Source: Shigella phage vB_SdyM_006. From it: 64,000 bases of DNA. This document shows, in pieces, positions 1-64,000 of this stretch. Location of the stretch: sequence record MK295204; one strand, given 5' to 3'. Within the stretch, counting starts at the first letter, position 1, and each line of letters opens with the position of its first letter. The position numbers and the translations under genes were made by a program. Below the pieces are notes generated by a model. That model saw nothing but the letters and a program-made list of their open reading frames with translations, had not been told where the DNA came from and did no database searches.

Positions 1-1562
1 TTTTTATTCCATCAGCTAAAATTATTGCACATTCAAAAGCAATTGGCACATACCCACAATTAGGTGCAGGATGGACTGCCGAAGTTTCAAAAAGTACTTC
101 TGGTGTTGCAGGTTCAATCACTTTAGATTCTATTATTGTTGATTCAGGTATTTTACTAACAGAATCTGATTCTGCAAATAGTATTATTACTTCTGAAGAA
201 TATATGGAACAAATTAAAGCTTATTCATTACCTGCTATTGCAGCCGTATATCCGGGTGAACGAGGTTCTAATATTGAAGTAGAAATAGTCTCTAAAGAAT
301 CTTATGAGAAAAATACGACTATAAATCAATACCCAGATGGTGGCGAAAAACAAACTTCCGGTCCTTTAGTATTCCAATATGGACCTCAAAATGAAGACCA
401 GTATGGTATCATTGTTCGTGTTGACGGAATTATCCAAGAATCTATGATTCTTAGTGTTAAACGTGGCGATAAAGATGTGTATGGTTCTAACATTTTTATG
501 GATGACTATTTCTCTAAAGGTTCTAGTAAATTCATTTATGCTAGTTCAATGAATTGGCCTAAAGGTTTTTCTGGATTTATTAAATTAGGTGGCGGTTTAT
601 CATCAAATAAAACTGTTTCTGCTGGTGATTTAATGCAAGCTTGGGACCATTTTGCTGATCGTGAATCATTACATGTTAATTTGCTGATTGCTGGATCTTG
701 TGCTGGTGAATCTGAAGAAATTGCATCAACTGTCCAAAAACATGTTATTTCTATTGCAGATGAACGTCAAGATTGTTTAGCTTTAATTTCTCCTCCAAGA
801 GAGCTCCTGGTTAACGTTCCTTTGGCCAAAGCTGTTTCTAATATAACATCATGGAGAAAAGGTAGAAGTTCATCAGGCGAAGCCCTGGACAACAATATGA
901 ATGTTAATAGTACATATTTTGAGATTGACGGCAACTATAAATATCAGTATGACAAGTACAATGATGTTAATAGATGGGTTCCATTAGCAGCAGATATTGC
1001 AGGATTATGTGCTAGAACAGATTCAGTTGCACAACCATGGGCTTCACCAGCTGGATATAATCGTGGTCAAATCATGAATTGTATTAAACTTGCTATTGAG
1101 CCAAGACAATCACATCGTGATGAACTATATCAATTAGGAATTAACCCTGTTGCAGGATTTGCAGGTGGTGATGGATTCATTTTATTCGGAGATAAAACTG
1201 GTGCATTAGCTCCAACTCCATTTGACCATATTAACGTTCGTAGACTGTTTAATATGCTTAAGAAAAATATTGGTGATTCCGCTAAATATAAATTATTCGA
1301 AATCAATGATGATTTTACTCGTAAATCGTTCAGAATGGAAGTTTCTCAGTATCTGGCTGGATTAAAATCACTTGGTGCAATGTATGATTTCCGTGTAGTT
1401 TGTGATACAACAAACAATACTCCTGCAGTTATCGATAGAGGAGAATTTGTAGCTTCTATCTATATTAAACCTGCACGTAGTATTAACTATATTACATTGA
1501 ACTTTATCGCTACAAATACTGGCGCTGATTTTGATGAATTAATTGGACCTCAACAACAGTAA
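1..1562 (+). CDS. 18: tail sheath protein, C-terminal ~520 aa (5' end lies outside window)
   Basis: Reading frame is open from position 3 to the stop at 1560-1562 with no upstream stop; sits directly upstream of the tail tube gene as in T4; followed by a hairpin terminator. Confidence 0.8.
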   Translation, partial: FIPSAKIIAHSKAIGTYPQLGAGWTAEVSKSTSGVAGSITLDSIIVDSGILLTESDSANSIITSEEYMEQIKAYSLPAIAAVYPGERGSNIEVEIVSKESYEKNTTINQYPDGGEKQTSGPLVFQYGPQNEDQYGIIVRVDGIIQESMILSVKRGDKDVYGSNIFMDDYFSKGSSKFIYASSMNWPKGFSGFIKLGGGLSSNKTVSAGDLMQAWDHFADRESLHVNLLIAGSCAGESEEIASTVQKHVISIADERQDCLALISPPRELLVNVPLAKAVSNITSWRKGRSSSGEALDNNMNVNSTYFEIDGNYKYQYDKYNDVNRWVPLAADIAGLCARTDSVAQPWASPAGYNRGQIMNCIKLAIEPRQSHRDELYQLGINPVAGFAGGDGFILFGDKTGALAPTPFDHINVRRLFNMLKKNIGDSAKYKLFEINDDFTRKSFRMEVSQYLAGLKSLGAMYDFRVVCDTTNNTPAVIDRGEFVASIYIKPARSINYITLNFIATNTGADFDELIGPQQQ

Positions 1563-1565
1563 TAT

Positions 1566-1584
1566 AAGGCCGAAAGGCCTTTTA
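1566..1584 (+). terminator. hairpin terminator after gene 18
   Basis: AAGGCC-GAAA-GGCCTT stem-loop followed by TTTTAT. Confidence 0.5.
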
Positions 1585-1599
1585 TAAAAGGATTAAATA

Positions 1600-2091
1600 A
1601 TGAATCTTACAGATTTAACACGTGCCTTTGAATCAGGAGATTTCGCTCGTCCAAACTTGTTCGAGGTCGAAATTCCGTTTTTAGGTAATAATTTTAAACT
1701 TAAATGTAAAGCAGCAACTATGCCGCCAAGTGTGGTAGAAAAAATTCCTGTTGGGTACATGAACCGTAAACTAAATATTGCCGGTGACCGTACTTATGAT
1801 GACTGGACAATTACGGTTTATAATGATGATGCACACTCAACTCGTCAAAAAATCCTTGATTGGTCGCATTTAACACATGGCCGTGGTGACGAAATTTCTG
1901 GTGCTTCTCCTGCAGAATATAAGAAAACTGCTTTAATCCGTCAATTCCATCGTAATGGTAAAGATGTTACACACGAAGAGACAGTCCAAGGAATTTGGCC
2001 TACTAACGTTGGTGAAGTTCAATTAGATTGGGACTCAAATAACGAAGTTGAAACATTTGAAGTAACATTCTCTGTTGACTGGACCGAATAA
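1600..2091 (+). CDS. 19: tail tube protein
   Basis: 163 aa, same length as T4 gp19; shared stretches TRAFESGDFARPNLF, EKIPVG-MNRK, LDWDSNNE-TFEV. Confidence 0.93.
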   Translation: MNLTDLTRAFESGDFARPNLFEVEIPFLGNNFKLKCKAATMPPSVVEKIPVGYMNRKLNIAGDRTYDDWTITVYNDDAHSTRQKILDWSHLTHGRGDEISGASPAEYKKTALIRQFHRNGKDVTHEETVQGIWPTNVGEVQLDWDSNNEVETFEVTFSVDWTE

Positions 2092-2095
2092 TAAT

Positions 2096-2109
2096 GGGCC
2101 TACGGGCCC
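2096..2109 (+). terminator. GC hairpin after gene 19
   Basis: GGGCC-TACG-GGCCC followed by TTATTA. Confidence 0.4.
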
Positions 2110-2120
2110 TTATTAATGGA

Positions 2121-2128
2121 TATAAATA
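2121..2128 (+). promoter_or_regulatory. T4-type late promoter TATAAATA upstream of gene 20
   Basis: Exact TATAAATA 21 nt upstream of ATG 2149. Confidence 0.6.
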
Positions 2129-2148
2129 TTAGTAACAATGGAGATATT

Positions 2149-3699
2149 ATGTTTGAAACTTTAAAAATGTTTAGCCCTTGGGCTAAAGAAGACCAATCAA
2201 CGTATAACCAAATAATTAATAATAACAATGATTCTATAACAGCTCCTAAATTTGATGATGGCGCTATAGAATATGAATCTGATTCATCTTCATATAATGT
2301 TTTAATGCAACAATTCTTCGGTTCTAATATAAGTCCAGAAGTTAAAAACACAACAGATTTAATTAAAACCTATCGGGCTTTAGTTAATATACATGAAGTT
2401 GATAATGCTGTTTCTGAAATAGTCAACGATGCTATAGTTTTTGATGACGACGAAGAAGTTGTATCAATAAATTTAGACAATACTTCATTTAGTGATTCTA
2501 TTAAAACTAAAATACAAGAAGAGTTTGATTCTGTTTTAAATATCTTAGATTTTAGACGAAGAGCCCAAGACCATTTTAGAAGATGGTATATAGATTCAAG
2601 GATTTATTTCCATAAAGTAATAGATGTTAATAACCCTAAAAAAGGGATAATGGAACTTAGACGATTAAATCCTTTTAATGTCCAATATGTCAGAGAAATT
2701 ATCACTGAAACAGAAAATAATGTAAAGGTTGTTAAAGGGTATAAAGAATCTTTTATCTATGATACTGGAAATGAAAGTTATACAATTGGCGGTAGAATAT
2801 ACGGTCCTAACACTAAAATATCTATCCCAAAATCTGCTATAGTTTATGCTCACTCTGGTTTAGTTGATGAATGCGGTAAAAATATTATCGGATATTTGCA
2901 TAGAGCTGTTAAACCGGCTAATCAATTAAAACTATTAGAAGATGCTATGGTCATTTATCGTATCACACGTTCTCCGGAACGAAGAGTGTTTTACATAGAT
3001 ACTGGTAACATGCCAAATAAAAAAGCAACACAACACATGAACAATATTATGAATGGGCTTAAAAACCGAGTTGTCTATGATGCAACTACAGGTAAAATTA
3101 AGAACCAACAACATAATATGGCTATGACTGAAGACTACTGGTTACAAAGACGTGACGGTAAAGCAGTTACTGATGTTACTTCTCTTCCTGGTGCAACAGG
3201 AATGAATGAAATAGAAGACGTCAGATGGTTTAATCAAAAATTATATGAAGCACTAAGAATTCCGTTATCTAGAATCCCTAATCCACAAGGTGGTGTTAAT
3301 TTTGGAATGGGCTCAGAAATAACTCGGGATGAGGTAAACTTTTTTAAATTTATCAAAATTCTTAGACATCAATTTGAGGCTATTCTTTCAGACCCACTTA
3401 AATCTAATTTAATCCTTAAAAAGATTATTACAGAAGAAGAATGGAACGAAGAGCGTAATAATATTAAAATCATTTTTAATAATGATTCATATTTTACTGA
3501 ACTTAAAGATGCCGAAATATTAGAACGTAGATTGAATATGCTTCAAATGGTAGAACCGTTTATCGGTAAATATTATTCTAATAGATCTGTTATGAAAGGT
3601 ATTCTTAAAATGACAGATGAACAAATAGAACAAGAATTTAAACAAATAGAACTAGAATCTAAAGATTCTAAATTTAATGATGAGCCCGAGGAATTTTAA
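2149..3699 (+). CDS. 20: portal vertex protein
   Basis: Long collinear similarity to T4 gp20 (e.g. [47 protein letters not shown]); start moved to ATG 2149, which follows a GGAG and a TATAAATA late promoter and matches the T4 N-terminus (FSPWAK). Confidence 0.93.
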
Positions 3700-3927
3700 A
3701 TGGAAGACATAATTGTAGCAATTAAAAATAAAGACCTTGTAGAGGTTAAAAAACTTTTCAGTGAAGCAATGAAAGAGCGAACACTAGGTCTAATCGAAGC
3801 CGAAAAATTAAAAATCTGTCAAAATATTTTTGTCGAAGGCGAAGAATCTGACAAAGACGATTCAGATGACAAAGAAAAAGACGTTAAAGATACTAAAAAA
3901 GATAAAGATGACAAAGATGCCGAATAA
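3700..3927 (+). CDS. 67: prohead core protein (acidic C-terminus)
   Basis: 75 aa, position between gp20 and gp68 as in T4; acidic Asp/Lys-rich tail. Confidence 0.65.
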
Positions 3928-3938
3928 GGAGAATTCTT

Positions 3939-4361
3939 ATGATTATTGTAGAAGATGATTTCGACATCACATTAGAAAACATAGAATCTTTTTCTGAAGA
4001 AGCAAGTAAACAATTCGACCTTATAAAAGCGTTAGAAAAAACCGATATAAATAGAATTATAGAGAACATTGCTTCTAGTGGTGATTTTGGTACTGCGATT
4101 TGTATGGGCTCATTAAACGAAAATATGCCTTTAAACGAGTATATTGTTAAACATGTTTCTTCACGCGGTGAAGTTACAAGAACTAAAGATAGAAAAACTC
4201 GTGAACGAAATGCGTTTAAAACAACTGGTTTAAGTAAATCTAAACGTAGACAAATTGCAAGAAGAGCCGTAAAAACTAAACGCGCTAATCCTTCTATCCA
4301 AACACGTGCTCAAAGAAAACGTAAAAAAGCGATGAAGAGAAGAGAGGCCTTAGGGTTATGA
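3939..4361 (+). CDS. 68: prohead core protein
   Basis: 140 aa vs 141 aa in T4; position between gp67 and gp21; basic C-terminus. Confidence 0.6.
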
Positions 4362-4984
4362 GTGAAATACTTTTAATCGAAGACTGGGGATTACCAGGTG
4401 AAACCTTAAACGGAACACCCTTAATTGAATCTTCAGAATCAGACGGCGCTCTTTATATTGAAGGTATTTTTATGCAGGCTGAAGTCGTTAATAGAAATAA
4501 ACGACTTTATCCTAAAAAAATCCTAGAACAAGCCGTAAGTAAGTACATAAAAGAACAAGTTAATTCTAAACAGGCTTTAGGCGAATTAAACCACCCACCA
4601 AGAGCTTCAGTTGATCCGATGCAAGCAGCGATTTTAATAGAAAAATTGTGGTGGGAAGGCAATAACGTGTATGGGAGAGCTAGAGTCATTGAAGGCGATT
4701 ACGGCCCAGGCGATAAGCTTGCTGCTAATATACGAGCTGGATGGATTCCAGGTGTAAGTTCTCGTGGCCTTGGTTCTTTAAAATCTTCTGGTAAAGGATA
4801 TAACGTTGTTCAAGAAGGTTATAGATTAACAGTAGGTGTAGACGTTGTATGGGGTCCTTCAGCACCAGATGCTATGGTTACTCCAAAAAGAATTCAGGAA
4901 TCTGTAGATATTCCTAAAAATATGGAAAATAGTGCTGACAAGGCATTTTCTTTATTATCACAGCGCTTAAAACAAGCGTTATAA
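4358..4984 (+). CDS. 21: prohead core scaffold protease
   Basis: Strong similarity to T4 gp21 ([55 protein letters not shown]). Confidence 0.92.
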
Positions 4985-5016
4985 ATAATTATGTAATTTA
5001 ACAACAGGACTTAAAA

Positions 5017-5811
5017 ATGCTTAAAGAATTCTTAATTGAAGAAGCACAGAAAATCAATGATGTTTCTGTAGCTCTAGATGGCATTTTCGAATCAGTTGAA
5101 TTGTCTGATGATGTAAAAGCCCAATTCAGCACTGTTTTCGAAAACGCAGTAAAAACTAATGCTATCAAATTAGCAGAAACCCATATCAATGACTTAACTG
5201 AAAAAGCTGATCAAAAAGAACTAGAGATTAAAGAATCTGTTCAAGCTGCTATAGAAACAGAAATGACCGAAAACATTTCTAAATTTATGGACCATGTATC
5301 AGAACAGTGGTTAGAAGAAAATAAATTAGCTGTGACTAATGGTATTAAAGCCGATTTATTTGAATCTATGTTCCAAAGTATTAAAACCGTAGTTATTGAC
5401 CATAATGTTATTCTTCCTGAAGAATCTGTGGATGTAGTCAAAGAAATGGAAGAAGAACTGGAAGAAAGTAAATCTGAAGTTGCTTCATTATTCGATAAAA
5501 CTGTATCTTTGCAAGAAAAAGTAAACACTCTTGAAAAAGAAAAAATTATCAAAGAAGAAACTCAAAATTTGACTGAATCACAAAAAGAAAAAGTTGCTTC
5601 TTTAATTGAAGGACTTGCTTATGGTGATAAGTTCAAAGATAATTTAGAAGCTATTGTTTCTATGGTGTCTAAAACTAATGAAGAAAAAGCACCTATTTCT
5701 GAAGCTATAAATACTACTGATGAGAGCGGTATCAACTATACCCCAGAAAATCCTGTCGTAAAAAACGACCCAATGAGTGTTTATACAGCTGCGGCTAAAA
5801 AAATCAATTAA
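5017..5811 (+). CDS. 22: prohead core scaffold protein
   Basis: 264 aa, acidic coiled-coil rich; N-terminus MLKE-LIEEAQKI and NVILPEESVDVV-EMEEEL match T4 gp22. Confidence 0.85.
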   Translation: MLKEFLIEEAQKINDVSVALDGIFESVELSDDVKAQFSTVFENAVKTNAIKLAETHINDLTEKADQKELEIKESVQAAIETEMTENISKFMDHVSEQWLEENKLAVTNGIKADLFESMFQSIKTVVIDHNVILPEESVDVVKEMEEELEESKSEVASLFDKTVSLQEKVNTLEKEKIIKEETQNLTESQKEKVASLIEGLAYGDKFKDNLEAIVSMVSKTNEEKAPISEAINTTDESGINYTPENPVVKNDPMSVYTAAAKKIN

Positions 5812-5831
5812 TTTAATTTAAAGGTATTAAA

Positions 5832-7382
5832 ATGGAAATCAAAAATAAAGATGCATTAATCGAAAAATGGGGTGGTTTTATGAGCAACCCTGATCTTGGA
5901 GTTATCGAAGGTTCTACCAAACAAGCTATTATGGCTAAAATCTTAGAAAACCAAGAAATGGATATTCAAAAATCTCCAGAATATCGTGACGAAAAAATTG
6001 CTGAAGCTTTTGGTGATTTTTTAACTGAAGCCGAAGTTGGTGGTGACCATGGTTATGACGCTAGCAATATTGCTATGGGTAAAACAAGTGGTGCTGTAAC
6101 TCAAATTGGGCCTGCTGTAATGGGTATGGTTCGTCGTTCATTCCCTAATATGATCGGGTTTGATATCGCTGGTGTTCAGCCAATGAATGGACCAACTGGT
6201 CAGTACTTCTCATTACGTTCTATTTACGGTGAAGATCCACTGGCTAAAGATGCTAAAGAAGCATTCCATCCTATGTTTGCACCAGATGCAATGTACGGTG
6301 GTCGTGGTTCTCACGAAGTATTCGAAAAAATCGAAGCTTCAAAATCATTAACCGAAGGTAAAGTTTACACATTTGAATTTGCCGAAACTGGTACTGCACA
6401 TTTACAAGCTGTAGAAGCTGTTACTATTGCAGGTACAGATGTAGAAGTAGATGTTCTTAAGAATATTGAAGCTGGTAAATTAGTAGAAATCGCAGAAGCA
6501 ATGGCAACAAGTATTGCGGAACTGCAACAAAGCTTTAATAAGTCTAAAGACAATCCATGGGATGAAATGACTTTCCGTATCGACAAACAAGTTGTTGAAG
6601 CGAAATCAAAACAACTTAAAGCAAGTTATTCTATCGAACTGGCACAAGATTTACGTGCAGTACATGGTATGGATGCTGATGCTGAGTTGAGTTCTATCCT
6701 GGCTACAGAAATTCTGTTAGAAATGAACCGTGAATTAGTTAACTGGATTAACTATACTGCTCAACCTGGTAAAACTGGTATGACATTAACCATGGGTTCA
6801 AAAGCAGGTGTATTTGACTTCCAAGACCCAATCGATACACGTGGTGCAAGATGGGCTGGTGAAAGCTTCAAATCTCTGTTATACCAAATCGATAAAGAAG
6901 CTGCAGAAATTGCACGTCAAACTGGTCGTGGTGCTGGTAACTTCTTGATTGCTTCACGTAACGTTGTTAATATCTTAGCTTCTGTTGATGTTAACGTTAC
7001 TCCAGCTGCTCAAGGTTTAGCACGTGGTCTGAATACAGATACAACTAAAGCAGTATTTGCCGGTGTTCTTGGTGGTAAATACAAAGTTTATATTGACCAA
7101 TACGCTCGTCAAGATTACTTCACTGTTGGTTATAAAGGTGCTAACGAAATGGATGCAGGTATCTACTACTGTCCATACGTTGCATTAACACCATTACGTG
7201 GTAGCGATCCTAAGAACTTCCAACCAGTAATGGGCTTCAAAACTCGTTACGGTATTGGTATTAACCCATTTGCTGATTCTCGTTCACAAGCTCCAACAGA
7301 CAGAATCACTTCTGGTATGCCTTCTTTAGATTCAATCGGTAAGAATGCTTACTTCCGCCGTGTGTGGGTTAAAGGTGCATAA
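5832..7382 (+). CDS. 23: major capsid protein
   Basis: 516 aa; near-identical blocks to T4 gp23 (GDHGY, TSGAVTQIGPAVMGMVRR, RGSDPKNFQPVMGFKTRYGIGINPF); strong terminator downstream. Confidence 0.97.
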   Translation: MEIKNKDALIEKWGGFMSNPDLGVIEGSTKQAIMAKILENQEMDIQKSPEYRDEKIAEAFGDFLTEAEVGGDHGYDASNIAMGKTSGAVTQIGPAVMGMVRRSFPNMIGFDIAGVQPMNGPTGQYFSLRSIYGEDPLAKDAKEAFHPMFAPDAMYGGRGSHEVFEKIEASKSLTEGKVYTFEFAETGTAHLQAVEAVTIAGTDVEVDVLKNIEAGKLVEIAEAMATSIAELQQSFNKSKDNPWDEMTFRIDKQVVEAKSKQLKASYSIELAQDLRAVHGMDADAELSSILATEILLEMNRELVNWINYTAQPGKTGMTLTMGSKAGVFDFQDPIDTRGARWAGESFKSLLYQIDKEAAEIARQTGRGAGNFLIASRNVVNILASVDVNVTPAAQGLARGLNTDTTKAVFAGVLGGKYKVYIDQYARQDYFTVGYKGANEMDAGIYYCPYVALTPLRGSDPKNFQPVMGFKTRYGIGINPFADSRSQAPTDRITSGMPSLDSIGKNAYFRRVWVKGA

Positions 7383-7395
7383 TCTTTAAGTTTAA

Positions 7396-7420
7396 AGCCC
7401 GGGAAACCGGGCTATTTTAT
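7396..7420 (+). terminator. terminator after major capsid gene
   Basis: AGCCCGG-GAAA-CCGGGCT followed by ATTTTATT. Confidence 0.7.
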
Positions 7421-7500
7421 TAATATTTTATCGTAAAGTATTAATAAAATATTTTAAACTCTAACAACTAAAAAGATTTATACTTTAAGAGAGAAATAAA

Positions 7501-8751
7501 ATGACCAATAAGATTCAAAAATTATTGCGCGAATCAAGTACAACAGCCAGTTCATCTAATGGACGTCCTGATCTTGTTGGGTTAACACGCGCAACACATG
7601 ATTTAATTTTTACAGATTTAATTGCAATACAGAATACAAATCAGCCAGAAGCGACTCTTTATGGTGTCAAATATTTAAATGACAATAAAGATATGAGTTT
7701 TATGACACCAGCTACATATTCTGGTGCTATAAAATCAAGAGAAAATATCGAAGAACTTGACCCATCTAAATCATATTCTAAAGATGATATGTTTAAATTT
7801 GAAGAAGTGGTTTATAAAGTCGTTAAAGATAATCCATTTACAGATTTGACGTCATTACCAAAAAATGAAGCTTTAGGCCAAGCAATTATAGATGGTTCTA
7901 TTAGATTTATGTCTGAAGCGGCATTAACTGGGCATTTTGAAAAGAAAGACGTAGAAATAGCAGAAGCTTCTGTCAGATTAGATCGTTGGAATATTCCTGT
8001 AAGAACAAGAAAAATTAAAACAGAGCTCACAGTTGAATTTGCTCAAGACTTAAATTCAAACCAGTTTGAAGCAGGTGCCGTAATTGATGACATGTTAGCT
8101 ACTATTTTAGCTGAAGATGTTAATAAAGACGTTATCCAAAAAATTATGACTGTTTCTAGTCGATATAAGGTTAAAGGAATTTCTGATAAAGGAATGTTAG
8201 ATTTAACCAAAACGGATGTTGCTCCTGAACAAGGACGTACTTTATATCGTTATATTTGTGAAATGAATGCGTCTATCGAAAGAAATACAACTTATGATGG
8301 GACATATGTTTTAGCTAGTTCAAGATGTGCTGCTATTTTGTCTGCATCAGGTTGGATGGATATTAATCCTGATTATCCTTTAGCCGCTGGCACACTTAAA
8401 AATGGCTTACCTGTTTATTCTGACCCTTGGTCTCCTGTTGACTATGTAGTTGTAGGAACTAAACAAAACCTTGGTGAGCTAGAACATGTAGGTTCTTTAT
8501 TCTATGCACCTTATATTGATTTTGATGGCGCAGGTGCTTATAAATTAGTTGTCGATCCAGATAGTTTACAACCTAAACTTGCTTTAATGGTCCGATATGG
8601 GTTATCAATTAATCCATATACAGTCATTGAAGTAGACGAAACACCTCAAAAAGAATCTATGTTAGTTCAAGGTGATGATTGGGACAATTTAGTTGGTAAG
8701 TCTAAAATGTCATATATTTTAGGTGTTCAATTACCTAAACTTATAGAATAA
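7501..8751 (+). CDS. 24: capsid vertex protein (gp23 paralogue)
   Basis: 416 aa, directly downstream of gp23; C-terminal pattern RYGLSINPY echoes the gp23 fold. Confidence 0.88.
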   Translation: MTNKIQKLLRESSTTASSSNGRPDLVGLTRATHDLIFTDLIAIQNTNQPEATLYGVKYLNDNKDMSFMTPATYSGAIKSRENIEELDPSKSYSKDDMFKFEEVVYKVVKDNPFTDLTSLPKNEALGQAIIDGSIRFMSEAALTGHFEKKDVEIAEASVRLDRWNIPVRTRKIKTELTVEFAQDLNSNQFEAGAVIDDMLATILAEDVNKDVIQKIMTVSSRYKVKGISDKGMLDLTKTDVAPEQGRTLYRYICEMNASIERNTTYDGTYVLASSRCAAILSASGWMDINPDYPLAAGTLKNGLPVYSDPWSPVDYVVVGTKQNLGELEHVGSLFYAPYIDFDGAGAYKLVVDPDSLQPKLALMVRYGLSINPYTVIEVDETPQKESMLVQGDDWDNLVGKSKMSYILGVQLPKLIE

Positions 8752-8765
8752 TTTATTTAATTTCC

Positions 8766-8806
8766 GGTAATTTATTACCTTTTTTGGGAACTTCGGTTCC
8801 CTTTTT
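8766..8806 (+). terminator. tandem terminators after gene 24
   Basis: GGTAA-TTTA-TTACC + TTTTTT, then GGGAAC-TTCG-GTTCCC + TTTTT. Confidence 0.75.
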
Positions 8807-8807
8807 A

Positions 8808-9371
8808 TTAGAAAAAATCATCTAATGTAAACTCTTTATATCCTATCATTTCTTTGAATTCGCACATCACTATTGGGTTATATAAATTATAAGTCTTTAT
8901 CCCTAAATAACGTGCTAGATAAACAGCTGTTCTTGTCCCTCCAGAAACATTCCCATATTTATCCTCAGGTGCCCAAAATATAACTGAATCAACAGGATTT
9001 TCTAAAGTAGGTGTTAATATTTGCATACAATTTCTACATTGAAGATGTTTAACAGTTTTAGAAACACTGTCTAATTTAGGATAAAATCTTCTTATAATAT
9101 TAGCGGCTTTTTCTTGGATTTCGTCATTAAAGTCTGTAAATATATGAACACCATTCCCAGAATAGTGATTATTGAACCCCTGGTGAGGAATAATAACACA
9201 TTTATTTTCAGATGAGTATTTCTTCATAAACAAATAATCACTCCCAGGCGCTCCTCCTGATGTTCCTAGCACTCCTAAATTAGAAATATATTCTCCACCA
9301 CTTATTAAAATATTAGATAAACGACTTGGTATTTTTCTTGACCCTATTAAAGCTACAGAATTTTTAACCAT
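8808..9371 (-). CDS. SLOG/DprA-like Rossmann-fold protein
   Basis: N-terminal pattern LIGSRKIPS...GTSGGAPGSD and C-terminal GGTRTAVYLARYLGIKTYNL resemble the DprA/LOG/YpsA (SLOG) glycine-rich nucleotide-binding loops; motif-level call only. Confidence 0.45.
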   Translation of the reverse strand: MVKNSVALIGSRKIPSRLSNILISGGEYISNLGVLGTSGGAPGSDYLFMKKYSSENKCVIIPHQGFNNHYSGNGVHIFTDFNDEIQEKAANIIRRFYPKLDSVSKTVKHLQCRNCMQILTPTLENPVDSVIFWAPEDKYGNVSGGTRTAVYLARYLGIKTYNLYNPIVMCEFKEMIGYKEFTLDDFF

Positions 9372-9380
9372 GCTAACCTC

Positions 9381-9400
9381 AAAAAGGACCCGAAGGTCCT
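9381..9400 (-). terminator. hairpin terminator 14 nt upstream of SLOG-like gene start
   Basis: AGGACC-CGAA-GGTCCT with T-run on minus strand. Confidence 0.55.
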
Positions 9401-9405
9401 TTAAT

Positions 9406-9561
9406 TTATTGTAAAGCTAAAATTAAACCCACAATAATAAACCATAACACAAACCCAATCCATAATGGTGATAACACCCATAGCCAAGACCAAGCAATGA
9501 CACCAACTAGTTTTAAAACAATAAACACAATACCTAGTACACCCAAAAATCCAATTTTCAT
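9406..9561 (-). CDS. small hydrophobic protein, 51 aa, likely membrane-embedded
   Basis: My own translation: MKIGFLGVLGIVFIVLKLVGVIAWSWLWVLSPLWIGFVLWFIIVGLILALQ; start 2 nt after upstream gene stop; followed by a hairpin terminator; below the ORF-track length cutoff. Confidence 0.35.
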   Translation of the reverse strand: MKIGFLGVLGIVFIVLKLVGVIAWSWLWVLSPLWIGFVLWFIIVGLILALQ

Positions 9562-9562
9562 A

Positions 9563-9808
9563 TTACCAACCTGTTATTTGTATTATATTAGAATCAAATT
9601 GGGTTCTTTTAACAGTTAACCCTTCGTTTTGTAATTTTGTAATAACTTTCTCTTGGACTCGGTATGAGATTTCACCTAGAGTCCAAGTTAAACTATCATA
9701 CCCATGTTTAGATTTAAGCATTAATCGCTTTGCAATATCATTAAACACCTGTTTAGATTCAAGCTCAACTAAGCTATCTTTAGAATCTTTTAATTTATCA
9801 ATAAACAT
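9563..9808 (-). CDS. hypothetical protein
   Basis: 81 aa ORF tightly packed downstream of rnlB. Confidence 0.4.
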   Translation of the reverse strand: MFIDKLKDSKDSLVELESKQVFNDIAKRLMLKSKHGYDSLTWTLGEISYRVQEKVITKLQNEGLTVKRTQFDSNIIQITGW

Positions 9809-9815
9809 AATAAAC

Positions 9816-10820
9816 CTATTTTGTAATTAAATTGACCCAATCTTTTCGAATGAATTCTTGTATTTCTTTTTGAATAGATTTCTTGATTAATGCTGGGTCA
9901 TCGTAATCAAGAATATCATGCCCGTCTTTTAACATATCTTTTAAAACATCCTGCATCATTAGACCTTGAACTTTGCCAAAATCTTTTGAAGATATTTCGC
10001 CAACATGGCTAATCACATTAGATAAACGTTGTGCAGTGATATATGATGTAGAAAAATTAACCAGTTCTTGGTCGTCATTTGATAATTCTGGTGTAGGTCT
10101 AATTGTTTTTACTTTACCAGTTTCTTTGAACTTAGCATTTTTACATTTAAAAATTACACGGCTTTTATTATTGAACTGTGTTGGAGTAATAGGTTTAAGA
10201 ACATAACCTTCTGCAATATTTTCTGAACCTTCTTTTTGAGGACCAAATACGTGGGCATTTGCAGCCGGAATACCATGTTCTTTTACTATTGCATTAAATT
10301 CTGGGATTAAAGAATCAAATGAACGCTCTAAATTACTTAATTCATCAAAGTCACCAGTTAAAATAACAGGGCAGATTTTAAGATTTGTTTTAGAAGATAA
10401 CATTCTTAAAAATAAAGCATCTACTAAATCACCATTAATTAAAATATCAAATACCCAGAAATCTTTTTCTTCGTAATCTACTTCTCGTTGAATACCAGGG
10501 CCTGCATATTCGCCAAAGACTGTTAAAAGTTCTAAGTCAGGCATTGATTCTTTAACAGTATTAAACATGTCAAGAATGTTTTGTTTATAACGCTTTAAGA
10601 TTAATTCGTATCCAAAAAATGCTTCAGATTCACCAATAAGATTAGTTCGTTTTGCACAAACAACATCTACACCATCACAAATAAAACTAAAATTAGTCCC
10701 ATGTATTTTTTCTTGGGCAATCCAAGGAATACCTGGTGCTGTTTTTCCTTCAAAAAAGGCCTTTTCTACTAATTTAGTGTTATCAATATTTTCAATAGAA
10801 TCATATTTAATAAATTGCAT
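9816..10820 (-). CDS. rnlB: RNA ligase 2
   Basis: 334 aa; nucleotidyltransferase lysine motif KIHGTN, plus blocks GYVLKP and KCKN-KF and GKVQGLMMQDVL matching T4 Rnl2. Confidence 0.9.
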   Translation of the reverse strand: MQFIKYDSIENIDNTKLVEKAFFEGKTAPGIPWIAQEKIHGTNFSFICDGVDVVCAKRTNLIGESEAFFGYELILKRYKQNILDMFNTVKESMPDLELLTVFGEYAGPGIQREVDYEEKDFWVFDILINGDLVDALFLRMLSSKTNLKICPVILTGDFDELSNLERSFDSLIPEFNAIVKEHGIPAANAHVFGPQKEGSENIAEGYVLKPITPTQFNNKSRVIFKCKNAKFKETGKVKTIRPTPELSNDDQELVNFSTSYITAQRLSNVISHVGEISSKDFGKVQGLMMQDVLKDMLKDGHDILDYDDPALIKKSIQKEIQEFIRKDWVNLITK

Positions 10821-11156
10821 TTATACCTCAAACAATCGTATTTTAAGACTAGTTGTATATTTGATTTCTAAATTATAAACTTTACCACTATAAACAACAA
10901 GAATTTTATTTGGGTTTTCTTCACACCACATTATATTATCGTCATTAATAATGTTTAAAAATTCTAGCTCTGAATAACAAGCCCACGAGAATGATTTACT
11001 TAAAAACTCTTTTAAATCAAGCCAATCGGTTTCGTCACAAATAGCAGGACTCATAACAGCAAGTTTGTGGGTATATGTTTCTTTATCACACCAACGAGTA
11101 AAAAACACTTCACGTTTTTCTTCTAAAGGAATAACACCAGCAGTATACCAAGACAT
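10821..11156 (-). CDS. hypothetical protein (paralogue of next gene)
   Basis: C-terminal NKILVVYSGKVYNLEIKYT aligns with NSILVLYIGESTQLEVKFT of 11166..11450. Confidence 0.4.
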   Translation of the reverse strand: MSWYTAGVIPLEEKREVFFTRWCDKETYTHKLAVMSPAICDETDWLDLKEFLSKSFSWACYSELEFLNIINDDNIMWCEENPNKILVVYSGKVYNLEIKYTTSLKIRLFEV

Positions 11157-11165
11157 AATAATTCC

Positions 11166-11450
11166 TTATTTGATTGGGATGATTCTAAATTTGTATTCAC
11201 CGCCACGAGTAAATTTAACTTCTAACTGAGTTGATTCACCAATGTAAAGAACCAAAATTGAATTTTTATTAGAACGTAACCAGTCTTGATATTCTTCAAA
11301 AGACTTGCGTAAAGATGGGATGCTATTTTTATATCGGCCTAAAATAGTCCATGAGAATTCACCACTGCCCATCCATTTAGTGGAACGGTCATATTTTAAA
11401 AGGTTTTCAATATCAATATTTAACCATGTTTTAAAGTTTTCTTTAATCAT
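11166..11450 (-). CDS. hypothetical protein (paralogue of previous gene)
   Basis: 94 aa; shared C-terminal motif with 10821..11156. Confidence 0.4.
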   Translation of the reverse strand: MIKENFKTWLNIDIENLLKYDRSTKWMGSGEFSWTILGRYKNSIPSLRKSFEEYQDWLRSNKNSILVLYIGESTQLEVKFTRGGEYKFRIIPIK

Positions 11451-11650
11451 TTTCTTACCTTCATTCGTTTACGATAAACTACTTTTTCGCGAGTTTTAAA
11501 TTCCTTCTGTTTTTGTTCAACTTCAATATAAACAGAAGCCATTTCTTTAGCTGTTCCACCCATTTTTCTGGCTATATCAACAAAGTGCATACCTTGTTGT
11601 TTAAGAAAGTGGATTTTTATTTTATCATGATTTGTCATTATTTTCTTCAA
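11447..11650 (-). CDS. hypothetical small basic protein
   Basis: 67 aa ORF; 4-nt overlap with downstream gene. Confidence 0.35.
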   Translation of the reverse strand: MKKIMTNHDKIKIHFLKQQGMHFVDIARKMGGTAKEMASVYIEVEQKQKEFKTREKVVYRKRMKVRK

Positions 11651-11831
11651 AATCTTTACAGATATCCAAGAGTTTTTTGTTTAAAGCTTCAACAAATTCT
11701 GTAGCTGAATCAGGGTATTCGTTAAATAAATAACACAAATACTCACTATGTATTTCATGGGCCACTTGAGAAACCATAGTCTTAAGTTCTTTATTCATAT
11801 AATCACCTCTCAATAATGTGTATTCTATCAT
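11625..11831 (-). CDS. hypothetical protein
   Basis: 68 aa ORF; overlaps both neighbours by about 26-29 nt, so the true start may be internal. Confidence 0.3.
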   Translation of the reverse strand: MIEYTLLRGDYMNKELKTMVSQVAHEIHSEYLCYLFNEYPDSATEFVEALNKKLLDICKDFEENNDKS

Positions 11832-12237
11832 CTAAAATATCATTAAGCATAGGACCAATGACATCCCAATTTAAGCCACCATTAGAACACCCTGGTTTAG
11901 GCAGGAGAACTCTTTTAAAATTGTTATTAGATACTATCTCCATTAATTCTAATGCACTCTTACGTATCAGGTCTTTATCAGACTTGTTATACCAATCATG
12001 TTTAGTAGGAAATGATATTAAATTAATGTTATTATATTTCGTAAGAATTCTGCATACATGGCCGTATTGGATTAAGGATTTAGCCATGATTAAGTCTAAA
12101 TTAGGAACCTTCAACGAAAAGAGACGGGCAATTCCGGCTCCCATAACAGCTCTTTTATTTTTCTTGATATTCATGTTTGTTGTAATGCAAATAGCATCAC
12201 AAGGGATATCAAGAATATTTCCAGATACTATTTTCAT
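11803..12237 (-). CDS. macro-domain protein (ADP-ribose binding/hydrolase fold)
   Basis: 144 aa; N-terminal GNILD-x4-DAICITTN and glycine loop AVMGAGIA, C-terminal LLPKPGCSNGGL, resemble macro-domain signature loops. Confidence 0.55.
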   Translation of the reverse strand: MKIVSGNILDIPCDAICITTNMNIKKNKRAVMGAGIARLFSLKVPNLDLIMAKSLIQYGHVCRILTKYNNINLISFPTKHDWYNKSDKDLIRKSALELMEIVSNNNFKRVLLPKPGCSNGGLNWDVIGPMLNDILDDRIHIIER

Positions 12238-12656
12238 AAAGCTTCTTTTAAAACTTCTATAGCATGCTTAATTTCAAAAGGGATACCTTCTGATGGATGC
12301 TGGCGAATGTTATCGTCAATATGACTAAAATCCATGCCAATTACACGGACTTTATATTTTTGCTCACTATCAAATTCTGATATATTAGAACCCCAAGTGT
12401 TTGATGATGTAACTTCTTTAGTCTCAAAATAAGTACATCCACAATGACAATATTCGTGCCAAAAATCACAGTCTTTATCAAATAAAGGGTGGTCTTCGCG
12501 AAGAGTTAAATATACCGCATAACTCCAATCCGGACGACCATCATTAAATAAAGCTTTATAACTAGGTGGTAATCCTGTAAACCATGAAGTAACTTCAATA
12601 GCTTCGCCTTTCTTTTTATCTGCATGAACAGTGTATACATATTTTTGAATAGACAT
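12234..12656 (-). CDS. hypothetical protein with His/Cys cluster
   Basis: 140 aa; contains WHEYCHCGC (HExxH-like plus Cys cluster); start overlaps stop region of downstream macro gene by 4 nt. Confidence 0.45.
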   Translation of the reverse strand: MSIQKYVYTVHADKKKGEAIEVTSWFTGLPPSYKALFNDGRPDWSYAVYLTLREDHPLFDKDCDFWHEYCHCGCTYFETKEVTSSNTWGSNISEFDSEQKYKVRVIGMDFSHIDDNIRQHPSEGIPFEIKHAIEVLKEAL

Positions 12657-12854
12657 TTATTTTACCTCAATAATAGTGAGTTCAGTATCTTCTGTCAAAT
12701 CACAAAAGTCAAAAGCCAATGCAGCAATACCTGGGTATTCTGATTCGTCAATAATACATTCAGTATTATTATTTTTGATGTCTAAGGCTAATTGATAATT
12801 AGACGTAGTAAATCCAAGTTCAAGTTCTTCGCACCATACGGTATACTTTTTCAT
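12657..12854 (-). CDS. small protein, tandem paralogue A
   Basis: 65 aa; aligns along its length with 12855..13049 (VWCEE, GF-T--YQLA, C-terminal IEVK). Confidence 0.45.
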   Translation of the reverse strand: MKKYTVWCEELELGFTTSNYQLALDIKNNNTECIIDESEYPGIAALAFDFCDLTEDTELTIIEVK

Positions 12855-13049
12855 TTATTTTACCTCAATGAGTTCACAATCGTATAAACAACTACACAGT
12901 TCACAAAAAGAATAAGCCGATGCATATGAATCAGTGTCTATCCAAAACCCAAGATTATCAATAGCACCTTTACGAACTTCATAAGCAAGTTGATAATCAA
13001 CTGTTTCAAATCCAATTTTCTTTTCTTCGCACCATACTATATATTTCAT
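12855..13049 (-). CDS. small protein, tandem paralogue B
   Basis: 64 aa; paralogue of 12657..12854. Confidence 0.45.
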   Translation of the reverse strand: MKYIVWCEEKKIGFETVDYQLAYEVRKGAIDNLGFWIDTDSYASAYSFCELCSCLYDCELIEVK

Positions 13050-13894
13050 GAGTATTCCTTGTCATAATAAGAATCTGGAGTAAAAATATTTAACATATTT
13101 GTAGAATTATCAATAGTAATAATATTTTCCTGTTCAACTTCAGGTGTATAATATTTTAAAAACTCTTCTTTAACGTATTTTACTGGATCACTTTTATAAT
13201 CGTCAGTAGAAATATCAAATAATTCAATTGTATACGTATCAAGCCATTTTTCAGAACATGTTAATCGTCCACATAATAATCCATCATAAACGATAGCATA
13301 TTCAATATGGCCCCATTTATATGAGCTATCAGCGTCGTGTCTGATTAGATAAAACTTAATATCAGAATTCTCACAATCATCACTAATATTGTCACGAACA
13401 TCGTATTCATTGAGCTCGGTCAATTCACTTAAAGCATTAATAAACAGGTTTTTATATTGAGGGCCAGTTACTAACTTATCTTCTGTTAGTTCTTTCTCAA
13501 TAAATTCTTTTAAAGTTAAAACTGGCAATTCATACTTAGGAAATAATGCAGTTTCAGTAATAGTGCCGATATTCAATTCGGCCAATTTCTTAATAACAGA
13601 ATCTTCAGCTTTATCAGAATCAGTCCAAATATGAAGAACTTTAAAATTATGATTATTCCAAATTTTTTGTGGGTCAACATCAATCACATCTTGGGTTTTA
13701 GACAAAAACATTAAAAGGTAATCAGAATCATTCCACCCTACTGGGTTTTCGTATTTTTGAATGACTAGATATTGGAAATCAGTCATTAATGCATTATATC
13801 TTTCTTTAGAAGCTAAAGAAGTAGAATCCATAGATGAAGAAAAAGCTTCAATAACACTAGCTGGGTTTTTAATTAACATTTTGAATAGTCCCAT
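13046..13894 (-). CDS. hypothetical protein
   Basis: 282 aa ORF, no recognisable motif. Confidence 0.5.
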   Translation of the reverse strand: MGLFKMLIKNPASVIEAFSSSMDSTSLASKERYNALMTDFQYLVIQKYENPVGWNDSDYLLMFLSKTQDVIDVDPQKIWNNHNFKVLHIWTDSDKAEDSVIKKLAELNIGTITETALFPKYELPVLTLKEFIEKELTEDKLVTGPQYKNLFINALSELTELNEYDVRDNISDDCENSDIKFYLIRHDADSSYKWGHIEYAIVYDGLLCGRLTCSEKWLDTYTIELFDISTDDYKSDPVKYVKEEFLKYYTPEVEQENIITIDNSTNMLNIFTPDSYYDKEYS

Positions 13895-14115
13895 GTGATT
13901 TTAACACGATCATGATATATTACTCTATCATGGCTTTTTGAAACTGTAAATCCTTTTTCTTTAAGAATTTCAATCAACGCATCTTTAATGGCTTCATTTT
14001 CTGGAAGCTTTGCGTAATGCTCTGTACTATCATGCAAAGCCAGTTGGCAAATATCATTTAACACAATAGCTAAATTGTGTTCAACAACAGTATTTTTAAG
14101 ATCAGATAAATTCAT
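13873..14115 (-). CDS. hypothetical protein
   Basis: 80 aa ORF, first gene downstream of a putative minus-strand early promoter. Confidence 0.4.
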   Translation of the reverse strand: MNLSDLKNTVVEHNLAIVLNDICQLALHDSTEHYAKLPENEAIKDALIEILKEKGFTVSKSHDRVIYHDRVKITWDYSKC

Positions 14116-14149
14116 ATTATTCTCACAGTTGCGAATTGATGATGTGTAT

Positions 14150-14177
14150 ACTATATTATAAAATAGTGTTTGTAAAC
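14150..14177 (-). promoter_or_regulatory. putative divergent early promoter (GTTTAC-N16-TATAGT)
   Basis: GTTTAC on minus strand (plus 14172-14177) with TATAGT 16 nt downstream; weaker match. Confidence 0.3.
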
Positions 14178-14200
14178 ATCTAAAATAATTTAAAATAAAT

Positions 14201-14229
14201 GTTTACTTTTGCTGTCATTATGATATTAT
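14201..14229 (+). promoter_or_regulatory. T4-type early promoter (GTTTAC-N17-TATTAT)
   Basis: -35 GTTTAC 14201-14206, 17-nt spacer, -10 TATTAT 14224-14229; part of a conserved cassette. Confidence 0.6.
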
Positions 14230-14271
14230 ATACATATTGAAACGAAACATGAAAAACAAATGGAGTATATT

Positions 14272-14616
14272 ATGAATAAGACACAAATCAATGCAGTTTT
14301 AAAAACTTTAGGTTATGGTAATTTACGTTATTCTAATGGTAAAACATACCGCAGAGGAAACTCTATGGTTAAAGGTTTTCATTTAATTTCTACTGGTGCA
14401 TGTATGGTGACTTCACCAGAAACACAAAAATTTAGTGATCTTGTTAATGAGTTAAAACAACATTTTGAATTACAATCATATTATGACAATTGCATGGCAA
14501 TATTTGTGACAGGAAAATTAAAAATTGTTGTTTGTTTAACAAATTTTAATACATACGGTGGCTTAAACCCAGATTATAAAACATGGTTTGCATCTGTTAA
14601 TATTGAAAAGTTATAA
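14272..14616 (+). CDS. hypothetical protein, lone plus-strand gene in an accessory island
   Basis: Start placed at the second ATG, preceded by GGAGTATAT as in two other copies of the same promoter-leader cassette; own early promoter upstream and bidirectional terminator downstream. Confidence 0.5.
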   Translation: MNKTQINAVLKTLGYGNLRYSNGKTYRRGNSMVKGFHLISTGACMVTSPETQKFSDLVNELKQHFELQSYYDNCMAIFVTGKLKIVVCLTNFNTYGGLNPDYKTWFASVNIEKL

Positions 14617-14620
14617 AACA

Positions 14621-14645
14621 AAAATGGGACCGTAAGGTCCCATTT
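14621..14645. terminator. bidirectional terminator between plus-strand island gene and gene 54
   Basis: TGGGACC-GTAA-GGTCCCA flanked by A-run and T-run. Confidence 0.7.
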
Positions 14646-15560
14646 TCAAATTAATCTTGTTACAGCTCCTATTCCTCCTCCAGCACCACCTAATCTTGTT
14701 AAATTTCTTAATGAAGAGCTTAAAGAGTTTTCTTCTGAAATTGTATCTATGGCACCAATTGCTTTTGATTCTAACCAATCAAGAGCTGCTTGCCTACCGA
14801 CAGAACCTACCTGCATCACCCTGTATGCGAATGTAACATCAAAAACAGCAATAGTATTATTATCTTCATATGAAAGTTCAGGAGCACCTACCGACATAGG
14901 AACACACCCTGTGAACATGGCAACAGTATGTGGAAGACCGTTTCTATTGTGTAAATTAACCTGGATATCGGCTTCAACATCTATAGGTAAAGCACGTAGT
15001 CCTGTGATTGGGTCTTCAACTGAATTCACCCAATCTTGCATAGCTCGATAATTACTTGCTTCTGAATCCATCCTAAACGAAATTATCAACGGGTCATATT
15101 CTCTAGATAGAACTTTTATATTAGGTGAATTATGATTTTTATCCATCTCATAAGATAGTCTGTTTTCTGGTAATTTGACAGAATAAACCATTAACCCAGA
15201 TGTTGGAAATGCCATATTAAAGAAATCTAATAGATAAGTCCCTACTTCAAATTCTCCTAATAATGATTGAACCACACGATTAGACATGGCTCCTAAAAGA
15301 TATTTAGAAACACCAGATTTTCTCACTAGTTTTTGAGTACCAGCAACAACTAGACTTGATACTGCACTAGTTACATCATTTTGAGATATTCCAAGAAAAT
15401 CTGTATCTATAGGTAAATTGTTAAACAAAAAACCACCAAAATTATCTAAAAGCTCATTAGTTTTTGATGATGGGGCTGTGGCAAAAACAACACTAAACAT
15501 GTTTGTTCTTTGGAAGTCAAGATTGACAGCTTGGCTTTTAAATTCTTCTAATGTATACAT
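14646..15560 (-). CDS. 54: baseplate tail-tube junction protein
   Basis: 304 aa; last gene of the 51-27-28-29-48-54 hub series, matching T4 order and length (320 aa). Confidence 0.75.
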   Translation of the reverse strand: MYTLEEFKSQAVNLDFQRTNMFSVVFATAPSSKTNELLDNFGGFLFNNLPIDTDFLGISQNDVTSAVSSLVVAGTQKLVRKSGVSKYLLGAMSNRVVQSLLGEFEVGTYLLDFFNMAFPTSGLMVYSVKLPENRLSYEMDKNHNSPNIKVLSREYDPLIISFRMDSEASNYRAMQDWVNSVEDPITGLRALPIDVEADIQVNLHNRNGLPHTVAMFTGCVPMSVGAPELSYEDNNTIAVFDVTFAYRVMQVGSVGRQAALDWLESKAIGAIDTISEENSLSSSLRNLTRLGGAGGGIGAVTRLI

Positions 15561-16603
15561 TATAACAATCCTTCTGCAAACAAAGTTCCACGATTTAGTG
15601 TTAAAATCTCTCTAAACGTTATTTCAAGAGTAAACGTACTTGGTAAATTTGGGGCCATGGCTAGACCATTAAAATGTCCATTAGGAGATTTGTCAAATCT
15701 TATACTAGAAATCTGGGCTGGTCCAAATATATCAGTTCGGCCATCATAAGAAGATGTTTTACCAAAATTTCGTATAACCCATATTGTTGGGTTACTTACA
15801 ACAAGAACATTAGTTAAAAAACTTGTAATATTTTCCAATATTGTTCCTGAAGTATCAGCACCGTCTGGGGTATTAGGATTTATTAATGTTGTTTTATACC
15901 ATTCATCAATAGCGGCTTTAATTTCTTTAGCAAATTTAGACACACCTGTTTCACCATAAGAGAAATAACTAAATATTTCGTAAATATACAAAATTTGTAT
16001 AAGGTCTTGTGGAGTCCTTGGTGTTAAATGCCAGGTAAAAACTTTAGTTCTATTATCCGCTCCAGCATACATAGATCTAGCTGTAGTATAAATTTGTTCG
16101 CCTTTATCAGCCATAATTCCTTGTGTAATCGAATCTAATGCACCAAAAACAGCCGTTGACGCAACATTACTCAAAGCACCTGTTACGCTACCACCACCTT
16201 TAGTTAATAAAGAATCTCCAACATCATTAAATCTATGAGAAATGTTATCTACGTCAGATTGACTTCTTGGCATTAATATATTAGCAACAGATTCTTGACT
16301 AAAGGTGGTTGTCCCACCTTTTTTAGAAAAATCAATATTAATTGCGTCAACGGCATTTTGTTTTTTTCTAAAGTCTCTTAATGAGCCTGTATCGCGTGCA
16401 TTATAATTATATGCAGTAAATAACAGCCCGTTTTTATATAAGTCATTAAGTCTAAAATCTAAAGCATTATCTGTACCAGAGGCTCGTTCTGCTGGAAACT
16501 GAGCCACTAATGTTTTGGTTTGAGTATTTGTTGGATTAGAAGACCCAGCAGATATTTTTGTTCCTATTTTCTCTACTTCTTCATCCAGAACTTTTATTTT
16601 CAT
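15560..16603 (-). CDS. 48: baseplate tail-tube cap protein
   Basis: 347 aa; position between gp29 and gp54 as in T4 (364 aa). Confidence 0.75.
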   Translation of the reverse strand: MKIKVLDEEVEKIGTKISAGSSNPTNTQTKTLVAQFPAERASGTDNALDFRLNDLYKNGLLFTAYNYNARDTGSLRDFRKKQNAVDAINIDFSKKGGTTTFSQESVANILMPRSQSDVDNISHRFNDVGDSLLTKGGGSVTGALSNVASTAVFGALDSITQGIMADKGEQIYTTARSMYAGADNRTKVFTWHLTPRTPQDLIQILYIYEIFSYFSYGETGVSKFAKEIKAAIDEWYKTTLINPNTPDGADTSGTILENITSFLTNVLVVSNPTIWVIRNFGKTSSYDGRTDIFGPAQISSIRFDKSPNGHFNGLAMAPNLPSTFTLEITFREILTLNRGTLFAEGLL

Positions 16604-18324
16604 TAATTAACCTCTAAAGCTTTATACATGCCAGGAGCAGCATATCCTGTTACAGGATTTTGTTGAATAACAGTCTTATTATTAGCTACATTGTTTTGGA
16701 CATTAGCTGTATTTGTGGTCGTTTGAGATGATGTTTCTGTTGTTTCTATATTATTGATATTTTCTGCACTTGTGTAAGCTTGAGATTCTTTAGGATCTTC
16801 AGGTTTAATAGATGGGATCTGCTCTAATAACAAATCTGATCTATCTAATGCATCTATTCCTAATTTATAATAATCCGAATCGACTTCAACATCTTGGTTA
16901 TCAACAATAGAACTTGCAAGTTCTCTTAATTCGCCAGCTATTTTAGTTAAAGCCTCTGGGTTATTTCTATGAGCTTCAGATAAGGCCATTAATTGATTTA
17001 ATCTAGCTTCAGTTTTTACTTGTTCTTCTATATCGCCCATTTCTGGTGCAGATTCATCTTGCTTTTTAGCTAAAGCAATAGCCCTATCAGCATCTTCTCT
17101 ACTTATAACATTATTTTTTACATAAGTGTTTGCAGCTTCTTCTATAGACCCACCTGTAAATCTTGCTCTAGCTTTTATCATTGATAAATAGCCTTCATCA
17201 TCACTTTTGGCGGTATTTCTAATGTCGTTACCACGAACTTTAGCCATTAACTTAAGTTCATCTTCGTTAGGCATATAACCTGTATTTTTATTATATGCTT
17301 CTATAGTTGCAACTTCTAATTCGTCAGCCCAGTCGTCCTGCCCTATAGCTCGTAATAATGAAGATAACATTTTTCCTAATGCGTACTGTAAGCCTTGTAA
17401 AAGATTTTCTAAAACGTTTACCATACCTTTTACAATGGCTAATGCTAAATTACCAAAATCGCCTTCTTTCCAGAATTTTTTGACATCTTCTAGTGTAGCA
17501 AATATAGAACGCAATATCGGGGCTAGTGGTCCAAGTTTTTCTTCAAAATCGTCAAAGGCTTCATTAAATAATTTACCCCAATATTTAAAATGAATCATTA
17601 TAAGGTCCATAGCTAATACTATAGCCAACATTATTGCTGCCCATTTGGCAGCAAACAACGCCGCTGTTACAGTGTATTTAAACAACATATCAGCTATTCT
17701 GTTTGTCATCCCATAAGCAGATTTGAACCCAGTTTTAACATTTTTATTTAAAGAATTTAAAACTTTAGATAAAGAGTCTTTTTCTTTATTGTCATCTTTA
17801 GGTTCTTTCTTTTTCTTCTCTTCTTCTGGGACCGGTGCTCTATCGACGTCATCTCTTCTAATAACAAGGTCTTTAATAGCAGATTCTAGTTTATTATCTT
17901 CAACCGGAACAGGGAGTTTAGAAAAAGCTTCTTCGGTCTCAGAAACTTCTGGTTCTACAATTTCCTGTTTTTCTGGTTTAAATTTTTCTTTTAACATATT
18001 ACTTAATTTAGATATGTTCGAAGAAAAAGAATTTGATAATTTAGAATTACTTGTTGCTAAGTCTTTTAAGTTATTATTTGTTTCTTGACTAGAATCTATT
18101 AATAACTCAACACCAGCTTGAACATCTTCTACAGAAGAAACAACTTTAGAAGTCCCAGATTCTACGGTTTCTGCAACTAGCTCAATACCATTTGATAAGT
18201 CATCTAAAGAATCAGAAACATTAAGCATAGAGTTAGCAACATTTTCTTGGCCTTTAGATTCTTTAGATATTTTATTTTTTTCTTCTATTACTTTATTTCT
18301 TCTAAACGAATCAGGTGTTTTCAT
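16603..18324 (-). CDS. 29: baseplate hub / tail length determinator
   Basis: 573 aa vs 590 in T4; position after gp28; low-complexity Ser/Asn-rich segments and a central hydrophobic stretch. Confidence 0.75.
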   Translation of the reverse strand: MKTPDSFRRNKVIEEKNKISKESKGQENVANSMLNVSDSLDDLSNGIELVAETVESGTSKVVSSVEDVQAGVELLIDSSQETNNNLKDLATSNSKLSNSFSSNISKLSNMLKEKFKPEKQEIVEPEVSETEEAFSKLPVPVEDNKLESAIKDLVIRRDDVDRAPVPEEEKKKKEPKDDNKEKDSLSKVLNSLNKNVKTGFKSAYGMTNRIADMLFKYTVTAALFAAKWAAIMLAIVLAMDLIMIHFKYWGKLFNEAFDDFEEKLGPLAPILRSIFATLEDVKKFWKEGDFGNLALAIVKGMVNVLENLLQGLQYALGKMLSSLLRAIGQDDWADELEVATIEAYNKNTGYMPNEDELKLMAKVRGNDIRNTAKSDDEGYLSMIKARARFTGGSIEEAANTYVKNNVISREDADRAIALAKKQDESAPEMGDIEEQVKTEARLNQLMALSEAHRNNPEALTKIAGELRELASSIVDNQDVEVDSDYYKLGIDALDRSDLLLEQIPSIKPEDPKESQAYTSAENINNIETTETSSQTTTNTANVQNNVANNKTVIQQNPVTGYAAPGMYKALEVN

Positions 18325-18829
18325 TTTGGAATAATCCTAATATGTCGTCGCCATAAACAACTTTGTCTTCAAGGTTTATAGCAATACTTTTTCCAAGTTC
18401 ATCAGCCCATTTATACACAAAAGCTGGCATACTACCAAAATCAACTTTTTCTAAACATAATGTTTCTAAAAGTTCTTTAGCTGAAGTGAATCTTTCTCCT
18501 GGTAATATGTCTCTAAATTTATATTCTTTTCCTTGATAAGTAAATTTAGGTGTTGGTAATAGATAAACATCATTTATTGAGTAAGTTTTATCTTTATATA
18601 CGAATGTGTCTGTACATTTACCATTAAATTCGGCTAAATGAAGCAAGACTAAATGAGCTTCTTTAAATGACAAATTTTTATCTACAGAATCAAGAACTAT
18701 TTTTAAAGTATCTTCTGGAGATTTAGCTTCTTTGAATTTGTCATAATAATTAAGTCCGAGTTTAGGAATTGTTAATTCTTTTCCATTTATATTAATCTTC
18801 TTCAGTGGAAGAATTATCTTTAATTTCAT
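18311..18829 (-). CDS. 28: baseplate hub distal subunit
   Basis: 172 aa vs 177 in T4; position between gp27 and gp29. Confidence 0.65.
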   Translation of the reverse strand: MKLKIILPLKKININGKELTIPKLGLNYYDKFKEAKSPEDTLKIVLDSVDKNLSFKEAHLVLLHLAEFNGKCTDTFVYKDKTYSINDVYLLPTPKFTYQGKEYKFRDILPGERFTSAKELLETLCLEKVDFGSMPAFVYKWADELGKSIAINLEDKVVYGDDILGLFQNENT

Positions 18830-19937
18830 TTTTTACCTTAATATGATCTACTGGTTTAAGAATTTTACTATTACTGAACATGTAAATATGTGTAAAACTC
18901 TGATTATTAGACATTTCATGTATAACAGAATCTACATAAAAAGTACTTAAGAACTGATTCTTAGGGTCATAGAATTCTAATTTATTTCCAGGCGTTATAT
19001 CAAAATCCCCATAAGTTGTACATTTTGCATAGGAATCATATTGAGCCATTGTATTTAATTTAGTCGCTTCTTCATACCCATTTCTAAATAACTGATCTGA
19101 ATACCCGCCATTTCTCGAAACTAAAATAGAATTTTCGCCATTTCCATTCACTATCCTAGTACAAGTTTTATCAATCATACTAAAAGAATATATAGTCGAG
19201 TTTTCGTATGGGTTTCTATTATGAGAATTTGTTTTTGTTATCCATTCAAAATCATATGCAAGTGGATATTCAAGTTGATCTGCAAATTGTCCAACCATTA
19301 ACGGTTCTCCGACTACCATTTCCTTAACTTTTGAATTAATGATTTGTTGGAAATCTGTGACGTGGATCCCATTAAAATCATCCCAAACCAAAGCAAACAT
19401 ATCAGATGCAACAGAAATACCAGTATCTCTAACATAGTCCATATATTCCTTAATTCCAAGAACCCATGGAACTAAAGGAACGTGAATATTCGTGCCAGTG
19501 ATCGTAGGTTTCAATAAAGGGGTGTCGGTATATAAAACATTTATCATTTCTTCTATAGTCTCTGTGGCGTTCTTGAAGAACACTCGACTAAATTTAAGAT
19601 TTTTATTTTTATACGGTGGAATCAATTGCATTGTAATAATGTTATCGCCTTTTTGATCAACTGATACAGAAGAATATTTTACGGCATAAATTCTATTTTT
19701 AGTTATTGATGTATTTGCATTACCTACAGAAATTTGGATTATTTGGTCTCCATCTAATTTAGTATGCATATTTTTATGATCGTAAATTTGTAACATCCCT
19801 TCGTTGGTCCCGTATAAATCATCTCTAATTGTCAACGAAGTAAAAGTTCCTGCTAATTCTATAAATCGGTTTTCTAACCAAGCATCATAACTTTGGTATA
19901 ATTTTATCGATATATTAGGATAACCCACCTTTTGCAT
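18792..19937 (-). CDS. 27: baseplate hub protein
   Basis: 381 aa vs 391 in T4; position after gp51. Confidence 0.8.
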   Translation of the reverse strand: MQKVGYPNISIKLYQSYDAWLENRFIELAGTFTSLTIRDDLYGTNEGMLQIYDHKNMHTKLDGDQIIQISVGNANTSITKNRIYAVKYSSVSVDQKGDNIITMQLIPPYKNKNLKFSRVFFKNATETIEEMINVLYTDTPLLKPTITGTNIHVPLVPWVLGIKEYMDYVRDTGISVASDMFALVWDDFNGIHVTDFQQIINSKVKEMVVGEPLMVGQFADQLEYPLAYDFEWITKTNSHNRNPYENSTIYSFSMIDKTCTRIVNGNGENSILVSRNGGYSDQLFRNGYEEATKLNTMAQYDSYAKCTTYGDFDITPGNKLEFYDPKNQFLSTFYVDSVIHEMSNNQSFTHIYMFSNSKILKPVDHIKVKNEIKDNSSTEED

Positions 19938-20688
19938 GTTTTTTGTCCTTTAAATCTTTTTCTATTAATGCTAATGTGATTGTCCTGTTCATTGGGGTCA
20001 TTTTCTCTATATCGTTTAGAGAATAGCCTTGTTTAACCATGATATGATTAATTTTATAAAATGCTATAATTTCCTCTTCAGACAAAATTATTTTAAACAG
20101 GTCTAAAATGTTTCTATATACCATTTCGTGAGTATCACAACAACTAAATTTAACAGGGATATAAATTGGATATATCTCTTTTATTATTTGTTCAAAATCA
20201 TCTAGAGAAATAACAGACATAACAAGATTTTTATTCTCTTGGTCTAAATCTTCCCATATATAAGAACCATTATTGTCTTCAATTTTATATATACAGCTGT
20301 CAAATAATTTTTTTATATCAGTTGTCATTATATCTGTAAAATCAAAATGAATTTTTATTCCTGAAGTTTCTAGAACAGGTCTTTTAAGTCTTTTCAATTC
20401 TAAGTTTAAAAAGGTCTTCTTTTCTTTACCACATTTAGGGCATTTAAAACGTATAGGAAGAACAGATTTACCAATAGATGAAGTAAACCAAATTATAAAT
20501 GCATAAGCTCTATATATTTTTGGCATATAAGGAAATGACTCTTCTAATAATTCATCTAGTATTTGTTCTGCTTCTTCTTGATTTTTTTCTATTTCACTCC
20601 GTACAAATAATAATTGTAAATAATCATCATTAGTAAACTGACGAATTCTGTATGTTTTTTCTGGTGTGACTATTCTTATTATGTTCAT
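19915..20688 (-). CDS. 51: baseplate hub assembly protein
   Basis: 257 aa vs 249 in T4; divergently arranged from gp26 with a shared late-promoter region; contains CPKCG and CCDTHE motifs. Confidence 0.65.
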   Translation of the reverse strand: MNIIRIVTPEKTYRIRQFTNDDYLQLLFVRSEIEKNQEEAEQILDELLEESFPYMPKIYRAYAFIIWFTSSIGKSVLPIRFKCPKCGKEKKTFLNLELKRLKRPVLETSGIKIHFDFTDIMTTDIKKLFDSCIYKIEDNNGSYIWEDLDQENKNLVMSVISLDDFEQIIKEIYPIYIPVKFSCCDTHEMVYRNILDLFKIILSEEEIIAFYKINHIMVKQGYSLNDIEKMTPMNRTITLALIEKDLKDKKHAKGGLS

Positions 20689-20704
20689 AGTGTCTCCTCT
20701 TATT

Positions 20705-20712
20705 TATTTATA
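20705..20712 (-). promoter_or_regulatory. late promoter TATAAATA for gene 51 (divergent, overlapping)
   Basis: Exact octamer on minus strand 17 nt upstream of ATG 20688; overlaps the plus-strand octamer by 4 bp. Confidence 0.5.
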
Positions 20713-20716
20713 AATA
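20709..20716 (+). promoter_or_regulatory. late promoter TATAAATA for gene 26
   Basis: Exact octamer 18 nt upstream of ATG 20734. Confidence 0.6.
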
Positions 20717-20733
20717 GATAAAAAGGAGACACT

Positions 20734-21318
20734 ATGTTTGAAATAACATGTAACGACATAACATACAACGCTAGATATTTCACTCTAGACGAATACGAGG
20801 ACGTTCTTAATAAAATAACTGATAATAATATTAAAGACGCCATTAGTGGGCTCTTAATTGATTGTATAGACTCCTACGATACAAACTTGCCTAAACACTA
20901 TGCAGAATGTATTTTTCTTAAATTATGGGCTCACAGTTTAGGTGGAGTAACTAAAGAACTAAATGATATTTTTGTTAATTTTAATTATATAGAAACACCT
21001 AAAGAAAAAGGATTTATTTACAAATTAGATGGATTGAGTCTCAAAATGAGATATCCAAAATTATTTGAAGACTCTGATAAATTAGAAATGGTCATAAATT
21101 GTATTGACTCAGTATTATTAGAAGACCAAACAGAAATTAAAGCTTCAGAGCTTTCTTCAGATGATTTAAACGTTTTATATTCATACTTGACGAAAGACGT
21201 AATTTTTTCGTTAAGAGACGAATTACTTAGACCTAAACCGTATATCGCTTTTCCTGTTGATGACGAAATTAAAACAATAGAAGGGTTTAAAAATTTATTA
21301 GAGGTGATAGATGAGTAA
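20734..21318 (+). CDS. 26: baseplate hub subunit
   Basis: 194 aa vs 208 in T4; immediately upstream of gp25; TATAAATA late promoter 18 nt upstream. Confidence 0.7.
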   Translation: MFEITCNDITYNARYFTLDEYEDVLNKITDNNIKDAISGLLIDCIDSYDTNLPKHYAECIFLKLWAHSLGGVTKELNDIFVNFNYIETPKEKGFIYKLDGLSLKMRYPKLFEDSDKLEMVINCIDSVLLEDQTEIKASELSSDDLNVLYSYLTKDVIFSLRDELLRPKPYIAFPVDDEIKTIEGFKNLLEVIDE

Positions 21319-21697
21319 AATGAATGTTTTATATTCTGACTTAGACCCTAAAATGGAAAAAGGCTGGGATAAAGACCTGCATAAAGTCGTAGGAGATAGG
21401 GCTGTCAAAAATTCTATTCTAGGAATAATTAGTACTAGGAAAGGGTCTAGACCCTTTGACCCAGAATTTGGGTGTAATATAACAGACCAATTATTCGAAA
21501 ATATGAGTCCATTAATAGAAGACACTATAGAGCGATCTATAGTTTCGGCTATTAAAAATTATGAGCCAAGAGTACAAAGATTAAAAGTTTCTGTTACTGC
21601 ATTGTATGATTCAAATTCTATAGTTGTAGATATTATTTTTTCTATTGTAGATAATCCAGACACATTAGAACAGATAAAAGTTCAATTATCAAAATAG
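21311..21697 (+). CDS. 25: baseplate wedge protein (lysozyme-like fold)
   Basis: 128 aa; blocks LYSD-DP-M, TRKGSRPFDPEFGC and NYEPR--L-V match T4 gp25. Confidence 0.9.
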   Translation: MSKMNVLYSDLDPKMEKGWDKDLHKVVGDRAVKNSILGIISTRKGSRPFDPEFGCNITDQLFENMSPLIEDTIERSIVSAIKNYEPRVQRLKVSVTALYDSNSIVVDIIFSIVDNPDTLEQIKVQLSK

Positions 21698-21936
21698 TTT
21701 ACTATAGTTATTAATTTATTACTTAATAGTTATATATAATATATAAAGAACTTAATAAAATAATAAAAATTCTGGAGCTGCGCTCCAGATTTCTTTAGAA
21801 ATAGTAACATATAGTTATTAATTTATTACTTAATAGTTATATAGAATATACTATACTTTTAATAAATTAATTTACTAGAGTTACTATTAATAGGCTATTA
21901 TAATAAAATGGTTATAATGAATCATTTGGAGGAACT
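21698..21936. repeat. composite AT-rich intergenic repeat element, copy A (gp25/uvsY)
   Basis: Contains two copies of ATAGTTATTAATTTATTACTTAATAGTTATATA plus a stem-loop; near-identical modules at 58498..58703 in swapped order. Confidence 0.8.
21772..21788 (+). terminator. stem-loop inside composite repeat, downstream of gene 25
   Basis: CTGGAGC-TGC-GCTCCAG. Confidence 0.4.
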
Positions 21937-22347
21937 ATGAATTTAGAAGAATTACAAACAATGTTATCAGAAGATTTAAGAATTGATCCATTAAAACTTC
22001 AATATGAAGCTGCAAATAATCCAACATTATATGGAAAATGGTTAAAAATTTATTCTGATATAAAGAAAGGAATTATTTCTTATGAAGCTAATAAGAAAAA
22101 ACTTTTAAAACAAAGATTAGACCATTATACTGGACGTGGTGATGAAGTGTGTATGGACTTATATGAAAAATCAGAACTTAAAACTGTTATTGCAGCTGAC
22201 CCAGAAATTTTGAAAACACAAACATCTGTGGAATATAGAACATTATTATTGGATTTTGCATCAAAAGCTTTAGATGCTATTAAAGCCCGTGGATTTAGTA
22301 TTAAGCACATTCTAGAATGTAGACAATTTGAGGCAGGAACAAAATGA
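21937..22347 (+). CDS. uvsY: recombination mediator protein UvsY
   Basis: 136 aa; LQYEAANN, YTGRGDE, YEKSE-KTV, LLDF-S-ALDAIK-RGF-IKHI match T4 UvsY. Confidence 0.9.
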   Translation: MNLEELQTMLSEDLRIDPLKLQYEAANNPTLYGKWLKIYSDIKKGIISYEANKKKLLKQRLDHYTGRGDEVCMDLYEKSELKTVIAADPEILKTQTSVEYRTLLLDFASKALDAIKARGFSIKHILECRQFEAGTK

Positions 22348-22715
22348 CAAGCATTGATGTATTGAATCAACAGATTGATTTAGCTTCTTCAATTGAAGGA
22401 ATTACTGACAAAACTCCTGTAATAAAATCAATGAAACACTATTTAAGAGATATAAATAATATTAAGCCAATGGCTGAAGGTATACTTAAAAGTAATAAAT
22501 TACCTGATTATACATTATCTCAAATCATTGAAGAACTAAAAGGATGGGCTATGGACCATATTTGTGTAGTTTGTAAAAAGCCTATTGATGAGAGTTTAGT
22601 TATCTATAACGATAATAATGAACCTGTTCATCCGGGGCCTTGTTATAATTTTGCTAAAGAACAACCTGTAACAGAATCAGGTCATTCTTTAAATGAAGTA
22701 GAATTATTAATGTAA
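22344..22715 (+). CDS. hypothetical protein downstream of uvsY (UvsY.-2 position)
   Basis: 123 aa; overlaps uvsY stop by 4 nt. Confidence 0.5.
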   Translation: MTSIDVLNQQIDLASSIEGITDKTPVIKSMKHYLRDINNIKPMAEGILKSNKLPDYTLSQIIEELKGWAMDHICVVCKKPIDESLVIYNDNNEPVHPGPCYNFAKEQPVTESGHSLNEVELLM

Positions 22716-22720
22716 AAAAT

Positions 22721-22746
22721 AAAAGACGAGGGTTACTCGTCTTTTT
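22721..22746. terminator. bidirectional terminator between uvsY.-2 and uvsW.1
   Basis: AAAAGACGAG-GGTTA-CTCGTCTTTTT. Confidence 0.65.
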
Positions 22747-22954
22747 CTGTTTCTAAATCTTCTAATTCTAATCTCTTGCCTTCTAAGGCATCTCTTATAG
22801 AGATATCATCAGTATCTTTAATTTCTAATTCTTTTATACGTTTAGAATAATATTTTTCTAATTCGTCTAAACCAGCCAATGTTTGACATTCTCTTATTTT
22901 GTTCATAAAAGTTTCGACACTAGCTTCGATTAAAATATCTTTAAATTTTAACAT
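22733..22954 (-). CDS. small acidic protein downstream of uvsW (UvsW.1 position)
   Basis: 73 aa; overlaps uvsW 3' end by 7 nt. Confidence 0.5.
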   Translation of the reverse strand: MLKFKDILIEASVETFMNKIRECQTLAGLDELEKYYSKRIKELEIKDTDDISIRDALEGKRLELEDLETEKDE

Positions 22955-24453
22955 AATTTTACCTCTCTCATAGAATAATCAAATTGTTCACTTGCATACC
23001 TTTCTATACGTTCTAAAGCGTGTTTTAATGCATAATTTAAATGTACATATTTCTTTTTAGAATTTTTAGATTTAGGTTTTACACCCATGTCATCTACAAT
23101 GTCCCAAAGAACACCTTCAGCTTTAGAACCATGTAATCTAAGAACACGTCCAATAGATTGTAATACGGTTACTTTTGATTTAATTGGGTGTGCAAATATA
23201 ACATGGTGTAAATTTTTTATAGATACACCAGCACTGAAAACACCATAAGAAGCGACTACAACCATCCCTGAGCGTTTTTCTGCTAAGGCCTTTATAATAT
23301 CTCTATCTTTGTCTTTAACTTCTCCTGCGATAAAGAAGACGTTTTCTTCGCCATATATAGCCTTACATGCCTCGTATAGATCTTTACCATGGGCTATTCT
23401 ATCAAACATAACAAACACATTTTCATTTTTAGATGCTAATTTACATGCAAGTTTAGCTATCCATTCATTACGCTGTTTAGCTTTAATAATGATTTTAATT
23501 TCATCTTGATACGAAAATCCTTTAACTTTTTCTGTAAACGCATCCGGGTATCTTAAAAACAAAGTATTAATTTTAAGTTTAGACACTTGTCCTGCTTCCA
23601 TTAGTTCAGCCGTGGACACTGGTTTGTATATATCTCCAAATAATCCGATATATTGCATTACATTAGCTTTGCCATCTTTAACGGTTCCTGTTAGCCCGAA
23701 TTTAAATTTACAGTTGTTTAATCCGTTAATAATAGTACTAATACTTTTACCAGTCGCTAAATGACACTCATCATTCATTAACATTCCAAATTGACTAAAC
23801 CATTCTTTTGGTTGCTTAATAGCTGTCTGCCAGGTTGATACGTAAACCAAAGCATCAGAATCTTTAGCTGTACCGCCTTTTATTCCTAATAACATTTCTT
23901 TAGAAAATAGTCTATAGTCGACTAAGTCATCAATCATTTGTTTAACAAGAATAGTTGTTGGAACTAAAATTAAAACTTTACCTTGAAAGTTTTCTATATA
24001 ATAACGTGCTAAGAGCGCCTGGATCAACGATTTACCAGCTGATGTAGGTAAATTCAATAAAGCTCTATTTTGTGTTAAGCCTTTAACTACAGAATCTTTT
24101 TGATACCAATGAGGCGTTATCTTAGATGACCCAGAATATATTTCTTTAGAATCTATCCAATCAGAAACTTCTTTTTCAGTAATATCGCCATTATCATATA
24201 TTTTAGGATCCGTTTCTACAGTATAGTCCATATTAGAAGCAAACTTTTTAACATAGTTCACAAGCCCGTATGGTAATAAGCCGTCATACCCTAAAATTCT
24301 AATCTTGCCGTCCCATTGACCATATTTAAATTTTGGATTAAATTGGTACCCAGGAGTTTCGAAAGAGAAATAATCTCTTAATTCAAAGAACACAGAATCT
24401 TCACACTCGATTTTTACACTACTATAATCGTAAAACTTTAATTTAATATCCAT
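22948..24453 (-). CDS. uvsW: UvsW DNA helicase (SF2)
   Basis: Long identity runs with T4 UvsW (PTSAGKSLIQALLARYY, WFSQFGM-MNDECHLATGKSIS, KKKYVHLNY-LKH); start set at ATG 24453 (MDIKLKF), which lies downstream of a minus-strand TATAAATA. Confidence 0.92.
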   Translation of the reverse strand: MDIKLKFYDYSSVKIECEDSVFFELRDYFSFETPGYQFNPKFKYGQWDGKIRILGYDGLLPYGLVNYVKKFASNMDYTVETDPKIYDNGDITEKEVSDWIDSKEIYSGSSKITPHWYQKDSVVKGLTQNRALLNLPTSAGKSLIQALLARYYIENFQGKVLILVPTTILVKQMIDDLVDYRLFSKEMLLGIKGGTAKDSDALVYVSTWQTAIKQPKEWFSQFGMLMNDECHLATGKSISTIINGLNNCKFKFGLTGTVKDGKANVMQYIGLFGDIYKPVSTAELMEAGQVSKLKINTLFLRYPDAFTEKVKGFSYQDEIKIIIKAKQRNEWIAKLACKLASKNENVFVMFDRIAHGKDLYEACKAIYGEENVFFIAGEVKDKDRDIIKALAEKRSGMVVVASYGVFSAGVSIKNLHHVIFAHPIKSKVTVLQSIGRVLRLHGSKAEGVLWDIVDDMGVKPKSKNSKKKYVHLNYALKHALERIERYASEQFDYSMREVKLC

Positions 24454-24467
24454 TACTTTCACCTTGT

Positions 24468-24475
24468 TATAAATA
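24468..24475 (+). promoter_or_regulatory. late promoter TATAAATA for inh-like/hoc-like genes
   Basis: Exact octamer 33 nt upstream of ATG 24509. Confidence 0.6.
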
Positions 24476-24481
24476 CATATA

Positions 24482-24489
24482 TATTTATA
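24482..24489 (-). promoter_or_regulatory. late promoter TATAAATA for uvsW
   Basis: Exact octamer on minus strand 28 nt upstream of ATG 24453. Confidence 0.6.
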
Positions 24490-24508
24490 CAAAGCCTAAG
24501 AGGACATT

Positions 24509-25222
24509 ATGAAAATTGATCAACAATATATTGATTCTTTAACTGAAGAATATACTTCAGGCGAAATTGATAGAAAAACAGCTAAACAAAAATTAACAGA
24601 TTATGCTAAAGAATCTTTTAATTTTGATTTAAACAAACAAAAAAGTTTTGAGAATATGATTGTTCAGCTTAAAGAAATGATCGATAATTATGTAGAACCC
24701 GAATTAGAAGAACAAGATGGAATTTCTATTAAAGATCTAATTACCGCAGCTGACCAATTAGATGGTAAAAGTGTTTTTAATGATGCCAATGAAGAAGCAT
24801 TAGAATTACTTTCAGATGTTTCTTATGATGGAATTAAACCAGATTTGGTAATTAAAACACCCCAACCACAAATTACTAAAGAAGAAATTATTGATAAACC
24901 AGAAAAATCTTTAATAAGTAAGAATTTAGAAGTTAAAGAAGAAATTAAATCCCAAGAATATATGCCGGAATCGGCAAAATATGTTCTTCCTGATGGGTTC
25001 TCTCCAACTATTACATTAATTGGTAAAACTCCTGGATATTATACTCTTCCATGGTGGATTTATCAATGGATTTTAGAAAATGAAGATTGGAAAGATAGGC
25101 CAGAAGAATGCCCCGAGTATTCAGCTATTAATATTTTAAAATCATTGATTTACTTTATTAATAGAGATGGACAGGTCAAAATTAGAGAAACAAGAAATTC
25201 AAGATTTTATACCCTAAAATAA
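24509..25222 (+). CDS. hypothetical late protein (position of T4 inh)
   Basis: 237 aa; TATAAATA late promoter 33 nt upstream; assignment to Inh is positional only. Confidence 0.35.
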   Translation: MKIDQQYIDSLTEEYTSGEIDRKTAKQKLTDYAKESFNFDLNKQKSFENMIVQLKEMIDNYVEPELEEQDGISIKDLITAADQLDGKSVFNDANEEALELLSDVSYDGIKPDLVIKTPQPQITKEEIIDKPEKSLISKNLEVKEEIKSQEYMPESAKYVLPDGFSPTITLIGKTPGYYTLPWWIYQWILENEDWKDRPEECPEYSAINILKSLIYFINRDGQVKIRETRNSRFYTLK

Positions 25223-25231
25223 GGATTATAT

Positions 25232-26056
25232 ATGAGTATAGTACTAAAATTAACACCAGAGAACCCTAAAATTACTATAGGAGAATCTCAAGAATTCACC
25301 ATGACTACAGAGAATCAAACAGATGAGACTCTAAAATATGAATGGTATATTAATGAAGACATATATGAAGCCACAAATAAAAATATGACATATACACCTG
25401 ATAAATCAGGTGAATTTATTATAAAATGTAAAGTATCTTCTTTAGGATTAGAAGGGGAAACCGTTTTAGGCGAAGAATCCACCACTTTAACTGTAAATCT
25501 TAAAACTATAACCGATTTGACGACAAATATTACAGGCCCAAAAGAAGCAGAATATGGCGAAGAATTTGAACTTGTTGTAAATGCTGAAACTACAGCAGAA
25601 TCTCCTAAATATACATATAAATGGTCTAGTGGTGAAACTACAAAAAAAATAAAGGTAATTGAATCTGAAGAAGGTGAAAAAACTTTTACATGTACAGTAA
25701 CATGTAAATCAACTAATTATGAACCCGCTACTTCAACATCAGAACATAAAGTTTCTATATCAAAACCCGTAGTTCCTGAACCAGATCCGTCTTGTGAATC
25801 ATGTAGATATATTCATCCTTTAGACCATAGAGAATCAGCATATTTATGGGTAGGATACTGGGTACTAGAAGAAATAGAAAAAGCCGTGGAAGAAGGAATT
25901 GATTGGAAGAAGCCAGATGATACTGATCTAAAATATAAATGTGATTTGAAGACCCTCGCATTTATGTTAGAAAAATACCCTAATGTAGATGTACAAGAAT
26001 CAAGAAATGGATATATCTTATCTAAAGACGATATTGAAAATGGGGTTATTTACTAA
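25232..26056 (+). CDS. Ig-like domain protein, possible Hoc-like capsid decoration
   Basis: 274 aa; two roughly 90 aa repeats with Ig-like beta-strand patterns plus a C-terminal domain; position next to the inh-like gene. Confidence 0.4.
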   Translation: MSIVLKLTPENPKITIGESQEFTMTTENQTDETLKYEWYINEDIYEATNKNMTYTPDKSGEFIIKCKVSSLGLEGETVLGEESTTLTVNLKTITDLTTNITGPKEAEYGEEFELVVNAETTAESPKYTYKWSSGETTKKIKVIESEEGEKTFTCTVTCKSTNYEPATSTSEHKVSISKPVVPEPDPSCESCRYIHPLDHRESAYLWVGYWVLEEIEKAVEEGIDWKKPDDTDLKYKCDLKTLAFMLEKYPNVDVQESRNGYILSKDDIENGVIY

Positions 26057-26060
26057 ACAA

Positions 26061-26090
26061 AAAAGGGACCAATTGGTCCCTTTTTATTTT
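26061..26090. terminator. bidirectional terminator after hoc-like gene
   Basis: A-run, GGGACC-AATT-GGTCCC, T-run. Confidence 0.7.
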
Positions 26091-26359
26091 TATTTTCTAA
26101 AGATCTTACCAAATTTGCTAATCACAAAATTCTCACCAACTTTAATATCGATACGAATAGAAACATGTCCTATTGTATCAGTATTCAACATATCACTTAA
26201 AGACATTGAAGAATGTCTTTCGAAATCTTCAACAATATTAAACCCATCATTATCACAATGAGTGTCAATAAATTCTTTAAGCTTTACTGAGCTTCCTTCA
26301 GATAAAATAGGGTCATTATAGAAACGACAAGATGATTCAAATAATTTTAAAGTAACCAT
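26090..26359 (-). CDS. hypothetical protein downstream of alt
   Basis: Start set at ATG preceded by AAGGAG (MVTLKLFE...); about 89 aa. Confidence 0.4.
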   Translation of the reverse strand: MVTLKLFESSCRFYNDPILSEGSSVKLKEFIDTHCDNDGFNIVEDFERHSSMSLSDMLNTDTIGHVSIRIDIKVGENFVISKFGKIFRK

Positions 26360-26419
26360 GATATTCTCCTTTGTTGTTGATGTAAGTATAGTAACACTAC
26401 ACAAAGGAGATGTAAACAA

Positions 26420-28483
26420 TTAAATAATAAATTTTTCTGGGACAAAAGTAAGATCAACAGCTGTTGATAATAATTCTAGCCCTTTTTGACTAATTTTACC
26501 AGTATTTTCTTTTAAGAATTCTTTAAACCCAATTTTTTCGATTTTTCCTTCAGATAAAAACTTATTTCCGTCAATAAGTTCGCTTTCATCTAGTAATTCT
26601 GGATCCACTACAGATGTTTCTACTAATATTGGTCTATTAAATTCTATATCACGAGCGTTTTCATAACCGTGGATAGAATGAATCTTAAGAGCTAAACCTC
26701 TAGGTAAAATCACCTCGCATTCACTAGAGTATTTTGACATATTACCAGGAATAATAACATTGACTTTATGTGCACCTTTAATAGTTATACCCATAGAAAT
26801 GTTAATATCTGTTTTCTTAGTTGCTTTCTTACCATTAACGGCTACACCAATATTTTTTGGTGTCATAACTGTTGATATAACATCATCGAATGTTTCGGAT
26901 TCAAAAGTTACTGTAGTCGCGTTAGGTTTAATATTATCAAGAACATCATTTCGTTCCCCAAAAATAATTGGAGCTAATGAAGTCGAAATATAATTAGGAA
27001 AATATAATGTTTTATTTTTAGCAGCTTTTTCTACGTCGGCATAAGGTAATTTTTGTGCTCTATATAAAATAGTTCCTTTTTCTAACTTGGTTCCTTTTTT
27101 GAAGGCCCCATCTAAGACAGGAATTTTGTTTTCATACACAGATTTTAAACTTTTATCTTTACCAAGCAAAAAGTCGTTCATTTCTTCATATCCACGTAAA
27201 GCATAATCTGTGATAACTTTTCGCTCTTCTTCTGTTAAATCCATTTCTGTTTCGGTTCTAAATAACTCTTCTAAAGGAGTATAGAAAACATTTCTGTTTA
27301 AAGCAGAGATACAGCCTCTTAAAGCTCTAGTCTTAGCCACATTATCGTCAGGTCCATATGTTTCTAAATCTTCGGCTATTTTTTTGTAAACATCCATAGC
27401 ATTATTAGAAGTTTTGAGCGCATTGTTAATTATCAATATATACGGTTTTGCTAATTTATATTTTTCTTCACTAGATAAATGATAAAAATTTTCAACACCA
27501 TACCCAGATATGCGTTCTAAAGAATCTAATAAAAATCTAGCTTCTAGATCTGATTCTTCTTCACTCACGGCCGAATTTATTTTATCTAAAAACACAGATT
27601 TAGATTCATCAATTTTATTAAGGACATTTTTATGAACTAATGCAATTTTTGTAGAATCACTTTGGACAATAGGAGGATTATCTTGTAGTTCAATATATTT
27701 TCTTCTTCCTTCTTCAGAATAATTTTCTAAGTCTTCTGGTTTAGAAACACCATACATTGCTGATAATAATTCACGTCTAGAAACTTTAGTTTTTGAAATG
27801 ACAGATCGTTCACTTCTTGTGTTTTCTTGTGCTGCAATACTTCCTGCAATGGCTTCTAATTTAGACACTTGCTTGCCAGTTTTGTCATTGATATACACAT
27901 CACCTACTTTAGAATCGACTTTAGTATATAAGTCAGAATCAATACCAGGAATCCCAGCGATGTCTTCTAAAGGTCTGTTTTTACGATATATTAAAACATA
28001 AGCATGTTTACCTGTAAATTGATACAAATCTTCTAAGACAACAAATTTACCACCAGTACGTTGCATAGCCAGACGTTTGATTATTCTTTGTAATGTCTTT
28101 TCTTGGCCTTTCATTTTTTTAGCAGGGAATCTAAATAAAACTGCGTCCATTTTAAGTTTTTTAACTTGTTCGTATACAGTGTCAAAAATAGTATTCAATG
28201 CCCCAATAGGGTCTGAGCCTAAACCATTTCTTAATTCTGCTGCATTACCATTTTTAGACAAACTCATCAAAAACACTTGAACAAATTTATCACCTTGCTT
28301 TACTGCTTTTAATGCATCGCCTTTAGATAAATAAGACACCATTCTAACTAAAAGATTGTCATTTCCAGGAACACTGACATTCCATAATTGAGGGACCTTA
28401 GCCCTTTTATTAAGATTAATAGCTTTATATTGAGCTATTTCTGAATCAAAAACCTCATTTAAATTAATTTCATTTAATTCCAT
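26420..28483 (-). CDS. alt: Alt-like ADP-ribosyltransferase (packaged, R-S-ExE class)
   Basis: 687 aa vs 682 in T4; ART triad in order: LYRAQ (Arg), ISTSL (Ser-Thr-Ser), ECEVILPRG (Glu-x-Glu); TATAAATA late promoter upstream. Confidence 0.8.
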   Translation of the reverse strand: MELNEINLNEVFDSEIAQYKAINLNKRAKVPQLWNVSVPGNDNLLVRMVSYLSKGDALKAVKQGDKFVQVFLMSLSKNGNAAELRNGLGSDPIGALNTIFDTVYEQVKKLKMDAVLFRFPAKKMKGQEKTLQRIIKRLAMQRTGGKFVVLEDLYQFTGKHAYVLIYRKNRPLEDIAGIPGIDSDLYTKVDSKVGDVYINDKTGKQVSKLEAIAGSIAAQENTRSERSVISKTKVSRRELLSAMYGVSKPEDLENYSEEGRRKYIELQDNPPIVQSDSTKIALVHKNVLNKIDESKSVFLDKINSAVSEEESDLEARFLLDSLERISGYGVENFYHLSSEEKYKLAKPYILIINNALKTSNNAMDVYKKIAEDLETYGPDDNVAKTRALRGCISALNRNVFYTPLEELFRTETEMDLTEEERKVITDYALRGYEEMNDFLLGKDKSLKSVYENKIPVLDGAFKKGTKLEKGTILYRAQKLPYADVEKAAKNKTLYFPNYISTSLAPIIFGERNDVLDNIKPNATTVTFESETFDDVISTVMTPKNIGVAVNGKKATKKTDINISMGITIKGAHKVNVIIPGNMSKYSSECEVILPRGLALKIHSIHGYENARDIEFNRPILVETSVVDPELLDESELIDGNKFLSEGKIEKIGFKEFLKENTGKISQKGLELLSTAVDLTFVPEKFII

Positions 28484-28513
28484 TTTATCACCTTTATAAT
28501 AAGAATATATTAC

Positions 28514-28521
28514 TATTTATA
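28514..28521 (-). promoter_or_regulatory. late promoter TATAAATA for alt
   Basis: Exact octamer on minus strand 30 nt upstream of alt ATG 28483. Confidence 0.6.
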
Positions 28522-28527
28522 CCAAAA

Positions 28528-28550
28528 AGGAGACCGAAGTCTCCTTGTTT
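28528..28550 (-). terminator. hairpin terminator (AGGAGAC-CGAA-GTCTCCT family)
   Basis: 7-bp stem, CGAA loop, T-run on minus strand; between cassette gene and alt late promoter. Confidence 0.6.
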
Positions 28551-28563
28551 TTATATTATTTAT

Positions 28564-28773
28564 TTATTCACCAATTTCTTCTAAGAAATTCTCATAATCA
28601 GTTGGGAATCTTTTCCAAAACTTTTTAATTTTTTGTTCTTTATTCTTGCATTCTGCCAATGAAATCATTAAACCGTTATCAGAATCAGATTCAACTCGTG
28701 TTAATGTTAAACCTAATTCAGAAAGTGCTGTTAAGTGATTTTGTGCCAATACATATAAATATAAATCAAACAT
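28564..28773 (-). CDS. hypothetical early protein (cassette-driven)
   Basis: Start placed at ATG after GGAGTATATT within the conserved early promoter-leader cassette; 69 aa. Confidence 0.45.
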   Translation of the reverse strand: MFDLYLYVLAQNHLTALSELGLTLTRVESDSDNGLMISLAECKNKEQKIKKFWKRFPTDYENFLEEIGE

Positions 28774-28813
28774 AATATACTCCGTTGTTTCCGTGTGTTG
28801 TTTCAATATGTAT

Positions 28814-28842
28814 ATAATAACATGTCTACAGCAAAAGTAAAC
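28814..28842 (-). promoter_or_regulatory. early promoter (GTTTAC-N17-TATTAT), cassette copy
   Basis: Minus-strand GTTTAC (plus 28837-28842), 17-nt spacer, TATTAT (plus 28814-28819). Confidence 0.6.
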
Positions 28843-28861
28843 ATGTTATTGTGGCTTTTTA

Positions 28862-29098
28862 TTAAATAATTCTAGCTATCAATGCAGAAGTATTAATACT
28901 AACAGTAAATTCCATTGGCGTTTCATCTTCTTCAGAACTAATTACCATTGAATGGATTTCGGTAACACCAGATACGGATAAAACTCTATCTTCAATAATA
29001 GTTATATGTGAAGAATATTCAAAAGGACCATATGGGTCTCCATCTAATCTAGATGTATCTTTAAGCATTTTTAACAATTCAGCACTTGATAATTTCAT
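28862..29098 (-). CDS. hypothetical early protein (cassette-driven)
   Basis: Start placed at ATG after GGAGTATATA in the second copy of the cassette; 78 aa. Confidence 0.45.
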   Translation of the reverse strand: MKLSSAELLKMLKDTSRLDGDPYGPFEYSSHITIIEDRVLSVSGVTEIHSMVISSEEDETPMEFTVSINTSALIARII

Positions 29099-29135
29099 TA
29101 TATACTCCATTTTCGTATGTTGTTTCAATATGTAT

Positions 29136-29164
29136 ATAATAACATGTCTACAGCAAAAGTAAAC
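29136..29164 (-). promoter_or_regulatory. early promoter (GTTTAC-N17-TATTAT), cassette copy
   Basis: Minus-strand GTTTAC (plus 29159-29164), 17-nt spacer, TATTAT (plus 29136-29141); directly follows a terminator hairpin. Confidence 0.6.
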
Positions 29165-29185
29165 AAAAAAGAGCCTTTCGGCTCT
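29165..29185 (-). terminator. hairpin terminator upstream of cassette promoter
   Basis: GAGCC-TTTC-GGCTC followed on minus strand by TTTTTT then GTTTAC. Confidence 0.6.
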
Positions 29186-29387
29186 AAATAATTTTTGATA
29201 AATCATCTTGTATTGCTAAGATTTTATGAAAATCTGATTCTCTTATAGGACAAGACTTATCTAACTTAAATGATATTAAAGAATTCATAAAGATAGATTC
29301 TATTTGTTCTTCTAAATCATCTATTAAAATATTCTTCTGGTGATTGTCCAAAGATTTCATAAAAGTCATTTGCCTCTTGTTTATCAA
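29184..29387 (-). CDS. hypothetical small ORF overlapping ligase 3' end
   Basis: 67 aa ORF; overlaps the ligase gene by at least 44 nt in another frame, so doubtful. Confidence 0.2.
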   Translation of the reverse strand: MINKRQMTFMKSLDNHQKNILIDDLEEQIESIFMNSLISFKLDKSCPIRESDFHKILAIQDDLSKII

Positions 29388-30789
29388 GACGTCTCATTTT
29401 AACACGTGGTAAAAATAAACTATATGTTTCTCGTCCATCAACTTTTTGAGCTGCATTACATACACCCGAGATAATCATACCGACAAGTTTACCTTTCTTA
29501 TGAAGATCCCATAATAAACGACGGTCTAATTCATGACGTTTATCGAGTGGAATCCAGATTTTTTCTTTTGAACCTTTTACCTTTTCGTAATCTTTATCCT
29601 TAAAACCAGAACCACAGTCAACTAAAATAGTCCCATCTCTAGACCTTAAATTGACACCACCTAATTTTTCAGGGTCTTTAGAATGTGGATACGCACCAAT
29701 AATTTCTAAATCAAAATCTTTTTCTTCTTTAAATTTTACTTGGTCACAAGTACGTCCATCAGACCAAACACCAAGTTTATTTTTTAGAATAATACCTTCT
29801 AACTTCATATCAACATATTTTCTGTAAATAACTTGGGCTTCTTCTAAAGTCTTAACTTCTTCTGATGGAATTAATTCTAAACGTCCTGCTTTTTTAGTAA
29901 TTAATTCTAAATTTTTTAACCTTTCTTTGTAAGGTTTATTAATTTCTGAATTATCAGTCTGTGTACCTTGTGTAACTTCATAGTTAATTAGATCCCAGAC
30001 CTGGAATTTAACACAATCTGCTTCGGTTTTTGAAATGGTTCCTTGGATTGATTTATTTGCAATACCGTTACCTTCTTCTCTAGAAGCAACAATATTTTCT
30101 TCTTCGTCTTCATCAAAGAATAAATCTAGACCTTGTTTTGTTGATTTAGGAAAATAAACTAGTTCACCATCAAGAACAACGTTTCCTAATCCTTCAGTGA
30201 TAGATACAATTTCTTCTTTTAGCAAATCTAGACCAAGATATTCGCTACCAGAACGAGAATATAAATTAACTTCCCCGTCTACAACTTCGGCAAAACATCT
30301 AGCACCATCTGCTTTAAGCTGAGCTAATGCTGGGAATTTAATTTTAGATACATTAGCTTTACTAAAAGGCGCTGCTAAAAACTGCGGCTGCTTTGGTAAT
30401 AAATTTTCCCATACTTTGTTTGGAATACTTCTTCCTACACCACATTCCAAGTCACGTTTGACAATGCGTTTAATTAATGCTGCATCTTTAGGGCATAAAC
30501 TTTCTAATACATCTTTTAAAGCAGCAATTGCAGCATGTCCTGTTAAAACCCGTTCACCTAAAACATTTTCTAAAAAATCTAAAGCGTCACGAAGTGTTTT
30601 AGATTCGGTTTTAGGTTCATATTCTGGAATCTTTTTAATATGGAATTTGACTCTTTGAGAATATGTTAATCTAAACACATCTTTTACTAATAAATTGTTT
30701 TTATATTTTAAAAGAATATTTTCTTTTTCTTTTAATGAATCCGTAGAAGCTAGTTCTACAATAATATCGTATACCATACCTTTTTCCAT
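29317..30789 (-). CDS. 30: ATP-dependent DNA ligase
   Basis: 490 aa vs 487 in T4; adenylation motif FPALAQLKADGARCFAEV, plus RDLECG and GLEGIILKN blocks. Confidence 0.93.
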   Translation of the reverse strand: MEKGMVYDIIVELASTDSLKEKENILLKYKNNLLVKDVFRLTYSQRVKFHIKKIPEYEPKTESKTLRDALDFLENVLGERVLTGHAAIAALKDVLESLCPKDAALIKRIVKRDLECGVGRSIPNKVWENLLPKQPQFLAAPFSKANVSKIKFPALAQLKADGARCFAEVVDGEVNLYSRSGSEYLGLDLLKEEIVSITEGLGNVVLDGELVYFPKSTKQGLDLFFDEDEEENIVASREEGNGIANKSIQGTISKTEADCVKFQVWDLINYEVTQGTQTDNSEINKPYKERLKNLELITKKAGRLELIPSEEVKTLEEAQVIYRKYVDMKLEGIILKNKLGVWSDGRTCDQVKFKEEKDFDLEIIGAYPHSKDPEKLGGVNLRSRDGTILVDCGSGFKDKDYEKVKGSKEKIWIPLDKRHELDRRLLWDLHKKGKLVGMIISGVCNAAQKVDGRETYSLFLPRVKMRRLDKQEANDFYEIFGQSPEEYFNR

Positions 30790-30798
30790 TTATAGTCC

Positions 30799-31434
30799 TT
30801 ATTTTATACTATTTAATGATTCTTCTAAGTCTGGTAAAATGGATTCAAAATCATACCAGTCTTTAACATTGATAATAGGACAATCTGGCAAATCACGTTG
30901 TCCACGTGGCATATGAATCAAAGGTAGTCTCGAAATAACTTTATGACAATCTTCAAGATTATGAGCCAAATCATCAACAAAACATAAAAGATTTTTAGTG
31001 TGTTTAACTTTAACATCTAAATAATGAGGAGTTTTAGATTCACCATAATTCACAAGTAAAATATCACTAAATGCATTAGGAAATAAAGAATTCAAATTAT
31101 ATAACCGATTAAACAATGCCTGGTTAGTAGTTCCTAAAGCTGTGATAGCAACAAATTCATACTTATGTTTAAGCCTATTAATGACTTCAATGGCATCAGT
31201 ATATCCAGTTAGATACTTAATATATTTTGAGTTATTGTATTCCGTCATTAATTTTAAGCCAAGTTCTTCATTACAACGGAACATTTCGCCTGGCGACATA
31301 AAAACATTTTCTGTGATAACTCTTAAAATATTTGATGTATCAATACCATAATCTTGTGCAAAATAAGGAAGTCCAGATGCCCACTGGACTAAAATGCCAT
31401 CAACGTCAGTTAAAATAACAGGTTTTACTTGCAT
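30799..31434 (-). CDS. HAD-superfamily phosphatase, nucleotidase-like
   Basis: N-terminal HAD motif I VILTDVDGILV; 211 aa. Confidence 0.55.
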   Translation of the reverse strand: MQVKPVILTDVDGILVQWASGLPYFAQDYGIDTSNILRVITENVFMSPGEMFRCNEELGLKLMTEYNNSKYIKYLTGYTDAIEVINRLKHKYEFVAITALGTTNQALFNRLYNLNSLFPNAFSDILLVNYGESKTPHYLDVKVKHTKNLLCFVDDLAHNLEDCHKVISRLPLIHMPRGQRDLPDCPIINVKDWYDFESILPDLEESLNSIK

Positions 31435-31877
31435 TATGCATCCTCATATTTAATTGCCATAAGAGCCTTTTTAGTGAATTCGTAGATGTCAATATTTTTA
31501 ACACCTTGGCTTAAAATAGATTCCACTGTTTTATCAAGAACTGGCTTAATAAAAGGTCCTTGAAGATTCATTGTTCCAGTTCTATCTTTAAATGCGATAA
31601 CGAATTTACGATCGACCCAATTATTTTTGGGTTCAAGATTTTCTATTTTTTCAAAATAACCATGTTCATCAACGTCAATAATAAACGCTACTGTAAAATC
31701 GTCTTCGGTTAAAGTTTCGTCACCACATTTAAGTTTTTTGACATGTCCACTTTCGTCAAGTTCAATAACTTTAAATGGGCTATTTGAGATAGCATTAGCA
31801 ATACGTTCATTAGAATAATTTTCATCAACAAATCCGTCAATGTCAATTAATTTATACCAACCATTTAATTCAAACAT
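31434..31877 (-). CDS. hypothetical protein (paralogue of next gene)
   Basis: 147 aa; shares Y-x-LI, YS-x-E-I and NPFKV-x-L motifs with 31885..32337. Confidence 0.45.
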   Translation of the reverse strand: MFELNGWYKLIDIDGFVDENYSNERIANAISNSPFKVIELDESGHVKKLKCGDETLTEDDFTVAFIIDVDEHGYFEKIENLEPKNNWVDRKFVIAFKDRTGTMNLQGPFIKPVLDKTVESILSQGVKNIDIYEFTKKALMAIKYEDA

Positions 31878-31884
31878 AGTATTC

Positions 31885-32337
31885 TCACTTAAAAGTAATA
31901 GATTGGGTGATTTCAGCAGTTTTATCTAAAGTATACATTTCAACTTTACCAGTAGGATTTTTTGTTAAAAATGCTTCGATACTTTTATGTGCTGATTCTT
32001 CATCTAGAGGAACTGAAGAAGTTTCTACACCGTTTAAAATTTGGACTAAAACTACACGGGCTGACGGGACTACAACTTCATTAAAATACTCCACTTCATA
32101 TTTAGAAATCACCACTGTTAATTGAGAGTCAAAATCAGAAGGTGTGTATTCTTTTCCGTTAATTGAAATTAAAACAACATCACGATTGCCAGGCCCAAGA
32201 GCTAAAACTTTAAAAGGATTTTTCCCAATAAGGTTATAAATTTTTTCATTATATGCCGAGTACTCTTTAAACTCGTGTTCATTGATAAGTTGATAAGATT
32301 TACCGATTTCAAATTCAAAAGCTGTTTTAGTTTTCAT
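31885..32337 (-). CDS. hypothetical protein (paralogue of previous gene)
   Basis: 150 aa; paralogue of 31434..31877. Confidence 0.45.
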   Translation of the reverse strand: MKTKTAFEFEIGKSYQLINEHEFKEYSAYNEKIYNLIGKNPFKVLALGPGNRDVVLISINGKEYTPSDFDSQLTVVISKYEVEYFNEVVVPSARVVLVQILNGVETSSVPLDEESAHKSIEAFLTKNPTGKVEMYTLDKTAEITQSITFK

Positions 32338-32338
32338 A

Positions 32339-32659
32339 TTAGGACCTTATTTTTAAGATTGTTTTCATTGCAGCAACTAATGGTTTTTTATCCTCAACCC
32401 AGTCATCACAACATAAATTTTCATTATCGAAATTATTGTATCTAGAACCTAGACAATGTAAACCGATAAATGTATCATTTGATGTTTTTGTTACACTGAT
32501 ATCATGGTCTAACATTAAGACCCAAGCTTGATTAATATTATTACATGGATCAAATTTTAAGCCATTAATATAAACAAATAACTTAAACCCTTGGTTTTCT
32601 ACTGTGTATTCATACCCAAGACTTTTAGCTAGTTCAATATTAATATCAAGTTCAGTCAT
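32339..32659 (-). CDS. hypothetical protein
   Basis: 106 aa ORF with FDPCNN motif; 4-nt overlap with upstream NADAR-like gene. Confidence 0.45.
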   Translation of the reverse strand: MTELDINIELAKSLGYEYTVENQGFKLFVYINGLKFDPCNNINQAWVLMLDHDISVTKTSNDTFIGLHCLGSRYNNFDNENLCCDDWVEDKKPLVAAMKTILKIRS

Positions 32660-33093
32660 AACCGTCTCCTTAAAGATGTCAATATACCACAGAATTCTTG
32701 GTTTGTTAATATAGTTTCGAACTTATTTTCGCATCCTATAGTATGAACTAATGTTTTATCGCCTGTTGCTCTCAGAGCATCTCTGAATGATTTATTCTGA
32801 TTAAACATATGAATATATGCTCTGACTAGTAAACGTTTGTAGGCTTCACTGTGACGATTAATAGGGCATCCATTATACCACATAGTGTCATTTTTCATTT
32901 TAGGACCAGCTAATTTGGCCTTTAATCCATGCAGTTTAAACACTTCAGATTGTTCTTTAGGGTCTTTAATTTTTAATCCTTGTAAAAATCCTTCTATACT
33001 GCCAAAGAGCTGATTGTCCATTTTAAAAGGATGCTCAGCAAAATTACTTAAAGCACATGAAGGCCAAGGGCCTCTAGAATGAATATCAATCAT
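32656..33093 (-). CDS. NADAR-like (YbiA-type) putative ADP-ribose glycohydrolase
   Basis: 145 aa; LSNFAEHPFKMDNQLFGSIEGFLQGLKI aligns with the YbiA core FSNFA-x-PI-x-DG-x3-TSEHYFQAQKF. Confidence 0.55.
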   Translation of the reverse strand: MIDIHSRGPWPSCALSNFAEHPFKMDNQLFGSIEGFLQGLKIKDPKEQSEVFKLHGLKAKLAGPKMKNDTMWYNGCPINRHSEAYKRLLVRAYIHMFNQNKSFRDALRATGDKTLVHTIGCENKFETILTNQEFCGILTSLRRRL

Positions 33094-33107
33094 ATATCCT
33101 CTAAACC

Positions 33108-33130
33108 AAAAAAGGAGACCGGAGTCTCCT
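33108..33130 (-). terminator. hairpin terminator 20 nt upstream of NADAR-like gene start
   Basis: AGGAGAC-CGGA-GTCTCCT with T-run on minus strand. Confidence 0.55.
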
Positions 33131-33137
33131 TAATCAT

Positions 33138-33374
33138 TTATAGTGTCACCAAATCCAAGATACGCTCTATTTGGTCAATAATTGCTTTGCCAGAGTCATT
33201 ATCGTAAACAAACTTTGTTAATGCTATATTTCTTATAGTAGTTGTTTTTGCTAATTCTTTAAGATCGTTATTAAAGAAATAAAGTGCGTCGGCTTCATTG
33301 TCGAAATACTTATTATAAACCTTTTTTTCTTTAACAATTCTGTATACTAAATTATATTGAGTTGATGTTGACAT
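33138..33374 (-). CDS. hypothetical early protein
   Basis: 78 aa; early promoter upstream, hairpin terminator downstream. Confidence 0.45.
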   Translation of the reverse strand: MSTSTQYNLVYRIVKEKKVYNKYFDNEADALYFFNNDLKELAKTTTIRNIALTKFVYDNDSGKAIIDQIERILDLVTL

Positions 33375-33402
33375 TTTAGACCTCCGTTATTAATTGTGAT
33401 CT

Positions 33403-33432
33403 ATAATATCCTTTTTTAAAAGAGAAGTAAAC
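33403..33432 (-). promoter_or_regulatory. early promoter (GTTTAC-N18-TATTAT)
   Basis: Minus-strand GTTTAC (plus 33427-33432) and TATTAT (plus 33403-33408) upstream of gene 33138..33374. Confidence 0.45.
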
Positions 33433-33450
33433 ACTTATTTTCAATAAAAC

Positions 33451-33474
33451 CAAAAAAGGAGACCGAAGTCTCCT
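33451..33474 (-). terminator. hairpin terminator (AGGAGAC-CGAA-GTCTCCT family)
   Basis: Same stem as 28528 copy; T-run on minus strand. Confidence 0.6.
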
Positions 33475-33479
33475 TAAAT

Positions 33480-33614
33480 TTATTTCTTGTTTCCTAAATT
33501 AGCTAAAAACTTAGCTCGCCCATTTTCTTGTCGTTTAACAAATCCAACCAGTTTGTCTAGGTCTTGGTTAATACGTTTATTTGTTTTTCGTTTGTAACCT
33601 TTACGTGCGGACAT
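33480..33614 (-). CDS. small basic protein, 44 aa
   Basis: My own translation: MSARKGYKRKTNKRINQDLDKLVGFVKRQENGRAKFLANLGNKK; below ORF-track cutoff. Confidence 0.3.
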   Translation of the reverse strand: MSARKGYKRKTNKRINQDLDKLVGFVKRQENGRAKFLANLGNKK

Positions 33615-33623
33615 AGTAATTCC

Positions 33624-33869
33624 TTATTTCAATGTAACAATATAATGACGAACAGCTTTACGTGCATTAGAACTTAAATGCTTAGCATATTTTAAATTAT
33701 CATTTTCGATAAGCTCTTGGTGAAGATTTTTTTGTTCTGGATTTAAGTGTTTAAAACCTTCAAGAACTTTAAGTGCTTCAGCCAGAACATCGATTGATGC
33801 ACCATAGTTTTCATGGCCATTTTGGAAAGAATTACGTTGGATATCTAAAATTGTTTTTACAAAAGTCAT
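33624..33869 (-). CDS. hypothetical protein
   Basis: 81 aa ORF upstream of gene 31 region. Confidence 0.4.
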   Translation of the reverse strand: MTFVKTILDIQRNSFQNGHENYGASIDVLAEALKVLEGFKHLNPEQKNLHQELIENDNLKYAKHLSSNARKAVRHYIVTLK

Positions 33870-33900
33870 AGATGCCTCAAAAATGCGAGGTTAATATTTA

Positions 33901-33917
33901 GTGGTCATAATGACCAC
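33901..33917. promoter_or_regulatory. 17-bp perfect palindrome GTGGTCAT-A-ATGACCAC
   Basis: Exact palindrome in the intergenic region downstream of gene 31; no adjacent T-run. Confidence 0.3.
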
Positions 33918-33942
33918 CGGTTTAGAACACATGTTCATATAG

Positions 33943-34260
33943 TTATTTATACACTGCTGCAATAGATTTATAATGAGCAGTAATAAATTTTATTGGGAAT
34001 TCACTAGCTTTTTTATCATTAAAAACAGTTTCTGGATGAGGAACATTACGCATGTTACCTGTAGGTAAAGGGACCTTATCACCGATCTCAAAATAACCTT
34101 GAGGAACACAATCACCAATGGCATAAATTTCACCATATTGTGGTAATTCACCTTGTTGACGAACACCAATAACAATACCTGAAGCCGAAACTTCTTCGGT
34201 CCCAGCTGATTCTGCTTTTGCTGCTATAATAACGCTTTCACCTAATGCTTTAATATCCAT
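33943..34260 (-). CDS. 31: head assembly co-chaperonin (GroES-like)
   Basis: 105 aa vs 111 in T4; GNMRNVPHP and FITAHYKSIAAVYK align with T4 gp31 (IRNVPHP, FVTCHYKAIPCLYK). Confidence 0.85.
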   Translation of the reverse strand: MDIKALGESVIIAAKAESAGTEEVSASGIVIGVRQQGELPQYGEIYAIGDCVPQGYFEIGDKVPLPTGNMRNVPHPETVFNDKKASEFPIKFITAHYKSIAAVYK

Positions 34261-34589
34261 TAAACCAACCTTAAAATGTCTTCATACTTCATAGAATTAA
34301 CAGAAATAATTGATTCTGTTGTAATAGAACGCCATGCATTAATCTCTGTATCAAATACTCGGATATATGATGGTGTTTTTGTTTCTTTTTCTGTTAAAGG
34401 TTTAGAACTATCTTGTTTAGGATGATGTTCTTCAGGAATAATATCATAATCTAGTGTACAGCGAATAACTCTAATAGAACCATCTTTTTTAGTAAAAACA
34501 ATTTCATTTTTACCATTATGTAGTAAGGTTTTAATTAAAGCAGTTAATTTAGCTTTTCTTTCTTCTGTAAGTTTCATTTTACACCACAA
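34260..34589 (-). CDS. conserved hypothetical protein
   Basis: 109 aa ORF between cd and gene 31. Confidence 0.45.
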   Translation of the reverse strand: MWCKMKLTEERKAKLTALIKTLLHNGKNEIVFTKKDGSIRVIRCTLDYDIIPEEHHPKQDSSKPLTEKETKTPSYIRVFDTEINAWRSITTESIISVNSMKYEDILRLV

Positions 34590-35125
34590 TAGTTAGTTAT
34601 AGTAGACCAATCAATATGATTGAGATTAGAACGCTCATATTTAATAACTTCAATTCCAGAATCTAATAAAATCTGGTCCCATCCAGGAACATTGCGATCA
34701 TATGTTTCTGCATAAACAAGTTTTTTAATACCAGATTGAGCAATCGCTTTAGCACAATCAGGACATGGCGATAATGTTACATACATTGTTCCGCCATCAA
34801 TAGAAATACCATTACGAGCAGCAAAAATAATTGCATTTAATTCTGCATGGATTTCATGTTTAGAAGACCATGCATTATGTTGCTCACGGAATTCCATATT
34901 TAATCCTGTAATAGTTTTAGGACGAGGACCTGGAACAATAATAGGTTTAGTCCAACCTTTTTCTGCTGCATGGTCGCAGCAATTGACGCCACCAGTAGGA
35001 GAACCATTATAACCAGTAGAAATGATTCTTCCACCTTTTTCAATAACAGCACCAACTTTCCAAGAAACACATTTAGATTCTTGAGAAATGATATAAGCAA
35101 GTTGGAGATATGTCGAAGCTTTCAT
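34574..35125 (-). CDS. cd: dCMP deaminase
   Basis: 183 aa; N-terminus MKASTYLQLAYIISQESKC-SWKVGAVIEK-GRIISTGYNGSP nearly identical to T4 Cd; zinc motifs HAELNAI and PCPDCAKAI. Confidence 0.93.
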   Translation of the reverse strand: MKASTYLQLAYIISQESKCVSWKVGAVIEKGGRIISTGYNGSPTGGVNCCDHAAEKGWTKPIIVPGPRPKTITGLNMEFREQHNAWSSKHEIHAELNAIIFAARNGISIDGGTMYVTLSPCPDCAKAIAQSGIKKLVYAETYDRNVPGWDQILLDSGIEVIKYERSNLNHIDWSTITNYCGVK

Positions 35126-35411
35126 TAGAACGATCCTCTATGTATTCTAAACATTTAGACGGAGTTTGAACCTGTACATCATAAGTATGGCTCTCATAAT
35201 TGAATTCTGCTTTAACAACATATTTTAAAGCATGTTCTGGGTCCATTAATTGAATTAATGTATGGATTGTTGATTTCAAATTTAATTGAAGTTTCCAATC
35301 GCATATCTCAAATAAATTATTTTTATGCCATTGTTCAATATACAAACGAAGAAACTCATCCAAATTTTCTGGAGATGCATGATTTAATTCTTTTACAACT
35401 TTAATACTCAT
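35073..35411 (-). CDS. hypothetical protein
   Basis: 112 aa ORF; 52-nt overlap with cd start in another frame. Confidence 0.35.
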   Translation of the reverse strand: MSIKVVKELNHASPENLDEFLRLYIEQWHKNNLFEICDWKLQLNLKSTIHTLIQLMDPEHALKYVVKAEFNYESHTYDVQVQTPSKCLEYIEDRSNESFDISPTCLYHFSRI

Positions 35412-35413
35412 TA

Positions 35414-35752
35414 TTATTCCTTAAGCATATACATATAAACTAAATAGGTTGTGTTTCTAGTTTTTACAATAGCTACTCTATCATCTAACATTTTAAAGCT
35501 CTTTACAGTAGATGTACTAACATAAGTTTCATCTTTAAATCGATTAGAAATATCACTGTAAATAAGTCCAGAAATACCAAATCTGGCTTCTAAATTAACT
35601 TCAAGAATATGCTCTAATTTATCAGACATTCGATGTCCGATAACAGCTAGAATAGCATCGCATGCACAAGCATTTCGAATAGAAGATAATTCAGATTCTT
35701 GGTTTTGCCCTATTTTATCTTCAATTGCGTTAATCAATTTTTCTGTTTTCAT
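35414..35752 (-). CDS. hypothetical protein
   Basis: 112 aa ORF immediately downstream of the DAHP synthase gene. Confidence 0.45.
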   Translation of the reverse strand: MKTEKLINAIEDKIGQNQESELSSIRNACACDAILAVIGHRMSDKLEHILEVNLEARFGISGLIYSDISNRFKDETYVSTSTVKSFKMLDDRVAIVKTRNTTYLVYMYMLKE

Positions 35753-36723
35753 TATAAGTCCACAATTAATTGTGCAGTGTCAAAGATATCAATACAAGGA
35801 TCTGTAATTGATACACCCCATAAAAGATTATCGGAAATCTTTTGATTACCTTCTATTAAATTACTTTCAATCATAAGCCCAAAAGTATTTTTAGCTTTAA
35901 TTGCTTCTTTAGCTACATTAATTTGGTTTTTAAAATTACCTTCACAATTAGCGTGTGAGCAGTCAACCATAACTGGAATCTCTAAAGACTCAATATATTC
36001 TTTAGAATAATTAGTTTTATATTCTTTACCGATTTTACCACCACGTAAAATAATATGCGTATTTAGATTTCCACTTGCATAGATTTTACTAATCACGCCA
36101 TCCATATTAATACCTAAATACGAATGTGGAAAAGCTGAACTCTTCATAGCATCTAATGCTACTTGAATATCACCTGATGTTGAATTTTTAAATCCAACGG
36201 CCATAGGCAGCCCAGAAGCTATTTCACGATGAGTCTGTGATTCTGTTGTTCTAGCGCCGATAGCAGTCCAACTAAAAATACCAGATAGATACTTAATAGT
36301 AAATGGGTCTAAGACCTCTGTCGCCAAAGGAAGCCCAAGATTCAATAGTTCTATGCATAAGTGACGAGCAATTCTTAACCCTTCATCCATGTTAAACGAA
36401 CCATTTAATTCAGGGTCATTAACAAGTCCTTTCCAACCTACGGTTGTACGTGGCTTTTCAAAATAGACCCGCATTACTAAAAGACATTTATCACCAATAT
36501 GGTTTTGTAATCTTTTTAAATACTGCCCGTAAATGACCGCTTGTGCTGGGTCATGAATAGAACAAGGCCCAACAACGATCAGTTTTTTAGAACTCACGCC
36601 AGAAATAATATCTTTAACTTCTTGGCGATGATTTTCCACTTGTTGCTTTAATTCATCAGAAATTGGCAACTCATCATGTAGCTCTTGTGGTGTGCTAATA
36701 GTTTTAACGTGCATGGATATCAT
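35752..36723 (-). CDS. 3-deoxy-D-arabino-heptulosonate 7-phosphate (DAHP) synthase, class I (AroG-like)
   Basis: 323 aa; collinear with E. coli AroG: VVGPCSIHD, MRVYFEKPRTTVGWKGL, GARTTESQTHRE-ASGL, HIILRGG, DCSHAN, ESNLIEGNQ, SITDPCI; all four AroG metal ligands (Cys, His, Glu, Asp) conserved. Confidence 0.88.
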   Translation of the reverse strand: MISMHVKTISTPQELHDELPISDELKQQVENHRQEVKDIISGVSSKKLIVVGPCSIHDPAQAVIYGQYLKRLQNHIGDKCLLVMRVYFEKPRTTVGWKGLVNDPELNGSFNMDEGLRIARHLCIELLNLGLPLATEVLDPFTIKYLSGIFSWTAIGARTTESQTHREIASGLPMAVGFKNSTSGDIQVALDAMKSSAFPHSYLGINMDGVISKIYASGNLNTHIILRGGKIGKEYKTNYSKEYIESLEIPVMVDCSHANCEGNFKNQINVAKEAIKAKNTFGLMIESNLIEGNQKISDNLLWGVSITDPCIDIFDTAQLIVDL

Positions 36724-36964
36724 ATTCCTCTGAATGGATTAAATGAGTATCATCTTCGATTTTTAACCATAACGTTAATTTAAAAATACCTAAACGACAA
36801 CTGATATCCCATTCAACATCTGATTTAAATAGTGTTTTGAAAATACGATTGACCTGATAAACAATAGCTTCATCAGTAGAAGCATAATCAGAACACATGG
36901 AAATTACGCCTTGAGCCATATCTGATATTGATAATTGCTTAGGAACTTTGTATACATTACACAT
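36704..36964 (-). CDS. hypothetical protein
   Basis: Start set at internal ATG preceded by GGAGA (MCNVYK...), about 86 aa. Confidence 0.35.
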   Translation of the reverse strand: MCNVYKVPKQLSISDMAQGVISMCSDYASTDEAIVYQVNRIFKTLFKSDVEWDISCRLGIFKLTLWLKIEDDTHLIHSEEYDIHAR

Positions 36965-37163
36965 AAAGAATTCTCCAAGTATATCCACCTTCTGGATATT
37001 CACCAATAATAAAATATTGAATACCTTTTGGCGATTCAACTGTTACTAAAACTTCATTAATAAACCCAGAATTAATAGTATTGTGTGAGTTTAAAGTTAC
37101 AGTTGAATCAACTATTTTTTCTGAGAGAGCTTTTGCAAACTCTCTAACTTTATTTTTAAACAT
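36957..37163 (-). CDS. hypothetical protein
   Basis: 68 aa ORF. Confidence 0.35.
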   Translation of the reverse strand: MFKNKVREFAKALSEKIVDSTVTLNSHNTINSGFINEVLVTVESPKGIQYFIIGEYPEGGYTWRILYV

Positions 37164-37168
37164 TATAA

Positions 37169-37360
37169 TTAACCTAAGTTTAAAACAACTTTTTTAATTT
37201 CGCAATCAGGGCCGAAACGAGTATCTATTGCATCTTTAGCTTCTTTGAATGATTTGTACAAACACAAATGTTCTTCTCGTTTTCGTGTAAAGATTCCTTG
37301 CGAAATAGAAATACCTTGAATCATAAAAGTATTTTTACGAAAAATTGCAAATAATTCCAT
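37169..37360 (-). CDS. hypothetical protein
   Basis: 63 aa ORF abutting pnk stop. Confidence 0.35.
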   Translation of the reverse strand: MELFAIFRKNTFMIQGISISQGIFTRKREEHLCLYKSFKEAKDAIDTRFGPDCEIKKVVLNLG

Positions 37361-38358
37361 TAAAAGTCACCTCTATTAACTTGCCAGCACTCAAGTCCAA
37401 GAACTCGCCACATATCAACTACTTGTTGACGGTCATCTAAAACATAAAGAACATTATACCTATTTGCAATGTGTTTGTAAAACAATTCTTTCTTAACAAT
37501 AGAATCTTTTCTATGATCTTTATGACTACGCATAATAAGCTTAGAATATTTTACGCCGTGTTTGTTAAGCCATTTTTCGGTCCCAATACGATGCTCTTTT
37601 TCTTCACCTTCTTCGCGTCCAGATGTTAATAATATCTCAACACCTAAATCATGCATCATATTAATATGATTAATAACATTTTGACGAGGTGTATCTTTCC
37701 ATAATTTATACAGGTCATGTGGGCTACGATGATTGTTGTCAGCAATAGTTCCATCAATATCAACAATAATAGCTTTAGGCAAATCTAAAGTCTTAGACCA
37801 ATCAGGAACACCATGCAAGTAATGTTGCATTTTTTCATAAAACGAATAAATTACTGCTGGAGGAACTGCTGATTCTCCACGGTACAAGTTTCGTTTATAT
37901 AGTGTTTCTAAGTCTTCATCAAAATAAACCCAATCAAGCTGGTATTTAAAGGTTTTAGCAATATCTTTCCATTTATCTCGTGTTTTTGGATTTAAGTTTG
38001 TGTCTGACACAATAACAATGCGATGACCAGATTTATTAAGCCATTCAACTGCGAGCAATTGCTGTTTATCTGTAACTTCTCGCTCACGTTGTTTTGATGG
38101 CTTATATTCATTACGCTTGCAATTAAATAGTTCACAGCGTAAATCATCACGATTAACATTTAGAACAATACCTGGATTAGCAGATACCATTTCTTCAGCC
38201 CAAGTAGATTTACCAGAACCTGGTGCACCAACTGTCATAATAATTTGTTTTACAAATTCTTCTTTTGGTTTTGGAATATCATAACCCATGTACTTAAGAA
38301 CCTGTTCATTTTCAATATTAACCCAAGTAATATCATCACTTTGCATTGGTACAAACAT
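37360..38358 (-). CDS. pseT: polynucleotide 5'-kinase / 3'-phosphatase
   Basis: 332 aa; P-loop GAPGSGKST, HAD motif IIVDIDGTIA, C-terminal VDMWRVLGLECWQV-RGDF matching T4 Pnk. Confidence 0.93.
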   Translation of the reverse strand: MFVPMQSDDITWVNIENEQVLKYMGYDIPKPKEEFVKQIIMTVGAPGSGKSTWAEEMVSANPGIVLNVNRDDLRCELFNCKRNEYKPSKQREREVTDKQQLLAVEWLNKSGHRIVIVSDTNLNPKTRDKWKDIAKTFKYQLDWVYFDEDLETLYKRNLYRGESAVPPAVIYSFYEKMQHYLHGVPDWSKTLDLPKAIIVDIDGTIADNNHRSPHDLYKLWKDTPRQNVINHINMMHDLGVEILLTSGREEGEEKEHRIGTEKWLNKHGVKYSKLIMRSHKDHRKDSIVKKELFYKHIANRYNVLYVLDDRQQVVDMWRVLGLECWQVNRGDF

Positions 38359-38533
38359 AATAATCCTTATTCTTTAATCAAAGAATTCATAAATTCGATA
38401 AAAGCTTCACGTGCATCATTGAGTTGCTCAGCCGTTTTATTATATTCGTCGTAATCAGTCACATGTCTAAGAGATGTTCCTAATTGTTCGAATTGGCTAA
38501 ACAACCCATATAAAATATGAAACTCTAGAGGAG

Positions 38534-39247
38534 TCATTTTAATTCCTGCTCAATTTTGTCAATGATTGCATAAATTTCATGTTTAACTGGAGTAACGGTT
38601 TTACCTGATTTTTTAAACAACTTAGAAGCTTCTTCAGGATTTGTTTTATACAATTTTTTAGCTTCTTCTTTGATGATAGTGGCTTCTTCAACTGCAGACA
38701 TAAGTTCTTTAAGCTTTTTACGAAGATCTTCGATATCATTATTACATGGAACAAAATCTTTTTCTAAAATCATAAAACGATGCCATTGAGTAACAGAAAT
38801 TGGGTCAGTTAATTTAAAATCTGATATTTCTGTTTTACCAGGAATAATGATATCATTATCAGTCTCAGCAACTTTGACTACAACATGAGTCACTTTGTCA
38901 TCTTCAATAGTTGGAATAAACCGAGGTCTTAAATCAGGATTTGCCTTTTTAGTAGAATGCAAAGAAGCAAATCGTTTAAACCGAGTATCTGTAATACTAT
39001 GGACAAACGAAGCATCATTAAGCATATATACGTTCTGGTCATCTTCAAGAATGTGCACATCACCTGGGAGATGTAACATATATCCTGACGATGAAGCAGG
39101 GCTAGAATTGAAACCTGGTAAATGATTAACTTCAGAATAATCGATCTTAAAAAGACCATCAGATCTTCGTGTTGCATTGACAGTAATAGGGAACACAATA
39201 CCTGCCATGCTTGCAAAACCATTATGGCTTGTTAATTTAATTTTCAT
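38534..39247 (-). CDS. hypothetical protein (shares N-terminal motif with next gene)
   Basis: 237 aa; N-terminal F-x-S-x2-GI-x-FPI-x-V-x-AT motif shared with 39250..39471. Confidence 0.5.
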   Translation of the reverse strand: MKIKLTSHNGFASMAGIVFPITVNATRRSDGLFKIDYSEVNHLPGFNSSPASSSGYMLHLPGDVHILEDDQNVYMLNDASFVHSITDTRFKRFASLHSTKKANPDLRPRFIPTIEDDKVTHVVVKVAETDNDIIIPGKTEISDFKLTDPISVTQWHRFMILEKDFVPCNNDIEDLRKKLKELMSAVEEATIIKEEAKKLYKTNPEEASKLFKKSGKTVTPVKHEIYAIIDKIEQELK

Positions 39248-39249
39248 AA

Positions 39250-39471
39250 TTATTCCTCTATAACTGAAAACTCACGTGGTGTAAAATAATAAGAATCTGT
39301 TGATGCGGATTTGTCAAATCCTTTTAATTTAATGAACTGAGATTGGGCAACGTTGATACAAGCGCTGTTATCACAATCAGGTGTAGCATAGACTTCAATA
39401 GGAAACTGAATACCTTCTAAAGAAGTAAACCTGCCATCACATAATATTTTTACTTTTATCATAATTTTCAC
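39250..39471 (-). CDS. hypothetical protein (paralogous N-terminal motif)
   Basis: 73 aa. Confidence 0.4.
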   Translation of the reverse strand: MKIMIKVKILCDGRFTSLEGIQFPIEVYATPDCDNSACINVAQSQFIKLKGFDKSASTDSYYFTPREFSVIEE

Positions 39472-39745
39472 ACTTAGGTTCGTTTAAGTCAACACGGTAA
39501 TAACATACCATAGTTTTCATTTGTTGTAAATATCTTTTTACATCTTCAAGCCAAATTCTTAAATCTTGAGAGTCTTTATAAGATAAAGCAACTTGTGGGC
39601 CGTCTTTATTAATGACTTTCCATTTTACATCTAATGGCTGAACAGGAGCTGGCCATTGTGGATGGATTTTAGGCACTTCCTGTGGTGCAGGAACAACGCT
39701 ATTGCACCCGGTTAATAACATAATAGGAATTATCAGATGTTTCAT
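39437..39745 (-). CDS. o-spanin (outer-membrane lipoprotein)
   Basis: Signal peptide ending in lipobox LLTGC, proline-rich N-terminal region; overlaps i-spanin gene by 4 nt. Confidence 0.7.
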   Translation of the reverse strand: MKHLIIPIMLLTGCNSVVPAPQEVPKIHPQWPAPVQPLDVKWKVINKDGPQVALSYKDSQDLRIWLEDVKRYLQQMKTMVCYYRVDLNEPKCENYDKSKNIM

Positions 39746-40101
39746 TTCGTTTCCTCTACAACACTATCAGTGAACTTTTTAAACGAATTATTAATAAGTT
39801 TAGACACTAGTCCAGGTTTAGATTCAACGATATGTTCACGAGCTGCATCTTTTTTTAGTTTATAAGTTATGCTATTGGTTTCCGTCTGAATAGAACTAAA
39901 CTTATCGTTTAAAGCGTTGTATTGCTTTATTTGATTATTAAGTTTTTCTTTATAATCATCAAATTCTGTATTAAGCTTTTGTAGTGCTTTTTCTGTTTGA
40001 TCTAGTTTTGTTGCATTTTCTGTGTATAAATGGAATAATACCCCATTACTCAAAATAAGAACAAGACCAATAACTAAATAAATTTTTGTGTTCATTGACA
40101 C
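39742..40101 (-). CDS. i-spanin (inner-membrane, coiled-coil)
   Basis: N-terminal hydrophobic helix IYLVIGLVLILSNGVLFHL followed by coiled-coil-like periplasmic region; translationally coupled to o-spanin. Confidence 0.7.
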   Translation of the reverse strand: MSMNTKIYLVIGLVLILSNGVLFHLYTENATKLDQTEKALQKLNTEFDDYKEKLNNQIKQYNALNDKFSSIQTETNSITYKLKKDAAREHIVESKPGLVSKLINNSFKKFTDSVVEETK

Positions 40102-40592
40102 ACCTTAAAAATTGTGTTAATGATGTCGTCAGAAGATAATCCTCTGAATAGAATATGATTTCTTGATGTTGAAGAACTACAGGAAAAAGAAGGGATTAAA
40201 GAAGCCATATCATCGTATGTTAGTTCTTTATGCATAATACCAAGTTGGTGTTTTTCATAAATCGGGTCAACGATAATATAGCATTTATGGCCATTGATAT
40301 GAACATTAGGCTGTGAAATATTAATAAAGACCTCTGCATCAGTGTTAGCTAAATAACTTTCTAAAAATGACTTCATTTCTTGAACAGCTTCAGGTAATTT
40401 TTCGCGTCGTTCTTCAGAAACACGATTATTATATTCTTTTTGTTTGAGTGATTTAGATTTATTACGACCTAAAGCTGCTCTTAAATCAGACAAATAGCCT
40501 ACGCGTTTAGAGCCTTTCCAAACAGATAACCCATCATGACGGTCTCCAAAAGAAGCCACTACCATATCATTTGTAATTAGTTGTAAATCCAT
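40092..40592 (-). CDS. hypothetical protein (position and size of T4 alc)
   Basis: 166 aa vs 167 aa for T4 Alc; positional inference only. Confidence 0.4.
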   Translation of the reverse strand: MDLQLITNDMVVASFGDRHDGLSVWKGSKRVGYLSDLRAALGRNKSKSLKQKEYNNRVSEERREKLPEAVQEMKSFLESYLANTDAEVFINISQPNVHINGHKCYIIVDPIYEKHQLGIMHKELTYDDMASLIPSFSCSSSTSRNHILFRGLSSDDIINTIFKVCQ

Positions 40593-40649
40593 GTTAACCT
40601 CTCATTTTCAAATTTGTCTTACTATATTATAAAAATGAGAGGTTGTAAA

Positions 40650-41768
40650 CTACTTTTTATATACTTCTGGGATAAAAAATGTGTAGTATTTAACAAATAG
40701 ATCGTTTAAACATGATAATAATACGTCATAGTCAAATCCATTATACATTTTCATATAGGCAGAAAACACTTGTGGCACGCCTGCTTTATTGAATTCTGTC
40801 TGACCATTGATTGCGTAGTCTTTTCGATCTTTTCCAAGATTTGCTTCATAAACCATTTTAACAGATTCAACTTGGTCATGAATAGCTTGAGTATAGACTT
40901 CTTCAAAGGCTTTAATTTTTTCTAAAGATTCTTGGTCATTTGCAAATAATGATTTCAAATCGTCAGAGGTTCCTTCTACAATTGCTTTAAAAAGGTCTTC
41001 ATTTGAAGTAATAGAATCTTTTGTTCTGTGTAAAGAAACATAAGCATAACTTTTTACTTTAAATTTAGTCCCATCAGACATCTGAGCAACAACGCCTTCA
41101 ATACCTTGTGATTCATAAACACGCTCTACCCAACCTTCTTCAGGTTCGTATCTAGTAACCAAAATTGGTCTTAATTCTTTAATTGCTTTTAAAGAGTCAT
41201 AATCAATATATTCGCCGGTTTCATTATGACGAGCATTTAACAAGATTAAAGCTGGCTCAGAGTATTTAAGAACAATACGATTTGTTGGTGCAACATATTC
41301 AAAATTAAAAGTGTACTCAGGGTTATCTTTAATCACTTTCCTAACTTCAGAATACATTTCACTATTGATTAGTTTACATGCCTCTAGAGCCTGTTCTGAG
41401 CTAATAGAACCTTTAGATTTTAGATAAACGAACCCGTCAACAAGATAAGAACTAATTAATGAGCCGTCAGCTTTATCCATGAGATATTCTACTTTAGAAA
41501 GATCTAAATCCATTGTCATAGGATTTTCGTTTAAATTAAAAAACTTTTCCATAGGTCTAGAAAGAACTTTGACTGGATTATTATCTTTATCAAGTTCAAA
41601 CATAATACCACGACATTCTAAAGCATCTGGCAATAACCAATCTGAATATGAAGCATAATTATAATTAAAAATCCTTCCTTTTTTATCTATACTCAAATTT
41701 ACGTCATTATAGAAAAACTTTGTTCTATCATACTCGCATAAAGCCATCAAATTGTCAAATAGTTTCAT
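40650..41768 (-). CDS. rnlA: RNA ligase 1
   Basis: 372 aa vs 374 in T4; nucleotidyltransferase motif KADG (KxDG) and position upstream of denA. Confidence 0.8.
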   Translation of the reverse strand: MKLFDNLMALCEYDRTKFFYNDVNLSIDKKGRIFNYNYASYSDWLLPDALECRGIMFELDKDNNPVKVLSRPMEKFFNLNENPMTMDLDLSKVEYLMDKADGSLISSYLVDGFVYLKSKGSISSEQALEACKLINSEMYSEVRKVIKDNPEYTFNFEYVAPTNRIVLKYSEPALILLNARHNETGEYIDYDSLKAIKELRPILVTRYEPEEGWVERVYESQGIEGVVAQMSDGTKFKVKSYAYVSLHRTKDSITSNEDLFKAIVEGTSDDLKSLFANDQESLEKIKAFEEVYTQAIHDQVESVKMVYEANLGKDRKDYAINGQTEFNKAGVPQVFSAYMKMYNGFDYDVLLSCLNDLFVKYYTFFIPEVYKK

Positions 41769-42175
41769 TCTTTTTCCTTATGTTGTGTATTCCAATCAGG
41801 GTTAAACATTTTAATAAAAATTGGCTCTTCAAGGTCCATAGTACTTATTTCCATTTGCCCTAAATCATTTTTAGCCACTAAGTCAAAACACTGACGATAA
41901 TAAAATATTACAGATTTACCTTGATTTAAAGAATCATAGATATTTTTAGATTTAGTGGAATCTGAAGTCCAAGTTTGCCTGTTCATGGAAGTTCTGTAAT
42001 AATTTATCCTCTTTCTAAGATTTTTAGTTTTACCAATGTAAACTAATTGTCCATCAACTTCTATAGCGTATATTACATTTCTTTTTGTTTTAAGCTCTTT
42101 TGGAATAGGTGATATTTCATTATTGTCTAAATTGAGCTCTAAATATTTTACAAATCCGAATTGTTTAAATGACAT
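41765..42175 (-). CDS. denA: endonuclease II (GIY-YIG family)
   Basis: 136 aa, same length as T4 DenA; GIY-YIG core VIYAIEVDGQLVYIGKTKNLRKRINYYR. Confidence 0.85.
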   Translation of the reverse strand: MSFKQFGFVKYLELNLDNNEISPIPKELKTKRNVIYAIEVDGQLVYIGKTKNLRKRINYYRTSMNRQTWTSDSTKSKNIYDSLNQGKSVIFYYRQCFDLVAKNDLGQMEISTMDLEEPIFIKMFNPDWNTQHKEKE

Positions 42176-42182
42176 AAAAATA

Positions 42183-42198
42183 AAGGGCCGAAGCCCTT
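42183..42198 (-). terminator. hairpin terminator between nrdB and denA
   Basis: AAGGGC-CGAA-GCCCTT, T-run on minus strand. Confidence 0.55.
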
Positions 42199-42202
42199 CT
42201 CC

Positions 42203-43375
42203 TTATAAGTATTTCTTAAATCCATCTAAAACTTCTGGATTAATATCTTCATCAATTTGAGAAATTAAATAAGAATCGATTTCAACTTCTTGAGGTGCTG
42301 ATTGAACACCTTCAGAATTTAGATATTTAGACATCCAGACTAAAGGATTTTTAAGACCTTTATATGGACTATTTAATCCAGCATGACGCATTCGGATATC
42401 AGTAATATAGTCTACATAGCCTTTAAGATTTGTATGGTTTAAACCTGAGACAGTCCCAAATTTAAACAGATCATCTACCCAATCTTTTTCTTGTTGATTT
42501 ACTTCTAAGAATAATGTAGTAGCTTCTTCTTCAAGTTCATCTGCGATTTTTTTCCAGTGTTCGCCTTCTTTACCAGATTGCCATTGACGAATCATATATT
42601 GAGTGCCTTTAAGATGTAATTGTTCATCACGGGCAATCAACTTCATGATTTTGGTATTGCCTTCAAGAACACCTTTGTTTTCGAAGAAATTAAATGTACA
42701 CGCAAAAGATACATAAAACCGAATAGCTTCTAAAGCATTAATGGCATGCATACATAGATATAGTTTACGCATGGCATCATCTAAATCTTTTTCATATCGA
42801 TTCCAAGCGCCAATTAATTGGAATCCTGTTGGGTCTCGTTGTTCTTCTTCCTCAATAATGTCTTTAATATTTTCGTATTCTCTGATAGCCTTAATTAAAG
42901 AATCATAATATTTTGTGATTGATTCTGCACGAGCCATAATAGCATCATCAAGAACAATTTCGTCAAATTCTTTTGATGGGTCTTCATAAAGATTACGCAT
43001 AATATGAGTATAAGACCTAGAATGAATTGTTTCGCTAAATGACCATGTTTGAATCCATGTTTCTAATGAGACATCAGAACAAATAGACAATAAAGCTTCT
43101 GATGGACCACGTCCTTGAATAGAATCAAGAAGTGTTTGATATTTTAAGTTATTAGTAAAAATTCTTTTTTCGTGTTCAAGTAATTTGTCGTACTGTGATT
43201 TGTCTGTCATTAAATTAACTTCTTCTGGCCGCCAAAAAAAGCTTAAAGCTTTTTCAGTCAAATCTTCAAAGACTCGATGTTTTACTGTTTCGTAACGTGC
43301 AATACCTGTTGATTCACCAAAGAACATTGGCTGAGACATGATGTCGATTTGTTCTTTATTAAAAATAGTTGCCAT
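42203..43375 (-). CDS. nrdB: ribonucleotide reductase small subunit (class Ia), uninterrupted
   Basis: 390 aa vs 388 in T4; contiguous ORF, so no intron. Confidence 0.9.
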   Translation of the reverse strand: MATIFNKEQIDIMSQPMFFGESTGIARYETVKHRVFEDLTEKALSFFWRPEEVNLMTDKSQYDKLLEHEKRIFTNNLKYQTLLDSIQGRGPSEALLSICSDVSLETWIQTWSFSETIHSRSYTHIMRNLYEDPSKEFDEIVLDDAIMARAESITKYYDSLIKAIREYENIKDIIEEEEQRDPTGFQLIGAWNRYEKDLDDAMRKLYLCMHAINALEAIRFYVSFACTFNFFENKGVLEGNTKIMKLIARDEQLHLKGTQYMIRQWQSGKEGEHWKKIADELEEEATTLFLEVNQQEKDWVDDLFKFGTVSGLNHTNLKGYVDYITDIRMRHAGLNSPYKGLKNPLVWMSKYLNSEGVQSAPQEVEIDSYLISQIDEDINPEVLDGFKKYL

Positions 43376-43476
43376 TTTAATCCTTAATTTTTCTTTTTAC
43401 AAGGGTCCCATCTTTTACTGCTTTGTCATAAGCAATTTTAATTAATCGTAGACGTTCCACTTTAGAATTTCTAATT

Positions 43477-43510
43477 TTGTTAAAATCTATCTCGGACGAA
43501 TCCGAGATAG
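43477..43510 (-). terminator. terminator after nrdA
   Basis: 10-bp stem CTATCTCGGA-CGAA-TCCGAGATAG then T-run on minus strand. Confidence 0.65.
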
Positions 43511-43515
43511 TTGTA

Positions 43516-45756
43516 TTATAACTTACAGCTTTCGCAATCTGACTGTCCTTGATCTTCATCTTGATTATTACCATCATTAGTATTATGATAATACATAGTT
43601 TTTCCACCTAATGACCAGAAGTATAACATATCATCCATGATTACGCTCATTGGTACCTTAGATTTTTCATAAATACTTGGAGTGTAATAAGTATTAACAG
43701 AAATACTTTGGTCTACAAACTTCTGCATAATAGCAGCTTGAGTTAAATAACCTTTCATTCCGCGTTTACTTAGGTCCCAGGCATAATCATAAAGATCTTC
43801 ATTAAACTCAATATTAGGAACAACTTGATTAAACGACCCGTCTTTAGAAGCTTTAGCTGTTACAGATTTTCTTGGTGGTTCAATACCATTTGTGCTATTA
43901 GAAACTTGAGAAGACGATTCACACGGCATTAATGCAGATAAAGTACTGTTTCTGATACCATATTTCTTAAGGTCTTTTCTTAAAGATTCCCAATCACAAA
44001 CATATTCCGGTTTAACAATTTTATCTAAATTTTTATTATACCAATCAATAGGTAATAAGCCTTGAGAATACTTAGTTTCGTGATAAAGTTCGCATGGACC
44101 TTTTTCTTTAGCTAAATCAACAGAAGCTCTGATTAATGCATATTGTAGTCGTTCAAATAACTCATGAGTAAACTGTTGTGCATTATCATAATTTAAGAAC
44201 TGAGAAGCTAACGCCGCTGCATAGTTAGTTACACCCATTCCTAATGCTCTACGTTTTTTAGCAATTAAAGCTTTTTCAACAGGATAATCTTGATAATCTA
44301 ATAAAGCATCTAATGCTCGGACACCGACACGTGCAATTTTATTAATTTGTTCTTGGTCTTGATAATCAAAAGAATCTAGAACAAATGCACTTAATGTACA
44401 TAAAGCTATTTCGCCATCAGGTTTGCCTACATCACTTGTTGGCAATGTAATTTCAGCACATAAATTACTTAATCTGATAGGTGATGTTCTTCTGATAAAA
44501 GAACCTTGTCTATTAACATTATCGACAAAGAACGGATAAATTCTTGCAGTGTTAGCTCGTTCAGTTAATAGAATAGAAAATACTTCTGAAGCCTTAATTC
44601 GTTTTTTACGAATATTAGGGTCTTTTTCTGCTGCTTCATATAAATTACGGAATTTCTCTTCATCAGAAAAATATGAATCATACATTCCTTGGACTTCATG
44701 TGGGCTGAACAGAGTAATATAATCGTTATTAATTAAACGTTCAATCATAAGGTTATTAATTTGAATTCCATAGTCAAGATGTCGAATACGGTTTTCTTCA
44801 ATGCCTTTATTATTTTTTAGAACAAGCAATTTTTCTAATTCAAGATGCCAAATTGGATAATATAATGTAGCAGACCCACCACGAATACCACCTTGAGAAC
44901 AACTTTTTACAGAAGCCAAATGAGTTTTCCAGAAAGGAATAACGCCAGTGTGTCTTACTTCGCCTGAACCAATTTTAGAACCTTCAGCACGATACATACC
45001 AGCATTAATGCCAATCCCAGCTCGTTTAGAAATATATTTGATAATTGAACGGTTTGTTTCATTAATAGAATCTAATGAGTCACCACTATCAATAACAACA
45101 CAAGAGCTAAATTGACGAGTAGGTGTTCGTACACCAGCTAAAATAGGTGTAGGTAATGATAATTGTTTATCCGAGACTACGTCATAGAATTCAATGACCT
45201 GGTTTAATCGATTATTAGTTTCTTCTTGGAATAAGCACATCCCAATTAGCATAAATGCATATTGAGGAGTCTCGTAAATAATTCCAGTCGAACGGTCTTT
45301 AACTAAGTATTTACTTATTAATTGCATTGTCCCTGCATAAGTAAATTTAAAATCTTTATCATGATTGATATGATTTTCTAATTCTTCAATTTCTTGTGCT
45401 GTATATTTACTTAAAATCTCAGAATCATATAATCCCAGGTTTACATTACGAGAAATTAATTCAATAAATGGAATAGGATTAGATTGTCCATATACTTTTT
45501 TACGTAATGCAATATGCTCTAAATTAGAAGCCACATACTGATAATCTGGGGTTTCTTTTGAAATATTAGAAGCAGCAACTTTAATAATTGTTCGTTGAAT
45601 CTGCTCTGTGGTCATATTATCTGTAAACATTGGTCTAGAGATTTCCATTACTTCATATGGGTCCACTGATGTATTTCTGCATGCAATCTCTAGTACATTA
45701 ATAATTTTAGATTCGTCAAAATCTTGAGTTACACCTGATGATTTAATTACTTTCAT
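43516..45756 (-). CDS. nrdA: ribonucleotide reductase large subunit (class Ia)
   Basis: 746 aa; catalytic blocks NLCAEI, SNLC, C-terminal CESCKL redox pair; 10-bp-stem terminator directly after stop. Confidence 0.95.
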   Translation of the reverse strand: MKVIKSSGVTQDFDESKIINVLEIACRNTSVDPYEVMEISRPMFTDNMTTEQIQRTIIKVAASNISKETPDYQYVASNLEHIALRKKVYGQSNPIPFIELISRNVNLGLYDSEILSKYTAQEIEELENHINHDKDFKFTYAGTMQLISKYLVKDRSTGIIYETPQYAFMLIGMCLFQEETNNRLNQVIEFYDVVSDKQLSLPTPILAGVRTPTRQFSSCVVIDSGDSLDSINETNRSIIKYISKRAGIGINAGMYRAEGSKIGSGEVRHTGVIPFWKTHLASVKSCSQGGIRGGSATLYYPIWHLELEKLLVLKNNKGIEENRIRHLDYGIQINNLMIERLINNDYITLFSPHEVQGMYDSYFSDEEKFRNLYEAAEKDPNIRKKRIKASEVFSILLTERANTARIYPFFVDNVNRQGSFIRRTSPIRLSNLCAEITLPTSDVGKPDGEIALCTLSAFVLDSFDYQDQEQINKIARVGVRALDALLDYQDYPVEKALIAKKRRALGMGVTNYAAALASQFLNYDNAQQFTHELFERLQYALIRASVDLAKEKGPCELYHETKYSQGLLPIDWYNKNLDKIVKPEYVCDWESLRKDLKKYGIRNSTLSALMPCESSSQVSNSTNGIEPPRKSVTAKASKDGSFNQVVPNIEFNEDLYDYAWDLSKRGMKGYLTQAAIMQKFVDQSISVNTYYTPSIYEKSKVPMSVIMDDMLYFWSLGGKTMYYHNTNDGNNQDEDQGQSDCESCKL

Positions 45757-45767
45757 TTTATTCCTTT

Positions 45768-46379
45768 CTAGATATAATATTGATCTATTTTTCTAATATG
45801 GCTTTTAATAAACGAACTTAATATGGATGACAATTTTATAGAATTTTCTACATTGTAACACCCCATAATCTTTTTATCACAAGATGCTAAAGAAAACATA
45901 TAAACAGGTTCTTTGTTTTCATCATTTAAATAATTAACAATAGATACAGCAGAAGAAAAATGGTTATTGTTTTTATCATCTGTTAAAAAATCTTTGATAC
46001 ATATTTCTGTCTTAGATTCTGCATGGTATTTCCAACTATCTAGATATTTCACAAGTTTATTAAGCTTAGTTTTATAATGGGATAAAATTTTATCTGCACA
46101 TATTTTATTAGGGGTTTTACCGTATGAATAAAAACTTGGTGTGTGTAAAATAATATGTCTAGTCCCGAAATTAAATCCTATAGATGCCACTAAATTTATA
46201 GGTCTATTTTTATTTCTTATCTTTTTGTATTCTAAAGAAACAGATTCTGATAAAACAATCCATTCGGATTCGTTAATTTCATAAAAAGCATTATTTGATA
46301 TTTCTGTGGAAATATCAGTTTTATTAATATACATAAAAGTCTCACAAATATATTTTATCATTAAACAGTTTATTAACAA
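45768..46379 (-). CDS. hypothetical protein
   Basis: 203 aa ORF between nrdA and td; no nuclease motifs recognised. Confidence 0.5.
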   Translation of the reverse strand: MLINCLMIKYICETFMYINKTDISTEISNNAFYEINESEWIVLSESVSLEYKKIRNKNRPINLVASIGFNFGTRHIILHTPSFYSYGKTPNKICADKILSHYKTKLNKLVKYLDSWKYHAESKTEICIKDFLTDDKNNNHFSSAVSIVNYLNDENKEPVYMFSLASCDKKIMGCYNVENSIKLSSILSSFIKSHIRKIDQYYI

Positions 46380-46626
46380 CTTCGGCTATTATATCACCAT
46401 GGCATGGCTTAGGATAACATGTGCAACCAAGTCTAGAGCCTCTTAAAACTTCAAGATGATGTTTATTTATTTCGCCAGTTTTTATTTTATTAAGAAAATA
46501 TGGGATAAACCTTTTGATGTTTTCTTCTCTAGTTCCATCTTTAAAAGGATTACCCCACATTGTCCCTCTTTGAATATTAATATCAAAGTCAGAGTTATAT
46601 TTATTAACGACTCTACAATGTTTCAT
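46342..46626 (-). CDS. small Cys/His protein, possibly DUF4326-like
   Basis: 94 aa; motifs WGNPF and LGCTCYPKPCHGD; family assignment from memory, not verified. Confidence 0.45.
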   Translation of the reverse strand: MKHCRVVNKYNSDFDINIQRGTMWGNPFKDGTREENIKRFIPYFLNKIKTGEINKHHLEVLRGSRLGCTCYPKPCHGDIIAEVVNKLFNDKIYL

Positions 46627-46787
46627 TAACTATACATTAAAGGAAGAATTACAACAAACAATAATAGCATAATTAATAATAATTCCATTATATCTCCTTA
46701 AACCAAGGTTGGGTTTCTTCATACAAAAATCCGGCCATTAAACAAATAACAGGAAACCAAATAATAAAAGCTATTAAATATTCCATG

Positions 46788-47135
46788 TTAGTCCTTTGGC
46801 TTCATGAATTCTAATAAAGCTTCTTTAAGTTCGCTAATATTAAGCCAGGCATTAAATTCTGATTTATATTCTCTAAAGTCTATAATATATTCTAAAGGAA
46901 CAATAGAACCCAATTTTAGTTCATGTGTATAATCAAACAGTAACGTTGAACCAGAATAACAACTAATTTTTAAATTTTCGTATTCGTTATAATTAAATTC
47001 AATTGTCTTATCAAATGGGTCTACATCATACAATAATTCGCATTTATACAATTCGGAACAAAGGGATTCTACAGAATCCCAAATTCCTAAAGTGTGCTCA
47101 TAATCATCATAGACCGCTTGGACTAAAAAATTCAT
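46788..47135 (-). CDS. hypothetical protein
   Basis: 115 aa ORF. Confidence 0.45.
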   Translation of the reverse strand: MNFLVQAVYDDYEHTLGIWDSVESLCSELYKCELLYDVDPFDKTIEFNYNEYENLKISCYSGSTLLFDYTHELKLGSIVPLEYIIDFREYKSEFNAWLNISELKEALLEFMKPKD

Positions 47136-47143
47136 AATATTTC

Positions 47144-47995
47144 CTATACACTGAAAGGGTATTTAATAGCAGGGTGATATTGATAATCTTGTACTTCAAA
47201 ATCATCTACAGTGACCCAGGTTTCAATATCTTCTAATGATCTGATATTATCATTAATAATAAGTTTAGGTGCATTAAACGGCGTCCTAGACACATGCTCT
47301 GGGACTAAAGATAATTGGTCTTCATAGATATGGGCATTTGTTATCTTATGAAACACTTTACCAGGTTTATTTGCTGTAATCTGGGCCATTAAATGTAAAA
47401 GCACATAACACTGAATCATATTAAAATTTAAACCTAATGGGACATCACATGATCTTTGGTATGAAGTTAAATATAAAGTCCCATTAACGAGAGAAAAATT
47501 ATGGGTATGCATACAAGGACGTAAACAACCTAAGTCAAATTCTCCTGGATTCCAGAACGTTAGGATTTCTCCACGATCATCAGTTCCTTCACTTAAATTA
47601 TCATAGATTTTTCTGAGTTGGTCAATAGTGCTATTAGGTCCTTGCCATTGTCGTCCTTGAACACCATAAACACGGCCCATATCGTCTTCACCTTTGCGAT
47701 GAGGGTTATTTAGCCATGCTTGATTTTCATTAGCGTTTGCATTCCATGTATTACAACCAATTTCACGAAATTGCGCTGCATTGTCGTAACCACGAAGATA
47801 TCCTAACAGTTCAGCAATAGCAGCTTTATAAAAGCTTTTACGAGTTGTATCAATTGGGAATTCAGAATATTCTAGGTCGGCATTAATAATAACACGACAA
47901 AATTTTCCAGTTCGTTTATTATATACGTCTTGGCCTTCATTATAAATCTTTTTTAATAATTGTTGATACTGATTCTTTTCTAAGATCTTTTCCAT
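47144..47995 (-). CDS. td: thymidylate synthase, uninterrupted
   Basis: 283 aa; active-site region [11 protein letters not shown] and C-terminal [10 protein letters not shown]; single contiguous ORF. Confidence 0.95.
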
Positions 47996-48285
47996 TTATT
48001 ATCACTCACGTACACCAATTGTTTAAAAGATAGTTTAAGCTGTTCTATAGATACTTTAGAATCCGCTGTAACGAATTCTAATTCACCCATTCCTAGCATT
48101 TTACCATCAACCCAAAGTTCAATACATGTCATGTCCCACCAATTTTTTCTAGAATTCAAGAAATCTCTAACTTGTTCTAAGTTAGAGAAAACTCCTGCGT
48201 TTCTAGAGGATTCACACATATTATGGTCAACAACAATAAGTATCTTCGACATTTTTATCCACCAAAACAAAATAAATTTGCTCAC
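47980..48285 (-). CDS. hypothetical protein
   Basis: 101 aa ORF overlapping td start by 16 nt. Confidence 0.4.
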
Positions 48286-48634
48286 CTTGTTTAATAAAAT
48301 ATCCGTAGATTTTTACTTCAGTATCTTTAACTTTAACATACCCTTCAGAAACGGCTTTTGTTATGTCAAATAGTGTAGTACGAATATAAACCAAGCCATC
48401 TTTAGTTCTAATAGATGTACATGATGAATTTATATTTGAGCCAAGTTCTTTTATATCACAAGAAATCTCATAAATACCATGGTGTAATTCTCGTTCTTGA
48501 CAATTTCTATAATTAGATTTAAAAGTTTTTAAAGAAATAGAATCTAAAAAGAATGTTCTTGAAGGAGGCGCTTTAACTAATTTCCATGAGCACATTGGTT
48601 GTACAAACTTTTTATACAATTTAATTTCAGCCAT
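48227..48634 (-). CDS. hypothetical protein, tandem paralogue A
   Basis: 135 aa; shares W-x-LV-x-AP, FF-x-D, HG(I/V)YE and SEG motifs with 48627..49028. Confidence 0.45.
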   Translation of the reverse strand: MAEIKLYKKFVQPMCSWKLVKAPPSRTFFLDSISLKTFKSNYRNCQERELHHGIYEISCDIKELGSNINSSCTSIRTKDGLVYIRTTLFDITKAVSEGYVKVKDTEVKIYGYFIKQGEQIYFVLVDKNVEDTYCC

Positions 48635-49028
48635 TATTCAAGTCCTCATTTATTAAAGGATAAAGACAAATAATACGGCCATTTTTTCTAAAGATACCTT
48701 TAACTGTAATTAAGTTATTTTCAATTTTAGTATGTCCTTCAGAAATAGATTTAAAAAGACGACATAAACATGTGTCCATTTTAACAGCTCGTTTATCTGT
48801 GATATCTGAATTTGTCAAATATAAATCGTGTCCATTACCGCCATATTCTCTATCAATTTTATAATTTTTTAATTCGTAGACACCATGCGGCATAACATCA
48901 ACATGTTCTTTTCGTATTAAAGATTTATACCCATCGATAGTAAGGTCTTTAAAGAATAAGAAATGTTCTTTAGGTGCTTCTACAAGAACCCAATTATTTT
49001 GTTCTTCAAATCTGTGAATTAGTTGCAT
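48627..49028 (-). CDS. hypothetical protein, tandem paralogue B
   Basis: 133 aa; paralogue of 48227..48634. Confidence 0.45.
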   Translation of the reverse strand: MQLIHRFEEQNNWVLVEAPKEHFLFFKDLTIDGYKSLIRKEHVDVMPHGVYELKNYKIDREYGGNGHDLYLTNSDITDKRAVKMDTCLCRLFKSISEGHTKIENNLITVKGIFRKNGRIICLYPLINEDLNNG

Positions 49029-49648
49029 ACTCGTTCCAGTATAGTTTCTTCGATATAATTTTTAATATCGATATCGTTAAAATAATCAGTAACATATAAA
49101 TGAGATTCTACTAACTTAAATTTAGCGTATCCACTCAAATATTGCCCAATAGATTTATCTAAAAATGTATCTGCAGGATTTGTATCTGCATGTAAAACAG
49201 AAGTCCAAATAATCCTATCACAAAATTCAAATGAAGCTTCGATTAAACGTTTACCACCTATAATAGAAACTAAGTTCTTAGGGTTCTTGTTGTTAAATGT
49301 TGGAGCAACTTCGGCTTCTTTACAGATTTGTTCTAATTCATAAGGACCCCATGGTCCTACTATTTCTTTATCAGCAGGTTTTCCGTCTAATGAAAGTAGT
49401 TCACCTCTAGGGTCATCAACAAGAACAATAGAAATTCGGTCTTTCAATTTAGGCATAGACATAAATGTTTTAGGGCCCATGATAACATACGAATCAATTT
49501 GAGACGTAACAGGAACCATTCTAGGAGCTATAGTTCTTGATCTGAAGTTATCCATATCTTTTTTAATACGTGGCCAAGGAAGGGTTCCTTTGAATCCTAT
49601 TCCGTATCCTTTCTGGTCGTATTGAGTTGCAAAAACGGTCTGAATCAT
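49019..49648 (-). CDS. frd: dihydrofolate reductase
   Basis: 209 aa; DHFR N-terminal signature GTLPWPRIKKDMDNFRSRT and glycine pair IIGGKRL; position upstream of td. Confidence 0.8.
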   Translation of the reverse strand: MIQTVFATQYDQKGYGIGFKGTLPWPRIKKDMDNFRSRTIAPRMVPVTSQIDSYVIMGPKTFMSMPKLKDRISIVLVDDPRGELLSLDGKPADKEIVGPWGPYELEQICKEAEVAPTFNNKNPKNLVSIIGGKRLIEASFEFCDRIIWTSVLHADTNPADTFLDKSIGQYLSGYAKFKLVESHLYVTDYFNDIDIKNYIEETILERVCN

Positions 49649-49682
49649 AGAATCTCCAAAGGGACTTTCGTCCTTTAATTTA

Positions 49683-50033
49683 TTAAGCTAGCCAAAAATC
49701 TTTATTCGTACCAAAAATATTAATTGTGACCTTATCAGCAGTCTCATCATATTTTTTATTAACTAAAACTAGGTCATCAATCTTGTGACATACACGAAGT
49801 TTCTTATAAAAATAATTTAATATTTCATAAAGTTCTTTTGTTTCTTCACGCGGTTCGTTAGACATACAATAACAACGAATAGCAGATAAATCATATCCAA
49901 ATTCTTCTGGGCCCATAAGTTTTGCATTAATTTCTGCAGGGTCAACATCTTTATAACAACACATAGGGTAGACAGTCCCATCCATGTCACGAAATTTGAA
50001 GCCGTAATCTGCCAGTGTTTTTAAAGTTTTCAT
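49683..50033 (-). CDS. hypothetical protein
   Basis: 116 aa ORF. Confidence 0.45.
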   Translation of the reverse strand: MKTLKTLADYGFKFRDMDGTVYPMCCYKDVDPAEINAKLMGPEEFGYDLSAIRCYCMSNEPREETKELYEILNYFYKKLRVCHKIDDLVLVNKKYDETADKVTINIFGTNKDFWLA

Positions 50034-50040
50034 ATTGTTC

Positions 50041-50544
50041 TCACATTTTTACCAAAGTTTCTTTTAAAAATTCATATGCACTGATGAAGTCTTTTTCTTC
50101 AGTATATCCAAGTTCAGGTATTTCAATAGAAGGGTCTTTAAATCTAGCTTCAAGAGTTTTTATCATTTTCTTGACACCTTTTTTATCTAAAAATACCGCT
50201 TTACCTGGTGTATATAAATTCGCAGAATACACTTTATGCTTAGTGGGCCCATCTACAATCTTACCTTCATCTAAAGGTTCTAAAAACTGTATTGTAAATT
50301 GAGTAAACAAATAAGGTGTAATAACCCATGGAACAAATACACCATCAACACAGAGTCGATAACAAGATTGATTAATTCGTTTAAGCCCAAATTCAACATC
50401 CCATTTACTAAAATCATTATTTGTAATATAATTAGCAATTTGAGTATTTTGAACTCCATTTTTAGCATTAATGAATTTATTAAAATCTTCTTTAGATTTA
50501 AATTTGTACCGACATACGTTTTTAAGGTTTTTAGGCTGTTTCAT
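50041..50544 (-). CDS. hypothetical early protein
   Basis: 167 aa; preceded by GTTTAC-N17-TATTAT early promoter and SD GAGG. Confidence 0.5.
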   Translation of the reverse strand: MKQPKNLKNVCRYKFKSKEDFNKFINAKNGVQNTQIANYITNNDFSKWDVEFGLKRINQSCYRLCVDGVFVPWVITPYLFTQFTIQFLEPLDEGKIVDGPTKHKVYSANLYTPGKAVFLDKKGVKKMIKTLEARFKDPSIEIPELGYTEEKDFISAYEFLKETLVKM

Positions 50545-50572
50545 AATCTACCTCATTTGTTTTGATGTGTCC

Positions 50573-50601
50573 ATAATATCACGCTAAAAATCTTTGTAAA
50601 C
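50573..50601 (-). promoter_or_regulatory. early promoter (AAATAAATGTTTAC-N17-TATTAT)
   Basis: Minus-strand GTTTAC (plus 50596-50601), 17-nt spacer, TATTAT (plus 50573-50578); follows the gene 32 terminator. Confidence 0.55.
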
Positions 50602-50620
50602 ATTTATTTTCTATAAAACC

Positions 50621-50643
50621 AAAAAAGGAACCCGAAGGTTCCT
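50621..50643 (-). terminator. terminator after gene 32 (AGGAACC-CGAA-GGTTCCT)
   Basis: Hairpin then T-run on minus strand, directly followed by an early promoter. Confidence 0.65.
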
Positions 50644-50655
50644 TTTATTAAGAAA

Positions 50656-51552
50656 TTAGATGAGTTCGTTTAAAATATCATCAACTGACTGGTCAGTCAT
50701 TGAGCTTTCACCCAAATCAACTGGTTCGTTAAATGAAGACATTTGACTAGAAAAATCATCTTGAGCAGATAAATTATCTAATTCGGCATCAATATCAGCA
50801 GAAGCATTTGATGCAGAACCTGCAACCATTCCAACACCCATAACTTGTTTAAACTTAGTTTCTAACTCAGCATAAGGTTTAAACTGGTCTTTAGCAACGA
50901 TAGCTTGTAAATCTACACATTGATCAATAATTGATTTTTGAACAGCTTCATCATCAATATTAGGAATTTCTGATTGTGCATAGAACTTACAGTCATCATA
51001 ATTAGGGAAATTACTTACTTTTTTAACTTTAAGAGCAAAGTTAGCACCTTCAAAAGGACAGAAAATATTTACTGGTGTCTCACCCATTTCGATATCAACG
51101 TTTGCCATAGAATCAATCTTATCCATGATTTTTTGACCGAAACGATATTTAAATACTTTACCTTCATTTTCAGGAGCACTTGGGTCTTTAACAACTAAAA
51201 TATTAGCCCAATAAGAATGTTTACGTTTAATCAGTTTATATTCTTCTGGATTAGTATTGTATGAGTCTTTTTCTGTTAAATATTTACACACTGGGCATGA
51301 ATCATAATCGCCGTGTGTAGAACTACAATTATTGATATACCATTTACCATTTTTCTTAAAACCATGATTTGTTAGTTTAACAAATGGAGTAGCATTATCA
51401 TCTTTAGCTGGTAAAAAACGAATTACTGCGTTACCATTACCTGCGGCATCAGTTTTTAATTTCCATTCGTTTTTATCTTCGTTTTGAAAACCACCACCTT
51501 TTAAGCCAGCTAATTGTTCTTGAAGTTCTGTTACTGATTTACGTTTAAACAT
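50656..51552 (-). CDS. 32: single-stranded DNA-binding protein
   Basis: 298 aa vs 301 in T4; zinc ligands in [15 protein letters not shown], acidic C-terminal tail. Confidence 0.93.
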
Positions 51553-51593
51553 ACTTTTACCTTTATATTATTTACAGTTTTACTTTATTTACT

Positions 51594-52247
51594 TTAATAT
51601 TTACATGCATTGATTGTTTCAACAAAAACTTTCTTTGCCGTTTCACTATCTATTTCTAGAAGTTTTTTATATGAACTTAATTTAGTTGAATATGTAGACC
51701 AAACTAAGTCAGTCGAACATTGGTCATGTTTATTTATAATACCTAAAAACGAATCAAGTAAAATAAAAGTTTCATAACCAATGATATTAGATTGGAGAAG
51801 TTTGAATATATAAGATGTTTGTGTTTTAGTATTATATTCAAATATATCTTTAAGCGAACTTACATTTATCTTTTTAGAGAAGTAATAAATGTTTTTAAGG
51901 TCTTCTTTATAAACATCAGAAAGACCTTGTAATTTACCAATATATTCTCTATAAAATACCAAGGCGTCGGCGTCGGATATTTCACCTATCCAAGCATCTT
52001 GGTTAGCTACTAAATTAGAAATAAAAATATAAACAAGTTCATTAAGTTTATATTTATCAGAAAGTTTTTCAAAAAAATATTTATCACGACGTTTATTATA
52101 AGCCGCATCCGATATACGCATTGTCCAGTTATACTTAATTACATCGTATTTACCGTTCATATGATTTTTTAACATCAAATATAATTGGTACACACTTTTA
52201 CCGGTAATATATCTATTTGAATTATGTGGAATACGGACTTTAATCAT
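51594..52247 (-). CDS. 59: helicase loader
   Basis: 217 aa, same length as T4 gp59; long identity runs (GKSVYQLYLM-K-HMNGKYDVIKYNW, FISNLVANQDAWIG-ISDADALVFYREYIG, FKLLQSNII). Confidence 0.95.
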   Translation of the reverse strand: MIKVRIPHNSNRYITGKSVYQLYLMLKNHMNGKYDVIKYNWTMRISDAAYNKRRDKYFFEKLSDKYKLNELVYIFISNLVANQDAWIGEISDADALVFYREYIGKLQGLSDVYKEDLKNIYYFSKKINVSSLKDIFEYNTKTQTSYIFKLLQSNIIGYETFILLDSFLGIINKHDQCSTDLVWSTYSTKLSSYKKLLEIDSETAKKVFVETINACKY

Positions 52248-52251
52248 AATA

Positions 52252-52521
52252 TTAAAATAAGAAATCTAATGTATTCATTGTAAAAGATTTACGAACAGAT
52301 GGACGAAGCTCGTTGTTTTCTAAAGCTTCTTTAGTAATTTTATCAACTATAGCACCTGGTAAATACTTATTACATAAATTGTATGGAATAGAATTTTCTT
52401 CTAACCAATTTGTAGAAGCTTCTAAATAAGAAGCTCCTTCTTTAACTTTTTGTTCAATTAAAGCTCCAACTAATGTTGGGTCTTCTATATCAATATTATT
52501 GGTTTGGGAACAAAGAGTCAT
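52252..52521 (-). CDS. 33: late transcription accessory protein (gp33 position)
   Basis: 89 aa; position between gene 59 and dsbA as in T4; positional call. Confidence 0.5.
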   Translation of the reverse strand: MTLCSQTNNIDIEDPTLVGALIEQKVKEGASYLEASTNWLEENSIPYNLCNKYLPGAIVDKITKEALENNELRPSVRKSFTMNTLDFLF

Positions 52522-52765
52522 ATAAATCTAATGCCTCGTCAGTTTCTGCTTCGAATCGTTCACGAGTTTGTTTATGGTAAATTGCAAATACACGATTCCA
52601 CATTTTAGAATCAACACCTAATTCGTCTTTGGCTTGGTTTTTAATGTCTTTAATTTTTTCGGCGTATCCTTCCATAATAGTTTTTTGGTCAGATGCATCT
52701 TTAATCATTGCTGCTAATTTTTCACCATGGACTGCTTCATCAAATTCAATTTTTTCTTTAGACAT
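52496..52765 (-). CDS. dsbA: dsDNA-binding protein (DsbA position)
   Basis: 89 aa, same length as T4 DsbA; positional call. Confidence 0.5.
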   Translation of the reverse strand: MSKEKIEFDEAVHGEKLAAMIKDASDQKTIMEGYAEKIKDIKNQAKDELGVDSKMWNRVFAIYHKQTRERFEAETDEALDLYDSLFPNQ

Positions 52766-52773
52766 AATTACCT

Positions 52774-53691
52774 CTAAAACATGTTAATATCTTTAGTTAA
52801 TTTAACTAAACCGGATTTTATAAAATATGGATAAATTTTACTTCTTCCAGGAACTTTAAAATTATCAAACTCATCAATAATTTTTGTTTTAATATCTTCT
52901 GGAATACAAGTCATATCTATCATAATCTTGTTTTCATTAAAGCGTTTAAGTTCTTCTTCAGAAAGATGTTTTTCTGGACCATCGTCTAAACAATCTTGAA
53001 TTAACTTAGACGAAATACTTGGTGCACGTTCACCTTCTAAACGAGTAAACCAGTAGTCTGAACGGCATTTTACACCAGCTACAGCATCTTTTCTATCACC
53101 TTTAAGAAGTTTAGTCATTAAAAACTCTGGGATAGGTTCTTTTGATTTAACCATCTTTTTAAGTTGTGGTGCCCATTGTTCAACATTATTATGTATATGC
53201 AATTGTTTATAGTCACCATCTGAAGAAATAATCATTATTTTTCTGTCTAAACATTCTCTAAGAGTAAGAACGCCGATAATATCATCAGCTTCAACTCGTG
53301 GAATGTCAATAGAATAATAAGGCATATTATCTTTAAATTCGGCTTTAATTATTTCCATTGCTGAAAAATAACCTTCCCAATCAAAAGAAGTATTATCTTC
53401 ACGGGCGGCTGCACGTGTTTTCTTGTAATAATACCCGTAGTCTCGACGCCAATAGCCGTTATTAGCATTATCAAAAGCTAGCACTGTAATTGGATATTTG
53501 TCATTAAATTTTTTAAGATTGTACCTGATACTGTTTAAGATAATATGGCGTAACATCCCGATTTTAATAGGAACATTTTGGAATTCTTGTAAGGCTGAAG
53601 CTAATGCAATTTGAGACATATCAAAAAACTTAATTCCAGGTTTTTCGTCTTCTTCGTCTTCAAAAAATGCGCTTAAATTAACTTGATTCAT
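52774..53691 (-). CDS. rnh: RNase H (5'-3' exonuclease, FEN family)
   Basis: Blocks FDMSQIAL, HLILNS, GYWRRD-xYYYKK-R, WDWEGYF, ISSDGD-KQLH, SDYWFTRLEGER match T4 RNase H; start set at internal ATG 53691 (MNQ...). Confidence 0.9.
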   Translation of the reverse strand: MNQVNLSAFFEDEEDEKPGIKFFDMSQIALASALQEFQNVPIKIGMLRHIILNSIRYNLKKFNDKYPITVLAFDNANNGYWRRDYGYYYKKTRAAAREDNTSFDWEGYFSAMEIIKAEFKDNMPYYSIDIPRVEADDIIGVLTLRECLDRKIMIISSDGDYKQLHIHNNVEQWAPQLKKMVKSKEPIPEFLMTKLLKGDRKDAVAGVKCRSDYWFTRLEGERAPSISSKLIQDCLDDGPEKHLSEEELKRFNENKIMIDMTCIPEDIKTKIIDEFDNFKVPGRSKIYPYFIKSGLVKLTKDINMF

Positions 53692-53729
53692 AAATCCTCT
53701 AATAAATATAGTAAAGAAAGGAGCCATAT

Positions 53730-56700
53730 ATGACTTTAAATAAATCACTTAAAGCAACGTACGGACTTGATGCCTCTAATGAAAAAGTTATAAATGTCGG
53801 ATTAGCTGACAAAAATACTTTAACAGATGGCGTTAATGTCGAATTTTTAATTCAAGAAAACACAATCCAAGCATACGACAAAAATCGTGGATATGAAAAA
53901 GGCTTTGCTGTTATATTTGAAAATAGAATTTATGTTTCAAATCAAAAAATAGAATCTCCAGCTGGAGATTTTGAGCCTCATAAATGGTTTTCTTTACGTG
54001 TAGACCCTAAATGGGACACGGTATTTGAAACCGTAGCATCAGGTCAAATTATAACATCAGGACAGTTTATTGCAGCTAATACGTCAATAAACGATTTATA
54101 TTTTAAATTGCCTAGAAAACCACAACCAGGTGATACAATTTGTATCAAAGAGGTCTCTGGTAATTCAGGCTATAAGTTCCTTAAAATAGGTAAAACCGAT
54201 AATAATATTTTATGGAACGGAACTAATGTTGAAGAATTATATCTAACACGTCCGTATTCGCAAACTTATTTTATATTTTCTGGGAACGTTTGGAATGTAT
54301 TTCAAATAGAGCACGAAGATATTGGTAGAATAATATCTACTTCACCATTAAAGCAACAAGTTTCTTCTGGAGAGAGATTATATAGATTATCCAATACTGG
54401 TCCTATCAATATCATGTTACCTAAATATGCTATGCATGGTGATGTTATTGAGATGTTTGATATTGATGGATTAACTTCAATAAATCACTTAACTCTTTAC
54501 ACGTCTGAAGGGTCTGGGCATGCTATAGGAACTTTAGGACAATCTAAATTAGAAATAAGAACTATTGGTAACGGGCGATTAGTATTTGATAGTTCTAATA
54601 ATCTATGGAGATTATGGGACGGCGATATAAGAACTCGTTTAAAAACTATCAAAGAAGATCGTAAACTATTACCTAATGAACAGGTTCTTGTCTATGGGAT
54701 GAATAATACAGTTAAAGAAACCGTCACTCTAACGTTACCTAGAAATATTGCTGTCGGTGACACAGTTGAGATTTCTTTAGGTTATATGAGAAAAGGCCAG
54801 ACAGTTATCATAAAGACTGAGGGCGATGATATTATTGGGACTGATAAAACATTATTACAATTCCCTAAACGATCTCAGTATCCGCCTGAAATGACCTGGG
54901 TTGAAGTAAAAGAACTTGTGTTTAATGGTACTGATGATTATTTACCTTATTTAAAATTTGCGTATGTAGAAACATTATCTGATTTAGGGTGGGCAGTTCA
55001 ACATTATCGTCCTAATGTTGAGCGTGTAGATTTTAAAAATCCAGAAAGAATCGGATTGATAGCATTAGCTACTCAAGATCAAGCAAACAAAGATCATGAA
55101 AACAACCCAGAAAAAGAATTGGCTGTAACACCATTTACTTTGGCAAATAGAGTTGCTACAGAAGAACGACGTGGTATTGCTAAAACAGCAAAAACTTCTA
55201 TGGTCAATCAAAACTCAAATGGAAAATTTGAAGATGACACAATTGTCACACCTAAAAAATTAAACGAACGAACAGCTACAGAAGAACGACGTGGCCTAGC
55301 CGAAATTGCTACTCAAGAAGAAACAAATACAGGTAAAGATGATACGACTATTGTTTCTCCATTAAAACTCGAGAACAGGAAAGCCTCAGAAACTTTATCT
55401 GGTATTGCTAAAATAGTCCCATCTAAAGGAACGCCAGGAACACAGCGTGATAAACAAGGAACTGGTGTTTATAATTACACGGATAATAAGACTATTGTTT
55501 CTCCTTCAGCTATACATGAGCTTTTAAGTACAGAAAATTCTCATGGTGTTGTTTATTTAGCTTCTGAAACTGAAGTTATTGAAGCACCAGATATGGACCC
55601 TAAATTTCCTGTTGCTGTAACTCCGGTTCAATTACATAAGAAAACTGCTACAGAAGATAGAATAGGTTTCTCTCAAATCGCTACACAAGAAGAAACTGAT
55701 GAAGGAACTGATAATTTTAAATTTATAACACCTAAAAAATTAAATGATCGAAGATCAACAGAAACTTTAGAAGGTATCTCAAGATACGCTACTTATGAAG
55801 AGTTTAAAAAAGGTGATTCAAATTTAATATCCGAGCCTAATAAAATAAAACAGTTTTTACAAGAAGCAAGAATAAAAGTTGTTCCTGAATCTGGAATAGT
55901 TTTTACTGGTAATATTTGGGACACATGTAATTTTGATATCAAACCTTCAACTGAAGTTGATAGAGGGACATTAAAATTATCAACTCAAGGCCAAGCTAAT
56001 ACTGGTGAAGATGATACAACAGCAATTACACCTAAAAAATTACATAATAAAAAATCAACTGAATTGGTTGAAGGTATAATCCAACTTTCTAATTACGCTG
56101 AAACAATAGCAGGTGATGTTAATAATAAAGCAATATCTCCTCAGAATTTTGTTTTAGCTGTTCAAACAGAAAATAATGGATTAGAAGCCTCTACTTCTTT
56201 ACGTGGATTTGTTAGACTGTTAGATGGTGCTAGTATTTGGCAAGGAACAGATGAATCTGGTAGTGACCCGGATAATGAAGACTTTTTGCATAATGGATAT
56301 GCAGTATCTCCACGAGAATTAAATAAAGCTTTAAGTCATTATCTTCCTATCAAAGGAAAAGCAGTTAACTCTACTTTATTTGATGACTTAAAAACTTCTG
56401 ATTTTATTAGAAGAAACATAGACCAAGAAATTGATGGGGATATGACTTTTAATAACCCAGTTATTCTTAAAGATACATTAGTTTCTACAAGTTCTGGTAA
56501 ATTTGAATCACTAGAAAGTAAAACGGTTTCTGTCGGTGACGGTACTAAAGGTTCAATAAACTTTTTGTCTGCTACACCATGGAAAATTGATGTACAAGAT
56601 GATTTCAAAATTAACAATGTAAAAATTGATAAAGATGAAGTTATCCATTCTAAAGGATTAGAAACAATTTCTCATGTTGACACTTCAGAATATAGATTAA

Positions 56701-57386
56701 ATGGTAAAACATTTATTTCTGGACAAGGTACTATCAATGTAGGTGATGCTGAATCTCAAATTAGATTCCAATCCAAAAATCCTAATGATGTTAGAATTTC
56801 TGGCTCTACAATTATTGTTAATACCAATTTAGAAGAAAAAGGTAATAAGCACTTTATTAATCGTAAACAAGATACCGTTGACGGAGATATTGAATTTACT
56901 AAACCAGTTAAAATCAATATCCAAGAAAATATGGTTGAAGTTTCCGAAGGTATATTTGTTGCCAAAATAACTTCTAAACAAGAATATGAGAAATATCCAG
57001 GTATTGCAGTTCCTAAAATAGACCAAGAAACACAAAAAGTTATTGATTATACTTATGTTAAAGGACCTGGTACACTTACTCAATATGGTGATACTAAATC
57101 TTATACATACAGAATCTGGGCTCCACAAGCTTTAGGTCAAGAAGATAATCATAACAACTATTCATTATGGATGCAGGTTTATAATCCAGTTAAAGGAGAA
57201 TTTGATGCATGGGGTAGAATATACACATCTCAAAATCCACCAACTGCTGCTGAAATAGGAGCTGTGTCTTCATCTGGTTCTACTTTCGAAACACTTAAAG
57301 TTAATCAATGGTTACAAGTTGGACCTGTAAGAATGGTTCCAGACCCAGTAACTAAAACTGTAAGGTATATATGGATCGATGAGTAA
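53730..57386 (+). CDS. 34: long tail fibre proximal subunit
   Basis: 1218 aa; internal repeats of the form ATEERRG-x-A...DDTT-x-TPKKL; first gene of the 34-35-36-37 series. Confidence 0.85.
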   Translation: MTLNKSLKATYGLDASNEKVINVGLADKNTLTDGVNVEFLIQENTIQAYDKNRGYEKGFAVIFENRIYVSNQKIESPAGDFEPHKWFSLRVDPKWDTVFETVASGQIITSGQFIAANTSINDLYFKLPRKPQPGDTICIKEVSGNSGYKFLKIGKTDNNILWNGTNVEELYLTRPYSQTYFIFSGNVWNVFQIEHEDIGRIISTSPLKQQVSSGERLYRLSNTGPINIMLPKYAMHGDVIEMFDIDGLTSINHLTLYTSEGSGHAIGTLGQSKLEIRTIGNGRLVFDSSNNLWRLWDGDIRTRLKTIKEDRKLLPNEQVLVYGMNNTVKETVTLTLPRNIAVGDTVEISLGYMRKGQTVIIKTEGDDIIGTDKTLLQFPKRSQYPPEMTWVEVKELVFNGTDDYLPYLKFAYVETLSDLGWAVQHYRPNVERVDFKNPERIGLIALATQDQANKDHENNPEKELAVTPFTLANRVATEERRGIAKTAKTSMVNQNSNGKFEDDTIVTPKKLNERTATEERRGLAEIATQEETNTGKDDTTIVSPLKLENRKASETLSGIAKIVPSKGTPGTQRDKQGTGVYNYTDNKTIVSPSAIHELLSTENSHGVVYLASETEVIEAPDMDPKFPVAVTPVQLHKKTATEDRIGFSQIATQEETDEGTDNFKFITPKKLNDRRSTETLEGISRYATYEEFKKGDSNLISEPNKIKQFLQEARIKVVPESGIVFTGNIWDTCNFDIKPSTEVDRGTLKLSTQGQANTGEDDTTAITPKKLHNKKSTELVEGIIQLSNYAETIAGDVNNKAISPQNFVLAVQTENNGLEASTSLRGFVRLLDGASIWQGTDESGSDPDNEDFLHNGYAVSPRELNKALSHYLPIKGKAVNSTLFDDLKTSDFIRRNIDQEIDGDMTFNNPVILKDTLVSTSSGKFESLESKTVSVGDGTKGSINFLSATPWKIDVQDDFKINNVKIDKDEVIHSKGLETISHVDTSEYRLNGKTFISGQGTINVGDAESQIRFQSKNPNDVRISGSTIIVNTNLEEKGNKHFINRKQDTVDGDIEFTKPVKINIQENMVEVSEGIFVAKITSKQEYEKYPGIAVPKIDQETQKVIDYTYVKGPGTLTQYGDTKSYTYRIWAPQALGQEDNHNNYSLWMQVYNPVKGEFDAWGRIYTSQNPPTAAEIGAVSSSGSTFETLKVNQWLQVGPVRMVPDPVTKTVRYIWIDE

Positions 57387-58497
57387 TATAATGGTTGAAT
57401 TCGGCCAAGATTATGTAGGTGCTCAAACGTTTGCAGAGAACAATGCACTTACATATAAGTTAACTATTAAGGCTAGTAATAAAAACACACAGGGTGAATC
57501 CTGTGTGTTAATTAACGATAATCAAATAACAACTGAATGCGATACTGGTATTAATGTTTGGGTCATTAATAATATAGGTAAACTTGATAATACTATGTGT
57601 TTTGATGTATCAACAGAATCTGGTATAACAGCATTTATAACATTTTTGAAAGAACAAACTTCTGGAATAATTTGTTTAGCTTCATCTAACGAATTAGATT
57701 CAACTCAAGTCTTAGCTGATTATATGAAATCTATAGGTTCTGCTTCATGGAATAATTTTATGATTTCTAAAATCAAAACAGTGTCTTATGCAGCAGTCTA
57801 TCGTCCAGAATTAAAATCCATTGTTCTGGAATCTATACAATATTCTGATGGAATTAAAGAAGATGAATTACTTGAGTTAGAAACCATTTTTGATTCTAAT
57901 AATTCTATAGGAATAACAGGATTTCCTGGTTCAATCGTATATGATTATAAAGAATACACGTCAATTGAACAAGATTATAAAAAATGGCCTACTAATCTTT
58001 TAAATAACAAGCTTTCTGATTATGGTCTTAAACCTGGCGATTGGGTTTCTTTGAGTGCTTCTATATTTGGAGATAAAGAATTAAAAGATGACGGTGGATG
58101 GACTAGAATAGATTGTAGATGGGTATTTGGTAATGCATGGAAACAATCATTTTATTTAGAAAGTACATTGAAAGGGAATTATCCTGTTCAGTCTATGGTT
58201 AATCCTGGTATCTGGGAATCTAAAACAGTTTATTCTCAAATACCAGAAGGTGTAGATGGATTTGTTATAATAGCTTCAAGATATAATTCAGACTTAGGCC
58301 ATTCTGCTGTAAAAAATGTTGCATTCGGAAGAGCTGCAGAACCTATAATAGAAAAATCTGATAGACAAATAGGTATAAATGGTATTAGAAATTCTTTTGT
58401 AAAAGAGGAAGAACAAAAAGTAGGATCGTTATTAAGTTTGTTAAATCTTAAAGACAAATCCGACACAGTTTCTTCTATAAACTTTAAAGAAATATAG
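57379..58497 (+). CDS. 35: long tail fibre hinge protein
   Basis: 372 aa, same length as T4 gp35; overlaps gp34 stop by 8 nt. Confidence 0.75.
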   Translation: MSNIMVEFGQDYVGAQTFAENNALTYKLTIKASNKNTQGESCVLINDNQITTECDTGINVWVINNIGKLDNTMCFDVSTESGITAFITFLKEQTSGIICLASSNELDSTQVLADYMKSIGSASWNNFMISKIKTVSYAAVYRPELKSIVLESIQYSDGIKEDELLELETIFDSNNSIGITGFPGSIVYDYKEYTSIEQDYKKWPTNLLNNKLSDYGLKPGDWVSLSASIFGDKELKDDGGWTRIDCRWVFGNAWKQSFYLESTLKGNYPVQSMVNPGIWESKTVYSQIPEGVDGFVIIASRYNSDLGHSAVKNVAFGRAAEPIIEKSDRQIGINGIRNSFVKEEEQKVGSLLSLLNLKDKSDTVSSINFKEI

Positions 58498-58634
58498 TAA
58501 CATATAGTTATTAATTTATTACTTAATAGTTATATAGAATATACTAGACTTTTAATAAATTAATTTACTAGAGTTACTAATTTATTACTTAATAGTTATA
58601 TATAATATAAAGAACTTAATAAAAATAATAAATT

Positions 58635-58658
58635 CTGGGAGCTTTGCTCCCAGTTTTC
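58635..58658 (+). terminator. stem-loop inside composite repeat, downstream of gene 35
   Basis: CTGGGAGC-TTT-GCTCCCAG followed by TTTTC. Confidence 0.5.
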
Positions 58659-58675
58659 TTTAGAAAATGCTCTTT

Positions 58676-58683
58676 TATAAATA
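58676..58683 (+). promoter_or_regulatory. late promoter TATAAATA for gene 36
   Basis: Exact octamer 20 nt upstream of ATG 58704. Confidence 0.6.
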
Positions 58684-58703
58684 GTATAAAGAAAGGAGAT
58701 TAT

Positions 58704-59168
58704 ATGGCAGATCTTAAAAGAGGAAGTACTGCTGGAGGAGAATTAATCCTTACACAAGGTAATTTTCCATTAATTCCAGTAGGAAATTCCTTATATTTTA
58801 ATAAGCATAAAGTCTATACCGAACACGATAAGCCTACAGCAGAAGAAGTTGATTCTGTTTCGGCATCTAAAGGTGGAGAATTTAAAGAAAGAGTAATTTT
58901 TAAAGAATTACAGGTAGGGAAACAAGACCCTTTAATTATTAAAGACCATTCTATAGCTGGGACTGAAATAATTCTTAAACAATTAGAAATTAAAAACTTA
59001 GAAAAATCATTACTAGTTCTTAATCCTGATAATCCAGAATTACTTCAAGTTCAATCAATGAAAACAGATAGATTGGTTTTAGACACAATATCAACTCAAC
59101 CTAATCATGCAGTTAGATATGACCAAGTGGTTCTTGTTGGAGATATTATAGATTTTGGAGAATTCTAA
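58704..59168 (+). CDS. 36: long tail fibre distal small subunit
   Basis: Start at ATG 58704 (MADLKRGSTAGGELILTQGNFPL), matching the T4 gp36 N-terminus; AAGGAG SD and TATAAATA late promoter upstream. Confidence 0.85.
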   Translation: MADLKRGSTAGGELILTQGNFPLIPVGNSLYFNKHKVYTEHDKPTAEEVDSVSASKGGEFKERVIFKELQVGKQDPLIIKDHSIAGTEIILKQLEIKNLEKSLLVLNPDNPELLQVQSMKTDRLVLDTISTQPNHAVRYDQVVLVGDIIDFGEF

Positions 59169-61261
59169 TGGCAAAAATTCCAAGAATACAATTTAAAAGA
59201 ACTAAAACACCAGGAACAAAGCCTTCAAAAGATATTTTAGCTGAAGGTGAATTAGCAATTAACTTAGCTGATAGAACTCTTTTTACAAAATCCGGAGATG
59301 ATATTATTGATCTTGGCTTTGCTAAAGGCGGCACAGTTAATGGAGATATTAATCAAGAAGCTGGAAATTTTACAACCAATGGGTCAATGACTGCTAAAAC
59401 ATACATTGATATAAAAAATAGCTTAAATGACAAAAAAATATTTAGGCTTTCTTATGAAGGAGATCGTGGCGCTTTATTGTCTGTTAATGAAGGCGACAAT
59501 AAATGGAAAACTATACTTGTTCCATTAGACGAAGATGGGACTAAAACTATAGCTACTCGTGAACACGTAGGAAAAATGGTTTCTACTAATGATGGAGAAA
59601 CCAAATTAAGGGCTCCAAACCAGACTAACTTATTGATTGCAAAAGACAATAAAGAACTTGTTTGGTACGATGGATCCACTAATAATAGAATGGTTAATTT
59701 TGGTGCAGGTGGTTTAGATTTAGCCCACAAAGGTAGTGATATTGTCGGAGTTAGTTTATACAAAAAAGATGGCAATCAGGTTCGAATAGAAACCCATGCC
59801 CATTCATCGGCCCTTATGTTAGCTTTTGCATATAAAGATTCTGCAGGAAATAATTCATATGTAATCAATATGCCAAAAGAAAATGGTATATTAGCTACAC
59901 AAGGATGGACAGATGCCAAATACTATAAAAGGAATGACAGCCCATCGTTCAAAGAATACGTTAATGTTTTTCATAATACCACAGGGTCTTATACTCAATT
60001 AGGATATGGTAATGCAGGTGCTACATGGTCAGTTAACACAGGCGGCAATTGGTATATATTAAAACATCCCCTAGCTAATGGTACAGTTGCTTCTCAAGAA
60101 TGGAGTCAAGCTACGCATTACAATAAATCAGAATCTGATAATAGATATGTTAAAATTGGTATAGGTGGTGGTTACCCACTACATAATTATAATGCAGGTG
60201 GCCATGGCTATTCTACTTGGAATGAAAAAGGTGTACGTCAAGCTTATATAGGATTCGCAAATGATGGTTCTACAGAATTTACCATTAGTAACGAAAAAGG
60301 ATCTAATAGTACTATTAACCTTAAAGCGGGTAATGTTTTAGTTAATGGTGTAACTATCGCCTCTCAAAACTGGGTAATTTCTAATTTTTATAAAAAAACA
60401 GAAACATATAATAAATCTGAAATTGATGGCAAAGTTAATGGACGATTAACACAGGCCCAAGGTGATGCTAGATATTATACTAAAACCGATTCTGACGGTC
60501 GTTACTTACGAATGAATATCACCAACAAAACTAGTATGCCGGTATTCTATAGAACAGCAAACTATGGAGATGATGCAAACCAACGTGATTTAAATTACGC
60601 AGGATTTTATAGAACTAACGGATTAAACAGCTTACCGAGTCTCATAATTCATGTTCCTCATAGTAGTGGGCTAGCTCATGGAAGAGGTATAGGATTTGAC
60701 TACGGTTCAGCCGGATATGGGATTTATACTTATGCATATGATGCGAATGGAAAATATCAAGGTCAAAAATCTATCGCATTGAGCGAGTATCACTATTCAA
60801 AAACTGTATCAGATGATAGATATTACCAGAAGTCTCAAACATATTCTAGAGCAGAAGTTGATTCTAGAGTAAACGGAAGATTAACTCAAGCCACGGCGGA
60901 TGGAAGATACGCGTATAAAGGTGGTGCTAATGCTCAAAACTTTGGTGCTAACATAGTTGATGCTGCTGACGTTAATATTCGTTCAGATTTAACTGTAAAA
61001 TCAAATTTAGTTAAAATAAATAATGCTATACAAACTGTTAAAACATTAACAGGGTATACATATGATTTAAAATTAAACGATAATACATATAAACAATCTG
61101 CAGGTATAATAGCACAAGATGTACAAAAAGTTCTACCAGCATTAGTTACAGAGGACTCTTTAGGATTATTATCTGTTAATTATAATGGTTTAACTGCAGT
61201 TCTTGTTAATGCTATAAATGAATTATCTGAAAGATTAGAAAGATTAGAACGAGGTGTATAA
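59168..61261 (+). CDS. 37: long tail fibre distal subunit with C-terminal intramolecular chaperone domain
   Basis: 697 aa; N-terminus MAKIPRIQFKRTKT-GT-PS; D-x-RY fibre repeats; C-terminal ~92 aa with SDLTVK Ser-Lys dyad and GIIAQDVQKVLPALV...AINELSERLERLE typical of peptidase S74 chaperone domains. Confidence 0.85.
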   Translation: MAKIPRIQFKRTKTPGTKPSKDILAEGELAINLADRTLFTKSGDDIIDLGFAKGGTVNGDINQEAGNFTTNGSMTAKTYIDIKNSLNDKKIFRLSYEGDRGALLSVNEGDNKWKTILVPLDEDGTKTIATREHVGKMVSTNDGETKLRAPNQTNLLIAKDNKELVWYDGSTNNRMVNFGAGGLDLAHKGSDIVGVSLYKKDGNQVRIETHAHSSALMLAFAYKDSAGNNSYVINMPKENGILATQGWTDAKYYKRNDSPSFKEYVNVFHNTTGSYTQLGYGNAGATWSVNTGGNWYILKHPLANGTVASQEWSQATHYNKSESDNRYVKIGIGGGYPLHNYNAGGHGYSTWNEKGVRQAYIGFANDGSTEFTISNEKGSNSTINLKAGNVLVNGVTIASQNWVISNFYKKTETYNKSEIDGKVNGRLTQAQGDARYYTKTDSDGRYLRMNITNKTSMPVFYRTANYGDDANQRDLNYAGFYRTNGLNSLPSLIIHVPHSSGLAHGRGIGFDYGSAGYGIYTYAYDANGKYQGQKSIALSEYHYSKTVSDDRYYQKSQTYSRAEVDSRVNGRLTQATADGRYAYKGGANAQNFGANIVDAADVNIRSDLTVKSNLVKINNAIQTVKTLTGYTYDLKLNDNTYKQSAGIIAQDVQKVLPALVTEDSLGLLSVNYNGLTAVLVNAINELSERLERLERGV

Positions 61262-61854
61262 TGGCAGTAACAGGACCACGAGTCGGTAGTTCTGCTAAAG
61301 CAGAAACCGGCCTAGCTAGTATGAAGGCCGCCGGCGCTAAATTAGGTTTAAGTGTCCCTTTTAAAATGTCACAAATGATTGGTAAAAGTGTAGCAGTTAA
61401 ATGTATTATGGGTTCAGCACAGAAGCCAGTGTTTAATCAACAAATCTATTTTGTCTATGCATCAAAAGGGGTACTACAAAGTCCGAGAATACCAAGTACA
61501 TTGAACATTGGTGATATACCTGAATCTAACCCGCCATTGAACACTACTTATAAAATTGAAGATGTGGAAGTTATCTCTATATACCGTTCTGATGATGTGG
61601 CTAAAACTAAAAATGAATATGGTTTTGGTATTCAAACAAAAGATTATAAACAACCGTGTAATGAGATAGAAGTTGAAATTAAAGGATATAAAGCTAAATT
61701 GAAATTAGTGTGGCGTGTTGGGGGTTATGCAAAGCCAACATTTTATGTAAGCACTCGTGATGTTGGTAATAACAACTGGCAAGACGTTAGAGATGTTTAT
61801 GATTTCTTACAAGCTGGCAAAGAATACGAATTTATTATTAAAAAGGTGAGTTAA
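61261..61854 (+). CDS. hypothetical protein in the gp38 slot (possible fibre tip or assembly factor)
   Basis: 197 aa; start overlaps gp37 stop (TAATG); lies between gene 37 and holin t where T4 has gp38; no glycine-rich adhesin motifs. Confidence 0.4.
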   Translation: MAVTGPRVGSSAKAETGLASMKAAGAKLGLSVPFKMSQMIGKSVAVKCIMGSAQKPVFNQQIYFVYASKGVLQSPRIPSTLNIGDIPESNPPLNTTYKIEDVEVISIYRSDDVAKTKNEYGFGIQTKDYKQPCNEIEVEIKGYKAKLKLVWRVGGYAKPTFYVSTRDVGNNNWQDVRDVYDFLQAGKEYEFIIKKVS

Positions 61855-61895
61855 CAATATTTTGCGCATAATTTAATTAGTTTAAGAGAACAACT

Positions 61896-62519
61896 ATGGA
61901 TAAAGGCTTTTTTCTAAGCCTGCTTGATACATTGTTTAAAGACGCCGATGGAAAATTAATCCTTTGGCGTCTTCTTTCTATAGGAGTACTTGGGATTGGA
62001 TGTTTTTTATATGTCGCTAGAAATGAATTTTTGGAATTATATAAAAACACTAGATATGAGGCTTATCAACAAGTTCAAAAACAAGAAAGAGAACTTAAAT
62101 TTGAAAAAGCTGTTGTAGACCAATTGCAAATAGTCCATGTATCATCTGAAGCAGAGTTCAGTGGAATAACTGAATTTAGACCTGTAGGATTAAATTATTT
62201 TTTTGATTTAATTGCTTATGAAGGGAAACTTCCTGAGGAATTAAACTCAAAAAATTTAGGAGGCTGGCCTGTAGATAAAACTGCAGAAGAATATATCAAT
62301 CATATGAATGGACATTATTATACATCAACAGAACATTTTAGATTACCAACAAGGACTAAAATAGAAAATAAATGGTTGTTTTCTTGTCCTTATTATAATT
62401 TAAATAATAATTATGCCGGGAGTATATTTATGATGTGGCCTGAAAAACCTGAGATAAATGAAGATAGACTTAATATTATATGTTCTCAGGCTTCCAGGAC
62501 CATAGGTAGGACTAAATAA
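61896..62519 (+). CDS. t: holin (T-type)
   Basis: 207 aa; N-terminal TMD and blocks LQIVH-SSEA-FS, FRP--LNYF-D-IAYEGKLP, CPY-NL-N-YAG-I-M-W match T4 holin T. Confidence 0.9.
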   Translation: MDKGFFLSLLDTLFKDADGKLILWRLLSIGVLGIGCFLYVARNEFLELYKNTRYEAYQQVQKQERELKFEKAVVDQLQIVHVSSEAEFSGITEFRPVGLNYFFDLIAYEGKLPEELNSKNLGGWPVDKTAEEYINHMNGHYYTSTEHFRLPTRTKIENKWLFSCPYYNLNNNYAGSIFMMWPEKPEINEDRLNIICSQASRTIGRTK

Positions 62520-62521
62520 AA

Positions 62522-62917
62522 TTACGAATATAATCTATCATATTGTTGTTTATGTTGTGACTGAAAGGATTCTACACAACATTTACAATATGGAAATAAC
62601 TTGTCTTCAGAATTATTCGATTCTGAAAATGAACTAATCATTAATTGTTTACCACATCCTTTACAAACTTTTGTTGATTTAACAAATGTGTCTGGGCATG
62701 GCTCTACTAATAATTTTGATAAAACCGATTTACCTAATGTAACCACTACTAAATCCGATTGTAAATAATTGTTTTTACAATCACCCCAATCAACATAAAT
62801 AGTACGTCGCCCTCTATCTTTAACTACACCAATTTTATTAATAGGGTTTTGTTTATCGCCTATATAGTATTTTGATGACGGACTAATATAAACTAAATCG
62901 CCAGTTTTAATGTGCAT
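62522..62917 (-). CDS. hypothetical protein with C-terminal zinc-ribbon-like Cys cluster
   Basis: 131 aa; CKGCGKQ ... YCKCC. Confidence 0.45.
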   Translation of the reverse strand: MHIKTGDLVYISPSSKYYIGDKQNPINKIGVVKDRGRRTIYVDWGDCKNNYLQSDLVVVTLGKSVLSKLLVEPCPDTFVKSTKVCKGCGKQLMISSFSESNNSEDKLFPYCKCCVESFQSQHKQQYDRLYS

Positions 62918-62919
62918 AA

Positions 62920-63174
62920 TTAATCCTTATGATGTTTGCTTGTAGCGGTTTTAATAATTGTGTTGTTATTAACAAAATCTTCAGCTTCTTGTTCAGAAAC
63001 AATTTTGATAACTAATGTGTCTTCGCCATTTTCTAAACGTTCTTCTAAAGGGCATATCGAATCCACATAATCTTTAATAGATTTGATATAATTATTGTCT
63101 GTTACTACTCGCTGAGTCCCAGAAGCAAACATATCCACTTTACCATTTCTTTTATAAGATGCAATAGAATACAT
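62920..63174 (-). CDS. hypothetical protein
   Basis: 84 aa ORF. Confidence 0.4.
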   Translation of the reverse strand: MYSIASYKRNGKVDMFASGTQRVVTDNNYIKSIKDYVDSICPLEERLENGEDTLVIKIVSEQEAEDFVNNNTIIKTATSKHHKD

Positions 63175-63533
63175 TATAAGTGACCTTCTTCTTGATTTAA
63201 GTTAATTTTATATTCAAATACGTGAGCGTAATAACCGTTATGAATATTAACAAGTTCTAAATAATACCCACCTGTGATTTCAAAACAGATACTATTAAAA
63301 TAATTAGAATTGTCATCGCCAATAGAAAAGTCTGTTAGCCCAATAAAGCAAACATCTTCCGGAAGATCTTCAAATTCAACTGAGGTAAAGCCATCATCAG
63401 ATTTTTGATAAAATTTATAATACGCTGATTCACAACAGTGTTGAGAAGACACATCGTATCCAACAAAATTATCATTTTGATCAATAAAATTTGTTGTAGT
63501 AGACCACTCTTTTACACATTTCTTTTTAATCAT
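63174..63533 (-). CDS. hypothetical protein
   Basis: 119 aa ORF. Confidence 0.4.
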   Translation of the reverse strand: MIKKKCVKEWSTTTNFIDQNDNFVGYDVSSQHCCESAYYKFYQKSDDGFTSVEFEDLPEDVCFIGLTDFSIGDDNSNYFNSICFEITGGYYLELVNIHNGYYAHVFEYKINLNQEEGHL

Positions 63534-63877
63534 TTTTTAAGTTCCAATTCTTCTTTAGAAAACCAACGAATCATACCGTATTTGTCAACACACGCATAAG
63601 ATAAACTATCACTATCATCAATCTCGTGAACAGTAAGTTCTTCGCCAATAGAAACATCAGATTCACAACCTACTAGATTCTTAGTAAATACAACCTTATC
63701 ACCAACAGAGAATCCTTCATATAGATTCCAGTCTTCTAGTTTAAATTTACCTTTTAGTCCAGGACTTAATTCAATTTCTAAAGGATAATCACCACCTGAA
63801 ACACCTACAAGAGTTCCTTTAATATTACCATTTATGACAGTAGCACCAATATTGATACCATTACCAACTTTAAACAT
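63530..63877 (-). CDS. hypothetical protein
   Basis: 115 aa ORF, glycine-rich N-terminus. Confidence 0.45.
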   Translation of the reverse strand: MFKVGNGINIGATVINGNIKGTLVGVSGGDYPLEIELSPGLKGKFKLEDWNLYEGFSVGDKVVFTKNLVGCESDVSIGEELTVHEIDDSDSLSYACVDKYGMIRWFSKEELELKK

Positions 63878-64000
63878 ATTAACCTCTATTTAAATGCATT
63901 TCAATAATAGAATAAGTCGATTTATGGCCCATATTAAATTCTTCAATTAATTGTTTTTTCTCGTCTTCAGTTAATGACTTAATTAAAGACTTTAAGTTAC
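63870..64000 (-). CDS. hypothetical protein, C-terminal fragment (5' end outside window)
   Basis: Open minus-strand frame entering from the window end and stopping at 63870-63872 (...LTEDEKKQLIEEFNMGHKSTYSIIEMHLNRG). Confidence 0.3.

Follow-up and report, generated by a model that had tools for sequence, protein, structure and literature searches.

T4-type phages carry regulatory cassettes known as PeSLs (promoter-early stem-loops), in which a stem-loop and an AT-rich tract are followed by -35 and -10 elements and, at the 3' end, by an SD sequence and an ATG (PMC4122927; PMC2839356). The consensus for the PST/T4-type PeSL is TTTACW-N17-TAYWAT, and about 50 PeSLs are present in RB49/phi1 (PMC2839356; PMC4122927). 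Cassettes described as 'degraded' or as half PeSLs were accepted in the 2014 paper by Comeau (PMC4122927), and PeSL-plus-ORF cassettes were likened to integrons by Arbiol et al. (PMC2839356).

The 64,000-nucleotide stretch of DNA analysed here (the window; record MK295204) belongs to a T4-like phage of Bragavirus, a genus of Proteus phages, and is close to phiP4-3 and SJ_PmiM. It contains three copies of a unit of 72-77 nt that spans from just upstream of a -35 element to an ATG. The three copies are a local example of the PeSL cassettes already described and not a new kind of element. We consider it probable, from the comparison of sequences, that they are PeSL-type immediate-early cassettes and that the type found at one locus, copy C, was copied onto the other two by recombination or gene conversion.

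The likeness to PeSLs lies in the combination of an AT-rich tract, a sigma-70-like early promoter, an SD and a start codon, conserved over ~70-100 bp; in a promoter that matches TTTACW...TAYWAT; in the siting before small ORFs of unknown function in hyperplastic regions; and in indels or ORF displacement between relatives, which here place the ORF A module on opposite sides of alt depending on the clade. Copy B additionally has a stem-loop immediately upstream of its promoter, as in the PST/T4 type. Differences are also apparent. The spacer is N16 rather than the published N17, although it is within the sigma-70 range. An intact stem-loop is absent from copies A and C, which correspond to the 'degraded' or half PeSLs of 2014. 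The variant is present in three copies per genome as opposed to ~50 PeSLs in RB49/phi1, and here one cassette appears to have overwritten others (concerted evolution) rather than there being only crossover between cassettes. Morons and integron cassettes are likewise comparable, in that a small accessory gene with its own promoter, and sometimes a terminator, sits between conserved genes. Morons, however, have no defining regulatory sequence that is shared and repeated, and integrons use an integrase and attC sites, with cassettes that are usually promoterless.

Three copies of a promoter-leader-RBS unit

Copies A (28845..28771) and B (29167..29096) are on the minus strand and copy C (14198..14274) is on the plus strand. 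All three were found by pattern, repeat and profile searches, and an nhmmer profile of the three scored them at 80.4, 69.8 and 66.9 bits, respectively, with the next best match in the window and the whole phiP4-3 genome below 9 bits; the profile thus gave no cassette copy beyond these three in the 168-kb phiP4-3 genome. Over the first 45 nt, copies A and B agree at 45 of 45 positions (100%), non-contact spacer positions included; over the full 72-75 nt, where the leaders differ by a small indel, they are 92% identical. Copy C is 87% identical to A and B over the first 45 nt and ~83-84% overall, and departs from them within the 8 nt just upstream of the -10 element. A repeat search of the window returned A and B as a 56-nt direct repeat with 96% identity at a spacing of 322 nt, and C as an inverted match to A/B (56-57 nt at 84%) with a separate match to the RBS block. 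The 18-mer AATGTTTACTTTTGCTGT, with up to 3 mismatches allowed, occurs at four sites against an expectation of 0.26; one of these sites (14509-14526, 3 mismatches) is nevertheless not a cassette copy. The A/B arrangement is present in two independently sequenced genomes with a single SNP over 660 nt, and it is therefore not an assembly artefact.

Each unit reads as a predicted strong sigma-70 early promoter, with a GTTTAC -35 element, a 16-17 nt spacer, an extended -10 TGn and a TATTAT -10 element, followed by an A/C-rich leader and GGAG-N6-ATG, and independent consensus scans called TTTACT-N16-TATTAT with a TG at -15/-14 in every copy. In copy A, the -35 TTTACT is at 28841-28836, the TGn with the -10 TATTAT at 28819-28814, the predicted +1 at ~28807, the SD GGAG at 28783-28780 and the ATG at 28773-28771. 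The corresponding positions in copy B are 29163-29158, 29141-29136, ~29129, 29108-29105 and 29098-29096, also on the minus strand, and those in copy C, on the plus strand, are 14202-14207, 14224-14229, ~14236, 14262-14265 and 14272-14274. The 3' end of each copy, with the SD and start codon, is formed by the block GGAGTATATWATG. Promoter activity, start sites and timing are read here from sequence and are accordingly given as predictions.

The 5' leaders of ~31-37 nt are A/C-rich and unstructured in all three copies. A structured leader or known RNA was considered and ruled out: their folding is less stable than that of shuffled sequences (z of +0.8 to +1.3), and an Rfam scan of 28300-29500 at E<=1 gave no match. 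The inverted repeat TTATATAC/GTATATAA has one arm around the -10 element and the other just after the SD; its 5' arm lies upstream of the predicted start and is therefore unlikely to be within the RNA.

The preliminary description had reported three copies, two of them adjacent at 28771-29190, and they are where it placed them, the adjacent pair being on the minus strand. Its view that about 80 bp are nearly identical is correct for A and B, at 92% over 72-75 nt, but not for C, at 83-84%. It was right that each copy contains a T4-type early promoter, a leader, an SD and a start codon, the promoter being called by the consensus scans in 3 of 3 copies, and that the coding sequences downstream are unrelated. 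Pairwise alignment placed the end of the similarity at the ATG, so a duplication running through the coding sequence was not seen, and the search of the genome and of related phages yielded the three copies in phiP4-3 and related cassettes in 551 records of T4-like genomes.

Genes and hairpins around the copies

Copies A and B lie in the interval between the ligase gene and alt, and copy C lies between gp54 and a cluster of early ORFs. ORF A (28564..28773, minus strand) encodes 69 aa and belongs to phrog_25836, ORF B (28862..29098, minus strand) encodes 78 aa and belongs to phrog_22000, and ORF C (14272..14616, plus strand, convergent with gp54) encodes 114 aa and belongs to phrog_13016. The function of each is unknown; a Pfam search with the three ORFs gave no match, and the PHROG families themselves are of unknown function. 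The three ORFs are unrelated, as blastp gave either no alignment or E=0.33, and they fall in three different PHROGs. ORF A has homologues (35-38% identity) downstream of alt in PM2, Pm5461 and PSTCR6. ORF B is 44% identical to a homologue of PM2/Pm5461 at the same position there, and ORF C is 46-47% identical to orthologues of SJ_PmiM/PM2/Pm5461 and ~30% identical to homologues in several enterobacterial phages of ~150-180 kb (Klebsiella, Salmonella, Escherichia and Cronobacter). Between clades, the cargo ORFs are thus 35-47% identical, compared with 75-85% nucleotide identity in the flanks.

A terminator-like hairpin, AGAGCC-GAAA-GGCTCT (29170..29185, minus strand; 6 pairs, 4 of them GC, a loop of 4 and the tail TTTTTTG), precedes copy B, and its T-run passes directly into the -35 element of that copy. 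This hairpin is the stem-loop part of a PeSL and a candidate terminator that would close the ligase/30.x transcription unit. The B-A unit is predicted to be closed by the terminator hairpin AAGGAGAC-TTCG-GTCTCCTT (28527..28546, minus strand), identified by a consensus scan and a repeat-family match, which is followed by a late-promoter motif, TATAAATA (28521-28514, minus strand), located before alt. Copy A has no intact upstream hairpin and only a possible relic, AAAAAGCC. Copy C has no stem-loop and stands back-to-back with a divergent early promoter at ~14176 (minus strand), and a 13-bp hairpin called on the minus strand at 14619..14648, where ORF C and gp54 converge, may serve as a bidirectional terminator.

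Origin of the shared sequence

Copy C is conserved at its position in 4 of 4 Bragaviruses, and the predicted promoter that it contains is the ancestral promoter of its gene. The homologues of ORFs A and B in PM2, Pm5461 and PSTCR6 have their own, different promoters, and the orthologous loci of PM2 have promoters with only 70-77% identity to A/B. Three or four states are common only to A, B and C of the window (the G in TGCTG, the T in ATATAC and the TTG in ATATTGAAAC); by alignment, the C orthologues of SJ_PmiM and Pm5461 do not have them. In Pm5461 and SJ_PmiM, the C locus alone has the block GGAGTATATWATG; in the window clade, the A and B loci have it too. The PM2/PSTCR6 homologues of A and B carry GGAGAAATAAAAATG, GGAGAATTAAAAATG or GGAGATTAAAATG in its place. 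Pm5461 and PM2 have no cassette A with ORF A in the interval from ORF B to alt, and the window clade is the only one to carry this pair upstream of alt; the ORF A homologue of PM2, Pm5461 and PSTCR6, downstream of alt, has its own family-type promoter. At the C locus, identity reaches 70-90% across the cassette and ~55 nt of coding sequence and falls to 40-60% in the stretches on either side.

This distribution suggests that in the phiP4-3-like lineage the A and B loci received copies of the native ORF C cassette, an argument built on 3-4 informative substitutions and one 13-nt block in two Bragavirus clades and one outgroup. Most likely, promoters already in place were replaced by the C-type cassette, or received a duplicate of it, through homologous recombination or gene conversion; gene capture is less likely. 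Integration or excision of a PeSL mini-circle in one step was rejected, as integration at a resident B promoter predicts the order P-A-P-B and the observed order is P-B-P-A. Database searches did not enlarge the set. In IMG/VR, the exact degenerate cassette pattern was found only in phiP4-3 and one Mosigvirus-like contig, with no new context, and a locus search based on Alt returned no further close relative of the window clade. The exact pattern had no match in metagenome contigs, and IMG/VR and the metagenomes contained no variant without ORF B and no further cargo genes behind the cassette.

The preliminary description had cast the unit as a mobile module, similar to promoter-stem-loop cassettes, that captures or drives accessory genes. 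The comparison with PeSLs is borne out by their definition, which includes the SD and start codon (PMC4122927; PMC2839356), and by the stem-loop at B, but does not extend to an intact stem-loop at A and C. The comparative data indicate that loci exchanged cassette sequence, but there is no sign of autonomous movement. Nor is capture supported: C is ancestral to its gene, and the homologues of ORFs A and B have their own promoters elsewhere. A fully autonomous element, in which a dedicated enzyme inserts the promoter-RBS unit before genes in an integron-like manner, would fit the sharp boundaries of the unit, where similarity among the copies begins at TGTTTAC (-36) and ends exactly at the ATG, and the comparison with integrons made by Arbiol et al. 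for PeSL-plus-ORF cassettes (PMC2839356). This explanation is nonetheless very improbable: a non-systematic look at the flanks noticed no terminal inverted repeats or target-site duplications, the ORF maps contain no adjacent recombinase or homing-endonuclease ORF, no integrase or attC-like sites were noted at the cassettes, only three copies are present in 168 kb, and the exact-pattern scans gave none in metagenomes and none in new contexts among viral contigs. Simple tandem duplication, by which A and B would be diverged copies of one promoter-plus-gene unit, accords with their being adjacent direct repeats 322 nt apart, but is refuted already at the sequence level and must be considered extremely improbable, given that ORFs A and B give no blastp alignment with each other and belong to different PHROGs, that each has its own PM2/Pm5461 homologue, at different positions, and that the similarity stops at the ATG. 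Independent convergence, in which selection drives every early promoter and RBS to the same optimum without copying between loci, has in its favor that T4 early promoters have a consensus that reaches beyond -35/-10 to include UP, TGn and additional regions (PMC2988021) and that several other phiP4-3 early promoters share the downstream motif ATAGACACATCAAAACAAATGGAG. Yet the ~26 other GTTTAC-type early-promoter sites of the phiP4-3 genome are only 51-69% identical to the cassette and do not conserve its spacer and leader, whereas A and B agree at all 45 positions, non-contact spacer included, and the 70-77% identity of the PM2 promoters also counts against it. Moreover, the 13 GTTTAC promoters in the first 50 kb of T4, scored from a record without promoter annotation, reach 51-71% against the family consensus, which rules out that the cassette is the general T4 early-promoter consensus. 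Convergence is thus very unlikely.

The spacer and the initial transcribed region may instead be shared as the site of a phage regulator, for example MotA through a TGCTT-like motif of the spacer, that would co-regulate a subset of early genes. We give this reading a slender chance, and it is compatible with recombination as the source of the copies. Homologous cassettes are present at 1432 places in 551 records of T4-like genomes, with up to 9 per genome, and stand before motA, nrdC.10, thioredoxin and hypothetical genes. From -36 to +9, the identity is 76-89% to the promoters upstream of motA (Tequatrovirus C40 and Klebsiella PWKp18) and nrdC.10 (Mosigvirus PhAPEC2), and 82% to a copy in IME08 that precedes an unannotated ORF located between gp52 and motA. 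In the related cassettes of E. coli, Klebsiella and Pectobacterium phages, the spacer retains TTTTGCTTTA, a perfect MotA-box-like string, and its remainder, like the start region, is conserved at 80-93% across genera. The window cassettes resemble the T4 motA-type early promoter, of which Tevenvirinae have paralogous copies, in GTTTAC/TGn/TAYTAT, the A/C-rich leader and GGAG-N6-ATG; they differ in the cargo genes, in the spacer (TGCTG rather than TGCTT) and in the SD context, which is GGAGTATAT as opposed to the RegB-optimal GGAGRAYARAA. That the motA promoter itself is within the cassette family favors an operator, but the promoter of the Bragavirus motA operon is a different one, outside the family. 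In T4, the spacing from the MotA box to the -10 element is 11-13 bp. T4 middle promoters have a MotA box, (a/t)(a/t)(a/t)TGCTT(t/c)A, centred at -30 and a TAnnnT -10 element (PMC2988021). In the window copies, the box is mutated to TGCTG and centred at ~-24/-25, with no TAnnnT 11-13 bp downstream, which rules out a MotA-dependent middle promoter and speaks against an operator of that kind. According to the review by Hinton, AsiA does not explain early-promoter shut-off (PMC2988021), which leaves room for a regulator. A bolder version postulates a cross-genus 'motA-type' subclass of early promoters, in which the spacer TTTTGCT[T/G]TA and the start region form an operator, for instance for MotA ~5 bp out of register, that gives some of the immediate-early genes a shut-off or feedback circuit of their own. 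The subclass would spread within genomes as directed copying places it at the 5' ends of further genes. This proposal is about equally doubtful.

Predicted role and significance

If the copies are PeSL-type cassettes that were homogenized by recombination, T4 biology provides an outline of how they may operate. Host RNA polymerase would fire the cassette promoters within the first minute of infection, possibly with help from injected Alt, and the open leader and strong SD would cause a small accessory protein to be translated in a burst. The burst may be ended by the RegB/S1 endonuclease, for which the GGAG of the SD is a plausible target. The phiP4-3 annotation includes Alt, MotA, AsiA and a RegB-like 'site-specific RNA endonuclease'. 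A strong RegB/S1 site has an intergenic, unpaired GGAG within the consensus GGAGRAYARAA and lies on an early transcript. The SD context, GGAGTATATWA, agrees with this consensus at 8-9 of 11 positions, and the GGAG is predicted to be unpaired or weakly paired in the leader. The T4 motA transcript is a RegB-cleaved early mRNA, and the cassettes here are candidate RegB targets. The hairpins upstream of B and downstream of A may keep the two-gene module separate from the ligase and alt units. Homologous recombination among related early-promoter cassettes, or gene conversion, would have copied the native ORF C cassette, with its leader and GGAGTATATWATG, onto the promoters of ORFs A and B, leaving direct repeats of 45-56 bp on either side of ORF B. 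In T4-type phages, such repeats have been proposed to mediate deletion, mini-circle formation and module shuffling.

The three cassettes leave the current view of genome plasticity in T4-type phages unchanged. They extend PeSL-type cassettes to the genus Bragavirus and flag ORFs A, B and C as probable immediate-early genes of the host-takeover type. They also provide a clean, small example of concerted evolution of a promoter, leader and RBS between loci that are 14.6 kb apart and in opposite orientation, in which the conserved unit stops exactly at the start codon. Finally, the 322-bp module with ORF B is predicted to be prone to recombination in phages now under development for use against Proteus infections.

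Three cassette copies before unrelated genes

The window (G+C, 31.7%) is part of a T4-like Proteus phage genome (Straboviridae, genus Bragavirus), and near-identical early promoter-leader-RBS cassettes lie in it at 28845..28771 (copy A) and 29167..29096 (copy B) on the minus strand and at 14198..14274 (copy C) on the plus strand. A repeat search of the window returned A and B as a 56-nt direct repeat with 96% identity and C as an inverted match to A/B (56-57 nt, 84%), with the RBS block called as a separate repeat, and a three-copy profile scored 80, 70 and 67 bits on A, B and C; all three copies in the preliminary description were thus found. No further copy exceeded 9 bits with this profile in the window or the complete 167,849-bp phiP4-3 genome. 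The A/B repeat is real, since the region is near-invariant across the window, SJ_PmiM and phiP4-3 (1 SNP in 660 nt).

The anatomy of the promoter, leader and RBS, the insulation by hairpins, the unrelated cargo and the three copies per genome are read directly from the sequence. On the coding strand the unit reads TGTTTAC - TTTTGCTGT(8 nt) - TATTAT - ATACATATTGAAAC - an A/C-rich stretch of 12-22 nt - GGAG - TATAT(T/A) - ATG, with 6 nt between GGAG and ATG, and at each of the three sites an independent consensus scan called TTTACT-16-TATTAT with a TG extended -10. The predicted leaders are 31-37 nt long, taking +1 about 7 nt past the -10. Neither Rfam nor folding against shuffled controls revealed a structured RNA in the cassette: the leaders matched no Rfam family and folded more weakly than the controls (z +0.8 to +1.3).

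Copy B comes directly after a hairpin and its T-run (29185-29170), and a second hairpin (28546-28527) lies 3' of ORF A, the gene behind copy A. The minus-strand layout, with P for promoter and T for terminator hairpin, is ligase - small ORF - T - P(B) - ORF B - P(A) - ORF A - T - P_late - alt. The T4 late-promoter motif before alt, TATAAATA (28514-28521), sits right behind the terminator, fits Alt as a packaged, late-made protein, and is conserved with its flanks in Pm5461 and PM2. Copy C adjoins, back-to-back, a divergent early promoter at ~14176 (-), and the ORF C that it drives converges on gp54, from which a 13-bp hairpin separates it. This divergent pair (14148-14229; ~14176 (-) and 14202 (+)) has its -35 elements ~25 bp apart and drives small genes in both directions.

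The encoded proteins (ORF A, 69 aa; ORF B, 78 aa; ORF C, 114 aa) gave no significant pairwise alignment and no Pfam match, and they belong to different PHROGs of unknown function (25836, 22000 and 13016, respectively). Similarity between the copies stops precisely at the ATG and does not reach into the coding regions, so the finding withstands the test set for it in the preliminary description, whose claim of unrelated downstream genes holds; gene duplication as the source of the copies is refuted. Between two Bragavirus clades the cargo proteins share 35% (A), 44% (B) and 46-47% (C) identity, and the flanking core genes ~75-90% at the nucleotide level. The good conservation of ORF C (14272-14616) between clades is confined to its first ~18 codons. 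Outside the Proteus phage group, homologues (~30% identical) occur in several ~150-180-kb Klebsiella, Salmonella, Escherichia and Cronobacter phages, so ORF C seems to be an accessory gene shared by horizontal transfer.

A sequence family and its probable exchange between loci

Could the copies simply be good matches to a promoter consensus? Over the first 44-45 nt of A/B, A and B are 100% identical and C is 87-89% identical to them. All other sites among the 29 in a phiP4-3 catalogue (GTTTAC-N16-18-TAnnnT) reach 51-69%, and T4 early promoters (first 50 kb of T4) reach 51-71% to the family consensus; because these values are far lower, the cassette is, by this comparison, a sequence family of its own, distinct from the general T4 early-promoter logo. 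Pure convergence of promoters is unlikely. The PM2 promoters at the B and A loci are 70% and 77% identical to A/B, and the SJ_PmiM/Pm5461 C orthologue is 78% identical to window C. A MotA middle promoter was rejected: the box is TGCTG in these copies and is centred at about -24/-25 instead of -30. A regulatory operator within the conserved spacer has a low probability.

Because a related promoter, leader and RBS precede the ORF C orthologue in all four Bragaviruses, copy C is, judged from sequence, ancestral at its own locus. In an alignment of ten cassette sequences, 3-4 substitutions (G in TGCTG, T in ATATAC, TTG in ATATTGAAAC) are confined to window A, B and C and missing from the SJ_PmiM/Pm5461 C orthologues and all outgroups. 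In Pm5461 and SJ_PmiM only the C locus carries the block (A)TGGAGTATATWATG, which the window clade has at the A/B loci as well; the PM2/PSTCR6 homologues of A/B carry other RBS blocks (GGAGAAATAAAAATG, GGAGAATTAAAAATG, GGAGATTAAAATG). The comparison supports sequence exchange between cassettes, and these few sites are most simply read as the copying, in the phiP4-3-like lineage, of a C-type cassette onto the A/B promoters, followed by swaps of short patches between C and A/B.

The promoter part matches 125 phage records, chiefly E. coli T4-like phages. The complete 72-nt unit, in its E. coli-phage form, was matched at 1432 places in 551 records, with as many as 9 in one genome; the matches precede motA, nrdC.10, thioredoxin and hypothetical genes. 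The PhAPEC2 nrdC.10 copy (GTTTACTTTTGCTTTAAACATGTTATTATAGACCTATCGAAAC...GGAGAATAAAATG) is 89% identical to A/B over -36..+9; other examples read were motA of Tequatrovirus C40 and of Klebsiella PWKp18, IME08, Pectobacterium PM2 and Citrobacter Merlin. Separately, a motif downstream of the -10, TAYTATAGACACATCAAAACAAATGGAG, is common to many otherwise dissimilar early promoters of phiP4-3 (e.g., phiP4-3 17883, 103936, 159034; window 50600 (-)), which suggests a general constraint on the early-transcript start region and leader in these and E. coli T4-like phages.

Gene order and mosaicism

In the direction of early transcription, the order is ligase - alt - orf - orf - A' - orf - hoc in PSTCR6, ligase - 30.x - T.P - B' - T - alt - P - A' - P - X' - hoc in PM2 and Pm5461 (primes mark counterparts), and ligase - 30.x - T.P - B - P - A - T - alt - P - X - hoc in the window, SJ_PmiM and phiP4-3. 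The module of promoter and ORF A therefore lies on opposite sides of alt depending on the clade. Nearly all small ORFs of this interval carry their own early promoter, several with an upstream hairpin. At the C locus, the cassette and the first ~55 nt of ORF C form an island of 70-90% identity between neighbours at 40-60%.

Close relatives are mosaic (13000-13898 vs 27000-31000). At 27-31 kb, around ligase-alt, the window is closest to SJ_PmiM (99.5%; phiP4-3, 98.4%). At 13-15.6 kb, phiP4-3 is the sole match around ORF C (97.8%), with SJ_PmiM being PM2-like there and, as for PM2 and Pm5461, only ~75% identical; ORFs at 12657..13894 are absent from these three phages.

Relation to promoter-early stem-loop cassettes

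PeSLs of T4-type phages are ~100-bp conserved composites of stem-loop, AT-rich tract, sigma-70-like early promoter (PST/T4-type consensus, TTTACW-N17-TAYWAT), SD and start codon; they precede ORFans in hyperplastic regions, are linked to indels and ORF displacement, and can recombine into mini-circles (Arbiol 2010, PMC2839356; Comeau 2014, PMC4122927). Copy B has all of these sequence features, with a spacer of N16, whereas copies A and C, which have no stem-loop, match the 'degraded' PeSLs. A second repeated regulatory family, with a terminator hairpin AAAAAAGGAGACCGAAGTCTCCTT (or GGAACCCGAAGGTTCC), occupies four sites (33427-33480 and 50596-50649, functioning on the minus strand; 28498-28551; 33083-33136). 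Two of the four, 85% identical over 54 nt, have a TGTTTAC early promoter ~20 nt past the hairpin, the classic PeSL layout of stem-loop and promoter, with a promoter body unlike that of the cassette. An AT-rich 86-nt repeat (99% identical) lies in two distant intergenic regions (21694-21886, 58494-58645), gp25-uvsY (21698-21936) and the long-tail-fibre gp35-gp36 junction (58498-58690), where a further, weaker tandem copy and a hairpin CTGGAGC...GCTCCAG accompany it in both cases; the repeat does not resemble an early promoter.

T4 early promoters combine UP, -35, TGn, -10 and extra consensus elements and are stimulated by Alt (Hinton review), and early-mRNA GGAG SDs are cut by RegB/S1, with a strong-site consensus GGAGRAYARAA (Uzan and Miller) that the window cassette matches at 8-9 of 11 positions. 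Annotated phiP4-3 genes include Alt, MotA, AsiA and a RegB-like endonuclease. By analogy with T4, host sigma-70 RNA polymerase would transcribe the cassette genes immediate-early, the open leader would allow efficient translation, and RegB might shut them off. The perfect A/B direct repeats (45-56 bp) may be substrates of the phage recombination system, which needs <50 bp of homology (Arbiol et al., PMC2839356, citing Singer et al. 1982). The order P-B-P-A does not fit the outcome predicted for one mini-circle integrating at the resident B promoter. The preliminary description had proposed a PeSL-like mobile module; an autonomous mobile element has no supporting features, and the PeSL part of that interpretation stands. 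The cassettes are essentially the known PeSL concept in a new genus, Bragavirus.

Follow-up and report, generated by a model that had tools for sequence, protein, structure and literature searches.

A tandem pair of GoF-related genes in a copy-variable array between genes 30.2 and 30.3 of T4-like phages

Next to the NADAR gene of Shigella phage vB_SdyM_006 (record MK295204), two adjacent genes encode 'hypothetical proteins' that a preliminary description of this DNA had called a tandem paralogue pair. We asked whether the two are indeed related, how old their duplication is, to which family they belong, and what they might do. The analysis covered a 64,000-nucleotide stretch of that record, hereafter the window. 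The two ORFs, of 147 and 150 aa (here A and B), had been placed at 31434-32337, which turned out to be exact, on the minus strand; the placement next to the NADAR gene also holds, with gp30.3/NADAR upstream and a single 106-aa ORF between. The genes concerned are as follows.

29317-30789, minus strand: DNA ligase, the next gene after that for the 211-aa protein
30799-31434, minus strand: gene for a 211-aa protein in the gene 30.2 position (phrog_420, E = 2e-63), with a DVDG motif near the N-terminus; downstream flank
31434-31877, minus strand: gene A, 147 aa, pI 4.7; A-type (distal) array copy
31885-32337, minus strand: gene B, 150 aa, pI 5.1; B-type (proximal) array copy
32339-32659, minus strand: 106-aa ORF between gp30.3 and B (phrog_444; weak P22 NinX-like match)
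32656-33093, minus strand: gp30.3/NADAR-like gene, 145 aa (Pfam Phage_30_3, E = 1.2e-42; NADAR, E = 1e-5); upstream flank

The DNA around the pair is 98-99% identical to that of the Proteus phages SJ_PmiM and phiP4-3, and the conserved parts of the region are ~86% identical in DNA to PM2 and Pm5461. By these comparisons the window evidently comes from a Bragavirus (Straboviridae), a Proteus T4-like phage of the same kind as those four.

Paralogy and age of the pair

The two proteins were compared directly and through their relatives. BLASTP of A against B gave E = 1e-6 at 41% identity, over the N-terminal 39 residues only, and in a phmmer search of the 419 six-frame ORFs of the window each was the sole match of the other (E~2e-5). 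Both matched the phrog_3710 profile (A, E = 2.1e-29; B, E = 9.8e-38), as did 55 of 55 full-length relatives. The Pm5461 protein Pm5461_193 bridged the pair, with full-length alignments to A (33% over 150 aa, E = 8e-22) and to B (28% over 144 aa, E = 2e-13). Given the PHROG matches, these bridging alignments, and the order of structural elements that the AlphaFold2 models share, A and B are full-length paralogues, and the claim of a tandem paralogue pair is borne out by formal alignment. That two unrelated ORFs resemble each other by chance, or through the composition of an AT-rich genome, a notion to which the 39-residue span of the direct alignment might lend itself, has a negligible probability, since both fall into one PHROG at E values around or below 1e-29, have full-length transitive homologues and identical predicted folds, and are the sole ORFs that a family HMM finds in the window.

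The preliminary description had listed three shared motifs. Y-x-L-I and PFKV(I/L)-x-L are common to A and B, whereas the middle motif, given as YS-x-E-(R/K)-I, reads Y-x-N-E-(R/K)-I in register, and the N of 'NPFKV' is one residue off in A (NSPFKV). It had also suggested structure prediction and a search for the family in other phages; the former yielded AlphaFold2 models of A and B with identical secondary-structure order, and the latter yielded syntenic homologues in Pm5461, PM2, SJ_PmiM, and phiP4-3.

As to age, A and B show no DNA similarity (the best blastn match is 10 nt, E = 0.29), and their proteins are ~24% identical. In an NJ tree, A grouped with Pm5461_193 and the third copy of a metagenomic contig (L012) with a bootstrap of 73, and B with Pm5461_194 and the first copy of that contig with a bootstrap of 66. 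Because A-type and B-type copies thus form clades of their own, the duplication is evidently ancient and predates the diversification of Bragavirus. A recent local duplication in this genome, which the adjacency of the genes, their same size and orientation, and their 7-nt spacing could have suggested, is very improbable and was rejected: it is refuted by the absent DNA similarity, together with the ~24% protein identity and the A-type and B-type clades, and both types occur already, in the same order, in Pm5461, PM2, and the metagenomic relative.

The copies have diverged far more than their surroundings. Between the window and Pm5461 the syntenic proteins are 33% (A and Pm5461_193) or 41.5% (B and Pm5461_194) identical, whereas the flanks of the same two phages reach 95.7% (30.2-like), 88.8% (ligase), 76.6% (NADAR), 96% (rIII), and 93% (cd), so that syntenic copies of 33-42% identity sit in phages whose flanking genes are 77-100% identical. 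On this contrast the pair appears as a hypervariable island within conserved flanks. Its divergence would reflect either fast evolution of the genes or an exchange of cassettes among family members. Toward phiP4-3 and SJ_PmiM, amino acid identity is 100% for A and 98.7-100% for B. The differences of A from SJ_PmiM are three synonymous and zero non-synonymous; among the near-identical phages there are seven synonymous and two non-synonymous differences, which are very small counts, too few for dN/dS.

Family membership and predicted structure

Cross-hits in PHROG, to families that bear the label 'goF mRNA metabolism modulator', gave the lead to T4 GoF. For phrog_3710 itself PHROG lists no function, and its goF link runs through weaker cross-hits only, the related families being phrog_622, 5804, 5347, and 13003/2980 ('goF mRNA metabolism modulator'). 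We then determined the relation to the T4 proteins by more sensitive comparisons. BLASTP against T4 GoF gave E = 5e-8 for Pm5461_193 and E = 6e-6 for A, while hhalign with a 55-sequence profile matched GoF at 98.0% (E = 2e-13) and Frd.2 at 97.2% (E = 3e-11). Among 1.84 billion representative proteins, a ten-member profile found no more than 135 representatives (E up to 1e-3), one of them a protein (P0062) 65% identical to T4 GoF (E = 4e-7), and an HMM of the N-terminal domain built from these 135 recovered the positive controls GoF (1e-19), Frd.2 (2e-19), and MotB.1 (1e-8). A word-indexed search of a 5.8-billion-protein set with A or B returned near-identical sequences only. By these profile comparisons, A and B belong to the T4 GoF/Frd.2/MotB.1 family, and their N-terminal barrel is to be regarded as homologous to that of GoF and Frd.2. 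The family itself is already known, having been described by Kim et al. in 2025 as one of 'LSm-like fold', in which a five-stranded barrel at the N-terminus is joined by a flexible linker to a C-terminal domain that varies (PMC12152347). What is new here is a set of members that form a two-domain subfamily (phrog_3710), their locus, and their recombining tandem array; arrays, paralogues, and Proteus phages are not mentioned by Kim et al. (PMC12152347). The two 'hypothetical proteins' thereby acquire a family, and the GoF/Frd.2/MotB.1 family is extended by a two-domain subfamily in Proteus, Providencia, and Morganella phages. Full-length two-domain relatives, all uncharacterised, occur in many Straboviridae, including phages of Edwardsiella, Enterobacter, Pectobacterium, Salmonella, Aeromonas, Yersinia, Klebsiella, and Acinetobacter, and in a few other large myoviruses.

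AlphaFold2 was run on the 55-sequence alignment, and its models, which are predictions, had a pLDDT of 91.6 for A and 91.4 for B. The order of elements is the same in both: β-α-α-β-β-β-α-β, a linker, and β-β-α-β. The predicted domains are as follows.

31437-31607, minus strand: A C-terminal domain, ~aa 91-147, small β-β-α-β
31638-31877, minus strand: A N-terminal domain, ~aa 1-80, SH3/LSm-like β-barrel with a two-helix insert
31888-32058, minus strand: B C-terminal domain, ~aa 94-150, β-β-α-β with a conserved FL-x-x-NP-x-GKV-x-x-Y motif
32068-32337, minus strand: B N-terminal domain, ~aa 1-90, the same barrel as in A

The linker of A (aa 81-90) is of low confidence (pLDDT 60), and the N-terminal domains are acidic, with a pI of 4.3 in A and 5.1 in B. 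The nearest solved folds of the barrel were the SH3-like domains of FeoA and IdeR, and its fold kinship is with SH3, Tudor, and FeoA-like domains; the Hfq/Sm fold was not recognised for it by either structure or profile comparison. For the C-terminal domain, fold matches were weak and limited to generic small α/β folds (Z <=5.3). Neither protein had a match in Pfam at E up to 1 (FeoA included), NCBIfam, or PADLOC, and a sequence-profile search of the PDB gave nothing significant, the top match being 4qxz_A (E = 0.016).

The closest known system is T4 GoF (ComC-alpha, 141 aa), whose ~90-aa N-terminal barrel is homologous to that of A and B. The two share the most conserved motifs of the family, F-x6-N-x2-I and E-x3-F-x-E-V, an acidic character, the succession of barrel, linker, and C-terminal domain, the same PDB fold neighbours (FeoA and IdeR), and, presumably, a place among the prereplicative accessory genes of T4-like phages. 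The C-terminus of GoF (IEDF-TEFPVMKVTIE) aligns with the α-β motif of the A/B C-terminal domain, but GoF has an acidic linker where A and B have the β-hairpin of a full β-β-α-β unit. The loci also differ, A and B lying between 30.2 and 30.3 and T4 goF between cef and gene 39, and, unlike GoF, the A/B family forms tandem arrays, 2-5 genes long. The GoF HMM, in a scan of phiP4-3 that covered the genome except for 50-125 kb, gave no match to a canonical goF between cef and gene 39 at E up to 1. A likeness of GoF to Hfq/Sm (LSm) proteins, that is, to a small bent five-stranded antiparallel β-barrel, was proposed by Kim et al., who did not obtain confident multimer models of GoF (PMC12152347). T4 Frd.2 (128 aa) had the best score of the T4 proteins against the full-length family HMM (E = 6e-13, HMM positions 3-116); unlike A and B, it is encoded as a single copy upstream of frd and has a shorter C-terminal part.

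The same family includes gp11 of Morganella phage MP1 and its homologue in Providencia PSTRCR_127 (233-234 aa), whose gene lies between dexA and cef and whose N-terminal domain is 38% identical to that of B. In these proteins a single C-terminal domain follows two N-terminal domains within one polypeptide, so the duplication is intragenic there and intergenic in A and B. With two or three N-terminal domains per polypeptide found in 24 of the 135 representatives, duplication of this domain appears to be a recurring habit of the family. Between cef and gene 39 of MP1 (L005 4961-7042) we also observed four consecutive ORFs, gp09 to gp06, of which gp08, gp07, and gp06 have similar N-termini (MxxVxFKSxE...) and gp08 has a weak two-repeat match to the GoF N-terminal-domain HMM; gp09-gp06 possibly represent another array of this superfamily, a more divergent one located where goF canonically lies. 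In the window, the second gene upstream of frd is a 167-aa ORF (50041-50544, minus strand), separated from frd by one of 116 aa; T4 has frd.1-frd.3 in this region. The 167-aa ORF has weak GoF-type N-terminal matches (phrog_2980, E = 1.3e-4; N-terminal-domain HMM, E = 1.4e-4) and no BLAST similarity to T4 Frd.2, which possibly makes it a third member of the family, though a very divergent one.

The locus and its recombining array

Along the minus strand the genes follow one another as gp31 co-chaperonin, rIII, ORFs of 44 and 78 aa, gp30.3/NADAR, the 106-aa ORF, B, A, the 211-aa gene, and DNA ligase, and the pair falls within the ligase-to-cd prereplicative block. Little space is left between the genes: the 106-aa ORF ends right at the ATG of B, the B-A spacer is 7 nt, and the stop of A and the start codon of the 30.2-like gene downstream of it overlap (TAATG). 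This tight packing suggests co-transcription and possibly coupled translation. The 106-aa ORF is found in the window, phiP4-3, and SJ_PmiM and is missing here in Pm5461, where a 163-aa ORF occurs upstream of gp30.3 instead (L002 6507-6998); the C-terminal part of this 163-aa protein shows a weak likeness to the array C-terminal domain (against PSTCR6_134, E = 0.001). The 211-aa protein begins MQVKPVILTDVDGILV, is 95.7% identical in amino acids in Pm5461, and had no match in a Pfam search; its DxDG motif presumably recalls HAD phosphatases. T4 gp30.2, in the equivalent position, is longer (278 aa).

We also looked for regulatory signals. One candidate promoter of T4 early type was found.

32435-32462, minus strand: GTTTACA, 16 nt, TACAAT; inside the 106-aa ORF, ~95 nt upstream of B

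The count of promoter-like sites in the region was not above that of shuffled sequence, and upstream of A and B the MotA-box pattern was nowhere matched in full, the single TGCTT core of the region lying inside the 30.3 gene. Two near-identical GC-rich hairpins (minus strand, 33456-33475 and 33112-33131) lie on either side of the 78-aa ORF (33138-33374); they have the form AAGGAGAC-(T/C)(T/C)CG-GTCTCCTT followed by a T-run, and the second ends ~19 nt before the start of gp30.3. Between 29.0 and 34.5 kb, 11 terminator-like sites were observed against 2.0 expected from shuffles. Farther along, at ~35.7-36.7 kb (by synteny with phiP4-3 33007-33969), relatives annotate just past cd a DAHP synthase (phospho-2-dehydro-3-deoxyheptonate aldolase), an auxiliary metabolic gene that is not at this position in T4, where the cd-pseT interval holds cd.1-cd.5 only.

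Compared with T4, where 30.2 and 30.3 are direct neighbours, the array constitutes an insertion. It comprises two copies in the window, phiP4-3, Pm5461, and PM2, three in SJ_PmiM and in the metagenomic contig L012 (35 kb), and five in Providencia phage PSTCR6. Two short segments bear on how these numbers change.

31847-31884, minus strand: 38-nt recombination junction, the intergenic RBS region plus ATGTTTGAATTA (start of A), recognised from blastn overlaps and as a self-repeat
31912-31962, minus strand: conserved 51-nt stretch in the 3' part of B (codons for NPTGKVEMYTLDKTAEI), which the 3' end of SJ_105 matches at 86% identity

The window and the 99%-identical SJ_PmiM differ by a 640-bp indel that corresponds to the third copy, SJ_105, plus a 53-aa ORF. 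In SJ_PmiM the 38-nt segment occurs twice, at the starts of SJ_105 and A, as an 82%-identical direct repeat that bounds the indel, whereas the window retains one copy of it. A metagenome contig (L011) carries a hybrid gene (protein P0001) with the body of B and the tail of SJ_105, after which come the 53-aa ORF and A in this order; the 51-nt repeat is the evident crossover site behind this B::SJ_105 hybrid. Since two different recombination products are thus seen in nearly identical genomes, the junctions show that copy number in the array changes by homologous recombination, with the short conserved ends of the copies as the sites of exchange. As to direction, we infer loss rather than gain, with two independent deletions from a three-copy state as the most parsimonious course. 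The junction sequences show how accessory-gene arrays of this kind expand and contract.

Proposed function and wider setting

What is known of function in the family comes from T4. [quoted passage not shown] Wild-type GoF and MotB.1 had little effect in an RNA reporter assay, the knock-outs grow normally, and GoF pull-downs contained essentially GoF itself only (PMC12152347). We therefore mapped the two residues onto the pair. Their equivalents fall in the two most conserved motifs of the family; that of D25 is E19 in A, which is wild-type-like, and Y26 in B, which is the gain-of-function residue, and that of G84 in A is G73. The mapping of the D25 position is reasonably secure because the spacing between the invariant Phe and Asn is free of gaps. 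This natural variation between Asp/Glu and Tyr bears on the gain-of-function idea for GoF.

On balance, we consider rather probable an explanation in which what the analysis has shown, A and B as anciently diverged tandem paralogues of the GoF/Frd.2/MotB.1 family in a recombining array, is combined with a likely role as binders of RNA or of RNA factors before replication. Each gene encodes a small acidic two-domain protein (with a predicted ~85-aa barrel, a short linker, and an ~55-aa β-β-α-β unit) and is part of a copy-variable array between 30.2 and 30.3, in the same-strand block from 30.3 to DNA ligase. Copies are gained or lost by recombination at their 5' (RBS + MFEL...) and 3' (NPxGKVxxYxLDKTA) ends and appear to diverge far faster than the flanking genes. 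The proteins would be made before replication; the conserved barrel face with the D25Y/G84R motifs would bind RNA or a host RNA-handling factor, and this binding would adjust mRNA fate or host takeover, different copies perhaps being tuned to different targets or hosts. By analogy with GoF we favour a role as prereplicative modulators of mRNA fate or host takeover, because the equivalents of D25 and G84 lie in conserved motifs and B carries Tyr26, but our confidence in the mechanism is low. The acidic proteins and barrels do not favour general RNA binding.

That acidity (barrel pI 4.3-5.1), together with the lack of Hfq similarity, the fold kinship to SH3, Tudor, and FeoA-like domains, and the hypervariable, copy-number-variable locus, would suit another reading, to which we give about half the weight: A and B could be protein-binding adaptors or decoys directed against a variable host protein in defence or takeover, and the array an arms-race set of cassettes. 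Against it, GoF pull-downs yielded essentially GoF alone, PADLOC, NCBIfam, and Pfam gave no match, and the sole phenotype known for the family concerns mRNA stability. Distinctly less probable, though worth stating, is that the 30.2/30.3 array consists of diversifying GoF-barrel cassettes, some copies of which naturally have D25Y-type activity, with recombination tuning the host range of Morganellaceae phages. Tyr stands at the D25-equivalent position in B150 and PSTCR6_147; if this reading were true, some copies would be natural mRNA-stabilising or anti-RNase/anti-Rho factors and others host-specific variants. Less convincing still is the notion that the genes serve no selected function and amount to decaying, dispensable filler in a hyperplastic region, which the laboratory non-essentiality of the T4 members and the ready loss of copies might suggest; we regard it as quite improbable, as reading frames are intact in every relative, the folded models on a conserved core are confident, the differences are mostly synonymous (7 versus 2, very small counts), and the family occurs in many Straboviridae genera.

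Plastic accessory regions are expected in T4-like genomes, and the A/B array is typical of them; the finding on A and B is correct, explained at the family level, and of modest interest. The preliminary description had further claimed that the genome shows repeated local duplication of accessory genes, and an all-against-all scan of the window supported this. The pair 38537-39271/39253-39483 (minus strand) was recovered at E = 1.4e-6, both members matching phrog_20482 and phrog_13367, and the short ORF at 39253-39483 resembles a copy of the N-terminus of 38537-39271. For the pair 10824-11165/11169-11468 (minus strand) the likeness is weak, at E = 9e-4 with reciprocal PHROG cross-hits of ~2.5e-5. 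Three further tandem pairs, all on the minus strand, emerged from the same scan. The first (48227-48634/48627-49028, 135 and 133 aa) shows 29% identity (E = 1.6e-9), both members belonging to phrog_1928, and lies between frd and td, which in T4 are adjacent and overlapping. The second (12660-12854/12858-13061, 65 and 68 aa) is 42% identical, with both members in phrog_21221, and the third (28567-28845/28865-29215) shares a 24-aa stretch of 87.5% identity.

Follow-up and report, generated by a model that had tools for sequence, protein, structure and literature searches.

From comparative sequence analysis and a structural model, we conclude that a minus-strand gene of Shigella phage vB_SdyM_006 is the ortholog of T4 gene 30.2, and that its product is almost certainly a phosphatase of the HAD superfamily with its catalytic residues intact. 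The gene lies at positions 30799..31434 of a 64,000-nucleotide stretch of sequence record MK295204, hereafter referred to as the window. We propose, at a probability of about 60%, that the protein is a Mg2+-dependent HAD phosphomonoesterase that acts on (deoxy)nucleoside monophosphates and edits the nucleotide pool. We infer the phosphatase activity, the nucleotide substrate and the biological role from conserved residues, remote family relationships and gene context.

The open reading frame listing of the window gives a protein of 211 amino acids with an ATG start, beginning MQVKPVILTDVDGILVQW. The start codon shares bases with the stop codon of the preceding gene (TAATG) and is preceded by a GAGGA Shine-Dalgarno sequence, its stop is separated by 9 nt from the ATG of the ligase gene, and its GC content (30.3%) is close to that of the window (31.7%) and of the adjoining genes. 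The gene and the elements that surround it are as follows.

30799..31434, minus strand: coding sequence of the T4 gp30.2 ortholog (PHROG 420), a predicted HAD-superfamily NT5C-like phosphatase (open reading frame, phrog_420, BLASTP, AF2 model).
29317..30789, minus strand: ATP-dependent DNA ligase (gp30), directly downstream (Pfam PF01068 DNA_ligase_A_M, E 1.4e-25; phrog_114, E 1.8e-130).
32656..33093, minus strand: gp30.3/AdfN-type NADAR protein of 145 aa, upstream (Pfam Phage_30_3, E 1.2e-42; NADAR, E 9.6e-6).
33112..33131, minus strand: terminator-like C(UYCG)G hairpin upstream of gp30.3 (terminator scan against shuffles).
29170..29185, minus strand: terminator-like hairpin downstream of the ligase gene (terminator scan against shuffles).

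We observed 14 terminator-like sites between 28400 and 35200, compared with 2.0 ± 1.5 in shuffled sequence, while matches to sigma-70-like promoters were not above chance (38 vs 36.8 ± 6.9). The hairpins at 33112..33131 and 29170..29185 are likely the 5' and 3' boundaries, respectively, of the gene string that holds the HAD gene; the same-strand string that they bracket consists of gp30.3, orf106, two goF-like paralogs, gp30.2 and the ligase gene. A near-identical intergenic hairpin occurs three times in this region (28527-28546, 33112-33131 and 33456-33475), with the form AAGGAGAC-U(U/C)CG-GUCUCCUU and a T-run after each copy on the minus strand; its stem carries a C(UUCG)G-type tetraloop and includes an AAGGAG Shine-Dalgarno-like sequence. 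The gp30.3/AdfN homolog seems to be full length (145 aa). The adjacent paralogs (147 and 150 aa; 31434-32337, minus strand) belong to phrog_3710 and show weak similarity to the goF modulators of mRNA metabolism. Between these two genes, the window lacks ~600 bp that are present in Proteus phage SJ_PmiM, corresponding to genes for 157 and 53 aa; two megablast blocks from this comparison overlap at 31847-31884, a pattern suggestive of a deletion or of recombination between sequence repeats. Farther out, we found a gene for an Alt-like RNA polymerase ADP-ribosyltransferase (687 aa; 26420-28483, minus strand; phrog_802, E 1.2e-217), as in T4, and, among the early genes, one for a DAHP synthase (323 aa; 35752-36723, minus strand), which is annotated as phospho-2-dehydro-3-deoxyheptonate aldolase in SJ_PmiM; such an auxiliary metabolic gene is unusual in T4-like phages.

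The assignment to T4 gene 30.2 rests on both sequence and gene order. Over regions that include frd, td, nrdA, nrdB, denA, cd and pseT, the window shares 95-99% DNA identity with SJ_PmiM (Straboviridae, Bragavirus), in which the HAD protein has a 100% identical counterpart deposited as a 'hypothetical protein'. We read the window as DNA of a T4-like Proteus phage. The protein matches PHROG 420 ('unknown function') over residues 1-208 (E 2.2e-63) and is 45% identical to T4 gp30.2 over 208 residues (BLASTP, E 1e-64). Furthermore, the local order, in which cd is followed by gp30.3 (NADAR), three small genes, the HAD gene, the ligase gene (gp30) and, farther on, alt, is the T4 arrangement. The first-pass annotation of this DNA, made from the sequence alone, had reported the open reading frame and its LTDVDGIL motif, a neighbouring DNA ligase and a genome with a full dNTP-synthesis set. 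Each of these observations held up: the motif spans residues 8-15, the ligase assignment has both Pfam and PHROG matches, and the genes named above are annotated in the aligned regions of SJ_PmiM.

This protein is widespread among phages. With tblastn we recovered it from 1,447 phage records, with 80% or more of the protein covered in 1,437 of them, and an exhaustive profile search returned 1,008 cluster representatives at E<=1e-3, numbers that place the open reading frame far beyond chance. As a yardstick we used gp59, a T4-like hallmark encoded in the same region, which was found in 1,881 records, ~360 or more of them from cyanophages. Records with the HAD gene and records with gp59 were almost equally numerous by genus (Klebsiella, 279/281; Aeromonas, 77/77; Acinetobacter, 69/69; Enterobacter, 56/56; Escherichia, 553/605), so gp30.2 is near-universal in non-cyanophage T4-like phages, and the gene described here is thus genuine and correctly read, but ordinary. 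A few database records label its orthologs 5'-nucleotidase. One homolog with 83% identity (P0002) carries the NCBI label 'Vibrio cholerae' (TPA); its 40.7-kb contig probably comes from a T4-like phage and ended up in the bin of a bacterial assembly. The C-terminus varies among homologs, with T4 gp30.2 (L001 4007-4843) having about 65 additional residues and others reaching 347-430 aa, and two homologs carry the HAD domain at the C-terminal end of proteins of 591 and 660 aa whose remainder has no Pfam match. Likewise, the fusion partners in five multi-domain relatives (P0094, P0134, P0041, P0090 and P0015) contained no Pfam domains and gave no functional clue.

To describe the catalytic site, we combined an AF2 model of the protein (pLDDT 94.7), which has a HAD fold with a Rossmannoid core, with two alignments, one of 24 close homologs and one of 71 homologs reaching down to ~20% identity that were drawn from the exhaustive profile search. 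Residues D10, D12, T98, K134, D154 and D155 are invariant in the 24 close homologs. Their positions in the window, and their conservation in the 71 homologs, are as follows.

31390..31413, minus strand: motif I, LTDVDGIL, with D10 (predicted nucleophile) and D12 (predicted general acid/base), each present in 71/71 homologs.
31210..31386, minus strand: helical insert between motifs I and II (residues ~17-75), read as a C1-type cap and including W18 (31381-31383), from the model helices and superposition.
31138..31158, minus strand: motif II strand, EFVAITA, with T98 (31141-31143); T in 63 and S in 8 of 71 homologs, model strand 93-99.
31096..31107, minus strand: R110 and N113 (RLYN) in the helix after motif II, a family-specific invariant feature (R110 71/71, N113 67/71).
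31033..31044, minus strand: motif III, GESK, with K134 (K in 70/71 homologs).
30967..30984, minus strand: motif IV, CFVDDL, with D154 and D155 as predicted Mg2+ ligands (D154, D in 48 and E in 23; D155, 71/71).

In the model, D10 is located at the end of strand 6-10, and the aspartate at +2 from it is the phosphatase/mutase signature; motif I aligns with VNMDGVL of a cdN mutant (2jao). The cap is formed by helices 22-28, 34-42, 48-51, 56-67 and 70-74, between strands 6-10 and 93-99. R110 aligns with the lysine of 'DKYEW' in 3bwv, and the acidic pair of motif IV sits at the end of strand 149-154, in line with motif IV of 3bwv, SSM1/SDT1 and MDP-1. The first-pass annotation had taken the DxDG motif as the mark of a HAD phosphatase, a claim that the absence of motifs II-IV from an alignment would have contradicted; we find the HAD fold in the model and motifs II-IV in both the 24- and the 71-homolog alignments. 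A non-phosphatase HAD, such as a dehalogenase, is ruled out by Asp12 at the +2 position and by the acidic motif IV. The catalytic residues are all kept down to ~20% identity, which likewise rules out an inactive or structural protein.

The same annotation had raised the possibility of a 5'(3')-deoxyribonucleotidase, naming the NT5C and HAD_2 models as a check. On its own, the protein gave no Pfam match at E<=1, from NT5C, HAD_2 or any other model, and nothing meaningful in NCBIfam, and it thus lies below the PF06941 gathering cut-off (24.8 bits); single-sequence searches of the PDB with this protein and with a bridging protein, P0145, also returned nothing useful. Two of the 24 close homologs matched NT5C weakly (best E 0.018), and the PDB search with the profile of these homologs (A1) reached only E ~0.3, to cdN (2jao). 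The profile of 71 sequences (A2), in turn, had as its best PDB match 3bwv, a 'putative 5'(3')-deoxyribonucleotidase' (E 5.7e-6), after which came SSM1/SDT1 (a pyrimidine nucleotidase), MDP-1 and an XMP phosphatase; the matches to cdN and mdN had E values of 0.1-0.5. When the 71 relatives were scanned against Pfam, NT5C was the commonest match (25/71, best E 4e-10). Four of ten relatives checked passed the NT5C cut-off over the full profile length (P0145, 36.8 bits; P0167, 35.6 bits; P0163, 26.6 bits; P0119, 26.2 bits), and the NT5C-positive relatives were themselves retrieved by the A1 profile, built from the T4-like clade only, at E 1.5e-19 to 8e-16.

Structure and local sequence point in the same direction. 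Superposition on the model covered 164 of 168 residues of 3bwv and 177 of 190 residues of cdN (6g2n), cap included, and the phosphatase of T4 Pnkp superposed over its core only (127-130 residues). The extended motif I consensus, DVDGVLLxW, aligns with NMDGVLADF of cdN and places W18 on the Phe at nucleophile+8 (2jao), a residue that we take to stack on the base in cdN and mdN; this position is W in 68 of 71 homologs and otherwise F or Y. A structural search of BFVD returned mostly unnamed phage proteins, along with some labelled 5' nucleotidase. Taken together, these profile and model comparisons point to NT5C as the nearest named family, through a link that is remote but reproducible. Because the protein itself fails the PF06941 threshold, we place it beside NT5C as a divergent relative and not as a demonstrated member. 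The interpretation in the first-pass annotation is in essence supported, through a profile and structural link to the family, with 25/71 relatives matching NT5C, and not through a match of the protein itself to the model.

The protein could instead be a phosphatase of some small metabolite other than a nucleotide, such as a sugar phosphate or phosphoglycolate, or else a phosphomutase, a reading that we consider unlikely. In the fold ranking, NT5C-type structures do not outscore generic C1-capped HADs, and the top structural matches include such proteins with varied or unknown substrates (2hoq, 3qnm and YfnB, 3i76) together with the phosphoglycolate-phosphatase-like 2yy6 and 2hsz. The generic Hydrolase and HAD_2 models also match 15/71 and 13/71 relatives, and one BFVD relative is labelled phosphoglycolate phosphatase. 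However, NT5C is the sole specific Pfam model among those matched by the relatives and spans both cap and core, the best PDB sequence match is the NT5C-like 3bwv, followed by nucleotidases, and the residue at the NT5C base-stacking position is conserved as an aromatic.

In the nucleotide phosphatase that we favour, catalysis would follow the established HAD mechanism. Asp10 would form an aspartyl-phosphate intermediate by attacking the phosphate of the substrate, and Asp12 would protonate the leaving group and then activate water. Mg2+ would be held by Asp154 and Asp155, and the phosphoryl group would be bound by Thr98, Lys134 and probably also the family-invariant Arg110. C1-capped HADs characteristically act on small substrates, and cap-less HADs on macromolecules. 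The helical cap (residues ~17-75) would enclose a small-molecule substrate, most likely a (deoxy)nucleoside monophosphate as in NT5C, with Trp18 in place of the base-stacking Phe. Early in infection, the enzyme may convert some (d)NMP to nucleoside and phosphate, and the result would be an edited nucleotide pool in a phage that degrades host DNA and makes its own dNTPs. Gene contexts outside the T4-like phages fit, if weakly, a function in the metabolism of nucleotides or DNA: the HAD gene immediately follows a ribonucleotide reductase gene or is close to one (L007, L013), is close to ThyA and DHFR (L007), or has genes for PolIII-alpha, the clamp loader and PhoH in its vicinity (L004, L012, PA5oct).

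A more specialised role, in counter-defence, is quite unlikely in our judgement. By analogy with T5 Dmp, the enzyme would dephosphorylate dNMPs from degraded host DNA, or a nucleotide immune signal or its precursor, and so blunt nucleotide-sensing defences. T5 Dmp is a phage dNMP phosphatase that blocks Kongming by removing dAMP, which makes it a proven anti-Kongming factor, and it needs a conserved Mg2+-coordinating Asp, as D22A abolishes activity (bioRxiv 10.1101/2024.12.20.629578). In addition, dNMPs from phage-induced breakdown of host DNA can trigger immunity, as m6-dAMP released when T-even phages degrade host DNA triggers the PUA-Cal-HAD defence (bioRxiv 10.64898/2026.01.15.699771). T4 30.2 directly adjoins gene 30.3, whose product is AdfN, a proven anti-DarTG1 ADP-ribosylglycohydrolase (PMC11257639). 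The HIDEN-SEQ transposon-insertion study scores T4 30.2 as non-essential when E. coli K-12 is the host, with insertions at 72/72 TA sites (bioRxiv 10.1101/2025.11.20.689424). Accessory and anti-defence genes typically combine, as this one does, dispensability under laboratory conditions with a near-universal presence, here among the non-cyanophage T4-like phages.

Other observations weigh against this role. We found no homology to T5 Dmp beyond the superfamily (hhalign probability 3%, E 0.015, 57 columns around motifs III-IV only), and neither T5 Dmp nor the HAD protein matches Pfam; homology between the two, with only the motif III-IV region alignable, was rejected. T2 carries a gp30.2 ortholog, yet PUA-Cal-HAD restricts T2, and escape arises only via denA mutations (bioRxiv 10.64898/2026.01.15.699771), so gp30.2 does not neutralise that trigger. 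Within the HIDEN-SEQ main text, 30.2 is absent from the conditional hits named (0 occurrences), and in the one conditional table inspected, REF vs delta-rnlA, it has a log2FC of 0.34 with an adjusted p of 1 (bioRxiv 10.1101/2025.11.20.689424). A scan with the PADLOC defence-protein library gave no match for the HAD protein, T4 gp30.2 or two distant relatives. We therefore consider it doubtful that gp30.2 is an independently evolved T4-like counterpart of T5 Dmp, that is, a near-universal, laboratory-dispensable dNMP phosphatase that removes defence-triggering dNMPs or modified or non-canonical nucleotides.

Adjacency to the ligase gene is seen in T4, in KVP40-like phages and, with the order swapped, in a divergent T4-like contig. 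On this metagenomic contig (L011), the order at 5390-7585 is ligase, an 88-aa orf and the HAD gene, and a Tad2-like gene lies at 10477-10746. The DNA-end processing that the first-pass annotation had also entertained, in which a 3'-phosphatase would heal nucleic-acid ends alongside the adjacent DNA ligase like the Pnkp phosphatase domain, is nonetheless very improbable, since the cap favours a small substrate and the phage already has a separate Pnkp gene (SJ_89 in SJ_PmiM), and it fits poorly with a Pnkp superposition confined to the core where NT5C structures superpose almost completely with their cap, with the single relative of 71 that touches HAD_PNKP (E 0.003), and with the other, non-T4-like lineages sampled, in which the HAD gene is not beside the ligase gene.

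We propose that gp30.2 can be annotated as a predicted HAD phosphatase that has a cap and an intact catalytic site and is linked to the NT5C deoxyribonucleotidases. Among the papers searched, none mentions 'gp30.2' or combines phage T4, 30.2 and haloacid dehalogenase, and a review of T4-related genomes does not name 30.2. The gain is a firmer annotation for a widely conserved T4-like protein of unknown function that standard Pfam and NCBIfam scans miss. Nearly all non-cyanophage T4-like phages keep this lab-dispensable enzyme, and the case for studying its substrate and role has grown since phage dNMP phosphatases such as T5 Dmp, and signals derived from dNMPs, were shown to have a part in the conflict between phage and host.

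Compared with T4 gp30.2, the protein described here has all of the catalytic residues in common and is encoded in the same string of cd, 30.3, 30.2, 30 (ligase) and alt. However, T4 gp30.2 is 278 aa long, with a C-terminal extension of ~65 aa that is missing from the 211-aa protein; gene 30.1 sits between 30.2 and the ligase gene in T4, whereas the HAD and ligase genes are directly adjacent here; and genes 30.2 and 30.3 overlap in T4, where here three small genes lie in between. The likeness to the NT5C family (PF06941), which includes the cytosolic and mitochondrial 5'(3')-deoxyribonucleotidases cdN and mdN and the bacterial NT5C-like 3bwv, comprises the HAD core with a helical cap, the DxDGVLxxW/F motif, a basic residue after motif II and motifs II-IV. 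Identity to the solved NT5C structures is 12-17%, with Arg at position 110 in place of the Lys of 3bwv and Asn113 where 3bwv has Trp. T4 Pnkp (PseT), a phage-encoded 3'-phosphatase functionally linked to ligases, shares the HAD core and the DxDG of motif I but is part of a fusion with a kinase and has the ends of nucleic acids as its substrate. T5 Dmp, finally, is a possible functional analogue from a different family, a phage-encoded dNMP phosphatase in a phage that degrades host DNA, and its gene is a pre-early one in the first-step-transfer DNA.

Follow-up and report, generated by a model that had tools for sequence, protein, structure and literature searches.

An ortholog of T4 gene 30.3 (adfN) in a Bragavirus-type phage: a likely guanine-ADP-ribose counter-defence enzyme behind a terminator-like hairpin

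NADAR enzymes and the DarTG systems

The product of T4 gene 30.3 was assigned to the NADAR superfamily on bioinformatic grounds by de Souza & Aravind (as cited in PMC11543638), and Iyer et al. 2022 likewise placed it there. Purified T4 gp30.3 hydrolyses guanine-ADP-ribose (guanine-ADPr) and not thymine-ADPr (PMC11125620; Toxins 2024), and no hydrolysis of cytidine-ADPr by the T4 NADAR was found (PMC12945103). Johannesman et al. (Nat Commun 2025, PMC11825919) renamed the protein AdfN, for anti-DarT factor NADAR. It was shown that expression of adfN-T4 restores the plaquing of RB69 on DarTG1, that T4-GT7 without adfN becomes DarTG1-sensitive, and that AdfN-T4 strips ADP-ribose from DarT1-modified DNA in vitro (PMC11825919). 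The substitutions E36A and K43A and a C-terminal truncation each impair AdfN-T4, and the RB69 allele, in which the C-terminal helix is lost, has reduced activity (PMC11825919). AdfN-T4 fully works only in T-even infection (PMC11825919), and DarT1 toxicity in uninfected cells is not rescued by it (PMC11825919, PMC11125620).

Related NADARs differ in clade and in role. DarG1 (G. lovleyi 8BAT, E. coli C7) is the BC4488-family NADAR antitoxin of DarTG1. AdfN-Bas32 and AdfN-Bas60 belong to other NADAR clades, were independently co-opted, and need no phage infection to neutralise DarT1 (PMC11825919). The residue on the last strand tells the subfamilies apart: phage NADARs carry a His there, in contrast to the Glu of YbiA and the Asp of DarG1 (PMC11543638, PMC11125620). 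On the side of DarTG2, gp104 of phiKZ is the anti-DarTG2 macrodomain AdfM (PMC13309987), which in the literature examined is known from chimalliviruses.

Here, a stretch of phage DNA of 64,000 nucleotides (hereafter the window) was analysed around a minus-strand ATG-to-stop ORF of 145 aa (Table 1), whose position was given correctly, without a strand, in the first-pass annotation of this DNA. Sequence comparison assigns the window to a Proteus T4-like phage of the genus Bragavirus, outside the Tevenvirinae. In megablast searches, window positions 31000-35000 were 98.7% identical to the Proteus phage phiP4-3 (Straboviridae, Bragavirus) at 100% query coverage, 98.4% identical to SJ_PmiM, and about 87% identical to PM2 and Pm5461 across 59% of the query. 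The 145-aa protein itself is 100% identical to the SJ_PmiM product, 98.6% identical to that of phiP4-3, and 77% identical to the 30.3 homolog of Pm5461; the current label of the gene in phiP4-3 and SJ_PmiM is "hypothetical protein".

Table 1. Features of the window discussed in the text (coordinates are window positions)
Feature	Position	Strand	Basis and remarks
Macro-domain ORF, 144 aa	11803..12237	-	Pfam Macro 21.5 bits vs cut-off 22; PADLOC DarG E=1.5e-18
Alt-type ADP-ribosyltransferase	26420..28483	-	ADPrib_exo_Tox E=1.7e-14
DNA ligase	29317..30789
gp30.2 homolog	30799..31434	-	Synteny anchor; tblastn with RB51 gp30.2, 43% identity, E=7e-57
Two tandem paralogs, 147 and 150 aa	31434..31877 and 31885..32337	-	phrog_3710; between adfN and the 30.2 homolog
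NinX/DUF2591-like ORF, 106 aa	32339..32659	-	phrog_444 E=3.5e-17
adfN / gene 30.3 ortholog	32656..33093	-	145-aa phage-type NADAR, predicted guanine-ADP-ribose DNA glycohydrolase
C-terminal helix, model residues 131-144	32659..32703	-	AlphaFold2 model; needed for full T4 AdfN activity
H117	32743..32745	-	Aligned to YbiA Glu125 in phmmer alignment; invariant in the 75-sequence alignment A2
NADAR core motif, residues 15-42 (LSNF...SIEGFLQGLK)	32968..33051	-	Carries catalytic E34 and K41
Shine-Dalgarno (SD) GAGG	33098..33101	-	4 nt 5' of the adfN ATG, read from sequence
Terminator-like hairpin and U-run ("half PeSL")	33101..33131	-	Pattern scan, fold, alignment to full PeSL copies
78-aa ORF	33138..33374	-	phrog_21205; between two hairpins; first gene of PeSL-driven unit
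Complete PeSL	33403..33475	-	Hairpin 33475..33456, then early-type promoter TTTACT-17-TATTAT at 33431..33403
rIII	33624..33869
gp31 co-chaperonin	33943..34260

Family, fold, and active site of the 145-aa protein

The gene belongs to the already published gp30.3/AdfN family and is an ortholog of a known counter-defence enzyme. The best Pfam match was PF08010 (Phage_30_3, "Bacteriophage protein GP30.3"; E=1.2e-42, 145.4 bits vs a cut-off of 36), which spans profile positions 2-137 of 138, that is, nearly end to end. The family phrog_652 was also matched (E=6e-46), the protein covering only positions 128-272 of the 296 in that profile. Over its full length, the protein is 48% identical to gp30.3 of the T4-type phage RB51, and it clusters with the T4-type NADARs. 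Homologs were found by tblastn in 1,506 phage records, mostly of T4-like phages, with hosts mostly in Escherichia, Klebsiella, Shigella, Aeromonas, Acinetobacter, and Vibrio; one of these homologs, that of RB51, carries the explicit annotation "30.3: gp30.3". An exhaustive HMMER scan delivered 1,102 representatives of 50%-identity clusters that match at E<=1e-3, and fusions to other domains are frequent among them. Many gp30.3-family representatives are far longer (250-761 aa, e.g., P0018, P0021, and P0148), and such long representatives have N- or C-terminal extensions or two to three matched stretches, a pattern that points to NADAR repeats in tandem or to fusions. The PADLOC search with the NADAR ORF gave a weak match only (PDC-M42C, E=0.005).

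The first-pass annotation had called the protein NADAR-like and of the YbiA type, and only the first half of that description stands. The generic NADAR model PF08719, the profile proposed there as a check, was matched at E=9.6e-6 over residues 11-118 only, and the score of 26.4 bits lies under the 35.1-bit gathering threshold; the C-terminal third of the protein diverges from generic NADARs. Placement in the NADAR superfamily is based on the fold and PF08010, whose score is far above its cut-off. The YbiA subfamily (TIGR02464 equivalog) was rejected, as the score reached 27.1 bits vs a cut-off of 73.7 and His117 stands in place of the Glu that defines the subfamily. The protein sits in a separate phage gp30.3/AdfN clade (PF08010), for which the label "YbiA-type" is imprecise.

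On the sequence level, links to solved NADAR structures are weak (YbiA, 2b3w, alone, at E=0.002-0.006), so that a fold comparison was needed. The 75-sequence alignment was built and then used for an AlphaFold2 model, which reached a mean pLDDT of 97.9 and a pTM of 0.92 and which has the NADAR (YbiA-like) alpha+beta fold, core only and without extensions; the structure prediction suggested by the first-pass annotation thus yielded the NADAR core. The segment LSNFAEHPFKMDNQLFGSIEGFLQGLKI, which that annotation had aligned with the conserved core, corresponds to residues 15-42 and holds both E34 and K41. These two residues align with E36 and K43 of T4 AdfN and with E43 and K50 of PnNADAR, and the catalytic residues, whose absence had been named as the observation that would speak against a NADAR, are hence in place. 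Across 169 homologs, conservation amounts to 97% for E34, 91% for K41, 96% for R80, and 96% for H117, and all highly conserved family positions are kept in the 145-aa protein. The ORF is full length, has no frameshift of the RB69 type, and its alignment reaches the last residue of T4-type gp30.3. Together, the intact catalytic residues, the fold, and the C-terminal helix argue for a canonical and apparently active phage-clade NADAR, not for a YbiA-type enzyme.

The likeness to T4 AdfN extends from family, identity, and size (145 vs 152 aa) to the core-only NADAR fold with its catalytic Glu and Lys, phage-type His, and intact C-terminal helix, and also to the neighbourhood of gp31/rIII on one side and 30.2/ligase/alt on the other. 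The difference lies in the setting, as the host genus here is Proteus and the phage genus, Bragavirus, falls outside the Tevenvirinae. In comparison with DarG1, the Asp of the antitoxin is replaced by His, and the N-terminal beta1-beta2-alpha1 DNA-groove extension of DarG1 is absent: the conserved core motif begins at residue 15 of the 145-aa protein, and of the 219 residues of 8bat 126 were aligned. DarG1 is moreover an antitoxin, whereas AdfN-T4 is without antitoxin action in uninfected cells. The immediate neighbours of adfN are the 78-aa ORF and the NinX-like ORF, neither with an ADP-ribosyltransferase (ART) domain. No DarT1 gene adjoins adfN, the nearest ART being Alt (ADPrib_exo_Tox), about 4 kb away, and the window NADAR is therefore an orphan. 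In this it resembles AdfN-Bas32 and AdfN-Bas60, orphan NADARs removing guanine-ADPr, with which it would have the counter-defence strategy in common. A homolog of AdfA (T4 gp61.2) was not found by tblastn within the 64-kb window (E<=0.01).

Gene neighbourhood, hairpin, and expression

The T4-type gene order is kept in the window, running from gp31 and rIII through small ORFs to 30.3, the 30.2 homolog, the ligase, and alt. In T4, the start of 30.3 is overlapped by 30.4 and its stop by 30.2, the gene directly after it; in the window, the gene comes after a hairpin and is separated from 30.2 by three genes specific to the lineage, namely the NinX/DUF2591-like ORF and the two goF-like paralogs. 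The latter are weakly similar to goF (mRNA metabolism modulator) families. In SJ_PmiM, about 640 bp more than in the window, comprising two small ORFs, are found between the goF-like genes. The ATG of the NinX-like ORF overlaps the adfN stop as ATGA, an overlap that suggests translational coupling of the two genes, with translation probably running on from adfN into the NinX-like ORF. Homologs of the NinX-like ORF were found in Proteus and Providencia phages only, where they are annotated as NinX or DUF2591, and the ORF may thus be a host-genus-specific accessory gene that was horizontally acquired into the 30.3-30.2 gap. These homologs include genes of unrelated phages of about 40-55 kb, at 29-49% identity.

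Directly upstream of adfN, the hairpin AAGGAGAC-TCCG-GTCTCCTT at 33131..33112 (minus strand) is followed by TTTTTTGGTTT, leaving 18 nt between the end of the stem and the ATG at 33093. It consists of an 8-bp stem with 4 GC pairs, a UCCG loop, and a subsequent U6GGU3 run, which is the sequence pattern of a rho-independent terminator. The core GGAGAC-N4-GTCTCC occurs in 3 copies in the window, vs 0.03 expected, with stems at 33131..33112, 33475..33456, and 28529..28544. The fold energy of the adfN hairpin is unremarkable (z-score -1.67 in a 66 nt context), and the hairpin is supported instead by where it lies and by being exactly repeated. A known RNA family at this site was rejected, the Rfam matches being sub-threshold only (PhrS, 23-26 bits vs 37; BSR0709) and reflecting terminator-like stems.

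The repeated element corresponds to the promoter-early stem-loop (PeSL), a terminator/promoter cassette of T4-type phages that has been linked to gene shuffling (Arbiol 2010; Comeau 2014). As in the described cassettes, a stem-loop with UNCG loop and U-run is followed by TTTACW-N17-TAYWAT, an SD, and an ATG, and the element is repeated in the intergenic spaces of variable early regions. The hairpin at 33475 and its promoter, which fits the PST/T4 PeSL consensus TTTACW-N17-TAYWAT (PMC4122927), are followed by the SD and ATG of the 78-aa ORF. A further full copy lies near 50640 (~50640..50575, minus strand); its stem is a different one, GGAACC/GGTTCC, that still pairs, and its loop is UUCG, with flanks and promoter like those of the other copies. 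The adfN-proximal copy differs in being the stem-loop half only, without -35 and -10 boxes; degraded "half" PeSLs of this kind have been described (PMC4122927). For the PeSL-like family as a whole, the pattern can be written as AAGGNNNC-TYCG-GNNNCCTT, a U-run, and TTTAC(T/A)-17-TATTAT. In the PeSL-like copy before alt (28529..28544), the early promoter is replaced by a perfect late-promoter box, TATAAATA.

At the counterpart site of Pm5461, a complete PeSL is found, the -10 box of which was annotated by the Pm5461 authors. In that phage, a 163-aa ORFan (phrog_32386; 2323..2814 of L003, minus strand) follows the PeSL and overlaps the start of the 30.3 homolog. Both the full PeSL and the ORFan of Pm5461 are absent from the window phage, which makes the hairpin site an indel between sister phages. 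T4-type phages have no hairpin at the start of 30.3 because 30.4 overlaps it there. With an arrangement that is so lineage-specific, the hairpin is therefore not a conserved regulatory device of adfN; it marks a PeSL-associated indel, at which PeSL-mediated recombination presumably took place.

The first-pass annotation had reported a terminator hairpin 20 nt upstream of the start codon and had seen in it a sign of separate expression control. The hairpin is there, at 18 nt, while the separate control finds no promoter before the ATG to act through. No sigma70-like site was found on the minus strand between the ATG at 33093 and 33373..33431, so a promoter of its own was rejected for adfN, and no MotA box (TGCTT) was seen between that ATG and the promoter region at 33373..33431. 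The late-promoter-like TATAAATG at 33142..33135 was not relied on: it matches at 7/8 positions only and overlaps the upstream stop codon, and TATAAAT occurs 62 times in this window of 32% GC. The nearest upstream promoter that should be able to transcribe adfN, by read-through, is that of the complete PeSL, and adfN is most likely expressed in this way, either from this promoter or from promoters further upstream. If it terminates at all, the hairpin would imply attenuated read-through expression, not independent control.

Predicted function, competing readings, and the macrodomain

The gene is read here as the ortholog of T4 gene 30.3 (adfN) that acts as a guanine-ADP-ribose counter-defence, and we assign a probability of roughly 0.78 to this reading. 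Its product would likely be a NADAR-superfamily enzyme that, by analogy with T4 AdfN, removes ADP-ribose from guanine in DNA. According to the proposed mechanism, a host DarT1 toxin would ADP-ribosylate guanines in the phage DNA and thereby block replication. The phage would produce the small, core-only NADAR encoded by adfN, in which a pocket of the conserved Glu34, Lys41, Arg80, and His117 would hold the ADP-ribose. The N-glycosidic ribose-guanine bond would then be cut and the bases restored, and replication could go on in DarTG1-carrying hosts. We infer this mechanism for the window ORF by transfer from T4 AdfN to a 48%-identical protein outside the Tevenvirinae, and likewise that Proteus hosts exert DarT1-type pressure. 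A literature search for DarTG in Proteus returned one report only, from Morganella, in which the subtype is unstated.

Against an AdfN-like function it can be held that 52% of the residues differ from T4-type gp30.3. Furthermore, since AdfN-T4 is fully active only in T-even infection and does not rescue uninfected cells, a cofactor may be needed for AdfN, and the window phage is a Bragavirus and not a member of the Tevenvirinae. The terminator-like hairpin without a downstream promoter could also keep adfN expression low.

The enzyme might be an active NADAR with a different substrate, such as guanine-ADPr in RNA, the adducts of other guanine toxins (ScARP/pierisin-like or YarT-like), or soluble ADPr immune signals. 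RNA guanine-ADPr was removed by all NADAR families tested, that of T4 included (PMC12945103), Iyer et al. 2022 saw the chief targets of phage NADARs in soluble ADPr derivatives of low molecular weight, and DarTG1 in Proteus is known from no report found. Nevertheless, we regard such a substrate as unlikely, as the genetic phenotype of the T4 ortholog is specifically the loss of DarTG1 resistance and a soluble-substrate activity of the phage NADAR clade has not been reported.

The first-pass annotation had placed the NADAR together with the macro domain and the Alt transferase into a multi-part "ADP-ribosylation toolkit", a reading in which adfN would erase the phage's own Alt/ModA/ModB-type ADP-ribosylation and tune or reverse phage-made modifications. 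An Alt-type ART is indeed encoded about 4 kb downstream on the strand shared with adfN, and the macro ORF is present as well. The linkage of adfN and alt is, however, simply conserved T4 synteny, and the Alt homolog of phiP4-3 is annotated "RNA polymerase ADP-ribosylase", an enzyme that modifies protein. NADARs cleave base N-glycosidic linkages in a base-specific manner (the T4 enzyme acts on G but on neither T nor C), and activity on protein-linked ADPr was reported nowhere in the literature examined. The components of the toolkit are thus real, while a writer/eraser set with Alt, a T4-type protein ADP-ribosyltransferase, is very improbable.

There is similarly little probability that adfN is a decayed or poorly expressed remnant, comparable to the frameshifted RB69 allele and silenced by the terminator directly upstream. 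The hairpin has a canonical look and no promoter after it, and RB69 sets the precedent that a weak allele can persist; yet the full-length ORF with all its catalytic and highly conserved residues and an SD, its conservation at 98.6-100% in phiP4-3 and SJ_PmiM and at 77% in Pm5461, and the fact that PeSL stem-loops are frequently found between early genes that T4-type phages do express all count against decay. The known role of YbiA lies in riboflavin-intermediate metabolism and swarming (E. coli YbiA, PDB 2B3W, has the subfamily-defining Glu where His117 stands here). That the 145-aa protein is a YbiA-type metabolic N-glycosidase clearing reactive riboflavin-pathway intermediates has next to no probability, the weak matches to TIGR02464 (E=4e-6) and to YbiA 2b3w (E=0.006) being outweighed by the failed equivalog score, the exchange of the Glu, and PF08010 as best family.

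The macro ORF fits with counter-defence. Its best sequence relatives in the PDB are DarG macrodomains (5M31/5M3E, 5M3I, and 7OMU), and it is 29% identical to phiKZ gp104 (pairwise E=2e-16), with N21 and K79 aligned to N23 and K78 of phiKZ. Judged by these alignments, it is a putative DarG2/AdfM-like protein with N21 and K79 as candidate active-site residues. The DarG-like evidence for the macro ORF and the AdfN family of the NADAR argue for parallel counter-defences and not for erasers of Alt: in the manner of orphan antitoxins, the NADAR seems directed against host DarT1 and the macro ORF against host DarT2, and the phage may counter DarTG1 and DarTG2 both, enzymatically. It is possible, although we would not give it even odds, that the phage carries orphan "antitoxin mimics" against both DarTG classes, an AdfN-type NADAR (guanine-ADPr, DarT1) and a macrodomain (thymine-ADPr, DarT2), amounting to dual enzymatic immunity. 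As part of this tentative proposal, the position of adfN at a PeSL recombination hotspot and its coupling to the Proteus-specific NinX-like gene suggest that its cofactor requirements may not be those of T4 AdfN.

The main value of these results is in annotation, as the gene can be named adfN (phage NADAR, predicted anti-DarTG1), where "hypothetical protein" is still the label in most of the matches listed among the 1,506 phage records. The understanding of NADAR enzymes is unchanged by the window gene. Two points are modestly new: both DarG-type hydrolases, by predicted function, are paired in one T4-like genome, and the adfN locus coincides with an indel hotspot associated with PeSLs. Where a candidate for Proteus phage therapy has both an intact adfN and an AdfM-like macrodomain, resistance to DarTG-type abortive defences of Morganellaceae hosts would be predicted. 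Homologs of the macro ORF were found in 115 phage records, only 3 of which are Escherichia phages, and the macro gene is thus uncommon in coliphages.
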